Shown here: positions 1 through 64,000 of the stretch, piece after piece | How positions within the stretch are numbered: the stretch's first letter is position 1 | How the letters are laid out: each line of letters opens with the position of its first letter | DNA from: Escherichia coli | GTDB lineage: Bacteria > Pseudomonadota > Gammaproteobacteria > Enterobacterales > Enterobacteriaceae | Direction: 5' to 3' (one strand) | Length of the DNA stretch: 64,000 nt | Assembly: GCF_003334315.1 (NCBI RefSeq) | Contig: NZ_QOWR01000010.1 | The notes under the pieces: model-generated | Databases searched by the model: none | What the model saw: the letters and a program-made list of their open reading frames with translations, nothing else | Told to the model about the DNA's origin: nothing | Position numbers and translations under genes: made by a program

Positions 1-320
<320 letters not shown>

Positions 321-383
321 GCCTCTCATCTGTATAAATTTCGAACTACACTTAACTGGCTTCTCTTAACTGAGGTCACCATC

Positions 384-827
384 ATGCCGTTAAGTCCCTA
401 CCTCTCTTTTGCCGGTAACTGTTCCGACGCGATTGCCTATTATCAACGTACGTTGGGCGCGGAACTGCTCTATAAAATCAGCTTCGGCGAAATGCCAAAA
501 TCAGCGCAGGACAGCGCCGAGAACTGCCCTTCCGGAATGCAATTTCCCGATACCGCCATCGCCCACGCCAACGTGCGCATTGCCGGAAGCGACATCATGA
601 TGAGCGATGCTATACCGTCAGGAAAAGCCAGCTACTCCGGCTTTACGCTGGTGCTCGATTCGCAACAGGTCGAAGAAGGAAAACGCTGGTTTGATAACCT
701 TGCCGCTAACGGAAAAATTGAAATGGCCTGGCAGGAAACTTTCTGGGCGCATGGTTTCGGCAAAGTCACCGATAAATTTGGCGTACCGTGGATGATTAAT
801 GTCGTCAAACAACAACCAACGCAATAA
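384..827 (+). CDS. yjdN: PhnB-like VOC/glyoxalase-fold protein (147 aa)
   Basis: ORF begins MPLSPYLSFAGNCSDAIAYYQ, recognised as PhnB/YjdN. It sits directly upstream of phnC. Confidence 0.85.
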   Translation: MPLSPYLSFAGNCSDAIAYYQRTLGAELLYKISFGEMPKSAQDSAENCPSGMQFPDTAIAHANVRIAGSDIMMSDAIPSGKASYSGFTLVLDSQQVEEGKRWFDNLAANGKIEMAWQETFWAHGFGKVTDKFGVPWMINVVKQQPTQ

Positions 828-853
828 CCCGCCGGGAGGCCCGCCCTCCCGCA

Positions 854-915
854 CTGTCATCGAATTCCCGTTAACTCCTCATCTGTTAGTCACTTTTAAT
901 TAACCAAATCGTCAC
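854..915 (+). promoter_or_regulatory. Pho box (PhoB-binding direct repeats) of the phnC promoter
   Basis: ctgtcat at 854 and ctgttagtcacttttaattaaccaaatcgtcac at 883-915 resemble the CTGTCAT-type Pho box repeats, ending about 45 bp upstream of the phnC ATG. The RBS gggagg is at 946-951. Confidence 0.6.
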
Positions 916-959
916 AATAATCCGCCACGATGGAGCCACTTTTTTAGGGAGGCTGCATC

Positions 960-1748
960 ATGCAAACGATTATCCGTGTCGAGAAGCTCGCCAAAACCTT
1001 CAATCAGCATCAGGCGCTGCATGCGGTTGATCTGAACATTCATCACGGTGAAATGGTGGCTCTGCTTGGGCCGTCGGGTTCCGGCAAATCCACCCTTTTA
1101 CGTCACTTAAGCGGTTTGATTACCGGCGATAAATCTGTCGGTAGCCATATCGAGCTGCTGGGCCGCACAGTCCAGCGCGAAGGCCGTCTGGCGCGCGATA
1201 TCCGCAAAAGCCGCGCCAACACCGGCTACATCTTCCAACAATTCAACCTGGTGAACCGCCTGAGCGTACTGGAGAACGTGCTGATTGGCGCGCTCGGCAG
1301 CACGCCGTTCTGGCGCACCTGTTTTAGCTGGTTTACCCGCGAGCAGAAACAACGCGCGTTACAGGCGCTGACCCGCGTTGGCATGGTGCATTTTGCCCAT
1401 CAACGCGTTTCCACCCTCTCCGGCGGACAGCAGCAGCGTGTGGCGATTGCCCGCGCGCTGATGCAGCAGGCGAAGGTGATTCTGGCCGATGAACCCATCG
1501 CCTCGCTGGACCCGGAATCCGCCCGCATCGTGATGGACACCCTGCGCGACATCAATCAGAACGACGGCATCACCGTGGTCGTCACGCTGCATCAGGTGGA
1601 TTACGCCCTGCGCTACTGCGAACGCATCGTCGCCCTGCGCCAGGGGCACGTTTTCTACGACGGCAGCAGCCAACAGTTTGATAACGAACGTTTTGACCAT
1701 CTCTACCGCAGCATTAATCGCATCGAAGAGAACGCGAAAGCTGCCTGA
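960..1748 (+). CDS. phnC: Phosphonate ABC transporter ATP-binding protein
   Basis: 262 aa with Walker [13 protein letters not shown] signature LSGGQQQR and Walker B ILADEP. First gene of the phn cluster. Confidence 0.95.
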
Positions 1749-1772
1749 CATCCCCATCATTGAGGAAAACGA

Positions 1773-2789
1773 ATGAACGCTAAGATAATTGCCTCGCTGG
1801 CCTTCACCAGCATGTTCAGCCTCAGCACCCTGTTAAGCCCGGCACACGCCGAAGAGCAGGAAAAGGCGCTGAATTTCGGCATTATTTCAACGGAATCACA
1901 GCAAAACCTGAAACCGCAATGGACGCCATTCTTACAGGATATGGAGAAGAAGCTGGGCGTGAAGGTGAACGCCTTCTTTGCCCCAGACTACGCAGGCATT
2001 ATCCAGGGAATGCGCTTCAATAAAGTGGATATCGCCTGGTACGGCAACCTGTCGGCAATGGAAGCGGTGGATCGCGCCAACGGCCAGGTCTTCGCCCAGA
2101 CGGTCGCGGCGGATGGATCGCCAGGTTACTGGAGCGTGTTGATCGTCAACAAAGATAGTCCGATCAACAAACTGAACGATCTGCTGGCGAAGCGGAAAGA
2201 TCTCACCTTCGGCAATGGCGATCCTAACTCCACCTCTGGCTTCCTCGTCCCCGGTTACTACGTCTTTGCCAAAAACAATATCTCCGCCAGCGACTTTAAG
2301 CGCACCGTCAACGCTGGGCATGAAACCAACGCGCTGGCCGTCGCCAACAAGCAGGTGGATGTTGCCACCAACAACACCGAAAACCTCGACAAGCTGAAAA
2401 CCTCCGCGCCAGAGAAGCTGAAAGAACTGAAGGTGATCTGGAAGTCGCCGCTGATCCCAGGCGATCCGATCGTCTGGCGCAAGAATCTCTCCGAAACCAC
2501 CAAAGACAAGATCTACGACTTCTTTATGAACTACGGAAAAACGCCGGAAGAGAAAGCGGTGCTGGAACGCCTGGGCTGGGCCCCGTTCCGCGCCTCCAGC
2601 GACCTGCAACTGGTGCCGATTCGCCAGCTCGCACTGTTTAAAGAGATGCAGGGCGTAAAAAGCAATAAAGGACTGAATGAGCAGGACAAGCTGGCAAAAA
2701 CCACCGAGATTCAGGCGCAGCTGGATGACCTGGACCGCCTGAACAACGCGTTAAGCGCGATGAGTTCGGTAAGTAAAGCGGTGCAGTAA
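1773..2789 (+). CDS. phnD: Phosphonate ABC transporter periplasmic binding protein
   Basis: 338 aa with an N-terminal signal peptide ([26 protein letters not shown]). Position between phnC and phnE. Confidence 0.95.
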
Positions 2790-2878
2790 ATCGTAGGTCG
2801 GATACATCCGACAATGTGCAGGCGTTGATGCCGGATGCGGTGCAAGCACCTTATCCGGCCTACAGACCGGAGCCAAAC
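2790..2878. repeat. REP element between phnD and phnE
   Basis: gccggatgcggtgcaagcaccttatccggcctaca palindromic REP motif. The 5' extension of ORF 2816..3658 runs through this REP and is not the true start. Confidence 0.8.
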
Positions 2879-3658
2879 ATGCAAACCATCACCATCGCCC
2901 CACCCAAGCGCAGCTGGTTCTCGCTTCTGAGCTGGGCCGTTGTTCTCGCCGTGCTGGTCATCTCGTGGCAGGGCGCGGAAATGGCCCCGCTTACGCAGAT
3001 TAAAGACGGCGGCAACATGGCAACCTTCGCCGCCGACTTCTTCCCGCCCGATTTCAGCCAGTGGCAGGATTACCTCACCGAAATGGCCGTCACGCTGCAA
3101 ATCGCCGTCTGGGGCACCGCGCTGGCGGTGGTTCTCTCCATCCCCTTCGGTCTGATGAGCGCCGAAAACCTGGTGCCGTGGTGGGTTTACCAGCCCGTTC
3201 GCCGCCTGATGGACGCCTGCCGCGCCATTAACGAAATGGTCTTCGCCATGCTGTTCGTGGTCGCCGTCGGTCTCGGCCCGTTCGCTGGCGTGCTGGCGCT
3301 GTTTATCCACACCACCGGCGTGCTCTCCAAGCTGCTTTCCGAAGCGGTGGAAGCGATTGAACCCGGCCCGGTGGAAGGCATTCGCGCCACCGGCGCTAAC
3401 AAGCTCGAAGAGATCCTCTACGGCGTGCTGCCACAGGTGATGCCGCTGCTGATCTCCTACTCCCTCTATCGTTTCGAATCCAACGTCCGCTCGGCGACCG
3501 TCGTCGGCATGGTCGGTGCAGGCGGGATCGGCGTCACCCTGTGGGAAGCGATTCGCGGTTTCCAGTTCCAGCAAACCTGCGCCCTGATGGTGCTCATCAT
3601 CGTCACGGTCAGCCTGCTGGATTTCCTCTCTCAACGGTTGCGTAAGCACTTTATCTGA
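2879..3658 (+). CDS. phnE: Phosphonate ABC transporter permease, intact reading frame
   Basis: Start chosen at ATG 2879 ([25 protein letters not shown]...), downstream of the REP. Continuous ORF to 3658 with hydrophobic membrane-protein character. Confidence 0.85.
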
Positions 3659-3669
3659 TAAGCGAGGCA

Positions 3670-4404
3670 TTGATAGCTATGCACTTGTCTACACATCCGA
3701 CCAGCTACCCAACACGCTATCAGGAGATAGCCGCAAAACTTGAGCAGGAGCTTCGTCAACACTACCGCTGCGGCGACTATCTTCCCGCCGAGCAGCAACT
3801 GGCGGCGCGCTTTGAGGTGAACCGCCACACCCTGCGCCGCGCCATCGACCAGCTGGTGGAAAAAGGCTGGGTACAGCGCCGTCAGGGCGTCGGCGTACTG
3901 GTGCTGATGCGCCCGTTCGATTACCCGCTCAACGCCCAGGCGCGTTTTAGCCAGAACCTGCTGGATCAGGGCAGCCATCTCACCAGCGAAAAACTGCTGT
4001 CTGTGCTGCGCCCGGCCTCCGGTCACGTTGCTGACGCGCTGGGGATTACCGAGGGCGAGAACGTTATCCACCTGCGCACCCTGCGTCGGGTCAACGGCGT
4101 CGCGCTCTGTTTAATCGACCACTACTTTGCGGACCTCGCCCTCTGGCCGACGCTGCAACGCTTCGACAGCGGCTCGCTGCACGATTTTCTGCGCGAGCAA
4201 ACCGGAATTGCGCTGCGCCGCAGCCAGACGCGGATCAGCGCCCGCCGCGCCCAGGCCAAAGAGTGCCAGCGTCTTGAAATCCCGAATATGTCGCCGCTGC
4301 TGTGCGTGCGCACCCTTAACCACCGTGACGGTGAAAGCAGCCCGGCGGAGTACTCCGTCAGCCTGACGCGCGCCGACATGATTGAATTCACTATGGAGCA
4401 CTGA
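3670..4404 (+). CDS. phnF: GntR-family transcriptional regulator of the phn operon
   Basis: 244-aa ORF with an N-terminal HTH region (YLPAEQQLAARFEVNRHTLRRAIDQLVEKGW) and a UTRA-like C-terminus. The true start may be the ATG at 3679. Confidence 0.9.
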   Translation: MIAMHLSTHPTSYPTRYQEIAAKLEQELRQHYRCGDYLPAEQQLAARFEVNRHTLRRAIDQLVEKGWVQRRQGVGVLVLMRPFDYPLNAQARFSQNLLDQGSHLTSEKLLSVLRPASGHVADALGITEGENVIHLRTLRRVNGVALCLIDHYFADLALWPTLQRFDSGSLHDFLREQTGIALRRSQTRISARRAQAKECQRLEIPNMSPLLCVRTLNHRDGESSPAEYSVSLTRADMIEFTMEH

Positions 4405-4857
4405 ATGCACGCAGATACCGCGACCCGCCAGCACTGGATGTCCGTACTGGCGCACAGCCAACCGGCTGAACTGGCAGCCCGCCTGAACGCGCTGAACATC
4501 ACCGCCGACTATGAAGTGATCCGCACCGCCGAAACCGGCCTGGTGCAGATTCAGGCGCGAATGGGCGGTACCGGCGAACGCTTTTTTGCCGGCGACGCCA
4601 CGCTGACCCGCGCCGCCGTACGCCTGACTGACGGCACCCTCGGCTACAGCTGGGTGCTGGGGCGCGACAAACAGCACGCCGAACGCTGCGCGCTGATTGA
4701 CGCGTTGATGCAGCAATCTCGCCATTTTCAAAACTTATCAGAAACCCTTATTGCCCCGCTGGACGCTGACCGTATGGCACGCATTGCCGCACGCCAGGCC
4801 GAAGTGAACGCCAGCCGGGTCGACTTCTTTACGATGGTTCGCGGAGACAACGCATGA
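4405..4857 (+). CDS. phnG: C-P lyase complex subunit PhnG
   Basis: 150 aa, [19 protein letters not shown]... Overlaps the phnH start. Confidence 0.9.
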
Positions 4858-5438
4858 CCCTGGAAACCGCTTTTATGCTTCCCGTGCAGGATGCCCAGCA
4901 CAGTTTTCGTCGCCTGTTAAAAGCCATGAGCGAGCCGGGCGTGATTGTCGCCCTGCATCAGCTCAAGCGCGGCTGGCAGCCGCTGAATATCGCCACCACC
5001 AGCGTGCTGCTGACGCTGGCCGATAACGACACGCCGGTGTGGCTTGCCACGCCATTAAGTAACGATATCGTCAGCCAGAGCCTGCGTTTTCATACCAACG
5101 CGCCGCTGGTTAGCCAGCCGGAACAGGCGACCTTCGCGGTGACGGATGAGGCGATTTCCAGCGAACAGCTCAACGCCCTTTCCACCGGCACCGCCGTTGC
5201 GCCGGAAGCGGGCGCGACGCTGATTTTACAGGTCGCCAGCCTGAGCGGCGGGCGTATGTTGCGCCTCACCGGCGCGGGCATTGCCGAAGAACGAATGATC
5301 GCCCCGCAGCTGCCGGAATGCATTCTGCACGAACTCACCGAGCGCCCGCACCCGTTCCCGCTCGGCATCGACCTGATCCTGACCTGCGGTGAGCGCCTGC
5401 TGGCTATCCCGCGAACCACTCATGTGGAGGTGTGCTGA
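4854..5438 (+). CDS. phnH: C-P lyase complex subunit PhnH
   Basis: 194 aa. ATGA overlap with the phnG stop and a 1-nt overlap with the phnI ATG at 5438. Confidence 0.9.
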
Positions 5439-6502
5439 TGTACGTTGCCGTGAAAGGGGGCGAAAAGGCGATCGACGCCGCCCACGCCCTGCAAGAGAGC
5501 CGACGCCGGGGCGATACCGATTTGCCTGAACTGAGCGTCGCCCAGATTGAACAGCAGCTTAATCTCGCGGTGGATCGCGTGATGACCGAAGGCGGCATTG
5601 CCGACCGCGAACTGGCGGCGCTGGCGCTGAAACAGGCCAGCGGCGATAACGTTGAAGCGATTTTCCTGCTGCGCGCCTACCGCACCACGCTGGCAAAGCT
5701 GGCGGTAAGCGAGCCGCTCGACACCACCGGGATGCGTCTCGAACGGCGTATTTCGGCGGTTTATAAAGACATTCCCGGCGGCCAGCTGCTTGGCCCAACC
5801 TACGACTACACCCATCGCCTGCTCGATTTCACCCTGCTGGCAAACGGTGAAGCGCCGACGCTGACCACCGCCGACAGCGAACAACAGCCGTCGCCGCACG
5901 TTTTCAGCCTGCTGGCGCGTCAGGGGCTGGCGAAGTTTGAAGAAGATAGCGGCGCACAGCCGGATGACATCACCCACACGCCGCCGGTTTACCCCTGCTC
6001 ACGTTCTTCCCGTTTGCAGCAGTTAATGCGCGGGGACGAAGGCTATTTGCTGGCGCTGGCCTACTCTACCCAGCGCGGTTACGGGCGCAACCACCCGTTC
6101 GCGGGCGAGATCCGCAGTGGTTACATCGACGTGTCGATTGTGCCCGAAGAGCTGGGATTTGCGGTAAACGTCGGCGAACTGCTGATGACCGAGTGTGAAA
6201 TGGTCAACGGTTTTATCGATCCGCCGGATGAACCACCGCATTTTACACGCGGCTACGGGCTGGTGTTCGGCATGAGCGAGCGCAAAGCGATGGCAATGGC
6301 GCTAGTCGATCGTGCGTTGCAGGCCCCGGAGTACGGCGAGCACGCGACAGGCCCGGCGCAGGATGAAGAGTTCGTGCTGGCACATGCCGACAATGTCGAA
6401 GCCGCAGGCTTTGTCTCGCACCTCAAACTCCCCCACTACGTCGATTTCCAGGCCGAACTGGAGCTACTCAAACGTCTGCAACAGGAGCAGAACCATGGCT
6501 AA
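5438..6502 (+). CDS. phnI: C-P lyase complex subunit PhnI (ribosyl-triphosphate-forming nucleosidase)
   Basis: ATG at 5438 ([16 protein letters not shown]...), 354 aa. The ORF-track start at 5432 is an upstream GTG in the same frame. Confidence 0.9.
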   Translation: MYVAVKGGEKAIDAAHALQESRRRGDTDLPELSVAQIEQQLNLAVDRVMTEGGIADRELAALALKQASGDNVEAIFLLRAYRTTLAKLAVSEPLDTTGMRLERRISAVYKDIPGGQLLGPTYDYTHRLLDFTLLANGEAPTLTTADSEQQPSPHVFSLLARQGLAKFEEDSGAQPDDITHTPPVYPCSRSSRLQQLMRGDEGYLLALAYSTQRGYGRNHPFAGEIRSGYIDVSIVPEELGFAVNVGELLMTECEMVNGFIDPPDEPPHFTRGYGLVFGMSERKAMAMALVDRALQAPEYGEHATGPAQDEEFVLAHADNVEAAGFVSHLKLPHYVDFQAELELLKRLQQEQNHG

Positions 6503-7340
6503 TCTGAGCGGCTACAACTTTGCCTACCTCGACGAGCAGACCAAACGCATGATCCGCCGCGCCATCTTAAAAGCGGTAGCGATCCCCGGTTATCAGGTAC
6601 CTTTTGGCGGGCGCGAGATGCCAATGCCATACGGCTGGGGAACCGGCGGCATACAGCTCACCGCCAGCGTGATTGGCGAAAGCGACGTGCTGAAGGTGAT
6701 TGACCAGGGCGCAGACGACACCACCAACGCCGTGTCGATCCGCAACTTCTTTAAGCGCGTGACCGGGGTAAACACCACTGAACGTACGGACGATGCGACG
6801 CTTATCCAGACGCGCCATCGCATCCCCGAAACGCCGCTGACCGAAGATCAGATAGTTATTTTCCAGGTGCCAATCCCCGAACCGCTGCGCTTTATCGAGC
6901 CGCGCGAAACGGAAACCCGCACCATGCACGCGCTGGAAGAGTACGGCGTGATGCAGGTGAAACTGTATGAAGATATCGCCCGCTTCGGTCATATCGCCAC
7001 TACCTACGCCTATCCGGTGAAGGTGAACGGGCGCTACGTAATGGACCCGTCGCCGATCCCGAAATTCGATAACCCGAAAATGGACATGATGCCCGCCCTG
7101 CAACTGTTCGGCGCGGGGCGCGAGAAGCGCATCTATGCGGTGCCGCCGTTTACCCGCGTGGAAAGCCTCGATTTCGACGATCACCCGTTCACCGTTCAGC
7201 AGTGGGATGAGCCGTGCGCCATCTGCGGATCGACCCACAGCTATCTTGATGAAGTGGTGCTGGATGACGCCGGAAACCGCATGTTTGTCTGCTCCGATAC
7301 CGATTATTGCCGCCAACAGAGCGAGGCAAAAAACCAATGA
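6495..7340 (+). CDS. phnJ: C-P lyase catalytic subunit PhnJ
   Basis: ATG at 6495 (MANLSGYNFAYLDEQTKRMIRR...), 281 aa, with the C-terminal Cys cluster CAICGS...VCSDTDYC. The longer ORF from 6312 is an out-of-context 5' extension overlapping phnI. Confidence 0.9.
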   Translation: MANLSGYNFAYLDEQTKRMIRRAILKAVAIPGYQVPFGGREMPMPYGWGTGGIQLTASVIGESDVLKVIDQGADDTTNAVSIRNFFKRVTGVNTTERTDDATLIQTRHRIPETPLTEDQIVIFQVPIPEPLRFIEPRETETRTMHALEEYGVMQVKLYEDIARFGHIATTYAYPVKVNGRYVMDPSPIPKFDNPKMDMMPALQLFGAGREKRIYAVPPFTRVESLDFDDHPFTVQQWDEPCAICGSTHSYLDEVVLDDAGNRMFVCSDTDYCRQQSEAKNQ

Positions 7341-8095
7341 ATCAACCGTTACTTTCGGTCAATAACCTGACCCACCTTTACGCGCCGGGCAAAGGCTTTA
7401 GCGATGTCTCTTTTGATTTATGGCCGGGGGAAGTGCTGGGCATTGTCGGGGAGTCCGGCTCCGGGAAGACCACGCTGCTGAAATCAATCTCCGCGCGCCT
7501 GACGCCGCAGCAGGGGGAAATTCACTATGAAAACCGTTCCCTCTATGGCATGAGCGAGGCCGACCGCCGTCGCCTGCTGCGCACCGAATGGGGCGTGGTG
7601 CATCAGCATCCGCTCGACGGCCTGCGCCGCCAGGTCTCGGCAGGCGGCAATATCGGCGAGCGGCTGATGGCGACCGGGGCGCGTCATTACGGCGATATTC
7701 GCGCCACCGCGCAGAAGTGGCTGGAAGAGGTGGAAATTCCCGCCAACCGGATCGACGACCTGCCGACCACCTTTTCCGGTGGCATGCAGCAGCGTTTGCA
7801 GATTGCCCGCAATCTGGTGACGCATCCGAAGCTGGTGTTTATGGACGAGCCAACCGGCGGGCTGGATGTGTCGGTGCAGGCACGCCTGCTCGATCTGCTG
7901 CGCGGCCTGGTGGTGGAGCTGAACCTGGCGGTGGTGATTGTCACCCATGATTTAGGCGTTGCCCGCCTGCTGGCGGACCGTTTGCTGGTGATGAAACAGG
8001 GGCAAGTGGTGGAGAGTGGGTTAACCGACCGCGTGCTCGACGACCCGCACCATCCGTACACCCAGTTGCTGGTGTCATCGGTTTTGCAGAATTGA
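7337..8095 (+). CDS. phnK: C-P lyase ABC-ATPase-like subunit PhnK
   Basis: [15 protein letters not shown]..., Walker [10 protein letters not shown], 252 aa. ATGA overlap with phnJ. Confidence 0.9.
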
Positions 8096-8200
<105 letters not shown>

Positions 8201-8205
8201 GAAAA

Positions 8206-8886
8206 ATGATTAACGTACAAAACGTCAGTAAAACCTTCATCCTGCACCAGCAAAACGGCGTGCGCCTGCCCGTCCTCAACCGCGCCTCGCTCATCGTCAA
8301 CGCGGGCGAATGCGTGGTGCTCCACGGCCATTCCGGCAGCGGCAAATCAACCCTGCTGCGCTCGCTGTACGCCAACTATCTGCCCGACGAAGGGCAAATC
8401 CAGATTAAACACGGTGACGAATGGGTAGACCTGGTCACCGCGCCAGCCCGCAAAGTGGTGGAGATCCGCAAAACCACCGTCGGCTGGGTGAGCCAGTTTC
8501 TGCGCGTTATCCCGCGCATTTCGGCGCTGGAAGTAGTAATGCAGCCGCTGCTCGATACCGGCGTACCGCGTGAAGCCTGCGCCGCTAAAGCCGCCCGATT
8601 ACTGACGCGCCTGAACGTGCCTGAACGCCTGTGGCACCTTGCACCATCGACCTTCTCCGGCGGCGAACAGCAGCGCGTCAACATCGCCCGCGGCTTTATC
8701 GTCGACTACCCGATTCTGCTGCTCGACGAACCTACCGCCTCGCTGGACGCCAAAAACAGCGCCGCGGTGGTGGAACTGATTCACGAAGCCAAAGTCCGTG
8801 GCGCAGCCATCGTCGGCATCTTCCATGACGAAGCTGTACGTAATGACGTTGCCGACCGCCTGCACCCAATGGGAGCCTCTTCATGA
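8206..8886 (+). CDS. phnL: C-P lyase ABC-ATPase-like subunit PhnL
   Basis: ATG at 8206 ([18 protein letters not shown]...), Walker [10 protein letters not shown], 226 aa. The upstream part of ORF 8092.. reads through the REP and is spurious. Confidence 0.9.
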
Positions 8887-10019
8887 TTATCAATAACGTC
8901 AAATTGGTGCTGGAAAACGAAGTGGTACACGGTTCACTGGAGGTGCAGGACGGCGAAATCCGCGCCTTTGCCGAAAGCCAGAGCCGCCTGCCGGAGGCGA
9001 TGGACGGCGAAGGCGGCTGGCTGCTGCCGGGGCTGATTGAGCTGCATACCGATAATCTGGATAAATTCTTCACCCCGCGCCCGAAAGTTGACTGGCCTGC
9101 CCACTCGGCGATGAGCAGCCACGACGCGCTGATGGTGGCGAGCGGCATCACCACCGTACTGGATGCCGTGGCAATTGGCGACGTGCGCGACGGCGGCGAT
9201 CGGCTGGAGAATCTTGAGAAGATGATCAACGCCATCGAAGAGACGCAGAAACGCGGCGTCAACCGCGCCGAGCACCGTCTGCATCTGCGCTGCGAACTGC
9301 CGCATCACACCACGCTGCCGCTGTTTGAAAAACTGGTGCAGCGCGAGCCGGTGACGCTGGTGTCGCTGATGGACCACTCGCCGGGCCAGCGCCAGTTCGC
9401 TAACCGCGAGAAGTACCGTGAATATTATCAGGGCAAATACTCCCTCACCGATGCGCAGATGCAGCAGTACGAAGAAGAGCAACTGGCGCTTGCCGCACGC
9501 TGGTCACAGCCTAATCGCGAATCCATCGCCGCAATGTGCCGCGCAAGACAAATTGCCCTCGCCAGCCACGATGACGCCACGCATGCCCACGTTGCCGAAT
9601 CACACCAGCTTGGCAGCGTCATCGCCGAATTTCCCACCACGTTTGAAGCAGCGGAAGCCTCGCGCAAGCATGGCATGAACGTGCTGATGGGCGCGCCAAA
9701 TATCGTGCGCGGCGGCTCGCACTCCGGCAACGTGGCGGCCAGTGAACTGGCGCAGCTTGGCCTGCTGGATATACTCTCTTCCGACTACTACCCCGCCAGC
9801 CTGCTGGATGCGGCGTTCCGCGTCGCCGATGACGAGAGCAACCGCTTTACGCTACCGCAGGCGGTGAAGCTGGTGACCAAAAATCCGGCCCAGGCGCTGA
9901 ATCTTCAGGATCGCGGGGTGATTGGCGAGGGCAAACGCGCCGACCTGGTGCTGGCGCATCGCAAGGGCAATCACATTCATATCGACCACGTCTGGCGTCA
10001 GGGGAAAAGGGTGTTCTGA
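8883..10019 (+). CDS. phnM: Amidohydrolase-family C-P lyase component PhnM
   Basis: 378 aa. ATGA overlap with phnL. Confidence 0.9.
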
Positions 10020-10576
10020 TGACGGGAAAACTGATTTGGTTAATGGGGCCGTCCGGCTCCGGGAAAGACAGCCTGCTGGCGGAACTCCGCCTGCGGGAAC
10101 AGACGCAGCTACTGGTGGCGCATCGCTACATCACGCGCGATGCCAGCGCCGGAAGTGAAAACCATATCGCCCTGAGTGAGCGGGAGTTTTTTTCCCGCGC
10201 GGGGCAAAATCTGCTGGCCTTAAGCTGGCACGCTAACGGTCTGTATTATGGCGTCGGCGTCGAGATTGACCTCTGGCTGCACGCCGGATTCGACGTGGTG
10301 GTCAACGGTTCACGCGCGCATTTGCCGCAGGCACGGGCGCGCTATCAATCGGCGCTGCTGCCCATTTGCTTACAGGTGTCGCCGGAGATCCTGCGCCAGC
10401 GCCTGGAAAACCGTGGCCGTGAAAACGCCAGTGAAATTAACGCCCGCCTGGCGCGCGCCGCCCGCTATACTCCACAGGATTGCCATACGCTCAACAATGA
10501 CGGCAGCCTGCGCCAGTCGGTCGACACGCTGCTGACGCTGATTCATCAGAAGGAGAAACACCATGCCTGCTTGTGA
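10019..10576 (+). CDS. phnN: Ribose 1,5-bisphosphate phosphokinase PhnN
   Basis: 185 aa with P-loop GPSGSGKDS. Confidence 0.9.
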
Positions 10577-10997
10577 GCTTCGCCCGGCCACGCAGTACGA
10601 CACCGACGCGGTTTACGCGCTGATTTGCGAGCTAAAACAGGCGGAGTTTGACCACCACGCGTTTCGCGTGGGCTTTAACGCCAACCTGCGCGACCCGAAC
10701 ATGCGCTACCATCTGGCGCTGCTGGATGGCGAAGTTGTCGGCATGATCGGCCTGCATTTGCAGTTTCATCTGCATCATGTCAACTGGATCGGTGAAATTC
10801 AGGAACTGGTGGTGATGCCGCAGGCGCGCGGCCTGAACGTCGGTAGCAAGTTGCTGGCGTGGGCAGAAGAAGAAGCCCGCCAGGCCGGGGCCGAAATGAC
10901 CGAGCTTTCGACCAACGTGAAGCGCCACGACGCACACCGTTTCTATCTGCGCGAAGGCTACGAGCAGAGCCACTTCCGCTTCACGAAGGCGCTGTAA
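10563..10997 (+). CDS. phnO: GNAT aminoalkylphosphonate N-acetyltransferase PhnO
   Basis: 144 aa. 14-nt overlap with phnN. Confidence 0.9.
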
Positions 10998-10998
10998 C

Positions 10999-11757
10999 AT
11001 GAGCCTGACCCTCACGCTCACCGGCACCGGCGGCGCACAGGGCGTTCCGGCATGGGGCTGCGAGTGTGCGGCCTGCGCCAGAGCGCGGCGCTCACCGCAG
11101 TATCGCCGCCAACCGTGCAGCGGCGTAGTGAAGTTTAACGAGGCGATCACCCTGATCGACGCCGGGCTGCACGATCTCGCCGATCGCTGGTCGCCCGGAT
11201 CGTTCCAGCAGTTTTTGCTGACGCATTATCATATGGATCACGTCCAGGGGCTGTTTCCGCTGCGCTGGGGCGTTGGCGATCCGATCCCGGTTTACGGCCC
11301 GCCGGATGACCAGGGCTGCGACGATCTGTTTAAACATCCGGGCCTGCTTGATTTCAGCCACACGGTGGAACCGTTTGTGGTGTTTGATTTGCAGGGGTTA
11401 CAGGTCACGCCCCTGCCGCTCAACCACTCAAAACTGACCTTCGGTTATCTGCTGGAAACGGCACACAGCCGGGTGGCGTGGCTGTCTGACACCGCAGGCT
11501 TGCCAGAAAAAACGCTGAAATTTTTACGCAATAATCAGCCGCAGGTAATGGTGATGGATTGCAGTCACCCGCCGCGCGCGGATGCACCGCGTAATCACTG
11601 TGATTTAAATACCGTGCTTGCGCTGAATCAGGTTATCCGCTCGCCACGGGTGATTCTGACCCATATCAGCCACCAGTTTGATGCGTGGCTGATGGAAAAC
11701 GCACTACCGTCAGGGTTTGAGGTGGGGTTTGATGGGATGGAGATTGGGGTGGCGTGA
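10999..11757 (+). CDS. phnP: Metallo-beta-lactamase-fold phosphodiesterase PhnP
   Basis: 252 aa with the HxHxDH motif ([11 protein letters not shown]). Last gene of the operon. Confidence 0.9.
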
Positions 11758-11759
11758 TG

Positions 11760-11895
11760 AGAGGGAATGTGCGCGCTGGCCCCCTCACCCTAACCCTCTC
11801 CCCAGAGGGGCGAGGGGACCGATTGTGCTCGATATTGAATATTGCGCTCGTTTTCTCCCTCTCCCCATTGGGGTGAGGGGCGATGCCTGCTCCAT
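11760..11895. repeat. Pair of GC-rich imperfect palindromes flanking an AT tract
   Basis: ccctcaccctaaccctctccccagaggggcgagggga and ctccctctccccattggggtgaggggcg lie between the convergent phnP and yjdP genes. I did not confirm a repeat-family assignment. Confidence 0.5.
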
Positions 11896-11903
11896 ACCCA
11901 ACC

Positions 11904-12233
11904 TCATCGCCCATACTCATCTTCCATTCTCCGCTCTTCATCCTCCAGTTGCCGACGCTCCTGATCAAGCTGGCGCTGGCGATCGTCCAGCTGCCTGCGG
12001 CGATCTTCAAACTGGCGGCGGCGGTCGTCATATTGTCTGCGCCGATCGTCGCTCACTTCACGCTGCCAGCCGTCGTCGCGCGAATCTTCATAGTCTCGCC
12101 CACGGTCAGGGTTATAAGCGTCATTAATCGCCTGCTGAATATTGCCAATGGTGTCGTCGATAATATCGGCCTGGGCCGGAACGGTGGACAGCGTGAGCAG
12201 GGTGAATAAAAGAAATAGCGGAAAGCGTTTCAT
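11904..12233 (-). CDS. yjdP: Small secreted protein with Arg/Asp/Glu/Gln-rich periodic repeats
   Basis: 109 aa with signal peptide MKRFPLFLLFTLLTLSTVPAQA, then DDRRRQYDDRRRQFEDRRRQLDDRQRQLDQERRQLEDEERR. Confidence 0.8.
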   Translation of the reverse strand: MKRFPLFLLFTLLTLSTVPAQADIIDDTIGNIQQAINDAYNPDRGRDYEDSRDDGWQREVSDDRRRQYDDRRRQFEDRRRQLDDRQRQLDQERRQLEDEERRMEDEYGR

Positions 12234-12301
12234 TAGCCAACCTCAAAAAGAAACTCTATCCACATTAATCATTACTCATCCATGCAAGTAGTGGATGAAT
12301 C

Positions 12302-12751
12302 TCAATTTCTCCGCTGCTCTATTGCCGTAATCGCCTCCACGCGTTGTTGATGACGACCGCCTTCGTACTGTGCGCCCAGCCACGCATCCACAATCATTTT
12401 TGCCAGTTCGAGGCCAACCACTCGTGAACCAAAAGCCAGCACGTTGGTGTCGTTATGCTGCCGCGAAAGTTGCGCGGAATAAGGTTCGCTACAGACGACC
12501 GCGCGAATTCCGGCAAACTTGTTCGCCGCTATCGAAATACCGACGCCAGTACCACAAATCAAAATCCCGCCATCAACCTCTCCGCCAGCAACAGCCAGTG
12601 CGACTTGACTGGCGTAATGCGGATAATCAGTACGCTCTGACGACCAGGTTCCTTTATCAATCACTTCAACGCCACGCTCAACTAAATGTGCCACTATTTC
12701 ATGTTTTAAAATGAAACCGACATGATCACAGCCAAATGCAATCTTTTTCAT
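12302..12751 (-). CDS. rpiB: Ribose-5-phosphate isomerase B / allose-6-phosphate isomerase
   Basis: 149 aa MKKIAFGCDHVGFILKHEIVAHLVERGVEV..., RpiB/LacAB family. Confidence 0.95.
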   Translation of the reverse strand: MKKIAFGCDHVGFILKHEIVAHLVERGVEVIDKGTWSSERTDYPHYASQVALAVAGGEVDGGILICGTGVGISIAANKFAGIRAVVCSEPYSAQLSRQHNDTNVLAFGSRVVGLELAKMIVDAWLGAQYEGGRHQQRVEAITAIEQRRN

Positions 12752-13109
12752 TCATCTTCCCCGCCCGTGCAAAACTTCACAATTAAAAAACATTTGTGAT
12801 GTAAATGAATTAAAAACACCCAAAATCGATGAATTACGCCTTCCTGATCTGTTTTACAGAGTTACATCTGACAGCGCAATAGCGTTAAAGACACTCACCA
12901 TCCAGCAACATCTATCATCTAAAAAACCAGAAAAACAAATAACATCATGTTTTTAAAGTGATTGAATGAAATAAAATTTTAAGCCACTCTCCATTGTTCA
13001 CAACAAAACAAACTTTATAAATTTTATTTTTTTGTGAAGTCGCCGGCATCTTTTCTGTTCTTGCTGTGGTGATATAGTGGCGTCTTCAATTCAAGGACAA
13101 GAGAACGTG

Positions 13110-14000
13110 ATGAGCCAGTCAGAGTTTGATTCAGCGCTTCCGAACGGTATAGGGTTAGCGCCTTACCTGCGAATGAAGCAGGAAGGAATGACAGAAAATG
13201 AAAGCCGCATCGTGGAGTGGTTACTCAAACCCGGTAACCTGAGTTGTGCACCCGCAATTAAAGATGTCGCAGAAGCTCTGGCGGTATCTGAAGCGATGAT
13301 AGTTAAGGTATCAAAGCTGCTGGGGTTTAGCGGCTTTCGTAACTTACGCAGTGCGCTGGAAGATTATTTTTCTCAGTCAGAACAGGTATTGCCTTCCGAG
13401 TTGGCTTTTGATGAAGCGCCGCAGGATGTGGTGAATAAGGTATTTAACATCACTTTACGCACCATTATGGAAGGTCAATCGATCGTCAACGTTGATGAGA
13501 TCCACCGTGCCGCCCGCTTTTTCTATCAGGCCAGACAGCGGGATTTGTACGGTGCCGGAGGATCAAATGCTATCTGTGCTGATATACAGCACAAGTTCTT
13601 GCGTATTGGCGTACGCTGTCAGGCCTATCCGGACGCTCACATCATGATGATGTCCGCTTCGTTGTTACAGGAAGGAGATGTTGTGCTGGTAGTGACCCAT
13701 TCCGGGCGAACCAGTGATGTAAAAGCGGCCGTAGAACTGGCAAAAAAGAACGGGGCAAAGATTATTTGTATAACCCATAGCTACCATTCACCAATAGCGA
13801 AACTGGCCGATTATATTATTTGCTCACCAGCCCCGGAAACGCCGTTATTAGGTCGTAATGCCTCGGCAAGAATATTACAACTAACTTTGCTGGACGCTTT
13901 TTTTGTCTCTGTCGCCCAGCTCAACATTGAACAAGCTAATATTAATATGCAAAAAACCGGCGCAATTGTTGATTTCTTCTCACCAGGCGCGCTGAAATAA
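13110..14000 (+). CDS. rpiR: RpiR-family regulator (HTH plus SIS domain) of rpiB and the als operon
   Basis: Start at the ATG giving MSQSEFDSALPNGIGLAPYLR... (296 aa). The ORF track opens at 13077. Confidence 0.85.
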   Translation: MSQSEFDSALPNGIGLAPYLRMKQEGMTENESRIVEWLLKPGNLSCAPAIKDVAEALAVSEAMIVKVSKLLGFSGFRNLRSALEDYFSQSEQVLPSELAFDEAPQDVVNKVFNITLRTIMEGQSIVNVDEIHRAARFFYQARQRDLYGAGGSNAICADIQHKFLRIGVRCQAYPDAHIMMMSASLLQEGDVVLVVTHSGRTSDVKAAVELAKKNGAKIICITHSYHSPIAKLADYIICSPAPETPLLGRNASARILQLTLLDAFFVSVAQLNIEQANINMQKTGAIVDFFSPGALK

Positions 14001-14058
14001 GAAAAAGGTAATTCCGCCATCGCGGAGTTACCTGTCCCCTTACCGTGAGAACATTATT

Positions 14059-14994
14059 ATGAATAAATATCTGAAATATTTCAGCGGCACACTCGTGGGC
14101 TTAATGTTGTCAACCAGCGCTTTTGCTGCCGCCGAATATGCTGTCGTATTGAAAACACTCTCCAACCCATTTTGGGTAGATATGAAAAAAGGCATTGAAG
14201 ATGAAGCAAAAACACTGGGCGTCAGCGTTGATATTTTTGCCTCTCCTTCAGAAGGCGATTTTCAATCTCAATTGCAGTTATTTGAAGATCTCAGTAATAA
14301 AAATTACAAAGGTATCGCCTTCGCTCCATTATCCTCAGTGAATTTGGTCATGCCTGTCGCCCGCGCATGGAAAAAAGGCATTTATCTGGTTAATCTCGAT
14401 GAAAAAATCGACATGGATAATCTGAAAAAAGCTGGCGGCAATGTGGAAGGTTTTGTCACCACCGATAACGTTGCTGTCGGGGCGAAAGGCGCGTCGTTCA
14501 TTATTGACAAATTGGGCGCTGAAGGTGGTGAAGTCGCAATCATTGAGGGTAAAGCCGGTAACGCCTCCGGTGAAGCGCGTCGTAATGGTGCCACCGAAGC
14601 CTTCAAAAAAGCAAGCCAGATCAAGCTTGTCGCCAGCCAGCCCGCCGACTGGGACCGCATTAAAGCACTGGATGTCGCCACTAACGTGTTGCAACGTAAT
14701 CCGAATATTAAAGCGATCTATTGCGCGAATGACACGATGGCAATGGGTGTTGCTCAGGCAGTCGCAAACGCCGGAAAAACGGGCAAAATATTGGTCGTCG
14801 GTACAGATGGAATTCCGGAAGCCCGCAAAATGGTGGAAGCCGGACAAATGACCGCGACGGTTGCCCAGAACCCGGCAGATATTGGCGCAACGGGTCTGAA
14901 GCTGATGGTTGACGCTGAGAAATCCGGCAAGGTTATTCCGCTGGATAAAGCACCGGAATTTAAACTGGTCGATTCAATCCTGGTCACTCAATAA
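14059..14994 (+). CDS. alsB: D-allose ABC transporter periplasmic binding protein
   Basis: 311 aa with signal peptide and sugar-binding-protein fold. Confidence 0.95.
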   Translation: MNKYLKYFSGTLVGLMLSTSAFAAAEYAVVLKTLSNPFWVDMKKGIEDEAKTLGVSVDIFASPSEGDFQSQLQLFEDLSNKNYKGIAFAPLSSVNLVMPVARAWKKGIYLVNLDEKIDMDNLKKAGGNVEGFVTTDNVAVGAKGASFIIDKLGAEGGEVAIIEGKAGNASGEARRNGATEAFKKASQIKLVASQPADWDRIKALDVATNVLQRNPNIKAIYCANDTMAMGVAQAVANAGKTGKILVVGTDGIPEARKMVEAGQMTATVAQNPADIGATGLKLMVDAEKSGKVIPLDKAPEFKLVDSILVTQ

Positions 14995-15004
14995 AACTGA
15001 ATGA

Positions 15005-15090
15005 TGCCGGATGATGATGCTAATGAAGTGTCTTATCCGGCCAACAAAATAACCTGAACGTAGACCTGATAAACGTAGCCATCAGGCAAT
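15005..15090. repeat. REP-like palindromic element between alsB and alsA
   Basis: gccggatgatgatgctaatgaagtgtcttatccggcc followed by gacctgataaacgtagccatcaggc. Confidence 0.6.
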
Positions 15091-15120
15091 AATACGATAT
15101 TTCGTGCAGAGAGGTTATTT

Positions 15121-16653
15121 ATGGCCACGCCATATATATCGATGGCGGGGATCGGCAAGTCCTTTGGTCCGGTTCACGCATTAAAGTCGGTTAATTTAAC
15201 GGTTTATCCTGGTGAAATACATGCATTACTAGGAGAAAATGGCGCGGGTAAATCCACGCTAATGAAGGTTTTATCCGGAATACATGAGCCGACCAAAGGC
15301 ACCATTACTATTAATAACATTAACTATAACAAGCTGGATCATAAATTAGCGGCACAACTCGGTATCGGGATTATTTATCAGGAACTCAGCGTTATTGATG
15401 AATTAACCGTACTGGAAAATTTATATATTGGTCGTCATCTGACGAAAAAAATCTGTGGCGTCAATATTATCGACTGGCGAGAAATGCGTGTCCGCGCCGC
15501 CATGATGTTATTACGCGTGGGCTTGAAAGTTGATTTAGATGAGAAAGTGGCGAATTTATCTATCAGCCACAAGCAGATGCTGGAAATTGCCAAAACGCTG
15601 ATGCTCGACGCCAAAGTCATCATCATGGATGAACCCACCTCCTCACTCACCAATAAAGAGGTGGACTATCTGTTTCTGATCATGAATCAGTTGCGTAAAG
15701 AGGGTACGGCCATCGTCTATATCTCGCATAAGTTGGCGGAAATTCGCCGTATTTGCGACCGCTATACGGTGATGAAAGACGGCAGCAGCGTTTGCAGCGG
15801 CATGGTGAGCGATGTGTCAAATGACGATATCGTCCGTCTGATGGTAGGCCGCGAATTGCAAAACCGTTTTAACGCGATGAAGGAGAATGTCAGCAACCTT
15901 GTGCACGAAACGGTTTTTGAGGTGCGCAACGTCACCAGCCGTGACAGAAAAAAGGTCCGGGATATCTCATTTAGCGTCTGCCGGGGAGAAATATTAGGCT
16001 TTGCCGGGTTGGTCGGTTCCGGACGTACTGAACTGATGAATTGTCTGTTTGGCGTTGATAAACGCGCTGGCGGAGAAATCCGTCTTAATGGCAAAGATAT
16101 CTCTCCACGTTCACCCCTGGATGCCGTGAAAAAAGGGATGGCTTACATCACTGAAAGCCGCCGGGATAACGGTTTTTTCCCCAACTTTTCCATCGCTCAG
16201 AACATGGCGATCAGCCGCAGTCTGAAAGACGGCGGCTATAAAGGCGCGATGGGCTTGTTTCATGAAGTTGACGAGCAACGTACCGCTGAAAATCAACGCG
16301 AACTGCTGGCGCTGAAATGTCATTCGGTAAACCAGAATATCACCGAACTCTCCGGGGGAAATCAGCAGAAAGTCCTGATCTCCAAATGGCTGTGCTGTTG
16401 CCCGGAAGTGATTATTTTCGATGAACCTACCCGCGGCATCGACGTTGGCGCGAAAGCCGAAATTTACAAAGTGATGCGCCAACTGGCGGACGACGGAAAA
16501 GTCATCCTGATGGTGTCATCTGAACTACCTGAAATTATCACCGTCTGCGACCGCATCGCCGTGTTCTGCGAAGGACGACTGACGCAAATCCTGACGAATC
16601 GCGATGACATGAGCGAAGAGGAGATTATGGCATGGGCTTTACCACAAGAGTAA
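15121..16653 (+). CDS. alsA: D-allose ABC transporter ATP-binding protein with duplicated ABC domains
   Basis: 510 aa with two Walker A motifs (GENGAGKST and GLVGSGRTE). Confidence 0.95.
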   Translation: MATPYISMAGIGKSFGPVHALKSVNLTVYPGEIHALLGENGAGKSTLMKVLSGIHEPTKGTITINNINYNKLDHKLAAQLGIGIIYQELSVIDELTVLENLYIGRHLTKKICGVNIIDWREMRVRAAMMLLRVGLKVDLDEKVANLSISHKQMLEIAKTLMLDAKVIIMDEPTSSLTNKEVDYLFLIMNQLRKEGTAIVYISHKLAEIRRICDRYTVMKDGSSVCSGMVSDVSNDDIVRLMVGRELQNRFNAMKENVSNLVHETVFEVRNVTSRDRKKVRDISFSVCRGEILGFAGLVGSGRTELMNCLFGVDKRAGGEIRLNGKDISPRSPLDAVKKGMAYITESRRDNGFFPNFSIAQNMAISRSLKDGGYKGAMGLFHEVDEQRTAENQRELLALKCHSVNQNITELSGGNQQKVLISKWLCCCPEVIIFDEPTRGIDVGAKAEIYKVMRQLADDGKVILMVSSELPEIITVCDRIAVFCEGRLTQILTNRDDMSEEEIMAWALPQE

Positions 16654-17612
16654 AAAGCGAAGCGAGCGAGAAGAAACCGTTCAACTTTGCGCTGTTCTGG
16701 GATAAATACGGCACCTTTTTTATCCTGGCGATCATCGTCGCCATTTTTGGTTCGCTGTCGCCAGAATATTTTCTGACCACCAATAATATTACCCAGATTT
16801 TTGTTCAAAGCTCCGTGACGGTATTGATCGGCATGGGCGAGTTTTTCGCTATCCTGGTCGCTGGTATCGACCTCTCGGTTGGCGCGATTCTGGCGCTTTC
16901 CGGTATGGTGACCGCCAAACTGATGTTGGCAGGTGTTGACCCGTTTCTCGCAGCGATGATTGGCGGTGTACTGGTTGGCGGCGCACTGGGGGCGATCAAC
17001 GGCTGCCTGGTCAACTGGACGGGGCTACACCCGTTCATTATCACCCTTGGCACCAACGCGATTTTCCGTGGGATCACGCTGGTGATCTCTGATGCCAACT
17101 CGGTATACGGCTTCTCATTTGACTTCGTGAACTTCTTTGCCGCCAGCGTAATTGGGATACCTGTCCCCGTTATCTTCTCGCTAATTGTCGCGCTCATCCT
17201 TTGGTTTCTGACAACGCGTATGCGGCTCGGGCGCAACATCTACGCACTAGGCGGCAACAAAAACTCGGCGTTCTATTCCGGGATTGACGTGAAATTCCAC
17301 ATCCTGGTGGTGTTTATCATCTCCGGTGTTTGTGCAGGTCTGGCAGGCGTCGTCTCAACTGCACGACTCGGTGCCGCAGAACCGCTTGCCGGTATGGGTT
17401 TTGAAACCTATGCCATTGCCAGCGCCATCATTGGCGGCACCAGTTTCTTCGGCGGCAAGGGGCGCATTTTCTCTGTGGTGATTGGCGGGTTGATCATCGG
17501 CACCATCAACAACGGTCTGAATATTTTGCAGGTACAAACCTATTACCAACTGGTGGTGATGGGCGGATTAATTATCGCGGCTGTCGCCCTTGACCGTCTT
17601 ATCAGTAAGTAA
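16632..17612 (+). CDS. alsC: D-allose ABC transporter permease
   Basis: 326 aa polytopic membrane protein. 22-nt overlap with alsA. Confidence 0.95.
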   Translation: MGFTTRVKSEASEKKPFNFALFWDKYGTFFILAIIVAIFGSLSPEYFLTTNNITQIFVQSSVTVLIGMGEFFAILVAGIDLSVGAILALSGMVTAKLMLAGVDPFLAAMIGGVLVGGALGAINGCLVNWTGLHPFIITLGTNAIFRGITLVISDANSVYGFSFDFVNFFAASVIGIPVPVIFSLIVALILWFLTTRMRLGRNIYALGGNKNSAFYSGIDVKFHILVVFIISGVCAGLAGVVSTARLGAAEPLAGMGFETYAIASAIIGGTSFFGGKGRIFSVVIGGLIIGTINNGLNILQVQTYYQLVVMGGLIIAAVALDRLISK

Positions 17613-17622
17613 GGAATTGAAC

Positions 17623-19231
<1,609 letters not shown>

Positions 19232-19503
19232 GTAAAGCGTTGGCACAGTAGCGCAATGTCCCGCTGTGCCAACGACAGGTACAATATATATAATAAACAC
19301 ATAAAACGACTCATGTTATTTTCTGCAATGATAGTTTTACTGTAATTTTCCCTCTTCAGCACTAATGCCTAATAAAATGGCGCGTTCCGCTCACACTTCC
19401 ACTTATTAAAGTCGCAAATTCCCAATTATGATAACGCCAGCTTCAAATGACGTATTTTGCATGGATTACATATTTACGACATAAATGATAAATGGAGATT
19501 TAT

Positions 19504-21489
19504 ATGAATAACTCTCGGTTATTCCGTTTGAGCAGGATTGTTATTGCGTTAACTGCCGTCAGCGGCATGATGGTAAATACCGCTTACGCGAAAGAGGAAG
19601 CGAAAACCGCCACTCAATATACCCAACAGGTTAATCAGAATTACGCCAAATCATTACCGTTTAGCGATCGTCAGGATTTTGACGATGCCCAGCGTGGATT
19701 TATCGCCCCGCTGCTGGATGAAGGTATTCTGCGTGATGCGAACGGTAAAGTTTACTACCGCGCAGACGATTACAAATTTGATATTAATGCCGCTGCGCCG
19801 GAAACCGTAAACCCCAGCCTGTGGCGTCAGTCGCAGATCAACGGCATTTCTGGCCTGTTCAAAGTCACCGATAAAATGTATCAGGTGCGTGGCCAGGATA
19901 TCTCTAACATTACGTTCGTTGAGGGCGAGAAAGGCATTATTGTTATCGACCCACTGGTGACGCCGCCTGCCGCAAAAGCCGCACTTGACCTTTACTTCCA
20001 GCATCGTCCGCAAAAACCGATTGTTGCCGTTATTTATACTCACAGCCACGCTGACCACTATGGCGGTGTGAAAGGCATTATCTCTGAAGCCGATGTTAAA
20101 TCCGGCAAAGTTCAGGTTATTGCCCCTGCAGGCTTTATGGACGAAGCCATCAGCGAAAACGTGCTGGCGGGGAACATCATGAGCCGCCGTGCGCTCTACT
20201 CTTACGGTCTGTTACTGCCGCACAACGCGCAAGGCAACGTGGGTAATGGCCTTGGCGTGACGCTGGCAACGGGCGACCCGAGCATTATTGCACCGACTAA
20301 AACTATCGTCAGAACTGGCGAGAAGATGATTATCGACGGCCTGGAGTTTGACTTCCTGATGACCCCAGGTAGCGAAGCGCCAGCCGAAATGCACTTCTAT
20401 ATTCCGGCCCTGAAAGCCCTGTGTACCGCCGAGAACGCCACGCATACCCTGCACAACTTCTACACTCTGCGCGGCGCGAAAACCCGCGACACCAGCAAGT
20501 GGACCGAGTATCTGAACGAAACGCTGGATATGTGGGGTAACGACGCGGAAGTACTGTTTATGCCGCATACCTGGCCGGTCTGGGGCAATAAGCATATCAA
20601 TGATTATATTGGTAAATATCGCGATACTATCAAGTACATTCACGACCAGACCCTGCACCTGGCGAACCAGGGCTACACCATGAATGAAATCGGCGACATG
20701 ATTAAGCTGCCGCCTGCGCTTGCCAATAACTGGGCCAGCCGCGGCTATTACGGTTCTGTCAGCCACAACGCCCGCGCGGTGTATAACTTCTATCTTGGCT
20801 ATTACGACGGTAACCCGGCTAACCTGCATCCGTATGGTCAGGTGGAGATGGGTAAACGTTACGTGCAGGCGCTGGGCGGTTCTGCCCGTGTCATCAACCT
20901 GGCGCAAGAAGCGAACAAGCAAGGTGATTACCGCTGGTCGGCAGAACTGCTGAAACAGGTGATTGCCGCTAACCCGGGTGACCAGGTCGCGAAGAATCTG
21001 CAAGCGAATAACTTTGAACAGCTGGGCTATCAGGCCGAATCCGCCACCTGGCGCGGTTTCTACCTGACCGGCGCGAAGGAGCTGCGCGAAGGGGTGCATA
21101 AGTTCAGCCACGGCACCACCGGTTCCCCGGACACCATTCGCGGGATGTCGGTCGAAATGCTGTTCGACTTTATGGCCGTTCGCCTCGATAGCGCGAAAGC
21201 CGCGGGTAAAAATATCAGCCTGAACTTCAATATGAGCAACGGCGATAACCTCAACCTGACGCTGAACGATAGTGTGCTTAACTACCGGAAAACGCTGCAA
21301 CCGCAAGCCAACGCCTCTTTCTACATCAGCCGTGAAGATCTGCACGCCGTGCTGACCGGACAAGCCAAAATGGCGGATCTGGTAAAAGCGAAGAAAGCCA
21401 AAATTATTGGCAATAGCGCGAAACTGGAAGAAATTATTGCCTGTCTGGATAATTTCGATTTGTGGGTGAATATCGTAACCCCAAATTAA
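19504..21489 (+). CDS. yjcS: Secreted metallo-beta-lactamase-fold alkyl/aryl-sulfatase-like protein
   Basis: Start at MNNSRLFRL (661 aa) with signal peptide and metal-binding motif [11 protein letters not shown]. Confidence 0.85.
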
Positions 21490-21497
21490 TGCCACTC

Positions 21498-21536
21498 GCT
21501 TTTGGGGGCGCTGAAGCCCCCAAAAGCATTTATTTT
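21498..21536 (+). terminator. Rho-independent terminator after yjcS
   Basis: gcttttgggggcgctgaagcccccaaaagc hairpin followed by atttatttt. Confidence 0.8.
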
Positions 21537-21697
21537 AAAAATATATACAGCCAATTAATAAATAAAATATATAAGTTATGAATGCGGTGGCTGAATAAAG
21601 CTATTTTTATTCATCAAGAAAATAGCCATACTGACGCATTCAATGGATATTGATATTCACTACAGATATTGTTCGCAGCAGACAGGATGTATTTAAT

Positions 21698-21973
21698 ATG
21701 CCAACAGTTCTCTCTCGCATGGCGATGCAACTCAAAAAAACAGCCTGGATAATTCCCGTCTTCATGGTTTCGGGATGCTCATTATCTCCGGCAATCCCGG
21801 TGATCGGCGCTTATTATCCCAGCTGGTTTTTCTGCGCCATTGCCAGCCTTATTTTGACGCTCATCACGAGGCGAGTTATTCAGCGGGAAAATATCAATCT
21901 GGCATTTGTCGGAATTATTTATACCGCCCTTTTTGCTCTCTACGCCATGCTGTTCTGGCTGGCATTTTTCTAA
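21698..21973 (+). CDS. ytcA: Small membrane lipoprotein (91 aa), AaeX-like partner of the efflux pump
   Basis: ATG at 21698 (MPTVLSRMAMQLKKTAWIIPVFMVSGCSLSP...) with lipobox VSGC and two hydrophobic segments. Lies immediately upstream of mdtN. Confidence 0.75.
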   Translation: MPTVLSRMAMQLKKTAWIIPVFMVSGCSLSPAIPVIGAYYPSWFFCAIASLILTLITRRVIQRENINLAFVGIIYTALFALYAMLFWLAFF

Positions 21974-21991
21974 TCTATTTGAGACGCGCTC

Positions 21992-23023
21992 ATGGAAAGT
22001 ACGCCGAAAAAAGCTCCTCGCAGTAAATTCCCTGCTCTGTTAGTGGTTGCGTTGGCGCTGGTTGCCCTTGTTTTCGTTATCTGGCGCGTAGACAGTGCGC
22101 CATCAACTAATGACGCTTACGCATCAGCAGATACCATTGATGTGGTGCCGGAAGTCAGCGGTCGCATTGTAGAACTGGCGGTCACCGACAACCAGGCGGT
22201 GAAACAGGGCGATTTGCTGTTCCGCATCGACCCGCGCCCGTACGAAGCCAATCTGGCGAAAGCTGAAGCCTCCCTCGCGGCGCTGGATAAGCAAATTATG
22301 CTCACCCAGCGTAGCGTTGACGCGCAACAGTTTGGTGCCGACTCGGTTAATGCCACGGTAGAAAAAGCCCGTGCCGCCGCGAAACAGGCCACAGATACAT
22401 TACGCCGCACCGAGCCATTACTGAAAGAAGGTTTTGTCTCAGCGGAAGATGTTGACCGTGCAAGAACGGCGCAGCGCGCCGCAGAAGCGGATCTTAATGC
22501 CGTATTGTTACAGGCGCAGTCAGCCGCCAGCGCCGTCAGCGGCGTGGATGCATTAGTTGCCCAGCGTGCGGCGGTCGAAGCGGATATTGCCCTGACCAAA
22601 CTGCATCTGGAAATGGCGACCGTTCGCGCGCCGTTTGATGGCCGGGTCATTTCCCTCAAAACCTCCGTCGGGCAATTTGCTTCTGCCATGCGCCCTATTT
22701 TTACCCTAATCGACACTCGTCACTGGTATGTGATCGCCAACTTCCGCGAAACCGATCTGAAAAATATTCGCTCAGGTACACCCGCAACGATTCGCCTGAT
22801 GAGTGACAGCGGCAAAACCTTCGAGGGTAAAGTGGATTCGATTGGCTACGGCGTGCTACCGGATGACGGCGGCCTGGTGCTGGGCGGCCTGCCGAAAGTG
22901 TCTCGTTCTATTAACTGGGTCCGCGTTGCCCAGCGTTTTCCGGTCAAAATCATGGTCGATAAACCTGACCCGGAAATGTTCCGCATCGGCGCTTCGGCAG
23001 TCGCTAATCTTGAGCCGCAATAA
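21992..23023 (+). CDS. mdtN: Membrane fusion protein (HlyD/EmrA-like) of the MdtNOP efflux system
   Basis: 343 aa with N-terminal TM anchor and coiled-coil-rich periplasmic domain. Confidence 0.9.
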   Translation: MESTPKKAPRSKFPALLVVALALVALVFVIWRVDSAPSTNDAYASADTIDVVPEVSGRIVELAVTDNQAVKQGDLLFRIDPRPYEANLAKAEASLAALDKQIMLTQRSVDAQQFGADSVNATVEKARAAAKQATDTLRRTEPLLKEGFVSAEDVDRARTAQRAAEADLNAVLLQAQSAASAVSGVDALVAQRAAVEADIALTKLHLEMATVRAPFDGRVISLKTSVGQFASAMRPIFTLIDTRHWYVIANFRETDLKNIRSGTPATIRLMSDSGKTFEGKVDSIGYGVLPDDGGLVLGGLPKVSRSINWVRVAQRFPVKIMVDKPDPEMFRIGASAVANLEPQ

Positions 23024-48380: not shown

Positions 48381-48704
48381 ATGTCCCATCAGAAAATTAT
48401 TCAGGATCTTATCGCATGGATTGACGAGCATATTGACCAGCCGCTTAACATTGATGTAGTCGCAAAAAAATCAGGCTATTCAAAGTGGTACTTGCAACGA
48501 ATGTTCCGCACGGTGACGCATCAGACGCTTGGCGATTACATTCGCCAACGTCGCCTGTTACTGGCCGCCGTTGAGTTGCGCACCACCGAGCGTCCGATTT
48601 TTGATATCGCAATGGACCTGGGTTATGTCTCGCAGCAGACCTTCTCCCGCGTTTTCCGTCGGCAGTTTGATCGCACTCCCAGCGATTATCGCCACCGCCT
48701 GTAG
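48381..48704 (+). CDS. soxS: AraC-family superoxide-response activator SoxS
   Basis: 107 aa MSHQKIIQDLIAWIDEHIDQPLNIDVVAKKSGYSKWYLQRMFR... Confidence 0.97.
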   Translation: MSHQKIIQDLIAWIDEHIDQPLNIDVVAKKSGYSKWYLQRMFRTVTHQTLGDYIRQRRLLLAAVELRTTERPIFDIAMDLGYVSQQTFSRVFRRQFDRTPSDYRHRL

Positions 48705-48706
48705 TT

Positions 48707-50293
48707 TTATTGCCCGCGCGTTAACTCCCGCGCGGGTAATTGCTCCATCCATTGCATAAACACCTGCGGCGGCATCGCCTTCGCAAAGAACCATCCCTGG
48801 CAATAGCGCACGCCGCGTTTGCGCAGCCAGTTAACCTGCTCCTCAGTTTCGACGCCTTCAGCGATCGTTTTTAACCCCAGGCTGTGCGCCAGCTCGATGA
48901 TGTGTTCCGCAATCAAATGACTGGTTTTGTGGGTGGTCAGCGTTTCAACAAACGATTTGTCGATTTTCAAAATATCGACATTCAATGATTTAAGGTTATG
49001 CAAGTTAGAGTAGCCAATACCAAAATCATCAATTGCCACTTCGTAACCTGCCTGGCGGAAAGCCAGAATAATCGGCGTCATTTTTTCGACATCAAGAAAT
49101 GCATGCTCAGTCACTTCAAATTTAATTTGCTGCGGACGCACCGCGTATTGCTCTGTTTTCTGATTGATTCGCGCTATCAACCGTGACGTATGAAAATCGG
49201 AGGCCGACAGGTTAATAGAAACATAGCGATCTGCATGTGTTGCCAGGTAATCGCCCAGATCGCGGAAGACATTATCAATAACATAATCAGTTATCTGTTC
49301 TATCATCCCCTCCTTTTCTGCCAGCGGAATAAACTCTGCCGGATTCATTATTTGCCCCTGCTCACCAGGCCAACGTAACAACGCTTCAGCGCCGATACAT
49401 TTTTCTGTTTTGATATCGATTATTGGCTGGTAATAAAGACAAAGTTGATGTTTTTCGAGGGCGCGTTGCAATTTACGTTTGGGAGATAAATAGTTTTGTC
49501 GAATACGTAGCCAGAGTAATAGCAGAACAAGACTCCCCAAAATACCGGCGGGCAACGCAAAAATAAGATGATTATAAAAATGGGTTATAAGACGTTGATA
49601 TGAAGTCGCAACAATGGCTGCAATTGGGCGTTTTGTCGAATAAACTGTCGCATATAAATAGCCATTTCTTTGTACGGTTAAATCCTTCAAATGAATCAGC
49701 GGAGAAAACGTTGCTGCCGAGGCCTCTTTGCTTAACGAGAAAAAGGTTTTCGTCACCGTATCATACACACCCCATTGCAATGTCGGGTCATCAGACATCA
49801 CTTCACTCCAGAAGAGAGGGTTGATAACCGCCACATAATTTCCCCGCTGCATATAGGTCATTTTATAGCCAGAGAAAAAAGGCGTATCGCGGTAATAATA
49901 GATAGAAACGTTAGGTTCACGCTTATAATCGGCCGGTGCAATCGTATAGCCGTTTACAGGCGCTATCAGCGATGAGCATAAAAAATGGTTATCACGGGCA
50001 TAGATCAATTCATTAATATAAAGATAGCCACGAATAATATTCAACATTCGCTTTTGATGGGCTGGAGTGCAAACTTGCCCCTGATAGCGTTCAGCTGCAT
50101 CGCTCACTAAATCTGCCTGGCGAATGACCAGCTCGGATTTATCCAGTGCCAGTTGAGCAAAGGTTCGGAGCTGATTATTCACTTCTGATTTTGCCCAAAG
50201 GAAGGCAATCCATAGCGAAAGAATGATGGGAAAGAGAACTAAAAAGATAATGCCCGGCAACGCCAGTAATTGGTGTCGTGCACGATGACTCAT
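48707..50293 (-). CDS. pdeC: c-di-GMP phosphodiesterase with periplasmic CSS domain and cytoplasmic EAL domain
   Basis: EAL motif region (EALLRW), two TM segments, and CSS-domain cysteines. Start taken at MSHRARHQ (528 aa). The ORF track extends 3 codons further. Confidence 0.85.
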
Positions 50294-50722
50294 TGCTATC
50301 AATTTCCTGCCTGTTTATACCCGGCCATTGTAAGGTGAAAACCCTGGGTACCGACGTCTTTAGATAAATCTTACGGTATAAATAGCACTTTTGCCTGATT
50401 TGAAATTGATACCTTTCTAATCGTCACCTGGATGAAAATAATTCATTGATATTCAAAATTAATTTCCTACAGGAATGCAGAGGCGGCGGGAAGATATGCC
50501 CTTAATGCCACTGAAAAACCACATAATCTGTACAGCAATAAAAGTCACGGCCTAATATGGCTAACAAACAATCAATTGTGATATAGTTCACAAAATTAAT
50601 GAAACAAACAGAGTGTTTCATTTTTGTGTTCTGCAAGCCCCGCGATAGCCAGAGTGTACCACGCCTCCCGTGAACAACGCCGCGCTGTCCAGGGCATCGG
50701 CTCTTTTCAGAGGAATTGTTTG

Positions 50723-51004
50723 ATGGCTACCCTCACCACTGGCGTGGTTCTTCTTCGCTGGCAACTTCTTAGTGCCGTAATGATGTTTCTGGCCAGCACA
50801 CTCAACATCCGTTTTCGTCGGTCTGATTATGTCGGGCTTGCGGTGATCAGCAGCGGTCTGGGCGTTGTTTCCGCCTGTTGGTTCGCAATGGGGTTGCTTG
50901 GCATCACAATGGCGGACATCACCGCTATCTGGCATAACATCGAGTCGGTGATGATAGAAGAGATGAATCAGACACCGCCACAATGGCCAATGATTTTGAC
51001 CTGA
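50723..51004 (+). CDS. yjcB: Small inner membrane protein (93 aa) of unknown function
   Basis: ATG at 50723 (MATLTTGVVLLRWQLLSAVMMFLASTLN...) with two hydrophobic helices. The ORF-track 5' extension from 50624 is unlikely. Confidence 0.7.
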   Translation: MATLTTGVVLLRWQLLSAVMMFLASTLNIRFRRSDYVGLAVISSGLGVVSACWFAMGLLGITMADITAIWHNIESVMIEEMNQTPPQWPMILT

Positions 51005-51010
51005 TACGTA

Positions 51011-51040
51011 GAAGCCTCCATAACGGAGGCTTCTTTTTTA
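51011..51040 (+). terminator. Rho-independent terminator after yjcB
   Basis: gaagcctccataacggaggcttc hairpin followed by ttttttat. Confidence 0.8.
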
Positions 51041-51102
51041 TGGCTGGCAGATGCTTTAATCATCCACCTTAAAACAATATAACCTATTGTTTTAATGACA
51101 AA

Positions 51103-51639
51103 TCAGAACGGAATGTCATCATCAAAGTCCATCGGCGGCTCGTTAGACGGCGCTGCCGGAGCGGACTGCTGCGGGCGAGACTGCGCGCCGCCGCTGAACT
51201 GATTGCCACCCTGCGGCTGCTGAGGCTGACCCCAACCGCCCTGCGGCTGACCACCACCGATATTGCCACCTGCCGGAGCGCCACCACCCTGACGACCACC
51301 CAGCATCTGCATGGTGCCGCCAACGTTCACCACGACTTCTGTGGTGTAGCGATCCTGACCGGATTGATCGGTCCATTTACGGGTACGCAGCTGACCTTCG
51401 ATATAAACCTGAGAACCTTTACGCAGATATTCGCTCGCCACTTCTGCCAGTTTGCCGAACAGCACAACGCGGTGCCATTCAGTCTGTTCTTTCATCTCGC
51501 CGGTCGCTTTATCACGCCAGGATTCGGAAGTAGCCAGCGTAATGTTGGCAACTGCGCCACCATTTGGCATGTAGCGTACTTCCGGGTCCTGACCCAGATT
51601 ACCAACGAGAATAACCTTGTTTACGCCTCTGCTGGCCAT
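51103..51639 (-). CDS. ssb: Single-stranded DNA-binding protein
   Basis: Start at [44 protein letters not shown] (178 aa). Gly/Gln-rich tail ending DFDDDIPF. Confidence 0.97.
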
Positions 51640-51789
51640 GTTCGTGTCTCCTGAAAAAAATCGTTCTGAATAAGTGTAAACGCGCGATTGTACCATTACC
51701 AATAGCGCTTTTACTATGTTGTGACCTCGGTTCCGGGAAACAAACCTGGCCAGACATTGTTACACAACACTCCGGGTAATGCATTCCAA

Positions 51790-51809
51790 TACTGTATATT
51801 CATTCAGGT
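51790..51809. promoter_or_regulatory. LexA box (SOS operator) in the divergent ssb-uvrA region
   Basis: taCTGTatattcattCAGgt matches CTGT-N8-ACAG-type SOS boxes. Located between the divergent ssb and uvrA genes. Confidence 0.85.
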
Positions 51810-51892
51810 CAATTTGTGTCATAATTAACCGTTTGTGATCGCCGGTAGCACCATGCCACCGGGCAAAAAAGCGTTTAATCCGGGAAAGGTGA

Positions 51893-54715
51893 ATGGATAA
51901 GATCGAAGTTCGGGGCGCCCGCACCCATAATCTCAAAAACATCAACCTCGTTATCCCCCGCGACAAGCTCATTGTCGTGACCGGGCTTTCGGGTTCTGGC
52001 AAATCCTCGCTCGCTTTCGACACCTTATATGCCGAAGGGCAGCGCCGTTACGTTGAATCCCTTTCCGCCTACGCGCGGCAGTTTCTGTCACTGATGGAAA
52101 AGCCGGACGTCGATCATATTGAGGGGCTTTCTCCTGCCATCTCAATTGAGCAGAAATCGACGTCTCATAACCCGCGTTCTACGGTGGGGACAATCACCGA
52201 AATCCACGACTATTTGCGTTTGTTATTCGCCCGCGTTGGCGAGCCGCGCTGTCCGGACCACGACGTCCCGCTGGCGGCGCAAACCGTCAGCCAGATGGTG
52301 GATAACGTGCTGTCGCAGCCGGAAGGCAAGCGTCTGATGCTACTCGCGCCAATCATTAAAGAGCGCAAAGGCGAACACACCAAAACGCTGGAGAACCTGG
52401 CAAGCCAGGGCTACATCCGTGCTCGTATTGATGGCGAAGTCTGCGATCTTTCCGATCCGCCAAAACTGGAACTGCAAAAGAAACATACCATTGAAGTGGT
52501 GGTTGATCGCTTCAAGGTGCGTGACGATCTTACCCAACGTCTTGCCGAGTCATTTGAAACCGCGCTGGAGCTTTCCGGTGGTACCGCGGTAGTGGCGGAT
52601 ATGGACGACCCGAAAGCGGAAGAGCTGCTGTTCTCCGCCAACTTCGCCTGCCCAATTTGCGGCTACAGTATGCGTGAGCTGGAGCCGCGACTGTTTTCGT
52701 TTAACAACCCGGCGGGGGCCTGCCCGACCTGCGACGGCCTTGGCGTACAGCAATATTTCGATCCTGATCGAGTGATCCAGAATCCGGAACTGTCGCTGGC
52801 TGGTGGTGCGATCCGTGGCTGGGATCGCCGCAACTTCTATTATTTCCAGATGCTGAAATCGCTGGCAGATCACTATAAGTTCGACGTCGAAGCGCCGTGG
52901 GGCAGCCTGAGCGCGAACGTGCATAAAGTGGTGTTGTACGGTTCTGGCAAAGAAAACATTGAATTCAAATACATGAACGATCGTGGCGATACCTCCATTC
53001 GTCGTCATCCGTTCGAAGGCGTACTGCATAATATGGAGCGCCGCTATAAAGAGACGGAATCCAGCGCGGTACGCGAAGAATTAGCCAAGTTTATCAGTAA
53101 TCGTCCGTGCGCCAGCTGCGAAGGGACGCGTCTGCGTCGGGAAGCGCGCCACGTGTATGTCGAGAATACGCCGCTGCCTGCTATCTCCGACATGAGCATT
53201 GGTCATGCGATGGAATTCTTCAACAATCTCAAACTCGCAGGTCAGCGGGCGAAGATTGCAGAAAAAATCCTTAAAGAGATCGGCGATCGTCTGAAATTCC
53301 TCGTTAACGTCGGCCTGAATTACCTGACGCTTTCCCGCTCGGCAGAAACGCTTTCTGGCGGTGAAGCACAGCGTATCCGTCTGGCGAGCCAGATTGGTGC
53401 GGGCCTGGTTGGCGTTATGTACGTGCTGGACGAGCCGTCTATCGGCCTGCACCAGCGTGATAACGAGCGCCTGTTGGGTACGCTTATCCATCTGCGCGAT
53501 CTCGGTAATACCGTGATTGTGGTGGAGCACGACGAAGACGCAATTCGCGCCGCTGACCATGTGATCGACATTGGCCCGGGCGCAGGTGTTCACGGCGGTG
53601 AAGTGGTCGCAGAAGGTCCGCTGGAAGCGATTATGGCGGTGCCGGAGTCGTTGACCGGGCAGTACATGAGCGGCAAACGCAAGATTGAAGTGCCGAAGAA
53701 ACGCGTTCCGGCGAATCCGGAAAAAGTGCTGAAGCTGACAGGCGCACGCGGCAACAACCTGAAGGACGTGACGCTGACGCTGCCGGTGGGTCTGTTTACC
53801 TGCATCACCGGGGTTTCAGGTTCCGGTAAATCGACGCTGATTAACGACACACTGTTCCCGATTGCCCAACGCCAGTTGAATGGGGCGACCATCGCCGAAC
53901 CAGCACCGTATCGCGATATTCAGGGGCTGGAGCATTTCGATAAAGTGATCGATATCGACCAAAGCCCAATTGGTCGTACTCCACGTTCTAACCCGGCGAC
54001 CTATACCGGCGTGTTTACGCCTGTGCGCGAACTGTTTGCGGGCGTACCGGAATCCCGTGCGCGCGGCTATACGCCGGGACGTTTCAGCTTTAACGTTCGT
54101 GGCGGACGCTGCGAGGCCTGTCAGGGCGATGGCGTGATCAAAGTGGAGATGCACTTCCTGCCGGATATCTACGTGCCGTGCGACCAGTGCAAAGGTAAAC
54201 GCTATAACCGTGAAACGCTGGAGATTAAGTACAAAGGCAAAACCATCCACGAAGTGCTGGATATGACCATCGAAGAGGCGCGTGAGTTCTTTGATGCCGT
54301 ACCTGCACTGGCGCGTAAGCTGCAAACGTTGATGGACGTTGGCCTGACGTACATTCGCCTGGGGCAGTCCGCAACCACCCTTTCTGGTGGTGAAGCCCAG
54401 CGCGTGAAGCTGGCGCGTGAGCTGTCAAAACGCGGCACCGGGCAGACACTGTATATTCTCGACGAGCCGACCACCGGTTTGCACTTCGCCGATATTCAGC
54501 AACTGCTCGACGTGCTGCATAAACTGCGCGATCAGGGCAATACCATTGTGGTAATTGAGCACAATCTCGACGTGATTAAAACCGCTGACTGGATTGTCGA
54601 CCTGGGACCGGAAGGCGGCAGTGGCGGCGGCGAGATCCTCGTCTCCGGTACGCCAGAAACCGTCGCGGAGTGCGAAGCTTCGCATACGGCGCGCTTCCTC
54701 AAGCCGATGCTGTAA
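51893..54715 (+). CDS. uvrA: Excinuclease ABC subunit A
   Basis: 940 aa with two ABC ATPase modules ([18 protein letters not shown]) and zinc-finger Cys motifs. Confidence 0.97.
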
Positions 54716-54720
54716 TCGTT

Positions 54721-54750
54721 AAGGCCGCTTTCTGAGCGGCCTTTTCCTTT
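54721..54750 (+). terminator. Terminator hairpin between convergent uvrA and yjbR
   Basis: aaggccgctttctgagcggcctt followed by ttcctttc. Confidence 0.75.
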
Positions 54751-55106
54751 CAGAGTTGCACCAGCAATTTACGTTTTTCTTCCGGCAGCAAATTCACCGC
54801 CTGCTGATAAGACGCATCCACCAGATAATAGATTTGCGAATCTGGCAGCGAACCGTCGAGATACACGGTGCTCCAGTGCGCTTTATTCAGATGGCGGCTT
54901 GGACGCACATCGCTGTGCTGCTGACGTAGCAGCTCCGCCAGCTCCGGGCTGGTTTTCAGCGAAACAGCTGGGCGATTTTCTACTTCTTTCACCATCGCAA
55001 ACAGTACATCTTCCACTTTGATCTGCGTCGCTTTCCAGTCGTTATGCACGCTCTGTTCTGCGCCTGGTTTTGCCATGCAATATTGTAGCAACTCCGAAAT
55101 GGTCAT
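54750..55106 (-). CDS. yjbR: YjbR/MmcQ-family protein (118 aa), function unclear
   Basis: MTISELLQYCMAKPGAEQSVHNDWKATQIKVEDVLFAMV... Confidence 0.8.
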   Translation of the reverse strand: MTISELLQYCMAKPGAEQSVHNDWKATQIKVEDVLFAMVKEVENRPAVSLKTSPELAELLRQQHSDVRPSRHLNKAHWSTVYLDGSLPDSQIYYLVDASYQQAVNLLPEEKRKLLVQL

Positions 55107-55109
55107 TTT

Positions 55110-55526
55110 TTACTCCCCTTGTAGTGTCGCGATGATGCGACGCGATCCGCCGTGGATGCGATGTTCCCCCAGCCAAATGCCTTGCCAGGTGCCGGTCTGA
55201 ATACGCCCTTTATGCACCGGCAATACAAGCGATGTTCCCAGCATTGAGGATTTGATATGAGAAGGCATATCGTCTGCTCCCTCATAGTCATGCTCATAAT
55301 TTCCGTTGTCGGGAACGGTGCGGAGGAAAAAACGCTCCATGTCGTGGCGTACGGTGGGATCGCAGTTCTCATTAAGTGTCAGAGAGGCGGAGGTATGTTG
55401 CAGCAACAGATGCAGTAAGCCGATGTTAACGCGCGGCATATCAGCCAGCTGATTCAGAATTTCATCCGTTACCAGATGAAACCCACGAGATTTGGCGCTA
55501 AGCGTGAGCGTCTTTTGATACCACAT
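55110..55526 (-). CDS. yjbQ: UPF0047/YjbQ-family protein (138 aa)
   Basis: [27 protein letters not shown]... Separated from yjbR by 3 bp. Confidence 0.8.
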
Positions 55527-55636
55527 GTGCTGCTCCTTGATAAAACTCTCTTAATCAGTTTGCAGCAAGACAGCGAAAGGATAAAGGTGTGATTAAAAAA
55601 ACAGCATTCGGGAGAGCATCACGCTCTCCCGCTCTG

Positions 55637-56629
<993 letters not shown>

Positions 56630-56751
56630 TTAATGAACTTAATGATACAGCATTACAAAAACAATCGAAGTTTATAAAGATGATTTCTGATTGACCAGCC
56701 CCCTACCCTACAATGGTGATTAATTTTATTACTCGCGATGGAGATGATGAT

Positions 56752-56955
56752 ATGAATATATCATATGTGAATAGCAACAAAACGACATCTTTACCTGTTG
56801 AGCTAGATGCACTAAATAATAAAGATATCTCTTATGCCAAAGATTTCTTTTTATACATAGAAACACAGTTAAAAATTGCAAAAGATTTTTTAGACCTGGA
56901 GAAGAAGTATCAAGTTCTATTGCAAGTAAAGTTTTTCACGCATTTATTGATTTAG
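56752..56955 (+). CDS. yjbS: Small hypothetical protein (67 aa) in an AT-rich islet
   Basis: ATG at 56752 (MNISYVNSNKTTSLPVELDALNNKDISYAKDFFLYIETQLKIAKDFLDLEKKYQVLLQVKFFTHLLI). Low GC. Coding status is uncertain. Confidence 0.45.
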   Translation: MNISYVNSNKTTSLPVELDALNNKDISYAKDFFLYIETQLKIAKDFLDLEKKYQVLLQVKFFTHLLI

Positions 56956-57456
56956 TTAACAAAATCAGGGGTAAGAAAGACTTTATGTATACTTGCACGC
57001 TTTGCTGTTTTGCCGAGGAGGTTAAAGGTGATTATTCTCATTACAGGACCTTTTTATTTGATATTGGTAATCAATATAAGGTTAAACTTACACAAAGCGG
57101 AAAAAAGAGTTCTCTTTAACATTAGAATTTAACGATACTATAATTGAATCTCAGAAAGTCACAGGCAATAAGGCAAAGCATATTCTTGAGGATATAGAAA
57201 TATTCTATCGTAACAAACCCGATACTTATTATTAAATTTAATAATGGTTAGATGTGCAGAAATTATTACTCCACCCAAAAAAACAGGATAAGGAATTCCA
57301 GATAATTGGGATAAACTTAACAATAAAAGAACTAACAACGTTTATTATCTCTCACGTAGAACGATGGCATCAAAAAAATCATCTATAAAGAAAGAGTGAA
57401 AGCGACGACAGTTTAATTTCACTGCAGGCTGGGTAGCTCCAGCCTGCTTTCCTGCA

Positions 57457-58650
57457 TTACATCACCGCAGCAAACGCCTTTGCCACACGTTGTACATTTG
57501 CCGTATTTAACCCGGCGACACACATGCGACCGCTGGCGATGAGATAGACACCAAATTCTTCACGTAGTCGGTCAACCTGAGCGGCACTTAAACCGGTATA
57601 ACTGAACATGCCGCGCTGATTAAGCAGATAATCGAAATTGCGTTCTGGCATCTCTGTGCTTAATACCTTCACCAATTCCTGACGCATTGCCAGAATGCGA
57701 GTACGCATCTCTTCTACTTCCGCCAGCCAGCTGGCTTTCAATGCCTCGTCATTCAGCACTGCAGCCACCACCTGCGCACCAAAATTCGGCGGGCTGGAGT
57801 AGTTGCGGCGAACTGTTGCTTTCAATTGCCCCAGTACGCGGCCAGCGGCTTCGGCATCTTCACACATAACAGAAAGTCCGCCGACGCGCTCGCCGTAAAG
57901 GGAGAAAATTTTCGAGAACGAATTGCTCACCAGAGCGGGTAATCCAGCGCTGGCAATGGCGCGAATAGCGTAGGCATCCTCTTCCATACCGGCACCAAAT
58001 CCTTGATAGGCAATATCGAGGAATGGAATAAGCTCGCGGGCTTTGAGAATTTCAATCACCGCATCCCACTGATCATTAGTGAGATCGGCACCCGTTGGGT
58101 TGTGGCAACATGGATGCAGCAACACAATACTGCGGGCAGGTAATGTTTTCAGCGTCGCCAACAGGTCATTAAAGCGCACGCCGTTAGTCGCTTCGTCATA
58201 CCAGGGGTAAGTACTCACTTCGAATCCAGCCCCGGCGAATATTGCTACGTGGTTTTCCCAGGTAGGATCGCTGACCCAGACGCCTGATTCCGGGAAGTAG
58301 CGTTTCAGGAAATCCGCGCCCACTTTCAATGCCCCGGAGCCGCCAAGGGTTTGAATGGTTGCTACGCGCTGTTGTTTCAGTACCGGATGGTCCGCACCAA
58401 ACAGCAGCGGCGCAATGGCATGGCGATAGCTGTTAAGCCCTTCCATCGGTAAATAAAGCGAAGCGCCATGAGGCTGCGCATTCAGGCGCGCTTCCGCCTC
58501 CGCCACGGCTTGCAGTTGTGGAATAATTCCGTCTTCGTTGTAGTACAGACCGATACTTAAATTCACTTTGTCGCTGCGAGGGTCTTCTTTAAAACGCTCC
58601 ATAAGCGTAAGAATCGGGTCGCCAGCGTAGGCGTCAACTTTTTGAAACAC
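57457..58650 (-). CDS. tyrB: Aromatic-amino-acid aminotransferase
   Basis: 397 aa beginning [24 protein letters not shown] with a GTG start at 58648-58650. PLP-lysine motif [14 protein letters not shown]. Confidence 0.95.
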
Positions 58651-58837
58651 GCGATGGTTCTCCAGGTTTACGGGCAGGTGGTTAAAACACAATAAACCGG
58701 AAGAAGGCGAAGATCGAGTGGATGTTCAGGAGCGAACGGCAATTAGCAACAGAGTGAGACTCATGACAAACGTACATCCGCCAGAGGCACGACCTTTATA
58801 AGAGCATGAAAGAACATCAACTTATTGAATTTTTAGG

Positions 58838-58898
58838 ATTTTATTGGCCGGATAAGGCATTCACGCCGCATCCGGCACAGACAATCAAATATTACAGA
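58838..58898. repeat. REP element between alr and tyrB
   Basis: ggccggataaggcattcacgccgcatccggcac. Confidence 0.8.
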
Positions 58899-58902
58899 AC
58901 GA

Positions 58903-59982
58903 TTAATCCACGTATTTCATCGCGACCCTTGAAGTCAGGCGCGTAATAAGTTCGTAAGCGCTTACTTTCGTCATTTCAGCGATACGTTCTACGGGCAAAC
59001 CTTCGCCCCATAAAATGACCGGATCCCCGGCTTTGTCCTGCGCCTGTGGACCTAAGTCTACGCAGATCATATCCATCGCCACGCGCCCGACAATCGGTAC
59101 TTCGCGACCGTTCACCAGCACTGGCGTACCGGACGGCGCGGCGCGCGGATAACCATCGCCATAGCCCATCGCGACTACGCCAAGACGGGTATCACGTTCG
59201 CTTACCCAGGTTCCACCATAACCAACAGGTTCTCCGGCTTTATGCTCACGCACGGCAATCAGGCTGGAGGTTAGTGACATCACTGGCTGACAGCCAAAAT
59301 CGGCACCGGTGGAGCGATCTTCCAGCGGCGAGACGCCATAAAGAATGATGCCCGGGCGCACCCAGTCAAAATGCGACTGTGGCCACAGCAGAATGCCACC
59401 CGACGCGGCAATGGAACGTTGACCAGGTTTGCCTTCGCAAAAGGTATTAAAGATAGCGAGTTGTTTCTCGGTTGCGCCACATTTTGGTTCATCCGCGCGC
59501 GCAAAATGGCTGACGATATTCACCGGCTGACGAACGTTTTTGCACTGGGTCAGGCGATGATAAAACGCCTCAGCCTGTTCCGGCCTTACGCCCAGACGGT
59601 GCATACCGGTATCGAGTTTCATCCAGACGGTAACCGGCTCGTCCAGGCTAGCCTCTTCCAGCGCAGCCAGCTGTTCTTCGTTATGCACGGCGGTATGAAA
59701 ATGTTGCGCAGAAATCGTCGGCAGATCTCTGGCATCAAAAAAGCCTTCGAGTAACAGTACAGGTTTGGTGATTCCCCCCGCACGCAGTCGCAGAGCTTCT
59801 TCGAGACGGGCTACGCCAAAGGCGTCAGCATCGGGGAGCGTTCGCGCGGTCTCAAGAAGACCGTGACCATAAGCGTTCGCTTTCACCACCGCAACCATTT
59901 TACTGGCAGGGGCCAGTTCACGAAGACGTTGCAGGTTGTGTCGCAGAGCGCGGCGGTTAATCACAACAGTTGCCGCTTGCAT
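58903..59982 (-). CDS. alr: Alanine racemase (biosynthetic)
   Basis: 359 aa with PLP-binding [11 protein letters not shown] near the N-terminus. Confidence 0.95.
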
Positions 59983-60034
59983 TTGTGTTCCTTGATAAGT
60001 GTTTGCTTTAATTACCTAATTCATAAAATAATTA

Positions 60035-61450
60035 TTATTCGTCGTCGTACTGCGGCCCCGCATAGTTGTCGAAGCGCGACCATTGACCGTTAAAGGTCAG
60101 GCGTACCGTCCCGATTGGGCCGTTACGTTGTTTACCGATAATAATTTCCGCGATGCCTTTTAAATCACTGTTTTCGTGATACACCTCATCACGATAGATA
60201 AACATGATCAAGTCCGCATCCTGCTCGATAGAGCCAGATTCACGCAGGTCGGAGTTGACCGGGCGTTTGTCGGCACGTTGTTCCAGAGAACGGTTCAACT
60301 GGGACAGCGCCACCACCGGCACGTTCAGTTCTTTCGCCAGTGCTTTCAGCGAGCGAGAGATTTCTGCAATTTCCAGCGTACGGTTATCGGAAAGCGCCGG
60401 TACGCGCATCAGTTGCAGGTAGTCGATCATGATAAGCCCGATGCCGCCGTGTTCACGGGCAATACGGCGTGCGCGGGAACGCACTTCCGTTGGCGTCAGG
60501 CCGGAGGAGTCATCGATATAGATATTGCGTTTTTCGAGCAAAATACCCATGGTGCCGGAAATGCGCGCCCAGTCTTCATCATCGAGCTGCCCGGTACGGA
60601 TTTTAGTCTGGTCAACGCGCGACAGCGACGCCAGAGAACGCATCATAATCTGTTCTGAAGGCATCTCCAGCGAGAAGATAAGTACTGGTTTATCCTGCAA
60701 CATCGCCGCGTTTTCGACGAGGTTCATCGCAAATGTTGTTTTACCCATCGACGGACGCGCGGCGACGATGATCAAATCCGACGGCTGCAAGCCAGCGGTT
60801 TTTTTGTTGAGATCGTCATAACCGGTGTTTACTCCGGTAACGCCATCGTGTGGCTGCTGAAACAACTGCTCAATACGCGCCACGGTTGCGTCGAGCACAT
60901 CGGCGATGTTCTTCGGCCCTTCGTCTTTGTTTGCACGACTTTCGGCAATTTTAAAGACGCGGGATTCAGCAAGGTCCAGCAGATCTTCGCTGGTACGCCC
61001 CTGCGGATCAAAACCGGCTTCAGCAATCTCATTCGCAACCGAGATCATCTCACGGACAACGGCACGTTCACGCACGATGTCAGCATAAGCACTGATGTTC
61101 GCCGCACTTGGCGTATTTTTTGACAGCTCTGCCAGATAAGCAAAACCACCGACGCTATCGAGTTGCCCCTGGCGTTCCAGCGATTCCGCAAGAGTAATTA
61201 GATCGATAGGGCTACCGCTTTCCTGCAAACGCGCCATTTCAGTAAAGATATGACGGTGTGGGCGGGTGTAAAAATCGTCTGCTACCACACGCTCGGCTAC
61301 ATCATCCCAGCGTTCGTTATCTAGCATTAAACCGCCCAACACCGACTGCTCCGCTTCGATCGAGTGCGGAGGCACTTTCAGCCCGGCAACTTGTGGATCG
61401 CGTTCGCGGGGTTCAGCCTGCTGTTTGTTGAAGGGTTTATTTCCTGCCAT
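60035..61450 (-). CDS. dnaB: Replicative DNA helicase DnaB
   Basis: 471 aa with Walker A ARPSMGKTT and the DnaB C-terminal RecA-like domain. Confidence 0.97.
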   Translation of the reverse strand: MAGNKPFNKQQAEPRERDPQVAGLKVPPHSIEAEQSVLGGLMLDNERWDDVAERVVADDFYTRPHRHIFTEMARLQESGSPIDLITLAESLERQGQLDSVGGFAYLAELSKNTPSAANISAYADIVRERAVVREMISVANEIAEAGFDPQGRTSEDLLDLAESRVFKIAESRANKDEGPKNIADVLDATVARIEQLFQQPHDGVTGVNTGYDDLNKKTAGLQPSDLIIVAARPSMGKTTFAMNLVENAAMLQDKPVLIFSLEMPSEQIMMRSLASLSRVDQTKIRTGQLDDEDWARISGTMGILLEKRNIYIDDSSGLTPTEVRSRARRIAREHGGIGLIMIDYLQLMRVPALSDNRTLEIAEISRSLKALAKELNVPVVALSQLNRSLEQRADKRPVNSDLRESGSIEQDADLIMFIYRDEVYHENSDLKGIAEIIIGKQRNGPIGTVRLTFNGQWSRFDNYAGPQYDDE

Positions 61451-61532
61451 AGTGAATGGAGTTACCGAGATAAAGAATGGGTCGAAACTTTACCATATGA
61501 AGCAGACCCTGACGATACGTTCTGGAGGACAC

Positions 61533-64000: not shown

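Follow-up and report, generated by a model that had tools for sequence, protein, structure and literature searches.

An in-frame phnE allele with two repeat units at the established slippage site of the Escherichia coli phosphonate operon

The gene phnE encodes the membrane permease of PhnCDE, an ABC importer for phosphonate and phosphate, and the copy found in the 64,000-nucleotide stretch of Escherichia coli DNA analysed here (hereafter the window) raises the question of whether it is a functional or a cryptic allele, and whether the short repeat inside it can act as a reversible switch. Makino et al. in 1991 reportedly distinguished the functional phn(EcoB)/phn(EcoK+) allele from phn(EcoK0), the cryptic allele found in K-12, and Iqbal et al. 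in 2004 are said to have described reversible phase variation in E. coli K-12 phnE, with re-insertion of the unit seen too and with an abstract that reportedly presents the OFF form as apparently unique to K-12. The allele in the window is a rediscovery of this textbook polymorphism, which is already known. In published work, K-12 PhnCDE is cryptic through an 8-bp insertion in phnE and phnE+ revertants of K-12 arise via spontaneous slippage; in one revertant that was sequenced, the gene was restored by deletion of 5′-GCTGGCGT at approximately 407-414 of the phnE ORF (PMC6469041). Reversion has been described as high-frequency slippage between direct repeats (PMC4759930), the difference between cryptic and functional phn is restated in PMC6469041 and PMC7566553, the second of which also backs the slipped-strand reading of the tract, and the names phn(EcoB), phn(EcoK0) and phn(EcoK+) are those of PMC3463581. 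PhnCDE has been linked to Pi uptake as well (PMC6469041).

On the plus strand of the window, phnE occupies positions 2879..3658 as an intact ORF of 259 codons, and its translation gives 259 amino acids with no internal stop; the ORF listed at 2816-3658 is the same frame begun at a GTG further upstream. The whole protein scored 309.7 bits (cut-off 216.7) against NCBIfam TIGR01097, the equivalog 'phosphonate ABC transporter, permease protein PhnE', and covered profile positions 8-251 of 252, which places it within that family. The original prediction had described phnE as a single continuous permease ORF, and the stop-free frame at 2879-3658 together with the TIGR01097 match bears this out. Strains BE2-5 and Z1323PEC0011 have an annotated phnE with which the gene is colinear. 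A search of solved structures returned MetI as the nearest match to PhnE (E = 6e-6), and no solved PhnE structure was found in that search. The 90%-identity protein cluster that contains PhnE also lists 241-aa PhnF members (P0021, P0022, P0024 and P0029), and these entries are probably a database clustering artefact without bearing on the phn locus.

Within the gene, attention had been drawn to the string cgctggcgtgctggcgctg (window 3283-3301), which was said to hold two adjacent near-identical 8-mers. Both are present at 3284-3299 on the plus strand, with GCTGGCGT at 3284-3291 (gene positions 406-413), the unit that is doubled in K-12, followed by GCTGGCGC at 3292-3299 (gene positions 414-421), a terminal imperfect unit. 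Together the two units (gene positions 406-421) encode Ala136-Gly-Val-Leu-Ala-Leu141, and from gene position 406 the tract can be written as (GCTGGCGT)n-GCTGGCGC, with n = 1 in the window and n = 2 in K-12. In MG1655 (NC_000913.3), where phnE is annotated as the pseudogene phnE1 (b4583), the tract has three units, one additional GCTGGCGT, against two in the window.

The phnE alignments took in MG1655, TUM23341, REL606 (E. coli B) and BE2-5, a near-identical strain. Between the window and MG1655 the sole indel is one 8-column gap at the tract in an alignment of 788 columns, and it corresponds to one GCTGGCGT, as expected if MG1655 is frameshifted by an extra 8-bp copy; the possibility that K-12 differs elsewhere than at the repeat falls away, with no other indel found. 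Counting of the units, which had been proposed as a check against MG1655 and E. coli B, gave three in MG1655 and two in REL606, as in the window, and BE2-5 likewise has two. The MG1655 frame runs for 140 native residues and 49 out-of-frame residues before a stop, and the truncation removes the EAA-type loop and the C-terminal membrane segments of PhnE. When one unit was taken out of MG1655 in silico, the result was a 259-aa protein that differs from that of the window at V28I and L40Q. The window has the unit number of the functional two-unit allele, and apart from the 8-bp unit nothing that separates it from K-12 disrupts the frame.

Outside the tract, phnE in the window has 18 substitutions relative to K-12 and 19 relative to REL606, and over the first 25 kb the window shows 99.9% identity to several isolates of 4.6-4.75 Mb from dog, pangolin, fish, pig and human. 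The 18 further substitutions, and the finding that the nearest complete genomes are 99.9% identical animal and human isolates, bear out the original prediction: the source is clearly not MG1655. The allele resembles the functional phn(EcoB)/phn(EcoK+) allele in having two units at 406-421, an in-frame 259-aa PhnE and a 14-gene operon, and its PhnE differs from that of REL606 at 2 of 259 residues (V28I and L40Q), but it is a separate nucleotide haplotype and carries the lineage-specific L40Q. In the Salmonella and Pseudocitrobacter orthologues the peptide is preserved as AGV(L/M)AL, whereas the repeat in the DNA is degenerate. Since the peptide is the same in these genera, the in-frame state of phnE is ancestral, and the near-perfect tandem 8-mer is a feature of E. 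coli codon usage.

The genes around phnE, all on the plus strand, are in keeping with a working operon. Its partners phnC (960-1748), which encodes the ATPase, and phnD (1773-2789), which encodes the periplasmic binding protein and matches PDB 3p7i with E = 2.3e-205, are both intact, and from 3679 to 11757 the regulator phnF and the C-P lyase pathway genes phnGHIJKLMNOP form 11 full-length ORFs, each with a single terminal stop. From phnC through phnP, 14 of 14 genes are open, with an ATG start and a terminal stop only, and the order phnC-phnD-phnE, then phnF and the C-P lyase genes, is colinear with Z1323PEC0011. The yjdN-phnC intergenic region (828..959, plus strand), which contains the phn operon promoter, is identical to MG1655 at 131 of 132 bases, and from about position 883 it has CTGTTAGTCAC...CGTCAC, a putative Pho-box-like element of the kind reportedly described by Makino et al. 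in 1991. Given the 14 open genes and the 131/132 match in the promoter region, it is reasonable to regard the genotype of the source strain as Phn+, as judged from sequence, and the strain would then be expected to grow on phosphonates. We consider it very likely (probability about 0.93) that phnE in the window is the ancestral ON form, in frame with two units at a known slippage site, within a complete phnCDEFGHIJKLMNOP operon.

Other repeats and RNAs are found in the window. The yjdM-yjdN intergenic region (window 44-320) holds three tandem 100-bp units that match Rfam naRNA4/CssrE, a REP325-type array, and this array is a second tandem-repeat copy-number polymorphism, adjoining the phn operon. 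One close relative (L016) has one unit more in the array, as a 100-base shift of the window leaves 0 mismatches, and three others (L006, L013 and L015) share the six fixed-offset mismatches of L016 and so probably have the extra 100-bp unit. Six apparent SNPs at window 37-205 relative to these relatives were rejected as such, as they disappear with the 100-base shift (0 mismatches) and reflect one repeat unit instead. The gltP-yjcO intergenic region (window 29668-29928, minus strand) has two naRNA4-like units of approximately 113 bp; Z1323PEC0011 has three, which is its only length difference from the window over 39 kb. The SECIS element within fdhF (window 27147-27201; 87.1 bits) is ordinary and in an expected place, as is the sRNA sraL (window 47698-47838; 153.3 bits) for an E. 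coli region.

An intact frame does not by itself settle the phenotype, and a different explanation is that PhnE is intact yet the strain is Phn-negative or altered in transport, with two substitutions impairing or retuning PhnCDE. Compared with the closest complete genomes, the lineage-specific nonsynonymous changes are PhnE L40Q (window 2997) and PhnD N133K (window 2171). Z1323PEC0011, the closest complete genome, shows 13 fixed-offset differences from the window in the first 25 kb; six of them come from the 100-bp repeat-unit shift, and of the 7 real ones the two within phn genes are both nonsynonymous and both in transporter genes, as this explanation would have it. It also gains from the conservation of position 40 of PhnE, which is Leu in all 10 other members of the aligned cluster, one Salmonella and one Pseudocitrobacter sequence among them. 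The exact PhnE and PhnD proteins of the window are, however, both found on approximately 20 public contigs, and one draft genome is identical to the window across 6.6 kb, which shows that L40Q and N133K are real variants and not sequencing errors, and that the lineage persists with both. In addition, L40 comes after the first hydrophobic segment and before the conserved core, and in the 3p7i alignment N133 (mature N107) precedes the S127-T128-S129 loop by 20 residues. This is the ligand-binding loop of PhnD, with residue roles as reportedly given by Alicea 2011. With no sign of function loss in either protein, we regard an effect of these substitutions on transport as very improbable, and the functional ON allele remains our reading of the locus.

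For the tract itself, the slipped-strand model has a simple frame logic, because the unit length cannot be divided by 3. As the DNA is replicated, the nascent strand could re-pair one 8-bp unit out of register at GCTGGCGT-GCTGGCGC. Gain of a unit would give three units, 8 additional bp and a frameshift after residue 140, so that PhnE would lack the EAA coupling loop along with the transmembrane helices of its C terminus and no phosphonate would be taken up, the 'cryptic' state of K-12, while loss of a unit from a three-unit tract would give two units again. The tract, the unit and the slipped-strand logic are the same as in the phase variation of K-12 phnE reported by Iqbal et al. in 2004. We infer that the two-unit tract of the window can gain a unit at an appreciable rate, which makes switching in its lineage a potential property.

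Seen alone, the two-unit tract is unexceptional. Its exact repeat is only 7 bp long. When neighbouring 8-mers that differ by one base at most were counted, the window gave 28 positions (19 loci), and 30 shuffles of the 64-kb window that preserve dinucleotides gave 30.3 ± 7.2 positions and 17.9 ± 3.0 loci, so that a two-unit repeat shows no excess over chance in 64 kb. A likeness of GCTGGCGT to the Chi site (GCTGGTGG) was also considered and dropped, since the two mismatches mean that it is not Chi. With the tract statistics at chance level, the case stands on comparative and published evidence. The same chance level also fits an alternative in which the tract is stable, ordinary coding sequence here and the lesion in K-12 arose once, by tandem duplication, and has since been passed on vertically, with no switch in the wild; this is partly compatible with the window carrying an ON allele. 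The repeated laboratory reversion of K-12 by loss of exactly one GCTGGCGT (PMC6469041, PMC4759930) argues against such stability.

The natural distribution of unit number bears on this more directly. Across 5,426 complete E. coli genomes, we used short queries with E-value thresholds that pass one unit number only, the thresholds for one- and five-unit alleles tolerating approximately 6 flank mismatches. Three units were found in 997 genomes (999 records) and four units in 12 genomes, and neither one-unit nor five-unit alleles were found (0 of 5,426 complete genomes in each case); for the approximately 4,380 remaining genomes with full-length phnE we infer two units. Of 60 rows sampled evenly from the three-unit set, approximately 37 were from human, livestock, pet, food or water and approximately 19 were K-12 derivatives, and RefSeq labels three-unit phnE alleles 'frameshifted' in natural isolates. 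Frameshifted three-unit phnE is common beyond laboratory K-12, for example at loci L003, L007 and L008. About 18% of complete genomes have the K-12 OFF allele, and most of these are natural isolates, which is a modest addition to what was known. This differs from the K-12 phase-variation work in that the OFF form occurs in 997 of 5,426 complete genomes with about 60% of the sample from hosts or the environment, and in the window's lineage, in contrast to K-12, only the ON form was seen. An OFF allele at about 18% also qualifies the statement that the vast majority of isolates have a functional phnE (PMC6469041).

Comparison of individual alleles showed that unit number varies between otherwise identical genes. 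VR50, with four units, is identical to ETEC1732, with two, outside the tract, and both are 1 nt from MG1655, which has three; bovine strain 35, with three units, and REL606, with two, likewise differ in the tract alone. Unit number has thus changed independently on two haplotypes or more, as expected from the slipped-strand model. A single, stably inherited duplication is hard to reconcile with an independent gain from two to three units on the REL606-type haplotype in strain 35, or with two- and four-unit states on one identical haplotype and four units in 12 genomes. The original prediction had named the repeat as a plausible slip-strand site, and it is upheld by the literature and by natural two-, three- and four-unit alleles on identical haplotypes.

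Most of the survey nevertheless has the look of inheritance, which speaks for the stable-sequence alternative. The three-unit records have one exact local haplotype in 991 of 999 cases, these being identical to the K-12 72-mer, and the K-12 gene haplotype (no more than 1 mismatch) is nearly always three-unit, with two units in only 5 genomes, one of them an MG1655 derivative. No OFF variant was seen on the window's own haplotype, where unit number was constant: all 130 records that share 99% identity or more with phnE of the window were two-unit, and 0 of the 999 three-unit records matched the window-type 72-mer exactly. Set against the independent changes on other haplotypes and the laboratory reversions, we consider it rather unlikely that the tract is simply stable sequence, and a two-unit ON allele at a slippage-prone site is the reading we retain. 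The natural distribution of unit number looks mostly clonal and inherited rather than flickering.

Known contingency loci offer a comparison. As in the tetra- and pentanucleotide loci of Haemophilus and Neisseria, the number of intragenic tandem repeats in phnE sets the reading frame, but phnE has 2 to 4 units rather than tens and its last unit is imperfect, and its distribution looks largely clonal, unlike the rapidly flickering classical loci. It is a tentative possibility, and one we hold with some doubt, that the OFF allele has become fixed in a large natural lineage in which loss of PhnCDE is maintained and possibly selected, with window-type lineages staying ON, so that the tract would serve in nature as a contingency locus. 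If true, it would be a contingency locus for phosphorus scavenging or for toxic phosphonate uptake, and rare reversion and occasional expansion to four units would accompany the natural OFF lineage.

The allele in the window shows that the source is an E. coli other than K-12 whose phosphonate operon is wild-type; this aids strain typing, and a two-unit phnE helps to predict growth on phosphonates and Pi uptake through PhnCDE. The allele regarded as 'cryptic in K-12' is carried by about one fifth of complete E. coli genomes, and independent changes in unit number have occurred on different backgrounds. Metabolic models and phenotype predictions for E. coli should therefore read the phnE unit number without assuming a functional gene.

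Follow-up and report, generated by a model that had tools for sequence, protein, structure and literature searches.

Do the gene junctions of the Escherichia coli phosphonate operon, with their overlapping ends and their palindromic repeats, apportion expression among its cistrons? An earlier note on a 64,000-nt stretch of E. coli DNA (contig NZ_QOWR01000010.1; hereafter the window) had proposed dense translational coupling, together with two REP elements that would divide the operon into transporter, regulator and lyase parts. We find that the overlapping gene ends and the two REP spacers are real but ordinary, and belong to known biology; beyond housekeeping the weight of the finding is small.

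Identity and layout of the locus

The region is 99.9% identical over 14 kb to E. coli genomes in which all phn genes are annotated, and by its sequence the locus is the 14-gene phnCDEFGHIJKLMNOP operon of the C-P lyase (phosphonate) pathway. The co-oriented genes run in the canonical order from phnC to phnP, with a PhoB-dependent promoter on the 5' side (Table 1). Gene coordinates follow the RefSeq annotation of a strain with 99.9% identity and were re-checked on the window, where all 14 reading frames are intact and begin with ATG. The PhoB site is the one located by ChIP-seq in MG1655 (PMC10294691 Table 1). The K-12/B-strain operon and the window share the 14 genes, their order, the junction coordinates (MG1655), the PhoB site and the K/L spacer; they differ in phnE, which in the window is functional and has the 8-bp unit GCTGGCGT twice instead of three times, and the first D/E REP of the window lacks 16 nt relative to K-12. 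The window holds a complete, functional phn operon with an architecture typical of multi-subunit enzyme operons. The BoxC pair after phnP folds at -63.8 kcal/mol (z -3.1) and corresponds in sequence to TMECO no. 22 of MG1655 (PMC4666352). An Rfam search between 321 and 12400 returned no known structured RNA in the operon.

Table 1. Genes, junctions and repeats of the phn operon, in window coordinates
Feature	Position	Strand	Remarks
PhoB site (Pho box), 5' of phnC; single phosphate-starvation promoter	899..916	+	exact match to MG1655 ChIP-seq site ATTAACCAAATCGTCACA
Segment 1, phnC and phnD	960..2789	+	annotation and ORF check
phnC, ABC ATPase	960-1748	+	
phnD, periplasmic binding protein	1773-2789	+	stop codon 2787-2789
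D/E spacer REP pair	2793..2863	+	inverted arms; alignment to K-12; starts 3 nt after phnD stop
D/E REP no. 1	2793-2812		16 nt of hairpin tip missing relative to K-12
D/E REP no. 2	2830-2863		intact
Segment 2, phnE to phnK	2879..8095	+	annotation and ORF check
phnE	2879-3658	+	functional allele
phnF	3679-4404	+	
phnG	4405-4857	+	
phnG stop/phnH start	4854..4857	+	ATGA, 4-nt overlap; Shine-Dalgarno GGAG 6 nt upstream, -6.6 kcal/mol
phnH	4854-5438	+	
phnH stop/phnI start	5436..5440	+	TGATG, 1-nt overlap (5438); Shine-Dalgarno GGAGGUG, -10.6 kcal/mol
phnI	5438-6502	+	
phnI/phnJ	6495..6502	+	8-nt overlap ATGGCTAA
phnJ	6495-7340	+	
phnJ stop/phnK start	7337..7340	+	ATGA, 4-nt overlap
phnK	7337-8095	+	stop codon 8093-8095
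K/L spacer BIME	8096..8187	+	extended stem begins directly after phnK stop
K/L REP	8102-8135		exact 34-nt consensus
K/L inverted REP	8149-8187		
Segment 3, phnL to phnP	8206..11757	+	annotation and ORF check
phnL	8206-8886	+	
phnL/phnM	8883-8886	+	ATGA, 4-nt overlap
phnM	8883-10019	+	
phnM/phnN	10019	+	TGATG, 1-nt overlap
phnN	10019-10576	+	
phnN/phnO	10563-10576	+	14-nt overlap
phnO	10563-10997	+	
phnP	10999-11757	+	
BoxC (PIT/TMECO) palindromic repeat pair, directly 3' of phnP, operon 3' end	11781..11880	.	motif positions

Overlapping gene ends and proposed translational coupling

Every overlap listed in the earlier note (G/H, H/I, I/J, J/K, L/M, M/N and N/O) is exact on the window. Two further tight junctions were absent from that list: phnF and phnG abut (TGAATG, 0 nt between them), and a single nucleotide separates phnO from phnP. 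From phnF to phnP, stop and start codons overlap or abut at nine of ten junctions (seven overlaps, and gaps of 0 and 1 nt), the proximity expected of coupled cistrons. The remaining gaps measure 24 (C/D), 89 (D/E), 20 (E/F) and 110 nt (K/L), D/E and K/L being the sole long spacers. This density of overlaps is real and is not unusual against neighbouring operons: overlaps occur at 7 of the 13 phn junctions and at 9 of 16 operon pairs of the 50 kb next to it (Fisher p=1.0), and for phnG-P (7/9) the comparison with the same pairs gives p=0.40.

Each overlapped start has its own Shine-Dalgarno within the preceding gene, with pairing energies of -5.6 to -10.6 kcal/mol, versus a mean of -2.7 ± 1.9 kcal/mol at 134 internal control ATGs, just 4.5% of which lie at -6 or lower. 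Because the gene ends overlap or abut and the Shine-Dalgarno lies within the preceding gene, ribosomes can in principle pass from cistron to cistron: at the nine junctions between phnF and phnP, a ribosome that ends one cistron could begin the next. Coupled initiation of this kind would link the amounts of the Phn(GHIJ)2K / Phn(GHIJKL)2 subunits and of the pathway enzymes. Sequestered downstream starts, as a mark of obligatory coupling, were rejected, their accessibility being unremarkable (0.34-0.71, versus 0.40 ± 0.09 in controls); since these starts show no predicted sequestration, independent initiation could also occur.

That each downstream gene could be initiated independently, and that neighbouring operons overlap just as densely, would suit a reading in which the overlaps are a by-product of genome compaction and start/stop codon drift, with no role in protein ratios. 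We regard this as improbable in view of their conservation. In a comparison built on 12 diverse loci from annotated plasmid or mis-labelled chromosome records, with taxa including Thermus, one Bacillota member, the archaeon Haloarcula and Enterobacteria, G/H overlaps in 11 of 13 taxa, I/J in 12 of 13 (13 of 13 with a corrected Citrobacter start), J/K in all 13 and L/M in 8 of 8, and H/I lies within 4 nt in all 13; the -8 geometry of I/J recurs in Klebsiella, Sodalis and Haloarcula. These junctions are kept in Proteobacteria, Deinococcota, Bacillota and Archaea although the rest of the cluster has diverged extensively in sequence and been rearranged, and the products of the overlapped genes form one complex, PhnG-L, in which PhnK and PhnL are stoichiometric partners (PhnK2L2; PMC9947105). 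The conserved G-H-I-J-K overlaps are thus consistent with coupled synthesis of the PhnGHIJK complex. As to the dense translational coupling proposed earlier, the geometry is exact, the Shine-Dalgarnos sit in the upstream genes and the G-K overlaps hold across phyla; from these sequence features we infer the coupling itself. Our literature search returned nothing linking phn to translational coupling.

REP pairs in the two long spacers

REP elements are present after both phnD and phnK, as had been claimed, with the refinement that each site holds a BIME-like inverted pair rather than a single REP. The elements follow the REP consensus GCCGGATGCG...CTTATCCGGCCTAC, an imperfect palindrome of ~35 nt: the intact D/E copy departs from it at four sites of the upper stem and loop, with pairing kept, and the partner copies (GTAGGTCGGATA...CATCCGAC) are inverted. 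Both pairs are extragenic, between annotated CDSs, and belong to a family of many dispersed copies (median of 24-25 REP-matching places per E. coli genome). Scanning the window with the consensus at <=3 mismatches gave 7 matches against 0 expected, and the REPs in the phn spacers are far beyond chance. Folded as RNA, the D/E pair reaches -35.4 kcal/mol (z -3.5) and the K/L pair -60.7 kcal/mol (z -7.1); no shuffle was as stable in either case.

A function of the REPs as intrinsic terminators was rejected: the terminator scan called neither pair, and both lack a T-tract or following T-run. Terminator-like sites in the region (20, versus 13.2 ± 4.0 in shuffles) and promoter-like sites (3, versus 4.3 ± 2.2) are not enriched. 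Within the 3' end of phnK (8058-8085) there is a weak terminator-like hairpin whose tail is T-rich.

RNA abundance along the operon

For RNA-seq under phosphate starvation, part of the check that the earlier note had suggested, we took published DESeq2 counts from MG1655 in low phosphate (PMC10294691 Table S1) and divided them by gene length. The counts describe the steady state in one laboratory and in K-12 rather than the window's strain, and both replicates agree; PMC10080781 (fold changes only, in columns whose meaning is unclear) and PMC7657598 (gene lists only) were left out. Since the K/L spacer is identical to that of MG1655 (116/116), these data transfer directly to the K/L junction of the window.

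From gene to gene, RNA density steps down at both REP spacers. Normalised counts per kb are highest in phnCD (phnC 41k, phnD 140k), range from 11k to 30k in phnE-K (phnF 15k, phnG 16k, phnH 11k, phnI 15k, phnJ 20k, phnK 30k) and are lowest, at 2k-10k, in phnL-P (phnL 3.6k, phnM 7.0k, phnN 9.9k, phnO 5.8k, phnP 2.2k). RNA density in phnF is 9.3-fold below that in phnD, and in phnL 8.2-fold below that in phnK; it climbs toward each REP (phnD is 3.4 times phnC, and phnK 2.6 times phnH). Steady-state RNA in MG1655 is higher upstream than downstream of each REP pair, as in a REP-stabilised segment, and the published data support REP-bounded mRNA segments phnCD, phnE-K and phnL-P. Segmentation as such is therefore borne out, and the proposed split into transporter, regulator and lyase parts is not: the first REP pair divides the transporter genes, the second divides the lyase genes, including those of the PhnK2L2 partners, and no REP separates phnF, the regulator, from its neighbours.

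Proposed stability barriers and partial termination

We propose that the PhoB-activated phn operon probably carries two ordinary post-transcriptional devices, coupling and REP hairpins, on one transcript. The hairpins would bound three mRNA classes, with phnCD much higher than phnE-K and phnE-K higher than phnL-P. We infer that the REPs cause the abundance steps, most likely by hairpins that would block 3'-to-5' exonucleases and shield the upstream segment, possibly with some partial termination in addition. At D/E, the hairpin would fit the classic pattern in which the gene for a periplasmic binding protein is over-expressed compared with the transporter's membrane components, and hairpins of unrelated sequence follow phnD in Citrobacter, Sodalis, Oceanisphaera, Ruegeria and Thermus. 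The K/L hairpin is restricted to Enterobacteriaceae, K/L being overlapped or a short unstructured gap in other taxa; the pathway thus has no conserved need for it. The searchable literature gave no experiment linking phn REPs to RNA steps, and no RNA 3'-end or REP-deletion data for phn.

Several observations run against this explanation. The K-12 phnE frameshift may add polarity at D/E and could give rise to Rho polarity at the D-to-F step. The lower abundance of phnL than of phnM and phnN is not predicted by a simple barrier, and the stoichiometric partners PhnK and PhnL are encoded on opposite sides of an RNA step. Finally, by the rule of Liang et al. 2015 as summarised in PMC12306157, REP stems 0-3 nt after the phnD and phnK stops should lower upstream translation, which is awkward with PhnD over-expression.

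Steady-state counts fit a stability barrier or partial termination alike and cannot separate the two. The hairpins might act mainly as partial transcription attenuators and only in a minor way as stability barriers, with fewer polymerases reaching phnE-K and phnL-P. Attenuation by BIMEs is documented (Espeli et al. 2001, as cited in PMC12306157), the RNA steps are large, K/L is the sole uncoupled junction in phnF-P, so that translation and transcription would be uncoupled just there, and the weak terminator-like hairpin lies inside the phnK 3' end. We nonetheless consider a mainly attenuating role doubtful, given that (i) the REPs lack a T-tract and escape the intrinsic-terminator scan, (ii) all 14 genes depend on PhoB from one promoter, which implies substantial read-through, and (iii) the rise toward the REPs (phnC to phnD, and phnH through phnI and phnJ to phnK) fits 3' protection better than termination alone.

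Comparison with known REP and BoxC systems

The malE-malF and hisJ-hisQ operons are the paradigms for a REP-stabilised upstream cistron. By analogy, phn would belong with them: a REP pair directly follows the periplasmic binding-protein gene and precedes a permease gene, and the upstream cistron RNA is ~9-fold more abundant (MG1655). Unlike these operons, phn has phnC ahead of phnD within the protected segment and a second REP pair inside the catabolic genes. Primary references for REPs as stabilisers and attenuators, among them Newbury et al. 1987 on REP-stabilised upstream cistrons in binding-protein-dependent transport operons, are collected in PMC12306157. With BIME attenuation as described there (Espeli et al. 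2001), phn shares the inverted REP pair in an intercistronic spacer and the downstream drop in RNA; it differs in that abundance climbs toward the REP, suggesting a stability component.

According to PMC12306157, Liang, Rudd and Deutscher 2015 found that a REP <16 nt past a stop codon lowers translation of the upstream gene, by ribosome stalling, mRNA cleavage and tmRNA tagging at that stop codon. The phn pairs fall within this second-hand limit, beginning 0-6 nt past the phnD and phnK stops (stems from 2793 and 8096, REP consensus at K/L from 8102), and in distance resemble these down-regulators. BoxC/PIT/TMECO palindromes, which form intrastrand triplexes (PMC4666352), stand downstream of phnP in the window; at D/E and K/L, where the window holds REPs, they take the place of the REPs in a minority of E. 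coli genomes.

Variation of the spacers among genomes

Among 5426 E. coli genomes, BoxC takes the place of the REPs at D/E in 1339 (25%) and at K/L in 546 (10%); Citrobacter has REPs of its own sequence at both sites, and Klebsiella its own REP pair at K/L. Such turnover is what one would expect of neutral passengers, that is, mobile palindromes persisting only in the few spacers left free by dense overlap, with the RNA steps due to Rho termination after ribosome release in any long untranslated spacer, to phnE polarity (K-12) or to ordinary 5'-to-3' decay of a long operon. The 16-nt deletion in one REP of the window's strain, the structure-free 58-nt K/L gap of Sodalis and the description of BoxC loci as unstable (PMC4666352) agree with it. 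We think it unlikely all the same: the sharp 8- to 9-fold steps fall exactly at the two hairpins and abundance climbs toward each, as is characteristic of fragments protected at the 3' end; phnE cannot account for the step from phnK to phnL; the variants sampled in E. coli, Citrobacter and Klebsiella are all still strong hairpins (-24.7 to -91.9 kcal/mol); and neither C/D (24 nt) nor E/F (20 nt) contains repeats.

Because REPs, BoxC and, in distant taxa after phnD, unrelated hairpins swap at these sites, we tentatively suggest, as a possibility short of an even chance, that selection at D/E and K/L acts on the presence of a strong RNA hairpin, regardless of the element that provides it. If so, interchangeable mobile palindromes would have been domesticated as modular segment boundaries, setting mRNA per nt at ~5:1 for phnCD to phnF-K and ~3:1 for phnF-K to phnL-P (K-12 phnE uncounted), and hairpins 0-3 nt past the stops would also tune PhnD and PhnK translation. 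With two natural allelic series of REP and BoxC, each at a defined intercistronic site where published data show an 8- to 9-fold step, the operon is convenient for asking whether REP and BoxC are interchangeable as mRNA segment boundaries and for weighing mRNA protection against translational stalling where a REP lies 0-3 nt past a stop.

The phnL frame stays open through the K/L REP pair as far back as 8092, where a TTG shares bases with the phnK stop (TTGA), and is likewise open in Citrobacter and Klebsiella. An N-terminally extended PhnL was rejected: where BoxC occupies the spacer in E. coli the frame is closed, the added peptide would be Arg-rich REP read-through, and conservation in the spacer centres on the start codon (ATG, 8206) with its GAGG Shine-Dalgarno and the preceding 20 nt.

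Organization of the phn operon

Over its first 14 kb (1-14000), the window shares 99.9% identity with many E. coli chromosomes, and at least 80% of this region is carried by 5273 of the 5426 complete E. coli genomes. Gene coordinates follow the RefSeq annotation of the best-matching genome; in the window sequence, each of the 14 phn genes has an ATG start and an intact open reading frame. The PhoB site upstream of phn, mapped in MG1655 by ChIP-seq (PMC10294691), is also present. The 8-bp unit GCTGGCGT occurs twice within phnE (3284-3299), which represents the functional allele, whereas K-12 MG1655 carries three copies and its phnE is annotated as a frameshifted pseudogene; the window strain is therefore other than K-12. 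This locus has been sequenced and annotated for decades, and its gene order, overlapping genes, PhoB promoter and palindromic repeats (REP and BoxC) all belong to it.

Features of the phn region, with the junction between each gene and the next, and RNA levels in MG1655 under low phosphate (thousands of counts per kb)
Feature	Coordinates	Junction or spacer to next gene	RNA	Remarks
Three tandem 100-bp units	41-320			upstream of yjdN; exact REP consensus in each, minus strand (41-74, 141-174, 241-274)
yjdN	384-827			
PhoB site	899-916			exact match to MG1655 ChIP-seq site (PMC10294691)
phnC	960-1748	24 nt	41	
phnD	1773-2789	89 nt	140	
phnE	2879-3658	20 nt		
phnF	3679-4404	TGAATG, genes abut	15	
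phnG	4405-4857	ATGA, 4-nt overlap	16	
phnH	4854-5438	TGATG, 1-nt overlap	11	
phnI	5438-6502	8-nt overlap	15	
phnJ	6495-7340	ATGA, 4-nt overlap	20	
phnK	7337-8095	110 nt	30	
REP in K/L spacer	8102-8135			exact 34-nt consensus
phnL	8206-8886	ATGA, 4-nt overlap	3.6	
phnM	8883-10019	TGATG, 1-nt overlap	7.0	
phnN	10019-10576	14-nt overlap	9.9	
phnO	10563-10997	1-base gap	5.8	
phnP	10999-11757		2.2	
BoxC/PIT/TMECO intrastrand-triplex palindrome pair	11758-11903			between phnP and yjdP; motifs at 11781, 11794, 11857, 11871
yjdP, rpiB				beyond phnP, opposite strand

REP pairs and RNA steps

The REP consensus is matched seven times in the window, versus none expected from shuffles. The earlier note placed one REP element after phnD and one after phnK; both are where it put them, but each is a pair rather than a single element, the D/E and K/L spacers containing two REPs each in the inverted orientation of BIME-like pairs. 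RNA folding gives −60.7 kcal/mol (z −7.1) for the K/L spacer, and finds no structure in the C/D and E/F spacers. Compared with K-12 and the majority of E. coli, the first D/E REP of the window has lost 16 nt of its hairpin tip (at 2793-2812); the K-12-type spacer, with two full REPs, has a predicted fold of −50.5 kcal/mol, weakened to −35.4 kcal/mol (z −3.5) in the window allele, a region that about 129 records match at no less than 99% identity. The K/L spacer is identical to that of MG1655 (116/116), so that K/L results from MG1655 carry over directly to the window.

Fitzgerald et al. (mBio 2023, PMC10294691) compared MG1655 with a phoB deletion strain grown in low phosphate; the DESeq2-normalised counts in their Table S1 cover every phn gene and are not corrected for gene length. 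We divided these counts by gene length and averaged the two wild-type replicates. These steady-state levels are not uniform along the operon: the two large drops, 9.3-fold from phnD to phnF and 8.2-fold from phnK to phnL, are located exactly at the REP pairs. RNA also climbs toward each pair, phnD reaching 3.4 times phnC and phnK 2.6 times phnH, as expected if the hairpins shield upstream RNA from 3' exonucleases. The RNA levels thus support a division of the transcript at the REPs, although not into the transporter, regulator and lyase parts that had been envisaged: the segments are phnCD, phnE-K and phnL-P. The D/E pair divides the transporter genes, phnF is contiguous with phnG, and the K/L pair divides the lyase genes, even the PhnK2L2 partners (PMC9947105).

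That REPs can delimit stretches of differing mRNA abundance is textbook knowledge, and our search of the searchable library found no publication explicitly tying the phn REPs to RNA steps. We infer a role of the REPs from their correlation with steady-state levels, and it needs no new biology. Partial termination at the REP pairs, rather than stability, is a possible cause, as steady-state counts give the same steps under either; a simple barrier model, for its part, does not predict that phnL lies below phnM and phnN. Rho polarity from the frameshifted phnE of MG1655 may contribute to the D-to-F step, but this frameshift cannot account for the K-to-L step. PMC12306157 summarises three general roles of REPs, citing the primary literature: barriers to exonucleolytic decay, BIME-associated attenuation and, at stop-codon distances below 16 nt, translational down-regulation (the Liang rule). 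Both REP stems begin 0-3 nt past the phnD or phnK stop codon, and by this rule translation of both genes should be lowered, which for phnD would be in tension with over-expression of PhnD.

Three further observations concern this part of the operon. The 3' end of phnK (8058-8085), shortly before its stop codon, contains a weak terminator-like hairpin of five pairs with a T-rich tail, adjoining the K-to-L RNA step; this site is a consensus match only, of a kind not enriched in the region. The phnL frame is open across the whole K/L REP pair into phnK (8092-8208), with a TTG at 8092 overlapping the phnK stop (TTGA); it is likewise open in Citrobacter and Klebsiella and closed in the E. coli BoxC variant, and in our judgement the open frame simply results from the GC-rich sequence. 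When phoB is deleted (MG1655, Table S1 of PMC10294691), residual counts are 87-229 for phnN, phnO and phnP versus 4-61 for phnC-M, a pattern that suggests weak transcription, independent of PhoB, into the distal end of the operon (phnN-phnP, 10019-11757).

Gene overlaps and their conservation

All seven start/stop overlaps listed in the earlier note (G/H, H/I, I/J, J/K, L/M, M/N and N/O) are exact on the window sequence, and K/L is the sole real spacer between phnF and phnP. Overlaps of 4 nt and 1 nt are the commonest bacterial operon junctions. Relative to known operons in the 50 kb next to phn on the same chromosome (nrfA-G, mdtNOP-ytcA, alsBACEK, actP-yjcH-acs and yjbQR), where neighbouring pairs overlap in 9/16 cases, there is no excess in phn as a whole (7/13, Fisher p=1.0) and no significant excess in phnG-P (7/9, p=0.40). 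The density of overlaps is not unusual; their conservation is the notable part.

For comparison, a tblastn search with PhnJ supplied annotated phn clusters of 12 further taxa, and the set spans Gamma-, Beta- and Alphaproteobacteria, Thermus, one member of the Bacillota and the archaeon Haloarcula. Including the window, G/H overlaps in 11/13 taxa, J/K in 13/13 and L/M in 8/8, and H/I is overlapped or at most 4 nt apart in 13/13. For I/J the count is 12/13, and only Citrobacter freundii, as annotated, has no overlap; there, the phnJ start at 8049 has probably been called too far downstream, judging from an alternative GTG at 7992 that lies behind AGGAGG, overlaps phnI by 11 nt and gives the protein an N-terminus with homology to E. 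coli PhnJ. The Klebsiella pneumoniae cluster (CP125156.1) is without phnCDE and phnO. In PLSDB, several evident chromosomes of 4.8-5.4 Mb carry a plasmid label, e.g. K. pneumoniae "plasmid unnamed2" (5.37 Mb).

Translational coupling across these junctions is plausible. Because the products of phnG to phnL are partners in the complexes Phn(GHIJ)2K and Phn(GHIJKL)2 (PMC9947105), coupled, proportionate synthesis would be a sensible reading. It is also possible that each overlapped start initiates independently of the upstream gene: every one has its own Shine-Dalgarno within the preceding gene (−5.6 to −10.6 kcal/mol; mean −2.7 ± 1.9 kcal/mol at 134 internal ATGs), and nothing stands out in the predicted accessibility of the start regions.

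Occupants of the two spacers

Each junction region is retained in at least 5388 of 5426 E. coli genomes, and the spacer occupant is polymorphic within the species. As inferred via coverage thresholds, elements of the BoxC (PIT/TMECO) family, identified from PMC4666352, replace the REPs at D/E in 1339 and at K/L in 546 of the 5426 complete genomes. In variants exemplified by E. coli 600468, MB06171 and 573 (compared with window 2790-2878 and 8096-8205), the spacers measure 61 or 124 nt at D/E and 176 nt at K/L; the predicted folds are −24.7 kcal/mol for the D/E variant and −91.9 kcal/mol for the K/L variant.

In C. freundii both sites are occupied by REPs of its own, and in K. pneumoniae K/L holds a REP pair of Klebsiella type (−60.6 kcal/mol). 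Outside Enterobacteriaceae, K/L is overlapped in Variovorax, Haloarcula and a Proteus plasmid, and the gap is short or unstructured in Ruegeria, Paracoccus, Oceanisphaera, Thermus, Sinorhizobium and Sodalis. Directly 3' of phnD, stable hairpins of unrelated sequence occur in Sodalis, Oceanisphaera, Ruegeria and Thermus; Variovorax lacks one. The post-phnD hairpin fits the classic means of binding-protein over-expression; the post-phnK hairpin is specific to Enterobacteriaceae, and its functional importance is less certain. Selection at D/E and K/L for a hairpin of whatever kind, which REP or BoxC could supply interchangeably, strikes us as less likely than not. The two spacers may simply be the only sites that dense overlap has left free for mobile palindromes.

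Repeats flanking the operon

The array upstream of yjdN is of the REP325 type, and each of its units matches Rfam naRNA4 (RF02564, nucleoid-associated ncRNA 4) on the plus strand with 107-111 bits. At the other end, the BoxC pair downstream of phnP has a predicted fold of −63.8 kcal/mol and likely forms the 3' boundary of the operon; one BoxC copy 3' of phnP is TMECO no. 22 of MG1655 (PMC4666352).

Follow-up and report, generated by a model that had tools for sequence, protein, structure and literature searches.

The intergenic region between the convergent genes phnP and yjdP of Escherichia coli is already known; it is a catalogued BoxC repeat accompanied by a decayed inverted partner, and the spacer should be labeled as a BoxC inverted pair (a type A unit together with a type B unit that lacks 12 nt) rather than as a terminator. 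We consider it probable that this pair is a neutral or selfish element, which most likely serves neither phnP nor yjdP and whose main effect is DNA instability. What we add to the existing catalogues is the identity of the second palindrome, which was confirmed when its intact allele was found, and a tally of six alleles across 5,426 complete E. coli genomes, which is absent from the parts of the two main catalogues (PMC4666352 and PMC5100583) that were available.

Within the window, by which we mean the whole 64-kb stretch of E. coli DNA that was analyzed, phnP, the last gene of the phn operon, occupies positions 10999 to 11757 on the plus strand and ends with a TGA stop codon at 11755 to 11757 (open reading frame [ORF] list and W3110 RefSeq annotation), and yjdP, which codes for a DDRRRQL repeat protein, occupies positions 11904 to 12233 on the minus strand with its stop codon at 11904 to 11906 (ORF list and RefSeq annotation). 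The spacer between the two stop codons is 146 bp long and holds both palindromes. The window is E. coli K-12, since 451 nt around the palindromes match W3110 and MG1655-derived records with 100% identity. The two strings quoted in a preliminary description of this DNA, ccctcaccctaaccctctccccagaggggcgagggga and ctccctctccccattggggtgaggggcg, are found at 11782 to 11818 and 11855 to 11882, respectively. Read on the plus strand, palindrome 1 (11781 to 11816) is CCCCTCACCC-TAA-CCCTCTCCCC-AGA-GGGGCGAGGG, and palindrome 2 (11857 to 11880) is CCCTCTCCCC-ATT-GGGGTGAGGGG. A repeat search linked the two by a 24-nt direct repeat with 88% identity (11794 to 11817 and 11857 to 11880), and the outer arm of palindrome 1 (11781 to 11793) and the G-arm of palindrome 2 (11868 to 11880) form inverted arms with 92% complementarity. 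On both sides, the distance from the hairpin to the nearest stop codon is 23 nt, with palindrome 1 next to phnP and palindrome 2 next to yjdP. The preliminary description had reported two GC-rich imperfect palindromes around an AT tract, and these are present as stated and far above chance: across the 64-kb window, CCCTCTCCCCNNNGGGG with up to two mismatches has 4 matches versus 0.22 expected (0 of 100 shuffles), and CCCTCNCCC-N3-6-GGGNGAGGG has 2 matches versus 0.00 expected, with no shuffle having any. Outside the spacer, the window contains no further match to either pattern. When the RNA folding check that had been proposed was applied to both strands, the region from 11755 to 11905 folded better than its shuffles on each of them (z = -3.5 and -2.45). 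Short ORFs cross the repeat at 11754 to 11876 and 11717 to 12127 on the plus strand and at 11785 to 11907 on the minus strand, reading …LTLTLSPEGRGD…, …PHPNPLPRGARG…, and …PLAPLGRGLG…, and similar peptides (PHPGPLPEGEGA and PSPRPSPGGRGS) come from motif-containing ORFs elsewhere (locus L062). The short ORFs through the spacer are merely translated repeat and a likely source of spurious protein predictions.

The suggestion that the palindromes belong to an intergenic repeat family other than REP was confirmed, and the family is a known one that goes by the names BoxC, PIT, TM_ECO (triplex motif), and HPG1/HPG2 (G-quadruplex-hairpin motif). BoxC was reportedly first noted by Bergler et al. in 1992 and surveyed by Bachellier et al. 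in 1999, and PIT elements are said to go back to work by Hoyne et al. in 2000 and by Hoyne and Maher in 2002. In the available text of Holder et al. (2015; PMC4666352), TM_ECO, BoxC (Bergler 1992), and the PIT element (Hoyne et al. 2000) are treated as one family, with the TM_ECO consensus 5'-CCCTCNCCC N3-6 GGGNGAGGG N3 GGGNGAGGG-3', and 23 MG1655 copies are tabulated in Table 1 of that work in NC_000913.3 numbering. The minus strand of window positions 11781 to 11816 is letter for letter the entry TM_ECO no. 22 of that table (CCCTCGCCCCTCTGGGGAGAGGGTTAGGGTGAGGGG, 4,314,285 to 4,314,320, "type A mm"), which Table S2 of the same source places between yjdP (88 nt) and phnP (23 nt). Kaplan et al. 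(2016; PMC5100583) also include this copy, under the name HPGQ 51 of group HPG1 (yjdP / 4314309 / phnP). Palindrome 1 contains the full three-arm TM_ECO consensus on the minus strand, and palindrome 2, which in K-12 has the C-arm and one G-arm only, falls outside the consensus on its own. A genome-wide search, as had been proposed, found the motif to be anything but unique: a 111-nt spacer query matched all 5,426 complete E. coli genomes, at 18 places in the median genome and at 21 in one MG1655 record. In addition, a 39-mer identical to the palindrome 1 region sits at tkt-ypfG, and the element is therefore a dispersed repeat. All six other E. coli BoxC copies that were fetched are intergenic, and the present copy lies between two stop codons. 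An Rfam scan of the region returned only matches to eukaryotic microRNA-type models, all with E values of >2 and the best scoring 17.3 bits where the gathering score is 137.

The palindromes had been distinguished from REP at the outset. That distinction stands, as the REP consensus GCCGGATGCGGCG has nine matches in the window and none within 11700 to 11950. REP/BIME and BoxC elements are alike in being short, GC-rich, imperfectly palindromic intergenic repeats that often sit in inverted pairs where two genes converge and become part of the transcribed 3' untranslated regions, but their sequences are unrelated. REP elements have a dedicated transposase (RAYT) and a documented mRNA-stabilizing effect; to our knowledge, BoxC has neither. 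With regard to the REP matches themselves, the minus strand between 62 and 274 carries the exact consensus at 62, 162, and 262, a spacing of exactly 100 nt, which looks like a tandem REP/BIME cluster. Plus-strand matches at 8102 to 8114 (no mismatch) and 9803 to 9815 (one mismatch), a few kilobases upstream of phnP, apparently lie within the phn operon region.

Palindrome 1 is the core of a BoxC type A unit on the minus strand that, with its conserved flank extensions, spans approximately 11762 to 11835, as an alignment against six further type A units of E. coli indicates. Types are distinguished by the second loop, which is TTA in type A and CCG or similar in type B. The 36-nt three-arm core, CCCTCGCCCC-TCT-GGGGAGAGGG-TTA-GGGTGAGGGG (11781 to 11816, minus strand; regular-expression match and TM_ECO no. 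22), consists of a C-arm at 11807 to 11816, G-arm 1 at 11794 to 11803, and G-arm 2 at 11781 to 11790. In the alignment, conservation of the type A units extends about 15 to 20 nt beyond the core on each side, and on the G-rich minus strand the order is A-rich, GYGCNC, N5, and GT, followed by the core and an extension like AACAGGCCNGCACTGG. The sequence that follows palindrome 1, GACCGATTGTGCTC, is such a type A flank.

By the same kind of alignment, here with five K-12 type B units, palindrome 2 is a type B BoxC unit on the plus strand (11844 to 11880) from which 12 nt are missing. It comprises the 5' flank (11844 to 11856), the C-arm CCCTCTCCCC (11857 to 11866), the loop ATT (11867 to 11869), and the G-arm GGGGTGAGGGG (11870 to 11880). 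A 5' flank with the pattern GCNC…TTTTCT is common to the five K-12 units, and at this locus it reads GCGCTCGTTTTCT. The AT tract at 11820 to 11856 is made up of the conserved flanks of the two units and a 12-nt junction, namely, the type A flank CGATTGTGCTCG, the junction ATATTGAATATT, and the type B 5' flank. At hrpB-mrcB, fepB-entC, ygfF-gcvP, alx-sstT, and lldD-trmL, the A and B units are bordered by these same flank motifs, and A+B inverted pairs were found at five other K-12 loci when the units were fetched and aligned with their flanks (compare the available parts of PMC4666352). The deletion point of the type B unit lies within the GGGG at 11870 to 11873, and the lost 12 nt correspond to one G-arm plus a loop. 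Since the G-arm of palindrome 2 has the T variant typical of the last arm, and since the MMC-J-0078 strain retains a CCG loop before that arm, an intact ancestor of the form CCCTCTCCCC-ATT-GGGGAGAGGG-CCG-GGGTGAGGGG was predicted. This form is present at the locus in 63 genomes (96.8% identity over 62 nt), where all three arms are found; it can also be written ...CCCTCGCCCC-ATT-GGGGAGAGGG-CCG-GGGTGAGGGG.... One such genome is CFSAN061763, in which a gap of exactly 12 nt and two substitutions are all that separates the second unit and its flanks from those of K-12. In the intact allele, the A unit (TTA) and the B unit (CCG) lie on opposite strands, 39 nt apart. The locus is like the rest of the BoxC family in that palindrome 1 is an intergenic, multicopy member in inverted pairing with a type B unit, as at the five K-12 loci, but differs from it in that palindrome 2 appears in neither catalogue (PMC4666352 and PMC5100583), because it has only two arms in K-12.

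The intact pair is one of six alleles in this spacer, which were counted with junction-specific queries against the 5,426 genomes and compared within E. coli, unrooted. It is found in 63 genomes. The K-12 form, in which 12 nt are gone between the two G-arms of B, is the majority form with 3,274 genomes (60%). The MMC-J-0078 form (162 genomes) has a deletion between the two hairpins that keeps the CCG loop of B and leaves a four-arm perfect palindrome, and the form of NZRM4169 and O157:H7 (353 genomes) has a deletion between two GGGGCGA repeats. In the DS566 form (495 genomes), the last G-arm alone remains in a 34-bp spacer, and in the form of Nissle 1917 and ATCC 11775 (1,010 genomes), a 27-bp spacer bears no trace of the element. 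Together, these alleles cover 98.7% of the genomes (5,357 of 5,426), and 1,505 genomes (28%) keep phnP and yjdP with no element-derived hairpin between them. The element-free spacer in 1,010 genomes counts for dispensability. This variability agrees with that published for the family, as TM_ECO loci were described as hypervariable among 56 strains, with partial deletions that tend to leave a stable hairpin (PMC4666352, available text). The surroundings of the spacer also vary: in NZRM4169 (locus 933 to 981), a hybrid sensor histidine kinase/response regulator, not rpiB, lies beyond yjdP, and at another locus (L002), a shorter gene of the RpiB/LacA/LacB family is found there. The yjdP-rpiB junction seems to be a site of island insertion or replacement; yjdP is also mentioned in the title of PMC10128022, of which the title was available.

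One deletion with its end points in the repeated arms is enough to turn the intact pair into any of the element-bearing alleles. We infer that the near-identical direct and inverted arms promote slippage or hairpin-mediated deletions between them, and such arm-to-arm deletions would account for the allele series. Another DNA-level mechanism was put forward for the family by Holder et al. (2015), according to which an intrastrand triplex resembling H-DNA forms, with the C-arm and G-arm 1 paired and G-arm 2 as the third strand, so that replication stalls and the locus becomes a rearrangement hotspot. Palindrome 1 matches exactly the three-arm class II purine motif for such a structure, a triplex was shown in vitro by circular dichroism and nuclear magnetic resonance for other copies of the family, whose loci are hypervariable (PMC4666352, available text), and six alleles are found in this spacer alone. 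However, in vivo dimethyl sulfate footprinting detected no stable triplex according to the same text, the deletion end points all lie in short direct arm repeats for which ordinary slippage suffices, and the majority allele already lacks the third arm of one unit. We therefore regard a triplex as a quite unlikely cause of the changes at this locus.

At the RNA level, both palindromes are predicted to form stable hairpins. In the phnP-sense direction, the predicted energies are -23.0 kcal/mol for palindrome 1 and -18.2 kcal/mol for palindrome 2, and in the yjdP-sense direction, they are -31.1 and -16.3 kcal/mol, respectively. In the type A C-arm (11807 to 11816, minus strand), the central base G of the common E. 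coli "A mm" form mismatches G-arm 1 and forms a G·U pair with the third arm; consequently, the yjdP-sense hairpin of palindrome 1 predicted with ViennaRNA (-31.1 kcal/mol) pairs the C-arm with the third arm. The preliminary description had proposed that the palindromes probably act as a bidirectional terminator or mRNA stabilizer. On such a view, transcription of phn and yjdP would stop at the hairpins, or the 3' ends of the transcripts would be guarded from exonucleases, as with REP. The stability of the predicted hairpins (-16.3 to -31.1 kcal/mol), their position 23 nt past a stop codon of each of two convergent genes, and the placement of the 16 HPG1 copies of K-12, 6 of which are flanked by convergent genes and just 1 by divergent genes (PMC5100583, available text), are consistent with such a role. 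A GC-rich hairpin between convergent genes and near both stop codons also resembles an intrinsic terminator, but the required U-tract after and A-tract before the hairpins are missing from their positions: the hairpins are followed by ACCGATTG and CGATGCCT on the plus strand and by AGAAAACG and GCCAGCGC on the minus strand, with no U-tract on either. A scan for promoters and terminators from 11500 to 12300 found terminator-like sites only inside yjdP (12013 to 12030) and none in the spacer. Furthermore, the available text of PMC4666352, citing Hoyne and Maher (2002), reports that PIT elements act neither as promoters nor as terminators and leave RNA polymerase unaffected. K-12 copies also show no strand bias, are found upstream of genes as often as downstream, and include one inside the pst operon (PMC4666352 and PMC5100583, available text), and the 1,505 genomes mentioned above keep both genes with no such hairpin between them. 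Neither gene has an entry in the 3'-end tables of PMC7815308, which is weak evidence, as both may be poorly expressed under the conditions used. With no U-tract and a published lack of terminator activity, the terminator reading is not supported, and we consider it unlikely that the hairpins serve to terminate or stabilize these transcripts. Selection for a structure at the 3' ends would nevertheless also give the predominance of the K-12 allele (60%) and the symmetrical 23-nt spacing of the hairpins.

The four G-tracts of the yjdP-sense strand raise a further structural alternative, in which the element is a regulatory switch between G-quadruplex, hairpin, and duplex (Kaplan et al. 2016). A search of both strands by regular expression found the canonical G-quadruplex motif GGGGAGAGGGTTAGGGTGAGGGGG (G3+ N3 G3+ N3 G3+ N3 G3+) at 11780 to 11803 on the minus strand, and under the criterion of four runs of at least three G's with loops of 1 to 7 nt, it is the only canonical one in the 64-kb window. 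Circular dichroism evidence for both conformations exists for the family, of which the present copy is a listed member (PMC5100583, available text). Against this, ViennaRNA still prefers the hairpin at -31.1 kcal/mol when quadruplexes are allowed, and the support for the family comes from in vitro work. Moreover, the motif lies about 100 nt past the yjdP stop codon and antisense to phnP, with no obvious regulatory target, and the element is missing from many strains. A regulatory switch of this kind is therefore highly improbable at this locus.

The core of the unit is by no means confined to E. coli. Across 262 proteobacterial genomes, Holder et al. counted 3,610 copies, and they also noted related motifs in cyanobacteria (PMC4666352, available text); the cross-phylum matches found here extend this known wide distribution rather than change it. 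In IMG/VR, scanned with the query GAGAGGGNNNGGGTGAGGG, at least 153 sites were found, and among the matches listed, 126 of 153 carry the upstream CC-N-TC-N-CC arm. A hairpin-plus-arm pattern used on species-representative genomes was present in about a dozen genomes at least, which fall into 12 groups by record title. The matches listed come from Polaromonas (at least 40 sites), Hyphomicrobiales, Afipia, Pseudolabrys, a "Deltaproteobacteria" metagenome-assembled genome (MAG), two Gammaproteobacteria, Burkholderiales, an unclassified Pseudomonadota MAG, Verrucomicrobia, an unclassified MAG, and a Candidatus Gracilibacteria MAG, and inverted pairs 20 to 120 bp apart are common among those listed from outside E. 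coli. The motif is also found on 626 of 72,556 plasmids and in 6 of 50,697 curated phage records, and given the latter figure, the many IMG/VR matches do not show an association with phages.

Several of these loci deserve mention in their own right. In the Gracilibacteria MAG (L241 to L246, JALNXF0100000xx), the exact GC-rich three-arm core occurs in loci of 27% GC, with AT-rich flanks that differ from copy to copy and are unrelated to each other; because a chance origin is implausible in such loci, this core points to horizontal acquisition or selection. The putative viral contig IMGVR_UViG_3300031949_000016 (L091 to L096, 86.7 kb) has 11 copies, all in one orientation, and at about position 5936 of L092, a minus-strand ORF appears to stop 2 nt from the motif, so that a strand-linked constraint, through transcription or replication, is possible for this contig. 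Copies in the Deltaproteobacteria MAG (L164 to L174) and in the unclassified MAG GL140 (L214 to L240) share long flanks within each genome, e.g., TTTATCCCCTCTCCCCCAATGGGGGAGAGGGTTAGGGTGAGGGGGAAGTAATCT, and seem to be lineage-specific longer repeats built around the same core, like the approximately 70-nt E. coli units. Among the listed viral-contig copies (L007 to L126), the central base of the C-arm is T in 106 of 126, which gives a perfect hairpin, and G in 14 of 126. The Campylobacter phages A18a and A11a (MG065686.1 and MG065691.1) each have two places that match the 36-nt core, at best with 97% identity, which is odd for phages of an AT-rich host. Two further counts were not relied on: a crude gene caller placed 74 of 240 motif sites from GC-rich loci in genes, probably through over-long ORF calls, and an orientation ratio of 39 to 16 in viral contigs is dominated by a few multicopy contigs.

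The allele series and this distribution together invite the idea that the pair is a small mobile element, either MITE-like or mobilized in trans as REP is by RAYT, that inserted into the spacer and is now decaying. Presence and absence are polymorphic and include an element-free allele, near-identical copies share the arm mismatch and about 70 nt of flanks, and the same core recurs with unrelated flanks in distant phyla and on the plasmids counted above. However, although filled and element-free alleles both exist, the junctions in the E. coli strains, compared unrooted, show neither a target-site duplication nor terminal repeats. No transposase lies between inverted copies at the two loci examined, where only short, unconvincing ORFs were found at one (L178) and a glycine-rich ORF, which we take to be possibly phage structural, at the other (L062). 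The motif is very rare in curated phages, and in the available text of PMC4666352, Holder et al. report no link to transposons, phages, or plasmids. We thus find the mobile-element explanation doubtful. Similarly tentative is the notion that a core of about 33 nt (C-arm, loop, GGGAGAGGG, N3, and GGGTGAGGG) is an autonomous module shared across bacterial phyla, which draws on its presence, among the matches listed, with flanks that are unrelated or particular to a lineage in Beta-, Alpha-, Gamma-, and "Delta"-proteobacteria, Verrucomicrobia, Gracilibacteria, plasmids, and IMG/VR contigs. If true, such a module would imply either horizontal spread by a mobilizing activity or recognition by a universal cellular component, and the copy in E. 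coli would be one such insertion, now in decay. Conservation of the core across phyla is poorly explained by pure neutrality and suggests function or active spread; the identical core in very distant, even AT-rich, genomes is the only wider lead to come from this locus.

For the phnP-yjdP spacer itself, a neutral or selfish BoxC pair is the reading that we favor. BoxC is an intergenic repeat that is dispersed and prone to form structures, with no demonstrated part in gene expression. Here, the type A unit, on the minus strand and adjoining phnP, is intact, and a type B unit on the plus strand adjoins yjdP; the pair may be tolerated between these convergent genes because their spacer holds no promoter. 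In the K-12 lineage, the B unit has lost one of its two G-arms and become a plain hairpin. Both units are transcribed into the two 3' untranslated regions, where the stable RNA hairpins, which are probably not intrinsic terminators, could incidentally slow 3' exonucleases, and we infer from the data above that the pair has no function for the host and acts mainly at the DNA level. The allele series is a clean natural example of a three-arm repeat pair eroding via deletions between its own arms, and it supports the published link of these motifs to local genome instability.

Follow-up and report, generated by a model that had tools for sequence, protein, structure and literature searches.

yjdP of Escherichia coli: a conserved RcsB-type box upstream of a predicted exported heptad-repeat protein

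The yjdP locus and its coding status

The window analysed here is a 64,000-nucleotide stretch of E. coli DNA (assembly GCF_003334315.1, contig NZ_QOWR01000010.1). It carries yjdP in convergent orientation to phnP (10999-11757, plus strand), as the initial annotation stated, with rpiB (12302-12751, minus strand) on the upstream side. The features of yjdP and its 3' side are the following.

11904..12233, minus strand: yjdP coding sequence, ATG-started, 109 amino acids plus stop (open reading frame list, RefSeq annotation, NF041443, pN/pS)
12168..12233, minus strand: predicted signal peptide spanning residues 1-22 (MKRFPLFLLFTLLTLSTVPAQA), with D23 as the first residue after the predicted cut (read from sequence)
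12111..12167, minus strand: predicted amphipathic helix at the start of the mature protein, residues 23-41 DIIDDTIGNIQQAINDAYN (residue spacing, hydrophobic moment, conservation)
12051..12110, minus strand: acidic variable linker, residues 42-61 (AlphaFold2 coil at residues 41-53; pN/pS 0.22)
11907..12050, minus strand: heptad-repeat region, residues 62-109 (DDRRRQY DDRRRQF EDRRRQL DDRQRQL DQERRQL EDEERRM EDEYGR)
11781..11880, no strand: palindromic GC-rich repeat in the gap between yjdP and phnP (a 24-nt unit in two copies, plus an inverted pair of 13 nt)

Both yjdP and its 7-residue repeat have been catalogued before, as membership in NF041443, the precomputed PF28054 assignment and the RefSeq name indicate. 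RefSeq gives the product name "DDRRRQL repeat protein YjdP" to the gene in thousands of E. coli genomes. Against the NCBIfam equivalog NF041443 (DDRRRQL_YjdP), whose cutoff is 90, the protein reaches 147.9 bits, and residues 1-103 align with profile positions 1-101 of 101. A database protein of 100% identity, like every homologue, carries a precomputed match to Pfam family PF28054 (YjdP). A 621-nt region is up to 100% identical to E. coli chromosomes in which the gene is annotated as yjdP and flanked by phnP and rpiB. The identity proposed in the initial annotation is therefore practically certain (NF041443, RefSeq name). YjdP is a full member of NF041443 and shows no difference from it; the family is named and its function unassigned.

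Searches beyond the named family returned little. A Pfam-A copy that lacks PF28054 gave only chance matches (E at least 0.05), and no homologue of known function was found for YjdP by Pfam, HMMER, PDB profile or Foldseek searches. Other NCBIfam matches (FlbB collar, RNase Y and others) fall far under their cutoffs and mirror coiled-coil composition. An Rfam scan of 11600-12400 found no RNA family, and PADLOC reported nothing meaningful on yjdP. A literature search on yjdP and its DDRRRQL repeat found incidental mentions only, with no function attached.

We calculated pN/pS by pooling comparisons of the K-12 gene with 13 gap-free orthologues from Escherichia, Citrobacter and Trabulsiella, for which synonymous sites are saturated. 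The value for the whole yjdP frame is 0.16, against 1.38 for the antisense frame. An antisense open reading frame at 11883-12209 (plus strand) was ruled out as coding because of the latter value.

Distribution and repeat number

Of 5426 complete E. coli genomes, 5405 carry yjdP. When 1.84 billion representative proteins were searched exhaustively with HMMER, only 27 clusters came up at E below 1e-10, and a scan of one genome per species gave 86 loci, every one of them in Enterobacteriaceae. The genera include Escherichia, Citrobacter, Enterobacter, Klebsiella (K. oxytoca), Raoultella, Kosakonia, Leclercia, Lelliottia and Kluyvera, and further Buttiauxella, Atlantibacter, Cedecea, Trabulsiella, Yokenella, Pluralibacter, Phytobacter, Pseudocitrobacter and others. 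A single architecture is found in the 86 loci, namely a signal peptide ending in A-x-A before D, a helix, a linker rich in D, S, R, G and Y, and the heptads, which in orthologues read ...RQY DDRRRQL EDRRRQL DERQRQL DQERRQL EDEERRL EDDY. The repeat is thus kept across at least 20 genera, and the initial annotation does not fall on a lack of conservation.

Protein clusters contain alleles of 109 amino acids, of 102 amino acids (one heptad fewer) and, in E. albertii, of 123 amino acids (two extra heptads). The 102-amino-acid alleles lack a heptad at several different positions, which traces them to independent deletions. Changes by whole heptads are what is expected for 21-nt repeats. The repeat-number polymorphism that the initial annotation looked for across strains exists and is rare: the commonest five-heptad junction occurs at full length in 173 of the 5426 complete E. 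coli genomes (about 3%, short by one heptad), and the six-heptad K-12 stretch occurs at 95% identity or more in 5225 (about 96%). Six hydrophobic heptad positions are found in most other genera too. With the repeat number nearly fixed, at six in most genera, its length appears to be under selection.

Signal peptide, N-terminal helix and linker

By inspection, the N terminus has the features of a Sec/signal peptidase I substrate, as the initial annotation held: an MKR n-region, the hydrophobic core FPLFLLFTLLTLSTVP, and AQA followed by D. The A-x-A motif occupies positions -3/-1 of the predicted cleavage site, and YjdP has no Cys and hence no lipobox Cys. In the orthologue alignment A22 is invariant and D23 nearly so, which conserves the A-x-A site before D, and the signal peptide as a whole is the least constrained region of yjdP (pN/pS 0.49). 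A search with an allele whose signal peptide contains a 9-nt repeat gave no match, probably owing to low-complexity filtering. From these features we infer that YjdP is exported by the Sec pathway. The mature protein would have a mass of about 11 kDa, a net charge of -8, 55% charged residues and a GRAVY of -2.28. Hydrophilins combine Gly above 6% with high hydrophilicity; YjdP has the hydrophilicity, and its Gly content (4 of 87 residues, 4.6%) lies below that level.

Residues 23-41 form the predicted amphipathic helix. Ile and Ala stand at mature positions 3, 7, 10, 14 and 17, which is a 3-4-3-4 pattern with true a/d spacing, and the hydrophobic moment is 0.52. This segment has a pN/pS of 0.11 and is nearly identical across genera, with the near-invariant consensus AD(I/V)(I/V)DDAIGNIQQAINDAY. 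AlphaFold2 gives residues 23-41 as helical with low confidence. Since the segment is conserved with a/d spacing, it stands first among the candidates for a module of interaction or oligomerisation, and the conservation pattern makes it the likely interaction site of YjdP. The linker that follows varies between genera in length and sequence and consists of mini-repeats rich in D, S, R, G and Y. Among the parts of YjdP, only this 20-residue acidic linker behaves as a variable, disordered segment.

The repeat unit is a heptad

The initial annotation described charge-rich repeats, which is right on both the translation and the heptad analysis, and the repeat string that it quoted, DDRRRQYDDRRRQFEDRRRQLDDRQRQLDQERRQLEDEERR, is present in the translation at residues 62-102. 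It also placed a DNA period of about 30 nt around 11940-12060. This period is wrong; the true one is 21 nt, or 7 amino acids. Tandem Repeats Finder assigns 11978-12050 a period of 21 nt, with 3.5 copies and 75% matches. When codon shuffles serve as the background, the DNA autocorrelation of the repeat region is highest at lags 21 (z=6.8) and 42 (z=5.7), and at lag 30 it lies under expectation (z=-1.7). Shifted by 7 residues, the protein is 63% identical to itself. The repeat is far more regular than chance would give, and its unit is the heptad.

Across 70 distinct orthologues, position a is L, Y, F, M or I in about 100% of heptads, b is D or E in 93%, c is D or E in 84%, d is R or D/E, e is R, Q or E, f is R in 94% and g is Q or R in 99%. 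The d position is never hydrophobic in these orthologues. The consensus of the unit is L-D-D/E-R-R/Q-R-Q, and YjdP has about six of them. Each heptad has a single hydrophobic residue, and so there is no canonical a/d core.

The charges are ordered. The acidic b and c residues of the same heptad and of the next are 3-4 residues away from Arg at f. The 48 residues of the K-12 repeat contain 36 attractive and 2 repulsive i+3/i+4 charge pairs, against 21.5±3.4 attractive and 20.1±3.4 repulsive pairs in 5000 shuffles, of which 0.02% reach the observed attractive count. The heptads have a pN/pS of 0.06 and are the most constrained part of yjdP, which is the opposite of what a disordered tail conserved in composition only would show.

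From an alignment of 16 sequences, AlphaFold2 predicts residues 54-108 as one continuous helix, with a block-mean pLDDT of 89-97 over residues 61-100. AlphaFold2 readily gives helices for charged repeats, and Asp favours the helix less than does Glu, which is typical of single alpha-helices. A linked-dimer AlphaFold2 model, in which two mature copies were joined by a Gly/Ser linker, has a pTM of 0.43, a helix pLDDT of 74-87 and an N-terminal helix below 40; it stands in for a true multimer prediction and shows packing without confidence. A PDB sequence-profile search with YjdP gave weak coiled-coil matches only (M protein and GCN4 fusions, E at least 0.03), and Foldseek of the monomer model against the PDB gave no match. 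We consider it likely, on the model and the charge pattern, that the heptads form a rigid salt-bridged helical rod.

Charged single alpha-helices (CSAH or ER/K helices), which occur for example in myosin VI and X and in caldesmon, are built of Glu and Lys in i+3/i+4 pairs. YjdP works most like this class, with which it shares a charge periodicity of about 7 residues, dense i+3/i+4 pairs and a long predicted helix without tertiary contacts. It fails the class on its hydrophobic seam, since it carries a conserved hydrophobic residue and a Gln in each heptad; it also differs in using Asp and Arg, in being bacterial and predicted to be exported, and in having no sequence relationship. As a coiled coil, YjdP has the heptad periodicity and lacks the hydrophobic residues at both a and d. 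As modelled, YjdP is a charged-single-helix-like rod with a leucine seam, neither a disordered polyelectrolyte nor a canonical a/d coiled coil.

A conserved RcsB-type box upstream of yjdP

Three elements lie between the yjdP start codon and the end of rpiB.

12291..12304, minus strand: RcsB-box-like element TGAGATTCATCCAC, matching TN(G/A)GAN4TC(T/C)N and overlapping the rpiB stop codon
12262..12267, minus strand: putative -10 hexamer TAATGT (TAnnnT), located by script
12241..12244, minus strand: Shine-Dalgarno-like GAGG, 7 nt before the ATG, located by script (GAGG or GAGA at the same place in orthologues)

We compared the 130 nt 5' of 82 orthologues, which come from at least 20 genera and have differing upstream genes. 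The conserved block ATTTGAGATTCCTCCGCTAC is found in all 82 upstream regions and begins 70-80 nt before the ATG. Every one of the 82 loci also has the box core TGAGA-N4-TCC (TNRGA-N4-TCY), about 72 nt ahead of the ATG. A TAnnnT hexamer follows the box by exactly 23 nt in 74 loci and by 24 nt in 5 more, and the 23-nt spacing would place the box at about -49 to -36. This conserved RcsB-type box with its TAnnnT upstream of yjdP is new here.

The box recognised by the RcsB homodimer, TN(G/A)GAN4TC(T/C)NA, was defined structurally and by EMSA, and that of ytfK lies at -50 to -36 (PMC7913699). The yjdP element has both half-site cores intact and C in place of the final A. The last base is C instead of A in 80 of the 82 loci, and the conserved block runs on past the box (CGCTAC). 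The K-12 yjdP box is identical to the osmC box TGAGATTTATCCTA (PMC7913699) at 11 of 14 positions. Compared with the RcsB-activated promoters of osmC, ytfK, yciG and osmB (PMC7913699), yjdP shares the 14-nt pseudo-palindromic box and its placement and differs in the last base, and RcsB is a candidate regulator of the gene on this likeness. The relaxed box pattern has only 11 occurrences on both strands of the 64-kb window. A promoter and terminator consensus scan found no sigma-70 consensus promoter for yjdP, which fits an activator-dependent promoter.

Published expression data bear on this element. After 30 min with a LolCDE inhibitor the yjdP mRNA had risen 9.5- and 10.6-fold (in normalised expression units, the supplementary tables give a change from 10.6 to 100-112), alongside osmB, bdm, wca/wza, rcsA, ivy, mliC, yjbEFGH and ymgDG (PMC5105897). 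The gene is thus expressed and inducible, so the initial annotation does not fall on a lack of expression either. The RcsB box fits this induction of about 10-fold. The authors assign the response to the inhibitor jointly to Rcs, Cpx and sigma-S (PMC5105897), and because Cpx and sigma-S genes are among those that respond, Rcs control does not follow from the induction by itself; the Rcs dependence of yjdP is our reading of the promoter. On the conserved box, yjdP probably belongs to the Rcs envelope-damage response, and direct control by RcsB seems to us somewhat more probable than indirect control or none. In a separate study, overproduction of CsiR lowered yjdP 3.5-fold and a ChIP peak lay inside the gene (PMC5217608), which hints at additional regulation.

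Proposed role of YjdP

These features suggest a possible route from envelope damage to YjdP. The Rcs phosphorelay senses damage to the outer membrane, lipoproteins or peptidoglycan and would raise yjdP transcription from the gene's own promoter, in which the RcsB box (about -49 to -36) would take the place of a -35 element and be followed by a weak TAnnnT -10. YjdP would be exported through the Sec pathway and its 22-residue signal peptide removed, leaving a highly conserved amphipathic helix of 18 residues, a variable acidic linker and about six heptads. The heptads would build one continuous helix of about 55 residues and about 8 nm, in which Arg at f would bridge the acidic b and c residues of its own and the next heptad and the single hydrophobic residue of each heptad would form a narrow seam between Arg and Gln. 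The N-terminal helix may dock a partner or other YjdP copies, and the rod may serve as a spacer, a scaffold or a protective binder. The least certain step is that YjdP acts as a periplasmic effector of the Rcs envelope-stress response.

Taken as a whole, the reading of YjdP as an Rcs-inducible exported protein with a salt-bridged rod and a protective or scaffolding part has in our estimate a probability of roughly 0.6. The functional role taken by itself, protection or scaffolding during envelope damage, is tentative. Still more doubtful is the strongest version, in which RcsB would activate yjdP directly and its product would be a periplasmic effector of a structural kind new for bacteria, an exported salt-bridge-locked single helix of about 8 nm with a leucine seam. 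Its N-terminal helix would then dock onto a conserved envelope partner, and the rod would serve as a rigid spacer or a charge-zipper scaffold while the envelope is damaged.

Two envelope systems invite comparison with YjdP. Braun's lipoprotein Lpp carries a lipobox Cys, and its hydrophobic a/d core makes a trimer of heptad helices of about 55 residues (about 8 nm). Like Lpp, YjdP is, as predicted, a small, abundant-type enterobacterial envelope protein of the periplasm with a signal peptide and a heptad helix of about 55 residues; unlike Lpp, it has no Cys and one hydrophobic position per heptad, and there is no homology. Spy, CpxP and ZraP are small exported all-helical proteins, as YjdP is predicted to be, and spy and cpxP were induced in the same LolCDE-inhibitor experiment. 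YjdP has no Pfam or profile similarity to them: a Pfam-A scan gave no hit, the YjdP sequence contains no LTXXQ motif, and its promoter element is RcsB-like, not Cpx- or Bae-like.

The same heptads could instead be the seam of a homo-oligomeric coiled coil, in which Leu, Tyr, Phe or Met at every seventh position would zip two or three parallel chains into an Lpp-like rod with R(g)-D(e') bridges. Strict heptads with a conserved hydrophobic position and flanking Gln speak for this, the weak PDB profile matches are all coiled coils (E about 0.03), and the true a/d Ile/Ala stripe of the N-terminal helix would add a short bundle. If Leu is placed at d, g becomes Arg and e becomes Asp, which, read from the sequence, would favour parallel pairing. 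However, Arg, Asp or Glu and never a hydrophobic residue fills the second core position, the linked-dimer model lowers confidence (pLDDT 74-87 vs 89-97; pTM 0.43), and the intrahelical charge pairing is already saturated. We regard the coiled coil as an unlikely alternative to the single salt-bridged rod. The initial annotation had left the choice between a disordered and a coiled polyelectrolyte. Here "coiled" is nearer the truth, and a disordered periplasmic polyelectrolyte or polyampholyte, acting by bulk charge through ion buffering or the binding of polycations or polyanions, appears improbable. The high charge (55% of mature residues) and the GRAVY of -2.28 would suit it, as would the variable linker predicted as coil and the tendency of Asp-rich sequences to disfavour helix. 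Against it, the helix is predicted at very high confidence (pLDDT 89-97), the charge order is non-random with salt-bridge patterning, the Leu, Gln and Arg positions of the highly conserved heptads (pN/pS 0.06) are invariant across genera, and the repeat number is almost fixed.

The position beside phnP raises a link with phosphonate or phosphate metabolism, with YjdP as an accessory of the phn C-P lyase operon, such as a periplasmic, Arg-rich protein that binds phosphonate or phosphate, or with its expression governed by read-through from the convergent phn genes. In 73 of the 86 loci the gene next to yjdP on the downstream side is phnP, in convergent orientation, and the upstream neighbour varies: rpiB stands there in only 12, and a hybrid sensor kinase like that upstream of O157:H7 yjdP in 44. 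An overlap of 4 nt between the 3' ends of the two genes yjdP and phnP occurs in some loci. The convergent orientation, however, means that there is no co-transcription, and the promoter element resembles that of RcsB, not a Pho box. yjdP is also kept where the phn operon is missing or a remnant (loci L005, L007, L012 and L021), and we therefore read the adjacency as an inherited position, not as function; it reflects shared ancestry of the chromosomal region in one bacterial family. A phn link is very improbable.

The preferred reading of YjdP, a salt-bridged rod under Rcs control, concerns an E. coli gene of no assigned function that is near-universal in the species and rises about 10-fold when lipoprotein trafficking is blocked. 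The conserved RcsB-type promoter predicts its regulator, and the heptad analysis predicts a rigid helix, not a disordered tail. If this is true, a structurally unusual member would join the Rcs envelope-damage response, which is relevant to antibiotic tolerance.

GC-rich repeat between yjdP and phnP

The GC-rich palindromic repeat that the initial annotation noted beside yjdP is present between yjdP and phnP. Its 24-nt copies lie at 11794-11817 and 11857-11880; 11781-11793 and 11868-11880 are its inverted arms. The repeat between yjdP and phnP has been listed as a hairpin/G-quadruplex repeat (PMC5100583). Other E. coli lineages lack the repeat and have a gap of 27 nt between yjdP and phnP, which marks it as an accessory insertion and not as part of yjdP.

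Repeat variation in the yjdP coding sequence

The signal peptide of YjdP carries a second repeat polymorphism, which is independent of the heptads and lies at window 12180-12206 on the minus strand. The repeat unit is 9 nt long, TTCACGCTG, and codes for F-T-L. In some E. coli strains it has grown to 5.6 perfect copies, and expansion of the unit lengthens the hydrophobic core and gives YjdP proteins of 118 aa and 112 aa. Expanded forms were present in 5 of 60 genomes taken as an evenly spaced sample. The acidic linker has short repeats of its own, DDDRYDD and DDGRY, whose copy number differs among species, and this variation accounts for most differences in YjdP length between genera.

Repeat features in yjdP loci from other genomes
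L008 328-377 and L009 301-639: expanded 9-nt signal-peptide repeat
L060, L080 and L075 (Raoultella, Enterobacter sp.): short repeats of the linker

Two cases of disruption were encountered. An IS1 element interrupts yjdP in E. coli strain FLI21 (NZ_CP139808.1, 2127062-2128458; match H1/H90), and in Leclercia adecarboxylata NCTC13032 (L071) the frame ends after 48 codons. Both are occasional losses of what is otherwise a core gene.

A hydrophobic ORF of 108 aa (window 11883-12209, plus strand) lies antisense to nearly the whole of yjdP. We rejected it as a gene and put it down to the GAN/CGN codons that yjdP uses, as pN/pS is 1.38 in the antisense frame versus 0.16 in the yjdP frame.

The boundaries of yjdP

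The GC-rich palindromic repeat in the gap between yjdP and phnP (window 11781-11880) is an accessory insertion. The two stop codons are only 27 nt apart in other E. coli lineages (L008, L009, L011), and O157:H7 (L010) has a single copy of the repeat between the genes. This repeat has been catalogued as a hairpin/G-quadruplex repeat (PMC5100583), and it is the reason why the 621-nt region around yjdP gave 3-6 extra matches per genome when searched against E. coli chromosomes. Some genera show a 4-nt overlap between the two genes at their stop-codon ends, which leaves no space for a terminator, so the convergent transcripts must overlap.

At the other end, the junction between the als/rpiB region of K-12 and the OI-167 island of O157:H7, where the hybrid kinase LmvK lies upstream (PMC10128022), falls inside the first codons of yjdP. 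The N-terminus reads MKRHSTLF in O157, as against MKRFPLFL. Although the upstream sequence of the O157 allele differs, the putative RcsB-like box is kept, directly after the kinase stop codon. The kinase-upstream arrangement may be the older one, since a kinase of the LmvK family precedes yjdP in 44 of 86 loci across genera.

Junctions at the two ends of yjdP
L002 4178-4181 and L004 4166-4169: 4-nt 3' overlap of yjdP and phnP
L010 1-300 (E. coli O157:H7) and window 12220-12330: K-12/O157:H7 junction

In K-12-type strains, a 7-bp inverted repeat, TCATCCA ... TGGATGA (window 12276-12298, minus strand), lies immediately past the rpiB stop codon and shares sequence with the RcsB-like box, in the 3' half of that box. 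The repeat may serve as the stem of an rpiB terminator and, if formed in DNA or RNA, could couple rpiB read-through to yjdP. Another inverted repeat, GCCAG...CTGGC, is conserved in the predicted yjdP 5' UTR of 42 of 82 orthologues and is missing from K-12. It lies about 25 nt before the ATG (L014, L016, L031 and other loci) and surrounds the Shine-Dalgarno sequence GAGA, where it could act as a hairpin for translational control.

Follow-up and report, generated by a model that had tools for sequence, protein, structure and literature searches.

Candidate AlsR operators in the divergent rpiB–alsR control region of Escherichia coli

Proteins of the RpiR family bind inverted repeats, sometimes long-spaced ones, as dimers or tetramers. 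In E. coli the murR-murQP locus places the gene of such a repressor (HTH_6 plus SIS domain) divergently from a sugar-phosphate catabolic gene. MurR is autoregulated and is released by a sugar-phosphate-type effector, and it has been proposed to form a tetramer that bridges two adjacent sites, 17 bp apart and spanning about 47 bp, over the -35 and -10 elements. The Pseudomonas regulators RccR and HexR recognize short inverted arms with a sequence-neutral spacer between them. RccR, whose effector is KDPG, is a tetramer and accepts inverted repeats with both short and long spacers; in the RccR probe the arms TGTAGT...ACTACA are separated by about 14 bp (the paper says 16) and lie ~20 bp apart from centre to centre. 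For NanR of Streptococcus pneumoniae, an activator, a single dimer occupies an 18-bp palindrome with abutting halves (TCTGAAAGT.ACTTTTAGA), and this is the only DNA complex structure that we found for the family. A further point of reference is given by the lac-type promoters, where a sugar-responsive specific repressor and activation by CRP-cAMP meet on the same short region.

For the allose locus of E. coli K-12 the control region is already known, as are the repressor that acts on it and the dependence on CRP, and the spacer is an ordinary divergent promoter region. Genomic SELEX with purified RpiR (Shimada et al. 2018) yielded a single high peak genome-wide in K-12, located inside the rpiB/rpiR spacer; the regulon was given as rpiB plus rpiR-alsBACE and the effectors as allose and ribose, while the exact operator bases for RpiR are not stated (PMC5934670). 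The rpiR-alsBACE/rpiB spacer is also among the targets in a CRP genomic SELEX table, with the box CGTGCAAAACTTCACA (PMC3105977 supplement). Mutations in rpiR/alsR derepress rpiB and als, according to genetic work as cited in later papers. The later literature describes an allose-induced operon alsRBACE(K) that is transcribed from the alsR promoter, and induction of als/rpiB has been reported for allose and ribose. Sorensen and Hove-Jensen are said to have mapped the 5' ends of both units by primer extension in 1996. In the papers that we consulted no AlsR operator sequence is given, and two genome-wide transcription-start tables contain neither rpiB nor alsR. What is new here is a map of operators and promoters, for which we infer a pair of 29-bp repeats and a CRP-like box that overlaps one of their arms. 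Knowledge of the control region is unchanged in its fundamentals by this map; the addition is a concrete and testable AlsR operator model.

We analyzed the locus within a contiguous stretch of 64 kb of E. coli DNA, referred to as the window. According to the RefSeq annotation the gene order is yjdP-rpiB followed by the divergent alsR-alsBACEK, which matches K-12-like genomes gene for gene. A megablast search with positions 12200-14100 returned a match in 4990 of 5426 complete E. coli genomes, and the identity to K-12-type strains over this part was 99.1%. The repressor AlsR (RpiR) was assigned to the equivalog NF040776 (NCBIfam, 488 bits vs a cut-off of 400) and is composed of an N-terminal HTH_6 domain (residues 15-90, E = 1.3e-26) and a C-terminal SIS domain (residues 138-266, E = 5.8e-34; both Pfam). 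Its closest solved relatives are RccR, Vibrio NanR, MurR (represented by its SIS domain) and pneumococcal NanR, which form dimers or tetramers; the nearest solved structure is RccR (8ju9/8k3b, E = 2.5e-27). The alsB gene begins at 14059 and its product belongs to the AlsB equivalog NF007254 (NCBIfam). Upstream of alsR we noted an in-frame GTG at 13077, which differs from the annotated start and lies inside a conserved promoter block.

The initial annotation had described a 358-bp low-GC region between divergent rpiB and rpiR, and both its borders and its composition proved to be exact (Table 1). The GC content of the spacer compares with a window mean of 0.528, and 3% of all 358-bp segments are equally AT-rich, at three places; the only other stretches at this level (358-bp GC <= 0.349) are 42504-43822 and 56290-57483. 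Within the spacer we obtained no Rfam match at E <= 1, and the open reading frames found there were only unconserved ones of 21-34 aa.

Table 1. Features of the rpiB–alsR region, with positions in the window
Feature	Position	Strand	Basis
rpiB (alsI), allose-6-phosphate / ribose-5-phosphate isomerase B, 149 aa	12302..12751	-	ORF, RefSeq annotation, TIGR01120 255.7 bits
Divergent control region, AT-rich, 358 bp, GC 0.349	12752..13109	.	ORF positions, GC scan
CRP-like box CGTGCAAAACTTCACA, 2 mismatches to TGTGA-N6-TCACA	12766..12781	+	Sequence match; same box in CRP SELEX table (PMC3105977)
O_rpiB, predicted AlsR operator, ACTTCACAA-N11-TTGTGATGT	12774..12802	.	Inverted repeat I4, islands a + b, dyad score 25.9
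Island a, ACTTCACAA	12774-82	.	Alignment
Island b, TTGTGATGT	12794-802	.	Alignment
Island c, TTTTACAG, consensus TTCTACAC	12852-59	.	Alignment
Island d, consensus ATTTCACAAATCAA, degenerate in E. coli as CTGACAGCGCAA	12866-80	.	Alignment
Half-site e, TGTTCACAA, consensus ACTTCACAA	12995..13003	+	Alignment, 42-bp palindrome I1/I3
O_alsR, predicted main AlsR operator, ACTTTATAA-N11-TTGTGAAGT	13012..13040	.	Islands f + g, dyad score 28.4
Island f, ACTTTATAA	13012-20	.	Alignment
Island g, TTGTGAAGT	13032-40	.	Alignment
Putative CRP site TGTGAAGTCGCCGGCA, 3 mismatches	13033..13048	+	Sequence match; left half = promoter-proximal arm of O_alsR
GCAT(A/C)TTT	13046-54	.	Conserved in alignment
Nearly invariant 23-bp block, TGTGGTGATATAGTGGCGTCTTC / TGTGGTGATATAGTGnCGTCTTC	13065..13087	+	Alignment
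Extended -10 TGaTATAGT of the alsR(BACE) promoter: TG 13070-71, TATAGT 13073-78	13070-13078	+	Conserved block
alsR (rpiR), RpiR/MurR-family repressor, 296 aa, leads alsRBACE	13110..14000	+	RefSeq annotation, family scans
alsR-alsB gap, 58 bp	14001..14058	+	No operator-like repeat, no plus-strand terminator-like site

With AlsR as query we collected 34 Enterobacterales loci in which rpiB is divergent from alsR-alsB; together with the window these gave 35 spacers, and one Pasteurellaceae locus was added. The sampled genera comprise Escherichia, Citrobacter, Klebsiella, Raoultella, Enterobacter, Lelliottia, Cedecea, Kosakonia, Pantoea, Brenneria, Shimwellia and others. Of the 34 other Enterobacterales loci, 33 have a spacer of 348-373 bp; the exception is a Shimwellia locus (L031) with 329 bp, counted from an uncertain alsR start. 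The identity of AlsR across genera (L002-L037) is 88-96%, with two outliers near 80% (L031 and L035); AlsB reaches 88-96% as well (81% in L031), and RpiB is lower, at 75-86% when two Escherichia loci are set aside.

In a MAFFT alignment of the spacers we observed that the middle varies freely and that only a few islands are conserved, two dyads ranking high among them (islands a to g in Table 1). A single element with the consensus AACTTCACAAAA recurs as islands a, b, e, f and g. Half-site e and the central element f make up a second dyad in most genera, which is weak in E. coli (dyad score 10.1). Islands c and d may represent an auxiliary half-site pair or a weak minus-strand rpiB promoter, TTGnnn-17-TAGAAC. 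The half-site model gave them no support as AlsR half-sites in the window, and as a promoter they miss the final T of the -10 element.

According to the initial annotation no operator could be seen by eye in this region. This view is superseded, as a repeat finder and the comparative footprint led independently to the same candidate operator, ACTTYAYRA-N11-TTGTGAWKT, which is present in two copies in the spacer, each of them a 29-bp inverted repeat. The copy named O_rpiB is located 23 bp upstream of the rpiB ATG; most of the remaining genera have N12 between its arms in place of the N11 seen in Escherichia, Citrobacter, Pantoea, Brenneria/Affinibrenneria and Shimwellia. In O_alsR all 35 spacers keep N11 without exception. 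The right end of this repeat lies 32 bp before the conserved extended -10 element, and TATAGT follows TGTGAAGT at a distance of 40 bp in 35/35 spacers. We consider it probable that the two repeats are the AlsR operators. The conserved repeats agree with the proposal, made in the same annotation, that RpiR represses both rpiB and the allose operon from operators in the spacer, as do the SELEX peak and the published regulon (PMC5934670); the resolution of the SELEX-chip data is too coarse to separate O_rpiB from O_alsR. It is from the sequence that we infer AlsR contacts at these exact bases, the promoter positions and a competition between AlsR and CRP.

For a better evaluation of the repeats we analyzed how specific they are to the spacer. 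The exact 9-mer ACTTCACAA has only two copies on either strand of the window, both within the spacer and in opposite orientation. We further scanned the window with a dyad model, a two-arm weight matrix built from the Enterobacterales sites. The scores of these sites are therefore circular, and the spacers behind them are phylogenetically related. The two best scores were 28.4 for O_alsR and 25.9 for O_rpiB, and the next best (10.1) was also found in the spacer; outside the spacer no score of 10 or more was observed in the window. The maximum dyad score in 50 block-shuffled windows was 18.2. Extending the scan to 625 kb of fetched loci, we found that scores of 15 or more were confined to rpiB-alsR spacers, apart from a single further site; no such dyad adjoins any of the 41 non-orthologous RpiR-family genes in these 625 kb.

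As the model scores on its own sites are partly circular, independent instances are the useful tests. The further site belongs to Histophilus somni (L033:4890-4918, ACTTTACAA-N11-TTGTGAAGT), was outside the model-building set and reached a score of 29.0; it lies between alsR (57% identity) and alsB. A motif-first scan of metagenomes returned 80 loci, 16 of them als loci, a share that is to be expected since the pattern holds ~35 bits and the database is huge. Among the loci returned is a metagenome contig (L088:2888-2916) on which the 29-bp repeat has the gene of an AlsR equivalog (58.7% identity, 438 bits) on one side and, on the other, a sugar ABC transporter of a different kind. Judging from this arrangement, AlsR and the predicted operator-CRP-promoter module are reused here for another transporter. 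The repeat is thus present with AlsR orthologues in differing gene contexts, and it is AlsR, rather than rpiB or alsB, that it accompanies. The transporter binding protein encoded on this contig (L088:101-3869) is RhaS/LsrB-like and takes the place of AlsB.

The nearly invariant block upstream of alsR contains an extended -10 element, from which we predict a transcription start at about 13084-13086. The -35 region of this promoter is poor, as expected for an activator-dependent promoter. With a start 5-7 nt after TATAGT, the centre of the putative CRP site at 13033-13048 would fall at about -42.5 to -44.5, compared with the canonical -41.5. The module recurs in H. somni and L088 with its -10 element at 37 bp, and the CRP-like box at the homologous position (TGTGAAGTTGATCACT and TGTGAAGTTGATCGCT, respectively) is near-consensus in both, with its centre at -41.5 if the start is 7 nt after the -10. 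Matches with as many mismatches as the two boxes of the spacer are no more frequent in the window than by chance (197 vs 198 expected). The window has only one perfect CRP consensus core with 0 mismatches in 64 kb, TGTGATATAGTTCACA at 50577-50592. At 13045 the window carries a G>A difference to K-12, by which the right half of the CRP-like box becomes CAGCA, as in other genera. A generic sigma-70 scan showed no enrichment either, with 2 sites vs 3.0 expected.

These boxes raise the question whether the TGTGA/TCACA elements are sites of CRP or of another global regulator, with AlsR binding elsewhere, at islands c/d or at 13065-13087. CRP does bind the spacer in SELEX (PMC3105977), the box CGTGCAAAACTTCACA listed there overlaps arm a, and the right arm of O_alsR opens a CRP-like box that is close to consensus in H. 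somni and L088; moreover, the block 13065-13087 is conserved far beyond the needs of a -10 element. However, the arms read TCACA...N13...TGTGA, the reverse of a CRP site, with a spacing unlike the N6 of CRP. The left arm ACTTTAYRA is invariant and yet has no CRP-like partner, while the SELEX-listed box is unconserved outside Escherichia in its left half. It is also the complete 29-bp unit that accompanies AlsR orthologues into other gene contexts. We therefore regard this explanation as unlikely.

A second alternative is that the islands are mainly core promoter elements (-35/-10, UP elements and start regions) without a dedicated 29-bp operator, and that they resemble each other simply because promoter sequence is AT-rich. 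The arms of O_rpiB, taken on the rpiB strand, indeed read ATCACA-15/16-TAAAGT, a -35/-10-like pair, the island at 13065-87 clearly contains a -10 element, and AT-rich DNA yields many promoter-like matches. But the second element of the pair is TGAAGT in E. coli, a poor -10, and two features are left unexplained: the same 9-bp arms in inverted orientation at both spacer ends, and the fact that three lineages have a complete repeat at 37-40 bp upstream of the -10. Promoter elements within the islands would in any case be compatible with operators at the same place, as the proposed MurR sites overlap the -35 and -10. As a replacement for the operators this explanation appears quite improbable to us. 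That the AT-richness marks horizontally acquired, H-NS-silenced DNA, with low basal rpiB/als expression caused by nucleoid proteins, appears highly improbable to us: the spacer GC of 0.35, the accessory nature of the als locus (about 1595 of the 4990 matching complete E. coli genomes are without it) and the identity of AlsR across genera (88-96%, two outliers near 80%) while the spacer middle varies would fit, but rpiR/alsR mutations derepress rpiB and als, specific conserved repeats exist, and H-NS would add to AlsR control instead of replacing it.

With the two 29-bp repeats as the probable AlsR operators, the spacer would serve as a shared control region for the leftward rpiB and the rightward alsRBACE, both repressed by AlsR/RpiR, with CRP acting on the region as well. 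In the absence of inducer AlsR would sit on O_alsR and O_rpiB. Bound to O_alsR, the repressor would cover the CRP box and the upstream contacts of RNA polymerase, so that alsRBACE, including its own gene, is repressed; the arm TTGTGAAGT coincides with the TGTGA half of the CRP-like box, and bound AlsR would therefore exclude CRP and polymerase. O_rpiB is only 23 bp away from the start codon of rpiB, so it probably overlaps the promoter of this gene or sits just downstream of it, and AlsR bound there would block initiation or early elongation. The inducer, allose or a derivative and under some conditions ribose, would bind the SIS domain and release AlsR, after which CRP-cAMP would activate.

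The arms of both repeats face outward (ACTTCACAA...TTGTGAAGT), ~20 bp apart from centre to centre; this geometry is the opposite of that in the solved pneumococcal NanR site and in the RccR sites and counts against the operator assignment. The centres of O_rpiB and O_alsR are separated by 238 bp, about 22.7 helical turns. Across species the inter-operator distances cluster at 229-233 and 238-245 bp, but any period from 10 to 13 bp accounts for them equally well and the species share ancestry, so that the phasing does not speak for or against looping. It is conceivable, if rather doubtful, that one AlsR tetramer binds O_rpiB and O_alsR together and loops the AT-rich spacer, so that both divergent promoters are shut and TTGTGAAGT is contested with CRP. 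If true, outward 9-bp arms two helical turns apart would be a geometry undescribed for the RpiR family.

Compared with the described systems, the locus is similar to murR-murQP in its layout, with an HTH_6 plus SIS repressor gene divergent from a sugar-phosphate catabolic gene, and in a repressor that would likewise be autoregulated and released by a sugar-phosphate-type effector. It differs in the arrangement of sites: instead of two closely adjacent ones we predict that each promoter has a 29-bp unit of its own, with the two 238 bp apart and accompanied by further half-sites. With RccR/HexR the AlsR candidates share short inverted arms of hexamer-to-nonamer length and a sequence-neutral spacer, and the centre-to-centre distance in the RccR probe equals that of the AlsR repeats. 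However, the predicted AlsR arms have the opposite relative orientation, and the effectors of AlsR are allose or ribose derivatives. The halves of the pneumococcal NanR site resemble the AlsR arms TTGTGAAGT and ACTTTATAA, but in the candidate AlsR repeats they are swapped and have 11 bp between them. The combination of a specific sugar-responsive repressor with CRP-cAMP is shared with lac-type promoters, in contrast to which an AlsR arm and a CRP half-site are predicted to share bases and the repressor gene comes first in its own operon. The operator model would be useful for regulon annotation, for the design of allose/allulose biosensors and for understanding DNA recognition in the RpiR family.

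The initial annotation had also expected a motif shared between the spacer and the region upstream of alsB and had named its absence as grounds for giving up the control-region reading. We found no such motif in the 58-bp alsR-alsB gap, nor in the alsR-alsB gaps of the 34 other Enterobacterales loci, among them gaps of 130-290 bp. This does not refute the reading as a control region; a shared motif is the wrong expectation for E. coli, because the operon is transcribed from the alsR promoter in the spacer. In the Pasteurellaceae-type loci the idea does hold: there alsR has no divergent rpiB, and the repeat is located between alsR and the transporter genes.

We also compared the window with other E. 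coli strains. Of the 358 spacer positions, 10 (2.8%) are different in K-12 MG1655 (L079); for 12200-14100 as a whole the share is 0.9%, roughly a third of this. None of these 10 differences affects the 36 operator-arm bases, but only about 1 would be expected there by chance, so the result is not significant. The als locus is an accessory region that is polymorphic for presence and absence. In the genomes without it, the 5' part of rpiB is missing along with the spacer and alsRBACEK (window approx. 12440-19231), and yjdP is followed by a 318-nt rpiB remnant and by yjcS (L080). Strain ET670 is the only one that is 100% identical over 12200-14100; in this strain IS5 splits alsR (L081:2158-3341, window ~13856), and derepression of rpiB and the als genes is expected.

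Finally, we examined the rpiB leader RNA. The E. coli leader (window 12752-12846) has no stem and folds no better than shuffled sequences (z = +0.73), and RNAalifold gave no consensus structure for the rpiB leader over all 28 sequences. In 13 loci of the Enterobacter/Lelliottia/Cedecea/Kosakonia type (L014, L016-L020, L024, L025, L028, L030, L034, L036 and L037) we observed a long-range stem of 7-11 bp on the rpiB-sense strand between islands c and a, formed by alignment columns 11-21 with 67-77. The stem shows compensatory changes (CCCGG/CCGGG, CTCGA/TCGAG and CGCGA/TCGCG), and 69.5% of its cells are paired vs 38-44% in slid controls. G.U pairs outnumber A.C by 10 to 3 in the rpiB sense, and the fold z-scores are -4.0 and -3.2. 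For the genera of these 13 loci this suggests a structured rpiB 5' leader and a transcription start near island c.

Follow-up and report, generated by a model that had tools for sequence, protein, structure and literature searches.

The closest described relatives of YjcS are alkylsulfatases of the metallo-beta-lactamase (MBL) fold, the type III sulfatases, of which SdsA1 of Pseudomonas aeruginosa (PA0740, PDB 2CFU) is the founder. According to the cited literature, P. aeruginosa grows on SDS by means of SdsA1. SdsAP from Pseudomonas sp. S9 (4NUR) is thermostable, and primary alkyl sulfates, SDS included, are its reported substrates; it is the closest solved relative of YjcS outside entry 4PDX, which is YjcS of Escherichia coli K-12 itself. 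Pisa1 from Pseudomonas sp. DSM6611 (2YHE/4AV7) is an inverting sec-alkylsulfatase, ie it acts on secondary alkyl sulfates, and its mechanism has been reviewed as one in which a Zn2-activated water is used and a His protonates the sulfate (PMC3920027). Specificity varies in the family (secondary alkyl sulfates for Pisa1, primary ones for SdsA1 and SdsAP) despite a conserved active site. Among enterobacteria, YraS of Yersinia ruckeri is an MBL-type alkylsulfatase with a signal peptide, like YjcS. YraS degrades SDS, yet resistance to SDS depends on AcrAB-TolC and does not require YraS. It has 708 residues, its nearest relatives are cyanobacterial or Thiocystis proteins, and it is not an orthologue of YjcS.

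The K-12 protein has been named more than once. Entry 4PDX is called 'Putative alkyl/aryl-sulfatase YjcS', and the RefSeq product name for the MG1655 gene is 'linear primary-alkylsulfatase'. The title of Liang et al. 2014 (Protein Sci 23:1442) reportedly says only 'likely an alkylsulfatase'. In three papers that cite it (PMC6107682, PMC10340364 and PMC9426430), Liang et al. 2014 is credited with the YjcS structure, and the SDS activity of K-12 YjcS is attributed to it as well. No growth phenotype on SDS like that of P. aeruginosa SdsA1 was found for E. coli in the sources consulted.

The yjcS gene analysed here lies in a 64,000-nt stretch of E. coli DNA (the window). A reading of that stretch made from its letters alone (the sequence-only reading) had described a secreted SdsA1-type enzyme and had called its substrate not established. 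For activity in vitro that is out of date, given the SDS activity as cited, the 4PDX structure and the RefSeq name; for the physiological substrate it stands. Our main reading, to which we give a probability of roughly 0.85, is that yjcS is a single-gene unit encoding a Sec-exported, periplasmic, binuclear-zinc primary alkylsulfatase.

The window allele

The gene, its ribosome-binding site and its neighbours are as follows.

19504..21489, plus strand: yjcS coding sequence, from the open reading frame call, the K-12 match and the annotation of identical strains
19494..19497, plus strand: Shine-Dalgarno GGAG, 6 nt before the ATG at 19504, invariant across genera
18302-19231: alsK, upstream of yjcS
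21698-21973: ytcA, a small gene between yjcS and the pump genes
21992-23023: mdtN, after ytcA and followed by mdtO and mdtP

The reading frame encodes 661 amino acids, from the ATG at 19504 to a TAA at 21487-21489 (stop included). An in-frame ATG at 19492, four codons upstream, would add MEIY and is without a ribosome-binding site. The start at 19504 was taken as the right one because GGAG is found 6 nt before it and because the RefSeq annotation of strains that are 100% identical uses the same start.

Compared to b4083 of E. coli K-12 MG1655, the coding sequence is 98.3% identical at the nucleotide level (33 differences), and the two proteins are equal in length and share 655 of their 661 residues. 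The six changes, from K-12 to the window, are A19V, N28Y, A35T, T183A, D603N and G638S, and none of them is at a ligand. The first two fall in the signal peptide, while T183A is at a non-ligand x position inside HxHxDH, where A, T, V and I are all found as family variants. Entry 4PDX matches residues 30-661 with four substitutions. Near-identity and an equal position in the order alsK - yjcS - ytcA - mdtNOP identify the gene as the orthologue of b4083; the locus, neighbours, spacer lengths and terminator are those of the K-12 gene. Several complete E. coli genomes match the 7 kb around yjcS at 100% identity, and the gene is annotated there as 'alkyl sulfatase YjcS'. The coordinates and the name yjcS in the sequence-only reading were thus correct. 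Its placing of the gene between the allose operon and an efflux pump was right for alsK on the upstream side; the direct downstream neighbour is ytcA, which it did not mention. For yjcS, the sequence, the structure and an in vitro activity had been described before, and there is nothing unusual about the copy in the window, which is an intact allele.

It is very improbable that yjcS is a decaying relic, functionless in the window strain. Such a view could draw on IS1 insertions in the yjcS genes of the near-identical strains RCAD0514 and SY3626, on truncated forms of 608-616 amino acids in the protein database, and on a laboratory deletion that is tolerated. Against this, the 661-residue frame of the window is intact with every catalytic residue, and other genera conserve the ribosome-binding site, the signal peptide and the terminator. 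Purifying selection is seen even where E. coli alleles are very divergent (dN/dS about 0.1, no stops), and 5345 of 5426 complete E. coli genomes carry yjcS at full length. What the interrupted copies in otherwise identical strains and the surviving deletion strains do indicate is that yjcS is dispensable under many conditions.

Domains, zinc ligands and sulfate pocket

Three Pfam domains were found in the protein.

19891..20568, plus strand, residues 130-355: metallo-beta-lactamase catalytic domain, PF00753 (Lactamase_B), E = 6e-27
20677..21093, plus strand, residues 392-530: alkyl-sulfatase dimerisation domain, PF14863 (Alkyl_sulf_dimr), E = 2e-56
21118..21483, plus strand, residues 539-660: alkyl-sulfatase C-terminal SCP2-like domain, PF14864 (Alkyl_sulf_C), E = 2e-36

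This is the three-domain layout of the MBL-fold (type III) alkylsulfatases. YjcS gave full-length matches to SdsAP 4NUR (E = 3e-214), 7TL5 (E = 8e-207) and SdsA1 2CFU (E = 1e-182), as well as to Pisa1 4AV7/2YHE, and the alignments to characterised members span about 630-650 residues. In SdsAP and 7TL5 the three domains, the Zn ligands and the sulfate-pocket residues are identical to those of YjcS; SdsAP comes from a different genus and its sequence is clearly diverged along the whole alignment. The architecture of SdsA1 is also that of YjcS, at a lower similarity than that of SdsAP. The three domains and the full-length match to 2CFU confirm the SdsA1-type, MBL-fold family named by the sequence-only reading.

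The HxHxDH-containing motif lies at residues 179-188. In SdsA1 it reads HAHADH, with Ala at the x position as in the window allele, where K-12 has T183. When YjcS was aligned to the solved enzymes all seven Zn ligands were present, namely H180, H182, D184 and H185 (encoded at nt 20041-20058), E291, E310 and H355. These correspond to the His, His, Asp and His of HxHxDH, two Glu and another His given in the SdsAP structure paper (PMC5426288). The metal motif proposed from the sequence is thus in place, and the alignment, which might have revealed a lost metal ligand, kept all seven.

Pisa1 shares the fold and the binuclear zinc site with YjcS, although one of its Zn ligands is Asp where YjcS has Glu, as do SdsA1 and SdsAP (PMC5426288). 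The residues H317, N318, T321, R323, R328 and Y416 are likewise all present in YjcS; the first five are within the MBL domain and align with Pisa1 at equal residue numbers. The Asn/Thr/Arg/Arg/Tyr pocket is said to have been given its sulfate-binding roles by Knaus et al. 2012. Conservation was followed through 56 aligned homologues, which were drawn from species-representative genomes and reach down to 42% identity. In all of them H182, D184, H185, E291, E310, H355, H317, R323, R328 and Y416 are invariant. In a Bacillales subgroup Gln takes the place of the first-His Zn ligand, the other six ligands being those that do not vary.

HxHxDH is common to alkylsulfatases and beta-lactamases, and weak beta-lactamase and glyoxalase II matches, all far under the cut-offs of their models, were obtained with residues 119-223. 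Membership of the class B metallo-beta-lactamases was nevertheless rejected on the curated NCBIfam cut-offs (the class B core model gave 27.7 bits where 100 are required, the subclass B1 model 23.2 where 200 are). In addition YjcS has two extra, alkylsulfatase-specific domains, and it has Glu where true beta-lactamases have His and Cys as ligands, a feature described for SdsA1 and SdsAP (PMC5426288). The chance that YjcS is a metallo-beta-lactamase or some other MBL hydrolase, and not a sulfatase, is negligible.

Predicted export

19504..19590, plus strand: Sec-type signal peptide, residues 1-29, predicted cleavage between AYA and KE, after Ala29

The N-region of the signal peptide has 11 residues, including three Arg, and the hydrophobic core has 13, with a 9-residue Kyte-Doolittle maximum of 2.59. 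In the cleavage region (NTAYA before the cut, KEE after it) Ala occupies both -3 and -1. A twin-arginine motif and a lipobox Cys were looked for at the N-terminus of YjcS and neither was found. These Sec-type features and the predicted site agree with the signal peptide claimed earlier.

All enterobacterial orthologues keep an AxA-type signal peptide, and the signal-like sequence at the N-terminus of SdsA1 aligns with that of YjcS. Bacillales homologues are without a signal peptide, so export is not universal among MBL-fold alkylsulfatases. The features of the signal peptide, its retention in the enterobacterial orthologues and the start of the crystallised construct 4PDX at K30 together lead us to predict that YjcS acts in the periplasm. 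The precursor, bearing a Sec signal peptide, would be cleaved after Ala29 and the mature enzyme set free there.

Terminator

21498..21536, plus strand: intrinsic terminator, 12-bp stem and 6-nt loop, then ATTTATTTT

The stem (21498-21527) begins 8 nt past the stop codon and consists of 12 perfect pairs, 8 of them G-C. Its free energy is -25.3 kcal/mol (z = -5.3), and none of 200 shuffled sequences folds as well. A G+C-rich hairpin downstream of the stop codon with a U-tract directly after it is predicted to act as an intrinsic terminator. At the equal position Salmonella, Kluyvera, Citrobacter, Pluralibacter and Superficieibacter have a hairpin of unrelated sequence (-18 to -25 kcal/mol), which in most of those five genera is followed by a T-rich stretch. 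That the position is kept while the sequence is unrelated argues that termination there is selected. The strong terminator that the sequence-only reading had assigned to yjcS is therefore well founded, both in its stability and in its conserved position. No Rfam families were found in 19100-22100, save for a chance sub-threshold match on the terminator hairpin.

Published resistance mutants bear on the same question. In these, mdtOP came under the als promoter only by way of an 8.9-kb deletion that ran from alsR through mdtN and included yjcS. That requirement fits, indirectly, an insulation of yjcS from the pump genes. We propose that yjcS would form a single-gene transcription unit, with its own promoter region in the spacer that follows alsK and its own intrinsic terminator.

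Upstream region and regulation

The alsK-yjcS spacer is 272 nt long (19232-19503) and starts with an als-specific hairpin. The elements distinguished in it are listed below.

19239..19273, plus strand: inverted repeat GTTGGCACAG-N15-CTGTGCCAAC just past the alsK stop, -22.6 kcal/mol, no T-tract
19266..19294, plus strand: sigma-70-like GTGCCA-17-TATAAT, matching 10 of 12 consensus positions, from a scan
19359..19395, plus strand: conserved blocks GCACtAATgCCTAAT (19359-19373) and CTCACA (19390-19395), from the cross-genus alignment
19403..19432, plus strand: candidate promoter TTATTA-18-TATGAT, read by eye from the alignment, its -35 below the scan threshold

With this hairpin the als operon ends on its 3' side; within it lies TGGCAC, a hexamer like the -24 element of sigma-54 promoters. 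The hairpin belongs to the surroundings of yjcS and not to the gene itself. It is found only in als-carrying Escherichia and is absent from O104:H4, which is without als. The sigma-70-like sequence at 19266-19294 was rejected as the main promoter, since its -35, which lies inside this hairpin, is found neither in strains without als nor in other genera.

Ten upstream regions from six genera were aligned. Apart from the two blocks listed, TTATGATAAC (19426-19435) and the ribosome-binding region are conserved across genera, and TATGAT of the candidate at 19403-19432 is kept in nine of the ten sequences. TTATTA-18-TATGAT is the likeliest promoter, and its weak -35 suggests a dependence on an activator. 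The blocks GCACtAATgCCTAAT and CTCACA are candidates for activator or regulator sites. A CRP site around CTCACA was considered and rejected: in Salmonella arizonae 18 of the 22 consensus positions are matched by eye, and the left half-site is unconserved in E. coli and other genera.

The sequence-only reading had seen no obvious regulator. It is correct that no regulator gene is adjacent, but published in vitro SELEX has given three candidates, SutR, RpoN and NtrC. In genomic SELEX the RpoN holoenzyme and NtrC bind the alsK-yjcS spacer in vitro, with confirmation by gel shifts, and yjcS is among the in vitro SELEX targets of the sulfur-utilisation regulator SutR (YdcN). A search of 19232-19503 for the canonical sigma-54 sequence TGGCAC-N5-TTGCW gave no plus strand match with three or fewer mismatches; the same search picked up its positive control, the known fdhF promoter (26668). 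The nearest sigma-54-like sequence, TGGCAC-AGTAG-CGCAA at 19241, was discarded, its -12-like GCA being one base too close. The zraP, pspG, hyc and ast genes are sigma-54-dependent, and in cusS mutants in LB yjcS changed together with them. The SutR, RpoN, NtrC and cusS data are hints only as to how yjcS is regulated. For control by CysB or Cbl no evidence was found.

Linkage to the pump genes

The order yjcS-ytcA-mdtN-mdtO-mdtP-fdhF is kept in Escherichia, Salmonella, Kluyvera, Citrobacter, Pluralibacter and Superficieibacter. On the upstream side the neighbour varies: most Escherichia have als, Salmonella has phnP, O104:H4 has an rpiB remnant and EHEC has the OI167 island. An order and orientation that stay constant in six genera while the upstream neighbour changes could mean that YjcS, the YtcA lipoprotein and the MdtNOP pump form an envelope module against amphipathic sulfate esters or xenobiotics, combining periplasmic hydrolysis with export, in which case YjcS would not be a stand-alone scavenger. 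We consider this improbable. In each genus examined a strong terminator parts yjcS from ytcA, the more distant homologues (67% identity or less) are never beside MdtNOP-like genes, and in one Citrobacter, which retains yjcS and ytcA, most of mdtNO is gone. Synteny within the family can also be plain vertical inheritance. Although a functional linkage is conceivable, shared ancestry is the simpler explanation for genes that a terminator separates, and the single-gene unit is the reading we retain.

Divergent alleles and the choice of substrate

A yjcS with no more than 83-85% DNA identity was found in 174 of 5357 E. coli genomes (dS 0.68-0.78, dN/dS about 0.1). The type of K-12 and the window and the type of E2348/69 differ in about 12-14% of the protein (dS about 0.7-0.8), a distance nearly equal to that between either type and Salmonella. 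In the genomes with the divergent yjcS the flanking alsK, ytcA and mdtN are 96-99% identical, and the break points are at the edges of yjcS. The yjcS gene of O104:H4 is a mosaic.

The natural substrate of YjcS may be some other sulfate ester, eg a secondary alkyl or aryl sulfate or a host- or diet-derived sulfated lipid or steroid, with SDS cleaved as a side activity. We regard this as unlikely, although it has points in its favour. SDS is man-made, the difference in specificity between Pisa1 and SdsA1/SdsAP arose with the active site conserved all the same, and two types of enzyme as far apart as those in E. coli (about 13% in sequence), both under purifying selection, would fit different specificities. 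The SDS activity in the cited literature, the RefSeq name and the reported hydrolysis of primary alkyl sulfates by SdsAP, the closest solved relative, point the other way, and primary alkyl sulfates are retained here as the substrates of YjcS.

It may also be that E. coli maintains at least two deeply diverged yjcS types. If these differed in substrate range and the linkage to ytcA-mdtNOP were functional, YjcS would be a niche-adaptive enzyme for sulfate esters in the periplasm, kept polymorphic by selection or by repeated import of alleles, and would not be a housekeeping SDS hydrolase. This seems to us improbable.

Proposed mechanism and role

By analogy with Pisa1 and SdsA1, the chemistry of YjcS may be outlined as follows. 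The mature protein, a type III alkylsulfatase of the MBL fold with three domains, would be a homodimer, and two zinc ions would be held by the seven ligands given above. A zinc-activated water would attack the alkyl sulfate ester, and H317, with the pocket formed by N318, T321, R323, R328 and Y416, would hold and protonate the departing sulfate. The products would be an alcohol and free sulfate, and the substrates primary alkyl sulfates, SDS among them.

The most likely use of such an enzyme would be the supply of sulfate from alkyl sulfate esters in the periplasm, with the removal of detergent incidental. A sulfur-scavenging role of this kind is in keeping with the place of yjcS among the SELEX targets of a regulator of sulfur utilisation.

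As a discovery yjcS matters little, since it has been named, its structure has been solved and an enzyme activity has been assigned to it. Handles on the role of YjcS and on the switch that controls it are given by the in vitro hints (SutR, RpoN and NtrC), by the blocks conserved upstream and by the allele dimorphism.

Results and discussion

The order and orientation of yjcS, ytcA, mdtNOP and fdhF are the same in six enterobacterial genera (window 21698-26500; loci L006-L013, L019, L026 and L067 around yjcS homologues in other genomes). In Citrobacter sp. wls619, yjcS and ytcA are retained and mdtN and mdtO are mostly gone. The als operon upstream of yjcS is an insertion specific to Escherichia; it is missing from O104:H4 and Salmonella, and in EHEC the OI167 island takes its place (PMC10128022).

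IS1A lies inside yjcS in two E. coli strains, RCAD0514 and SY3626_hybrid, which are elsewhere 100% identical to the window. Therefore yjcS is sometimes inactivated in the lineage of the window.

Within E. coli, yjcS exists as two deeply split alleles, and the divergence is limited to the coding sequence. The divergent alleles (E2348/69, CLSC36 and O104:H4) have 83-85% nucleotide and 86-88% amino acid identity to the window allele, with a dS of 0.68-0.78 and a dN/dS of about 0.1. Their neighbours alsK, ytcA and mdtN are 96-99% identical to the window. The O104:H4 gene is a mosaic, diverging in the 5' third only. By identity class, 105 genomes fell at 99% or above, 3608 at 95-99%, 1470 at 90-95% and 174 at 80-90%. 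The divergent and K-12 types of YjcS are nearly as distant from each other as both are from Salmonella (84-85% amino acid identity), and E. whittamii has a protein of 98% identity.

Divergent yjcS alleles, counterparts of window 19504-21489
L003 4001-5986, E2348/69 yjcS
L004 4001-5986, O104:H4 yjcS
L005 4001-5986, CLSC36 yjcS

Upstream of yjcS, at 19359-19435, the blocks GCACAAATACCTAAT, CTCACA and TTATGATAAC are conserved from Escherichia to Superficieibacter, with no match to any known binding site. A CRP-like site across the CTCACA block (18/22 positions) is found in Salmonella but not in E. coli. The inverted repeat 3' of alsK contains TGGCAC followed by GCA, at a spacing one base shorter than that of a sigma-54 promoter. 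This repeat may account for the binding of RpoN holoenzyme that was published from in vitro work and placed between alsK and yjcS. On the other side of the gene, nested inverted repeats sit directly upstream of ytcA, where they may form part of the region that controls ytcA-mdtNOP. Two elements of fdhF, both already known, served as positive controls. Rfam also matched seven copies of a naRNA4/REP-type repeat in the window (44-320, 29670-29853 and 40388-40459), three of them in tandem at its extreme start.

Intergenic and control features of the window
19239-19273, inverted repeat, perfect 10-bp arms, 15-nt loop
21579-21642, nested inverted repeats in the AT-rich yjcS-ytcA spacer, TGAATGCG...CGCATTCA and GCTATTTT...AAAATAGC
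26668-26683, sigma-54 promoter-like element upstream of fdhF, TGGCATAAAAGATGCA
27147-27201, fdhF selenocysteine insertion element, Rfam SECIS_2, 87 bits
47698-47838, sRNA sraL, Rfam, 153 bits

The signal peptide is absent in 25 of the 56 aligned YjcS homologues, every one from Bacillales (L028-L031, L033-L042, L045-L047, L050-L054, L058, L060 and L062). In the same 25 proteins QxHxDH replaces the zinc-binding motif HxHxDH, and Gln replaces Asn318 of the sulfate pocket. The Bacillales homologues thus look like a putative cytoplasmic subfamily, in which a pair of first-shell or second-shell residues is altered.

Follow-up and report, generated by a model that had tools for sequence, protein, structure and literature searches.

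The LexA operator between the divergent ssb and uvrA genes of Escherichia coli: sequence, promoter context and conservation

In Escherichia coli, the genes for ssb and uvrA are transcribed away from each other, out of one short intergenic gap. This raises the question of whether a single LexA operator can serve two promoters that face in opposite directions and, if so, how evenly. Descriptions of the site date back to the early 1980s, and no compilation of the E. coli SOS regulon omits it; binding of LexA to the uvrA site is said to have been reported by Sancar et al. in 1982. The locus was analysed here in a stretch of 64,000 nucleotides of E. coli DNA (contig NZ_QOWR01000010.1 of assembly GCF_003334315.1), hereafter called the window. 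An earlier note on this DNA had claimed that one strong SOS box lies between the two genes, where it would govern uvrA and possibly one of the ssb promoters. Our analysis indicates that 51790-51809 is very probably the one LexA operator in the control region shared by the divergent ssb and uvrA genes, occluding the uvrA promoter and the distal ssb promoter until DNA damage occurs. The box is real, conserved and ordinary, and it is already known. It has little weight as a discovery and serves as a positive control, in which a reader without tools placed a real operator base-exact and interpreted it correctly.

The operator TACTGTATATTCATTCAGGT stands exactly at 51790-51809, coordinates that were read from the sequence. 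According to the ORF list and the sequence, it belongs to a gap of 253 bp (51640-51892) bounded by ssb on the minus strand (51103-51639, 178 aa, ATG at the complement of 51637-51639) and by uvrA on the plus strand (51893-54715, 940 aa, ATG at 51893); this is exactly the interval between divergent genes in which the box had been placed. Ribosome-binding sites are found upstream of both starts, AGGAGA at the complement of 51647-51652 (minus strand) for ssb and GGGAAAGG at 51882-51889 (plus strand) for uvrA. A longer, TTG-initiated ssb frame with its start at 51702 appears in the ORF list and was discarded as an artefact. The box is separated from the uvrA ATG by 83 bp and from the ssb ATG by 150 bp, its far edge being 170 nt from the latter, as described for the K-12 box (PMC9505508). 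The gap is base-for-base identical to that of MG1655, where it lies between uvrA (b4058) and ssb (b4059). Thus, with the same 20-mer, a heterology index (HI) of about 7 and the identical 253-bp gap, the site is the uvrA/ssb SOS box of E. coli K-12 and shows no difference from it; for that box, PMC9505508 cites Brandsma et al. (1983, 1985), Lewis et al. (1994) and Fernandez de Henestrosa et al. (2000).

The surroundings agree with this identification. The window is E. coli chromosome (qorA-dnaB...uvrA-ssb...soxSR...acs-nrf...fdhF...als-phn), reversed relative to MG1655, and a 1.5-kb query around the box finds a match in every one of the 5,426 complete E. coli genomes; the genes annotated under the matches are uvrA, ssb1 and yjcB. 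The gap itself is found in 5,426 of 5,426 genomes, at an identity of at least 99% in 5,281 records. In its most divergent E. coli copy (91.7%), the substitutions are clustered in 51713-51780 and both the box and the downstream TGTGTCATAAT are unchanged.

In order to score the site, a Berg-von Hippel heterology matrix was derived from 30 LexA boxes of E. coli that figure in standard compilations, the tested site being excluded. Nine training boxes were checked (lexA 1 and 2, recA, sulA, umuDC, uvrB and recN 1 to 3), and all nine were found exact upstream of their genes in MG1655. With this 30-site matrix, the ssb-uvrA box has an HI of 7.65 as written and of 6.37 on the other strand (mean 7.0); the published values are 6.98 (PMC9505508) and, by the Courcelle matrix, 6.2 (PMC11228462). 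A poor score in such a matrix had been named beforehand as the outcome that would speak against the site, and an HI of about 7 lies well inside the range of experimentally proven LexA sites (below about 13-15). The box is an exact CTG-N10-CAG and a 20-bp imperfect palindrome (consensus TACTGTATATATATACAGTA). Its left half, TACTGTATAT, matches the consensus perfectly, and the heterology is wholly contained in the degenerate right half. There, the costliest departure from the consensus is the T at box position 15 (51804), which accounts for 3.66 HI units and occurs in none of the 30 other E. coli LexA sites of the matrix. The adjective "strong" in the earlier note was therefore overstated, given that all the heterology is gathered in one half and that the box has been termed "quite heterologous", with a lower LexA affinity (PMC9505508). 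Its HI is mid-table, 20 of the 30 training sites having a better (lower) value, and its affinity is intermediate because one half is perfect and the other imperfect.

Is such a score expected by chance in 64 kb? Among the 20-mers of the window, on both strands, the ssb-uvrA box has the best HI and the runner-up stands at 10.81. When the window was shuffled 300 times with dinucleotides preserved, the best HI averaged 11.7; a value of 6.37 was never reached, and 7.65 was reached by three shuffles. An HI of 10.8 or better arises in 69 of the 300 shuffled windows, and every other candidate of the window has an HI of at least 10.8. Within the gap, the next LexA-like candidate has an HI of 16.8, so that the box is single there, as had been claimed. 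The loose pattern CTGT-N9-CAG is found nine times in the window versus 5.4 expected, and is therefore uninformative alone; the ssb-uvrA box is the only exact match to it near any promoter in the window. Three further candidates were rejected as LexA sites. One of them, TGCTGTATATCAGCACAGAT at 13572-13591, is a palindromic CTGT-N8-ACAG inside the alsR coding sequence (HI 11.5/13.5); this match is probably due to chance, in view of the frequency with which shuffled windows yield a site at 10.8 or better. Another, at 28912-28931, directly follows the fdhF stop codon and is devoid of CTG. The last, TATTGTTTTTCACGACAGTA at 38043-38062, is a weak LexA-like 20-mer between acs and nrfA (HI 12.6/14.9); it falls in the nrfA promoter region, some 44 bp before the start of nrfA.

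A built-in consensus scan of 51500-52000 for promoters and terminators returned nothing, and promoters were assigned by combining a permissive sigma-70 score with conservation. On the uvrA side, an extended -10 element, TGtCATAAT, is located at 51817-51825 (plus strand). It is 93-97% conserved, its TG and the A, T, A, T of its hexamer being invariant, and the stretch 51815-51825 as a whole is 93% conserved across the aligned enterobacterial sequences. Only 7 bp separate the end of the box from the invariant TG. The corresponding -35 may be TATTCA (51797-51802, plus strand), at a spacing of 17 bp, or alternatively TTCATT (51799-51804, plus strand); both candidates lie within the LexA box. From this arrangement we infer a uvrA transcription start at about 51831-51833, which would put the box at roughly -42 to -23. 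The box overlaps the uvrA promoter at its candidate -35 and spacer, and an overlap with the uvrA -35 is also described in the literature, together with a direct repression of uvrA from one LexA box common to ssb and uvrA (PMC9505508). The claim that the box governs uvrA can thus be retained.

On the minus strand, the best candidate for a distal ssb promoter pairs a -35 TTGACC (51807-51812) with a -10 TGGAAT (51783-51788). It has a score of 7.7 and an 18-bp spacer, the -35 being moderately conserved (0.58), and the entire LexA box sits in the spacer between its two putative hexamers, which are only about 60% conserved. Another possible distal promoter, ATGACA (complement of 51817-51822)-18-TATACA (complement of 51793-51798), scored below TTGACC-18-TGGAAT and was set aside; its apparent conservation is confounded with that of the uvrA -10 and of the LexA box. 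Closer to ssb, an extended -10, TGgTACAAT (51687-51695, minus strand), has a conserved TG and a conserved TACAAT (0.81-0.86), and the base between them varies. A second proximal candidate, TTGGTA-18-TACACT (51673-51702, minus strand), obtains the top sigma-70 score of that strand. Both proximal candidates are more than 95 bp away from the LexA box. Three ssb promoters have been described, of which LexA represses only the most distal one, the two others being LexA-independent (PMC9505508). The predicted layout, with the box over the uvrA -35 and three promoters for ssb, matches the published one, and the earlier suggestion that the box possibly governs one of the ssb promoters fits the location of the box in the spacer of the best distal candidate.

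Conservation beyond E. coli was assessed in species-representative genomes, in which uvrA was located through a degenerate pattern covering its first 17 codons, an anchor that is independent of the LexA box; 120 loci were returned. The box is present in 45 of the 45 Enterobacterales-type loci having at least 100 bp of upstream sequence, a set that also includes Tolumonas (Aeromonadales) and one mis-binned contig. In these loci, the usual distance between the box and the uvrA ATG is 80-90 bp, and ssb is divergent in 41 cases. In an alignment of 40 distinct enterobacterial sequences, the box is 90% identical to that of the window, as compared to only 38% for the adjacent 51700-51780. Conservation at the orthologous position in relatives therefore exceeds the neutral expectation (0.90 versus 0.38 in the flanking spacer). 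The CTG, the CAG and the central T-A-T of the box are invariant in the 40 sequences, and the T at 51804 is retained in 35 of them. As a side observation, the 2.9-kb contig of locus L031 (JAATFR010000166.1) is labelled as a Hyphomicrobiales MAG but probably belongs to the Enterobacterales and was mis-binned: it carries the enterobacterial box, and across uvrA its identity to Acerihabitans arboris is 87%.

Other Gammaproteobacteria present a different picture. Fourteen loci have divergent ssb and uvrA genes and a gap in which no LexA-like site was found (best HI 12.4 or higher, in most cases above 18). They belong to Amphritea, Nitrincola and Marinobacterium (Oceanospirillales-type), to Succinivibrionaceae and to some MAGs, and their gaps span 142-256 bp (L003, L015, L021, L036, L059, L060, L080, L121, L068, L093 and others). 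The divergent order is kept there without a LexA site, which implies that it is of greater age or wider distribution than the shared operator. In Vibrio, all eight loci (L012, L013, L023, L030, L085, L098, L099 and L117) have a box of a different type, TACTGTTTTTTTATCCAGTA, with an HI of 3.8-6.2 and at a distance of 63-68 bp from the uvrA ATG; ssb was not found within 1.5 kb of uvrA at any of them. This Vibrio box has a better HI than the uvrA box of E. coli and is closer in likeness to the E. coli uvrB box. Taken together, the box-less divergent loci and the distinct Vibrio box argue that LexA control of uvrA is lineage-specific rather than a by-product of gene order. A box that is universal in Enterobacterales and absent from other Gammaproteobacteria with the same divergent order is the small comparative addition made here.

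On sequence grounds, the testable traits of a gammaproteobacterial LexA operator, namely the palindrome, the HI, the promoter overlap and the orthologous conservation, are all present at 51790-51809. The following mechanism can be proposed. In undamaged cells, a LexA dimer bound at 51790-51809 would cover the -35 and the spacer of uvrA; the same dimer would cover the spacer of the distal ssb promoter, placed back to back with that of uvrA, and RNA polymerase would be excluded from both. Upon DNA damage, RecA filaments would trigger the self-cleavage of LexA, the operator would be emptied and the uvrA and distal ssb promoters would fire. An intermediate affinity for LexA would allow an appreciable basal expression of uvrA and thus only a modest, about 4-fold, induction. 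In a published RNA-seq study, uvrA is induced 3.9-fold by AZT and depends 4.4-fold on a cleavable LexA (PMC11228462). The two proximal ssb promoters, being out of the reach of LexA, would buffer ssb, so that its total output would change little. This model joins what was observed here (the sequence and score of the box, the fact that it is unique and conserved, and the overlap with the uvrA promoter of conserved -10) to two elements taken from the literature, namely that expression depends on lexA and that ssb has three promoters; LexA binding at the uvrA/ssb box rests on literature cited in PMC9505508. We infer steric occlusion as the mode of repression, as we do the exact -35 hexamers and the transcription starts.

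How much of this holds for ssb is disputed. It has to be considered that the box may in practice be the operator of uvrA only, the effect on ssb being physiologically negligible and the shared position a consequence of the short divergent gap. In the RNA-seq study that gave the uvrA values, ssb is induced 1.5-fold by AZT with a lexA dependence of 1.0-fold (PMC11228462), and several older radioimmunoassay and microarray studies, as reported in PMC9505508, saw no induction of ssb. In Salmonella, lexA(Ind-) has no effect on ssb ON cells in the absence of damage (PMC8072944). The better conservation of the proximal extended -10 (0.81-0.86) as compared to the distal hexamers (about 0.6) points in the same direction. 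However, RT-qPCR and digital PCR revealed that UV and gamma irradiation induce ssb in dependence on LexA, and ssb is overexpressed in a constitutive-SOS mutant; during unstressed growth, the wild type and lexA3 did not differ (PMC9505508). In Salmonella treated with nalidixic acid, ssb is up 9.6-fold (PMC8072944). Moreover, a good -35, TTGACC, faces ssb with the LexA box in its spacer. We therefore regard a role confined to uvrA, the main alternative, as rather unlikely, it being understood that such a role and the shared operator are not mutually exclusive. With an operator serving both genes, the weakness of ssb induction, and the dispute about it, are explained by the two proximal promoters that escape LexA.

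It could also be argued that the match to the LexA consensus is fortuitous, or that the box is conserved merely as promoter sequence (-35 and spacer) and not through LexA. Overlap with promoter elements of two genes would by itself impose some conservation. Nevertheless, the score of the box is attained by just zero to three of the 300 shuffles of 64 kb, and what is invariant in the box, the triplets CTG and CAG contacted by LexA and the centre, corresponds to no sigma-70 hexamer. In addition, Vibrio has a LexA box of unrelated sequence at a similar distance from uvrA, and LexA-dependent expression has been published (PMC9505508; PMC11228462). Such an explanation is extremely improbable, and a genuine LexA operator at 51790-51809 remains the reading that we retain.

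What is mildly new is that the right half-site, although imperfect, is itself conserved (its T at position 15 persists in 35 of 40 sequences), which hints at selection for an intermediate affinity or for dual promoter use. We tentatively suggest, as a possibility that is somewhat short of even, that the degenerate right half, T51804 in particular, is held by selection rather than drift and thereby fixes the intermediate affinity for LexA. If so, the bases of the right half would double as the uvrA -35 and as the spacer of two back-to-back promoters, and the fixed intermediate affinity would set an early, shallow induction of excision repair.

The site may be compared with other SOS promoters. 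Like the single-operator promoters of recA, sulA and uvrB, it has a CTG-N10-CAG palindrome overlapping sigma-70 elements, and it resembles them in the proposed repression by occlusion, relieved via RecA-stimulated cleavage of LexA. It differs from them in serving two divergent genes with one consensus half and one degenerate half; further, its target ssb, unlike recA, sulA and uvrB, has additional LexA-independent promoters. In Salmonella enterica, the box at the orthologous position has an HI of 6.99, lies 80 bp away from the uvrA ATG and is likewise shared by ssb and uvrA (PMC8072944). The difference, besides the species, is the stronger induction reported there, uvrA being up 11-fold with nalidixic acid, next to the value for ssb given above (PMC8072944).

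Some minor features of the window can be added. No RNA family was found in the gap by an Rfam scan of 50900-52300. In the stretch from yjcB to the 3' end of ssb (50950-51088), both strands give sub-threshold Rfam matches, to Phe_leader (27.7 bits for a gathering score of 55) and to asX2, which most likely reflect a bidirectional terminator hairpin and not a true member of an RNA family. The closest strain at ssb-uvrA is 300709 (locus L123), with 100% identity over 1.5 kb. Along the window, identity to this strain is uneven (98.2% over 249-28956 and 99.0-99.6% elsewhere), and the relatedness is therefore mosaic; strain 300709 also has an IS150 insertion in aphA (near 56250 of the window) that is absent from the window. 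Finally, a 113-bp unit is repeated in tandem between gltP and yjcO (29668-29930; 2.3 copies, 94% matches). The unit holds REP-like palindromes, GCCTGATAAGACGCG...CGCATCAGGC, and the array is therefore probably a BIME/REP cluster.

Follow-up and report, generated by a model that had tools for sequence, protein, structure and literature searches.

Initiation at GUG is well represented among bacterial genes. GUG is the start codon of about 14% of the known genes of E. coli, and in reporter tests GUG starts support roughly 10 to 100% of the expression obtained with AUG (10.1101/063800). Genes of this kind combine a near-cognate start codon with a Shine-Dalgarno (SD) sequence at normal spacing and use of the initiator tRNA, and tyrB resembles them in all of these respects; we find nothing distinctive in tyrB relative to this group, and its GTG start is no rarity given the proportion of E. 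coli genes that use GUG. The gene described here is the same as E. coli K-12 tyrB (b4054), with which it shares the dnaB-alr-tyrB context, an annotated GTG start, and a product of 397 aa. The aspC gene encodes the paralogous aspartate aminotransferase of E. coli, whose N terminus coincides with that of TyrB, both proteins beginning with MF; its start codon is ATG. The tyrB gene has a GTG start instead; it is subject to repression by TyrR (PMC4374768).

A further class for comparison is that of the alternative N-terminal proteoforms that arise from in-frame upstream starts, as mapped by retapamulin Ribo-seq. In tyrB, likewise, a near-cognate codon (TTG) lies upstream in frame, and the frame is open from there to the main start, but the gene differs in that this TTG lacks an SD sequence and lies upstream of the transcription start as quoted in the literature, and neither the frame nor the peptide that it would specify is conserved. 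An entry for tyrB was not found in the supplements of TRAINSPOTTER N-terminomics, tetracycline Ribo-seq, Giess et al., or the transcription-start mapping of Kim et al., and literature text searches on the tyrB start codon (GTG or GUG) yielded no specific statement. A dual-frame initiation motif, AUGUG/GUGUG (PMC9841429), was considered for tyrB and rejected, as the tyrB start reads GUGUU.

Identity of tyrB and its initiation codon

The window, by which we mean the whole stretch of 64,000 nucleotides that was analyzed, is E. coli chromosome, and the gene order dnaB-alr-tyrB is evident both from its list of open reading frames (ORFs) and in a locus of 100% identity. The tyrB coding sequence (CDS), encoding aromatic amino acid aminotransferase, occupies 57457..58650 on the minus strand and comprises 397 codons plus a stop (ORF list and RefSeq); in the RefSeq/PGAP annotation of the 100% identical locus, the tyrB CDS has its first base at the equivalent of window position 58650, with a length of 1194 nt and a product of 397 aa. 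A segment of 511 nt around the start has a match in all 5426 complete E. coli genomes, with features named tyrB and alr. The TyrB protein of the window is identical to PDB 3TAT at 396/397 positions over residues 1-397 (E = 1e-266), and this full-length identity, together with the position beside alr and dnaB, identifies it as TyrB, a class I aminotransferase. At least 1000 contigs encode exactly this 397-aa protein, with the GTG codon read as Met, under the name aromatic amino acid transaminase. Residue 74 (58429-58431, minus strand) is Ser in the window, whereas K-12 TyrB has Cys at this position in both 3TAT and 3FSL (LNSYRH versus LNCYRH); the Ser74 allele is common, as judged by the exact protein matches on those same contigs.

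When the sequence is read directly, positions 58648..58650 are GTG on the minus strand (CAC on the plus strand), within the minus-strand context ccggtttaTTGtgttttaaccacctgcccgtaaacctGGAGaaccatcgcGTGtttcaaaaagttgacgcctacgctggcgacccgattctt, and the codons that follow in frame are TTT CAA AAA GTT GAC GCC TAC GCT GGC GAC CCG ATT CTT. The initial annotation had proposed a GTG start for tyrB at this position, leaving the strand unstated, and that proposal is borne out, with the minus-strand GTG leading in frame into the expected TyrB N terminus. Deposited structures agree with this placement. The 3TAT and 3FSL chains have 397 aa, begin with MFQKVD in the depositor sequences, and in alignment cover residues 15-411 of the longer ORF that encloses the gene, although both the PDB sequences and the RefSeq annotation are depositor or pipeline statements and not independent measurements. 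In addition, residue 2 of the AspC chains (396 aa) aligns with residue 16 of the 411-aa ORF, which places AspC Met1 on the tyrB GTG codon.

The longer ORF (57457..58692, minus strand) has its nominal start at 58690..58692, a codon that we judge to be unused. This codon had been described initially as an in-frame ATG; the minus strand in fact reads TTG there (CAA on the plus strand), in agreement with the start codon given in the ORF list. Translation of the window gives no in-frame ATG between GTG and the upstream in-frame TGA that closes the frame (58726..58728, minus strand). The 14-residue extension quoted with that description is translated correctly if TTG is read as initiator Met, but the ATG on which it was said to begin does not exist, and with TTG rather than ATG as its start codon the rival start is weaker still.

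Ribosome binding and transcription of the tyrB leader

The leader contains an SD core, GGAG, at 58660..58663 on the minus strand, separated from GTG by a 9-nt spacer and thus within the 5 to 10 nt upstream of a start codon at which an SD sequence is sought. The duplex of this element with the 3' end of 16S rRNA (anti-SD) has a computed energy of -6.4 kcal/mol, and only 7.6% of random 20-mers drawn from the window pair at least as strongly, whereas the 20 nt preceding TTG give -2.4 kcal/mol, equivalent to background (mean, -2.36). Spacing of the ribosome binding site had been suggested as a check on the GTG assignment, and it comes out in favor of GTG and not of TTG. GGAG with a spacer of 7 to 9 nt is present in 83/83 sequences of the comparison set described below. 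[quoted passage not shown]

The 5' untranslated region (UTR) of tyrB is given as 32 nt in PMC6550522, which cites Yang & Pittard 1987. Converted to window coordinates (58650 + 32), this quoted length places the transcription start at approximately 58682 on the minus strand, such that GTG is within the mRNA and TTG is 10 nt upstream of the transcription start so derived. A -10-like hexamer, TATTGT, is located at 58689..58694 (minus strand) and forms part of a highly conserved block, CTTCCGGTTTATTGTG; the TTG at 58692-58690 falls within the hexamer, whose end is 6 nt upstream of the transcription start calculated from the quoted 5' UTR. With at least 90% column conservation over 80 distinct sequences, the TATTGT block is the most conserved noncoding block of the region. 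We infer that TATTGT is the -10 element, and this assignment is based on position and conservation because a consensus promoter and terminator scan of 58500-59000 found nothing. No intrinsic terminator is predicted between tyrB and alr, which lies upstream on the same strand, so read-through transcripts could contain the TTG, and the argument from the transcription start is therefore not absolute when taken alone. We also note an out-of-frame mini-ORF, GTG TTT TAA (58682-58690, minus strand), that shares bases with both the TTG and the -10-like region; it lacks an SD sequence and is situated at or upstream of the transcription start as quoted.

These features are accommodated by a simple scheme. 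Transcription would begin about 32 nt upstream of GTG, near 58682 if the quoted UTR length applies, from a promoter whose -10-like TATTGT contains the TTG, and GGAG at 58663-58660 would then position the 30S subunit 9 nt before GTG. The initiator fMet-tRNA would read GUG as a near-cognate start, such that the protein begins with Met and has the N terminus MFQKVD; Met is thus the probable first residue of TyrB. The 42 nt from TTG to GTG would be noncoding, serving as promoter, 5' UTR, and operator DNA.

Conservation of the start region

One scan of GTDB species genomes yielded 80 loci, representing about 21 named enterobacterial genera, with protein identities of 85 to 98%, and the comparison set as a whole consisted of 82 related loci and the window (83 sequences, 80 distinct sequences). 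GTG is invariant, being present in the window and in 82/82 related loci, or 80/80 distinct sequences. Downstream of GTG, the entropy by codon position is 0.16/0.05/0.86, with variation mostly at third positions, whereas in the 42 nt from TTG to GTG the corresponding values are 0.76/1.10/0.93 and there is no codon periodicity. The onset of codon-like periodicity coincides exactly with GTG, which therefore marks, in frame, the 5' edge of the conserved coding region.

The upstream segment also varies in length. GTG lies at a distance of 43 to 52 nt from the conserved GTTTATTG block, depending on the sequence, and the frame is not kept (50/28/5 sequences by distance modulo 3), reflecting frame-breaking insertions and deletions between species in the stretch from TTG to GTG, and 16/83 sequences have an in-frame stop 18 to 39 nt upstream of GTG with no alternative start. 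Within E. coli, 5148/5427 records are identical over the 62 nt centered on the start, and the same 62-mer mutated to ATG had 0 perfect matches among the 5425 E. coli records found. Two of the three polymorphisms in the would-be extension within E. coli would be nonsynonymous.

Several individual records warrant comment. At a Citrobacter amalonaticus locus (JARDVN010000001.1; positions 1198-1225 of the locus), GTG is kept, and the A-run just after it carries one additional base (GTG TTT CAA AAA A GT TGA); the insertion would frameshift tyrB at codon 5, and could be either a homopolymer assembly error or a real pseudogene. At the tyrB locus of a contig labelled 'Chryseobacterium sp. 18061' (CACSKA010000007.1), identity to E. 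coli TyrB is 86% and the leader is of the typical enterobacterial kind; the assembly is probably mislabelled or contaminated. Among the roughly 5427 matches that the tyrB start region has in the E. coli genome collection, four fall on records classed as plasmids.

Alternative translation starts

We consider it almost certain that tyrB is translated from GTG at 58650-58648 into a 397-residue aromatic amino acid aminotransferase. This start is correct, it is already known from the reference gene model, and it is ordinary. The competing proposal that a 411-residue TyrB, in whole or in part, is started at TTG 58692-58690 with a 14-residue N-terminal extension is highly improbable. The window does have an open frame from TTG to GTG, and bacteria can initiate at TTG, but this TTG is preceded by no SD sequence, the pairing energy there being that of background, and the open frame is not kept between species; 16 sequences have stops in it, and codon periodicity is lacking. 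An in-frame TTG or GTG does occur 39 to 42 nt upstream in many relatives; the TTG recurs because the promoter is conserved, the codon being part of the -10-like block and preceding the transcription start as quoted in the literature. Read-through from alr, with no predicted terminator in the way, could place the codon on a transcript. A collection of about 15 billion predicted proteins contains no 411-aa form, and the extension is present in no homologous structure. An extended proteoform would be expected to have its own ribosome-binding signal within the transcript and an extension conserved as coding sequence, and neither was found. The view expressed in the initial annotation, that the 14 additional codons are not part of the enzyme, is thus supported by annotation, structures, the SD sequence, conservation, the 5' UTR, and the protein collection.

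A start in the opposite direction, at the first in-frame ATG (Met17; ...PILTLMERF...), with GTG as an upstream or internal valine codon, is barely conceivable. It has in its favor that ATG is the commonest start codon and that the codon 17 ATG is invariant (80/80). However, codons 2-16 are strongly coding, with nearly invariant first and second positions, and residues 2-16 align with the N termini of AspC and other solved aminotransferases, and it is on account of this coding character and alignment that we rank the Met17 start so low. The conserved GGAG moreover is at start-codon distance from GTG and about 57 nt upstream of Met17, and the 397-aa form is the one used by RefSeq and the PDB depositors.

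TyrR-box-like sites at the translation start

The TyrR sites of tyrB have been described as downstream of the core promoter and occluding the start site (PMC4374768). In the window, two candidate TyrR-box-like 18-mers are present on the minus strand. One, CGTAAACCTGGAGAACCA (58655..58672), is in the 5' UTR and overlaps the SD sequence; it matches 7/12 consensus positions, and TGTAAA is found at this site in many relatives. The other, TGTTTCAAAAAGTTGACG (58632..58649), has as its first two bases the TG of the GTG start codon. The starts of the two 18-mers are 23 bp apart, and each has 5 mismatches to TGTAAA-N6-TTTACA while keeping G2 and C17. With a threshold of 3 or fewer mismatches to the TyrR consensus, no site was found in the tyrB leader, and the box assignments are tentative because the leader offers only these 5-mismatch matches; that these exact 18-mers are TyrR boxes is a plausible interpretation.

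Across 80 sequences, synonymous variation is unusually low in codons 2-7; codon 7 is GCC in all of them (80/80), whereas GCT at codon 9 has a third-position entropy of 1.45. The pair of TyrR-box-like sites and the low synonymous change fit an operator overlapping the translation start and are consistent with the published TyrR repression of tyrB. A stronger proposal is that selection maintains GTG itself as one component of a compact control module, as opposed to being a neutral choice of start codon. We regard this as unlikely. Although GTG is invariant in the 80 distinct sequences while nearby synonymous sites are close to saturation, the first base of GTG is outside the core of the TyrR-like box. 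Start codons are generally conserved, and strict conservation is usual for them. Were the proposal true, the overlap of TyrR operator, ribosome-binding site, and weak start codon would keep TyrB synthesis low and tightly repressible.

Flanks of tyrB

The region upstream of tyrB is variable. In 871 of 5426 complete E. coli genomes (about 16%), similarity begins only at about 58728, 78 nt before GTG, reflecting an island between alr and tyrB. Because the island junction immediately precedes the conserved block TGAACATCC.CTCGATCTT, these genomes retain the core tyrB promoter. At one such locus (L002, positions 1-1500), the upstream neighbors are pnuC and a gene for an AAA-family ATPase, not alr, and a 2-oxoglutarate dehydrogenase E1-like gene is downstream; the same GTG start is annotated for tyrB at this locus despite the different upstream neighbor.

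Between alr and the tyrB promoter there is a REP-type palindromic element, GCCGGATGCGGCGTGAATGCCTTATCCGGC (58847-58876, minus strand). Five further copies are present in the window (45-74, 145-174, 245-274, 8102-8131, and 29710-29739), where none would be expected by chance; the three at the window start are spaced by 100 bp. Downstream of tyrB, the interval 56600-57450 is AT-rich and contains short ORFs only; the RefSeq annotation places a hypothetical protein and a frameshifted pseudogene in this stretch. A 'promoter island' has been reported at tyrB/yjbS in K-12 (PMC3661553), and it probably corresponds to this interval of the window.

Implications for tyrB expression

A correct gene model for tyrB helps in the design of expression constructs, start-codon edits, and translational fusions, and the apparent longer ORF can be viewed as an artifact of a TTG that falls inside the promoter. 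Replacement of GTG by ATG is a plausible lever by which TyrB could be raised in strains engineered for aromatic amino acids.
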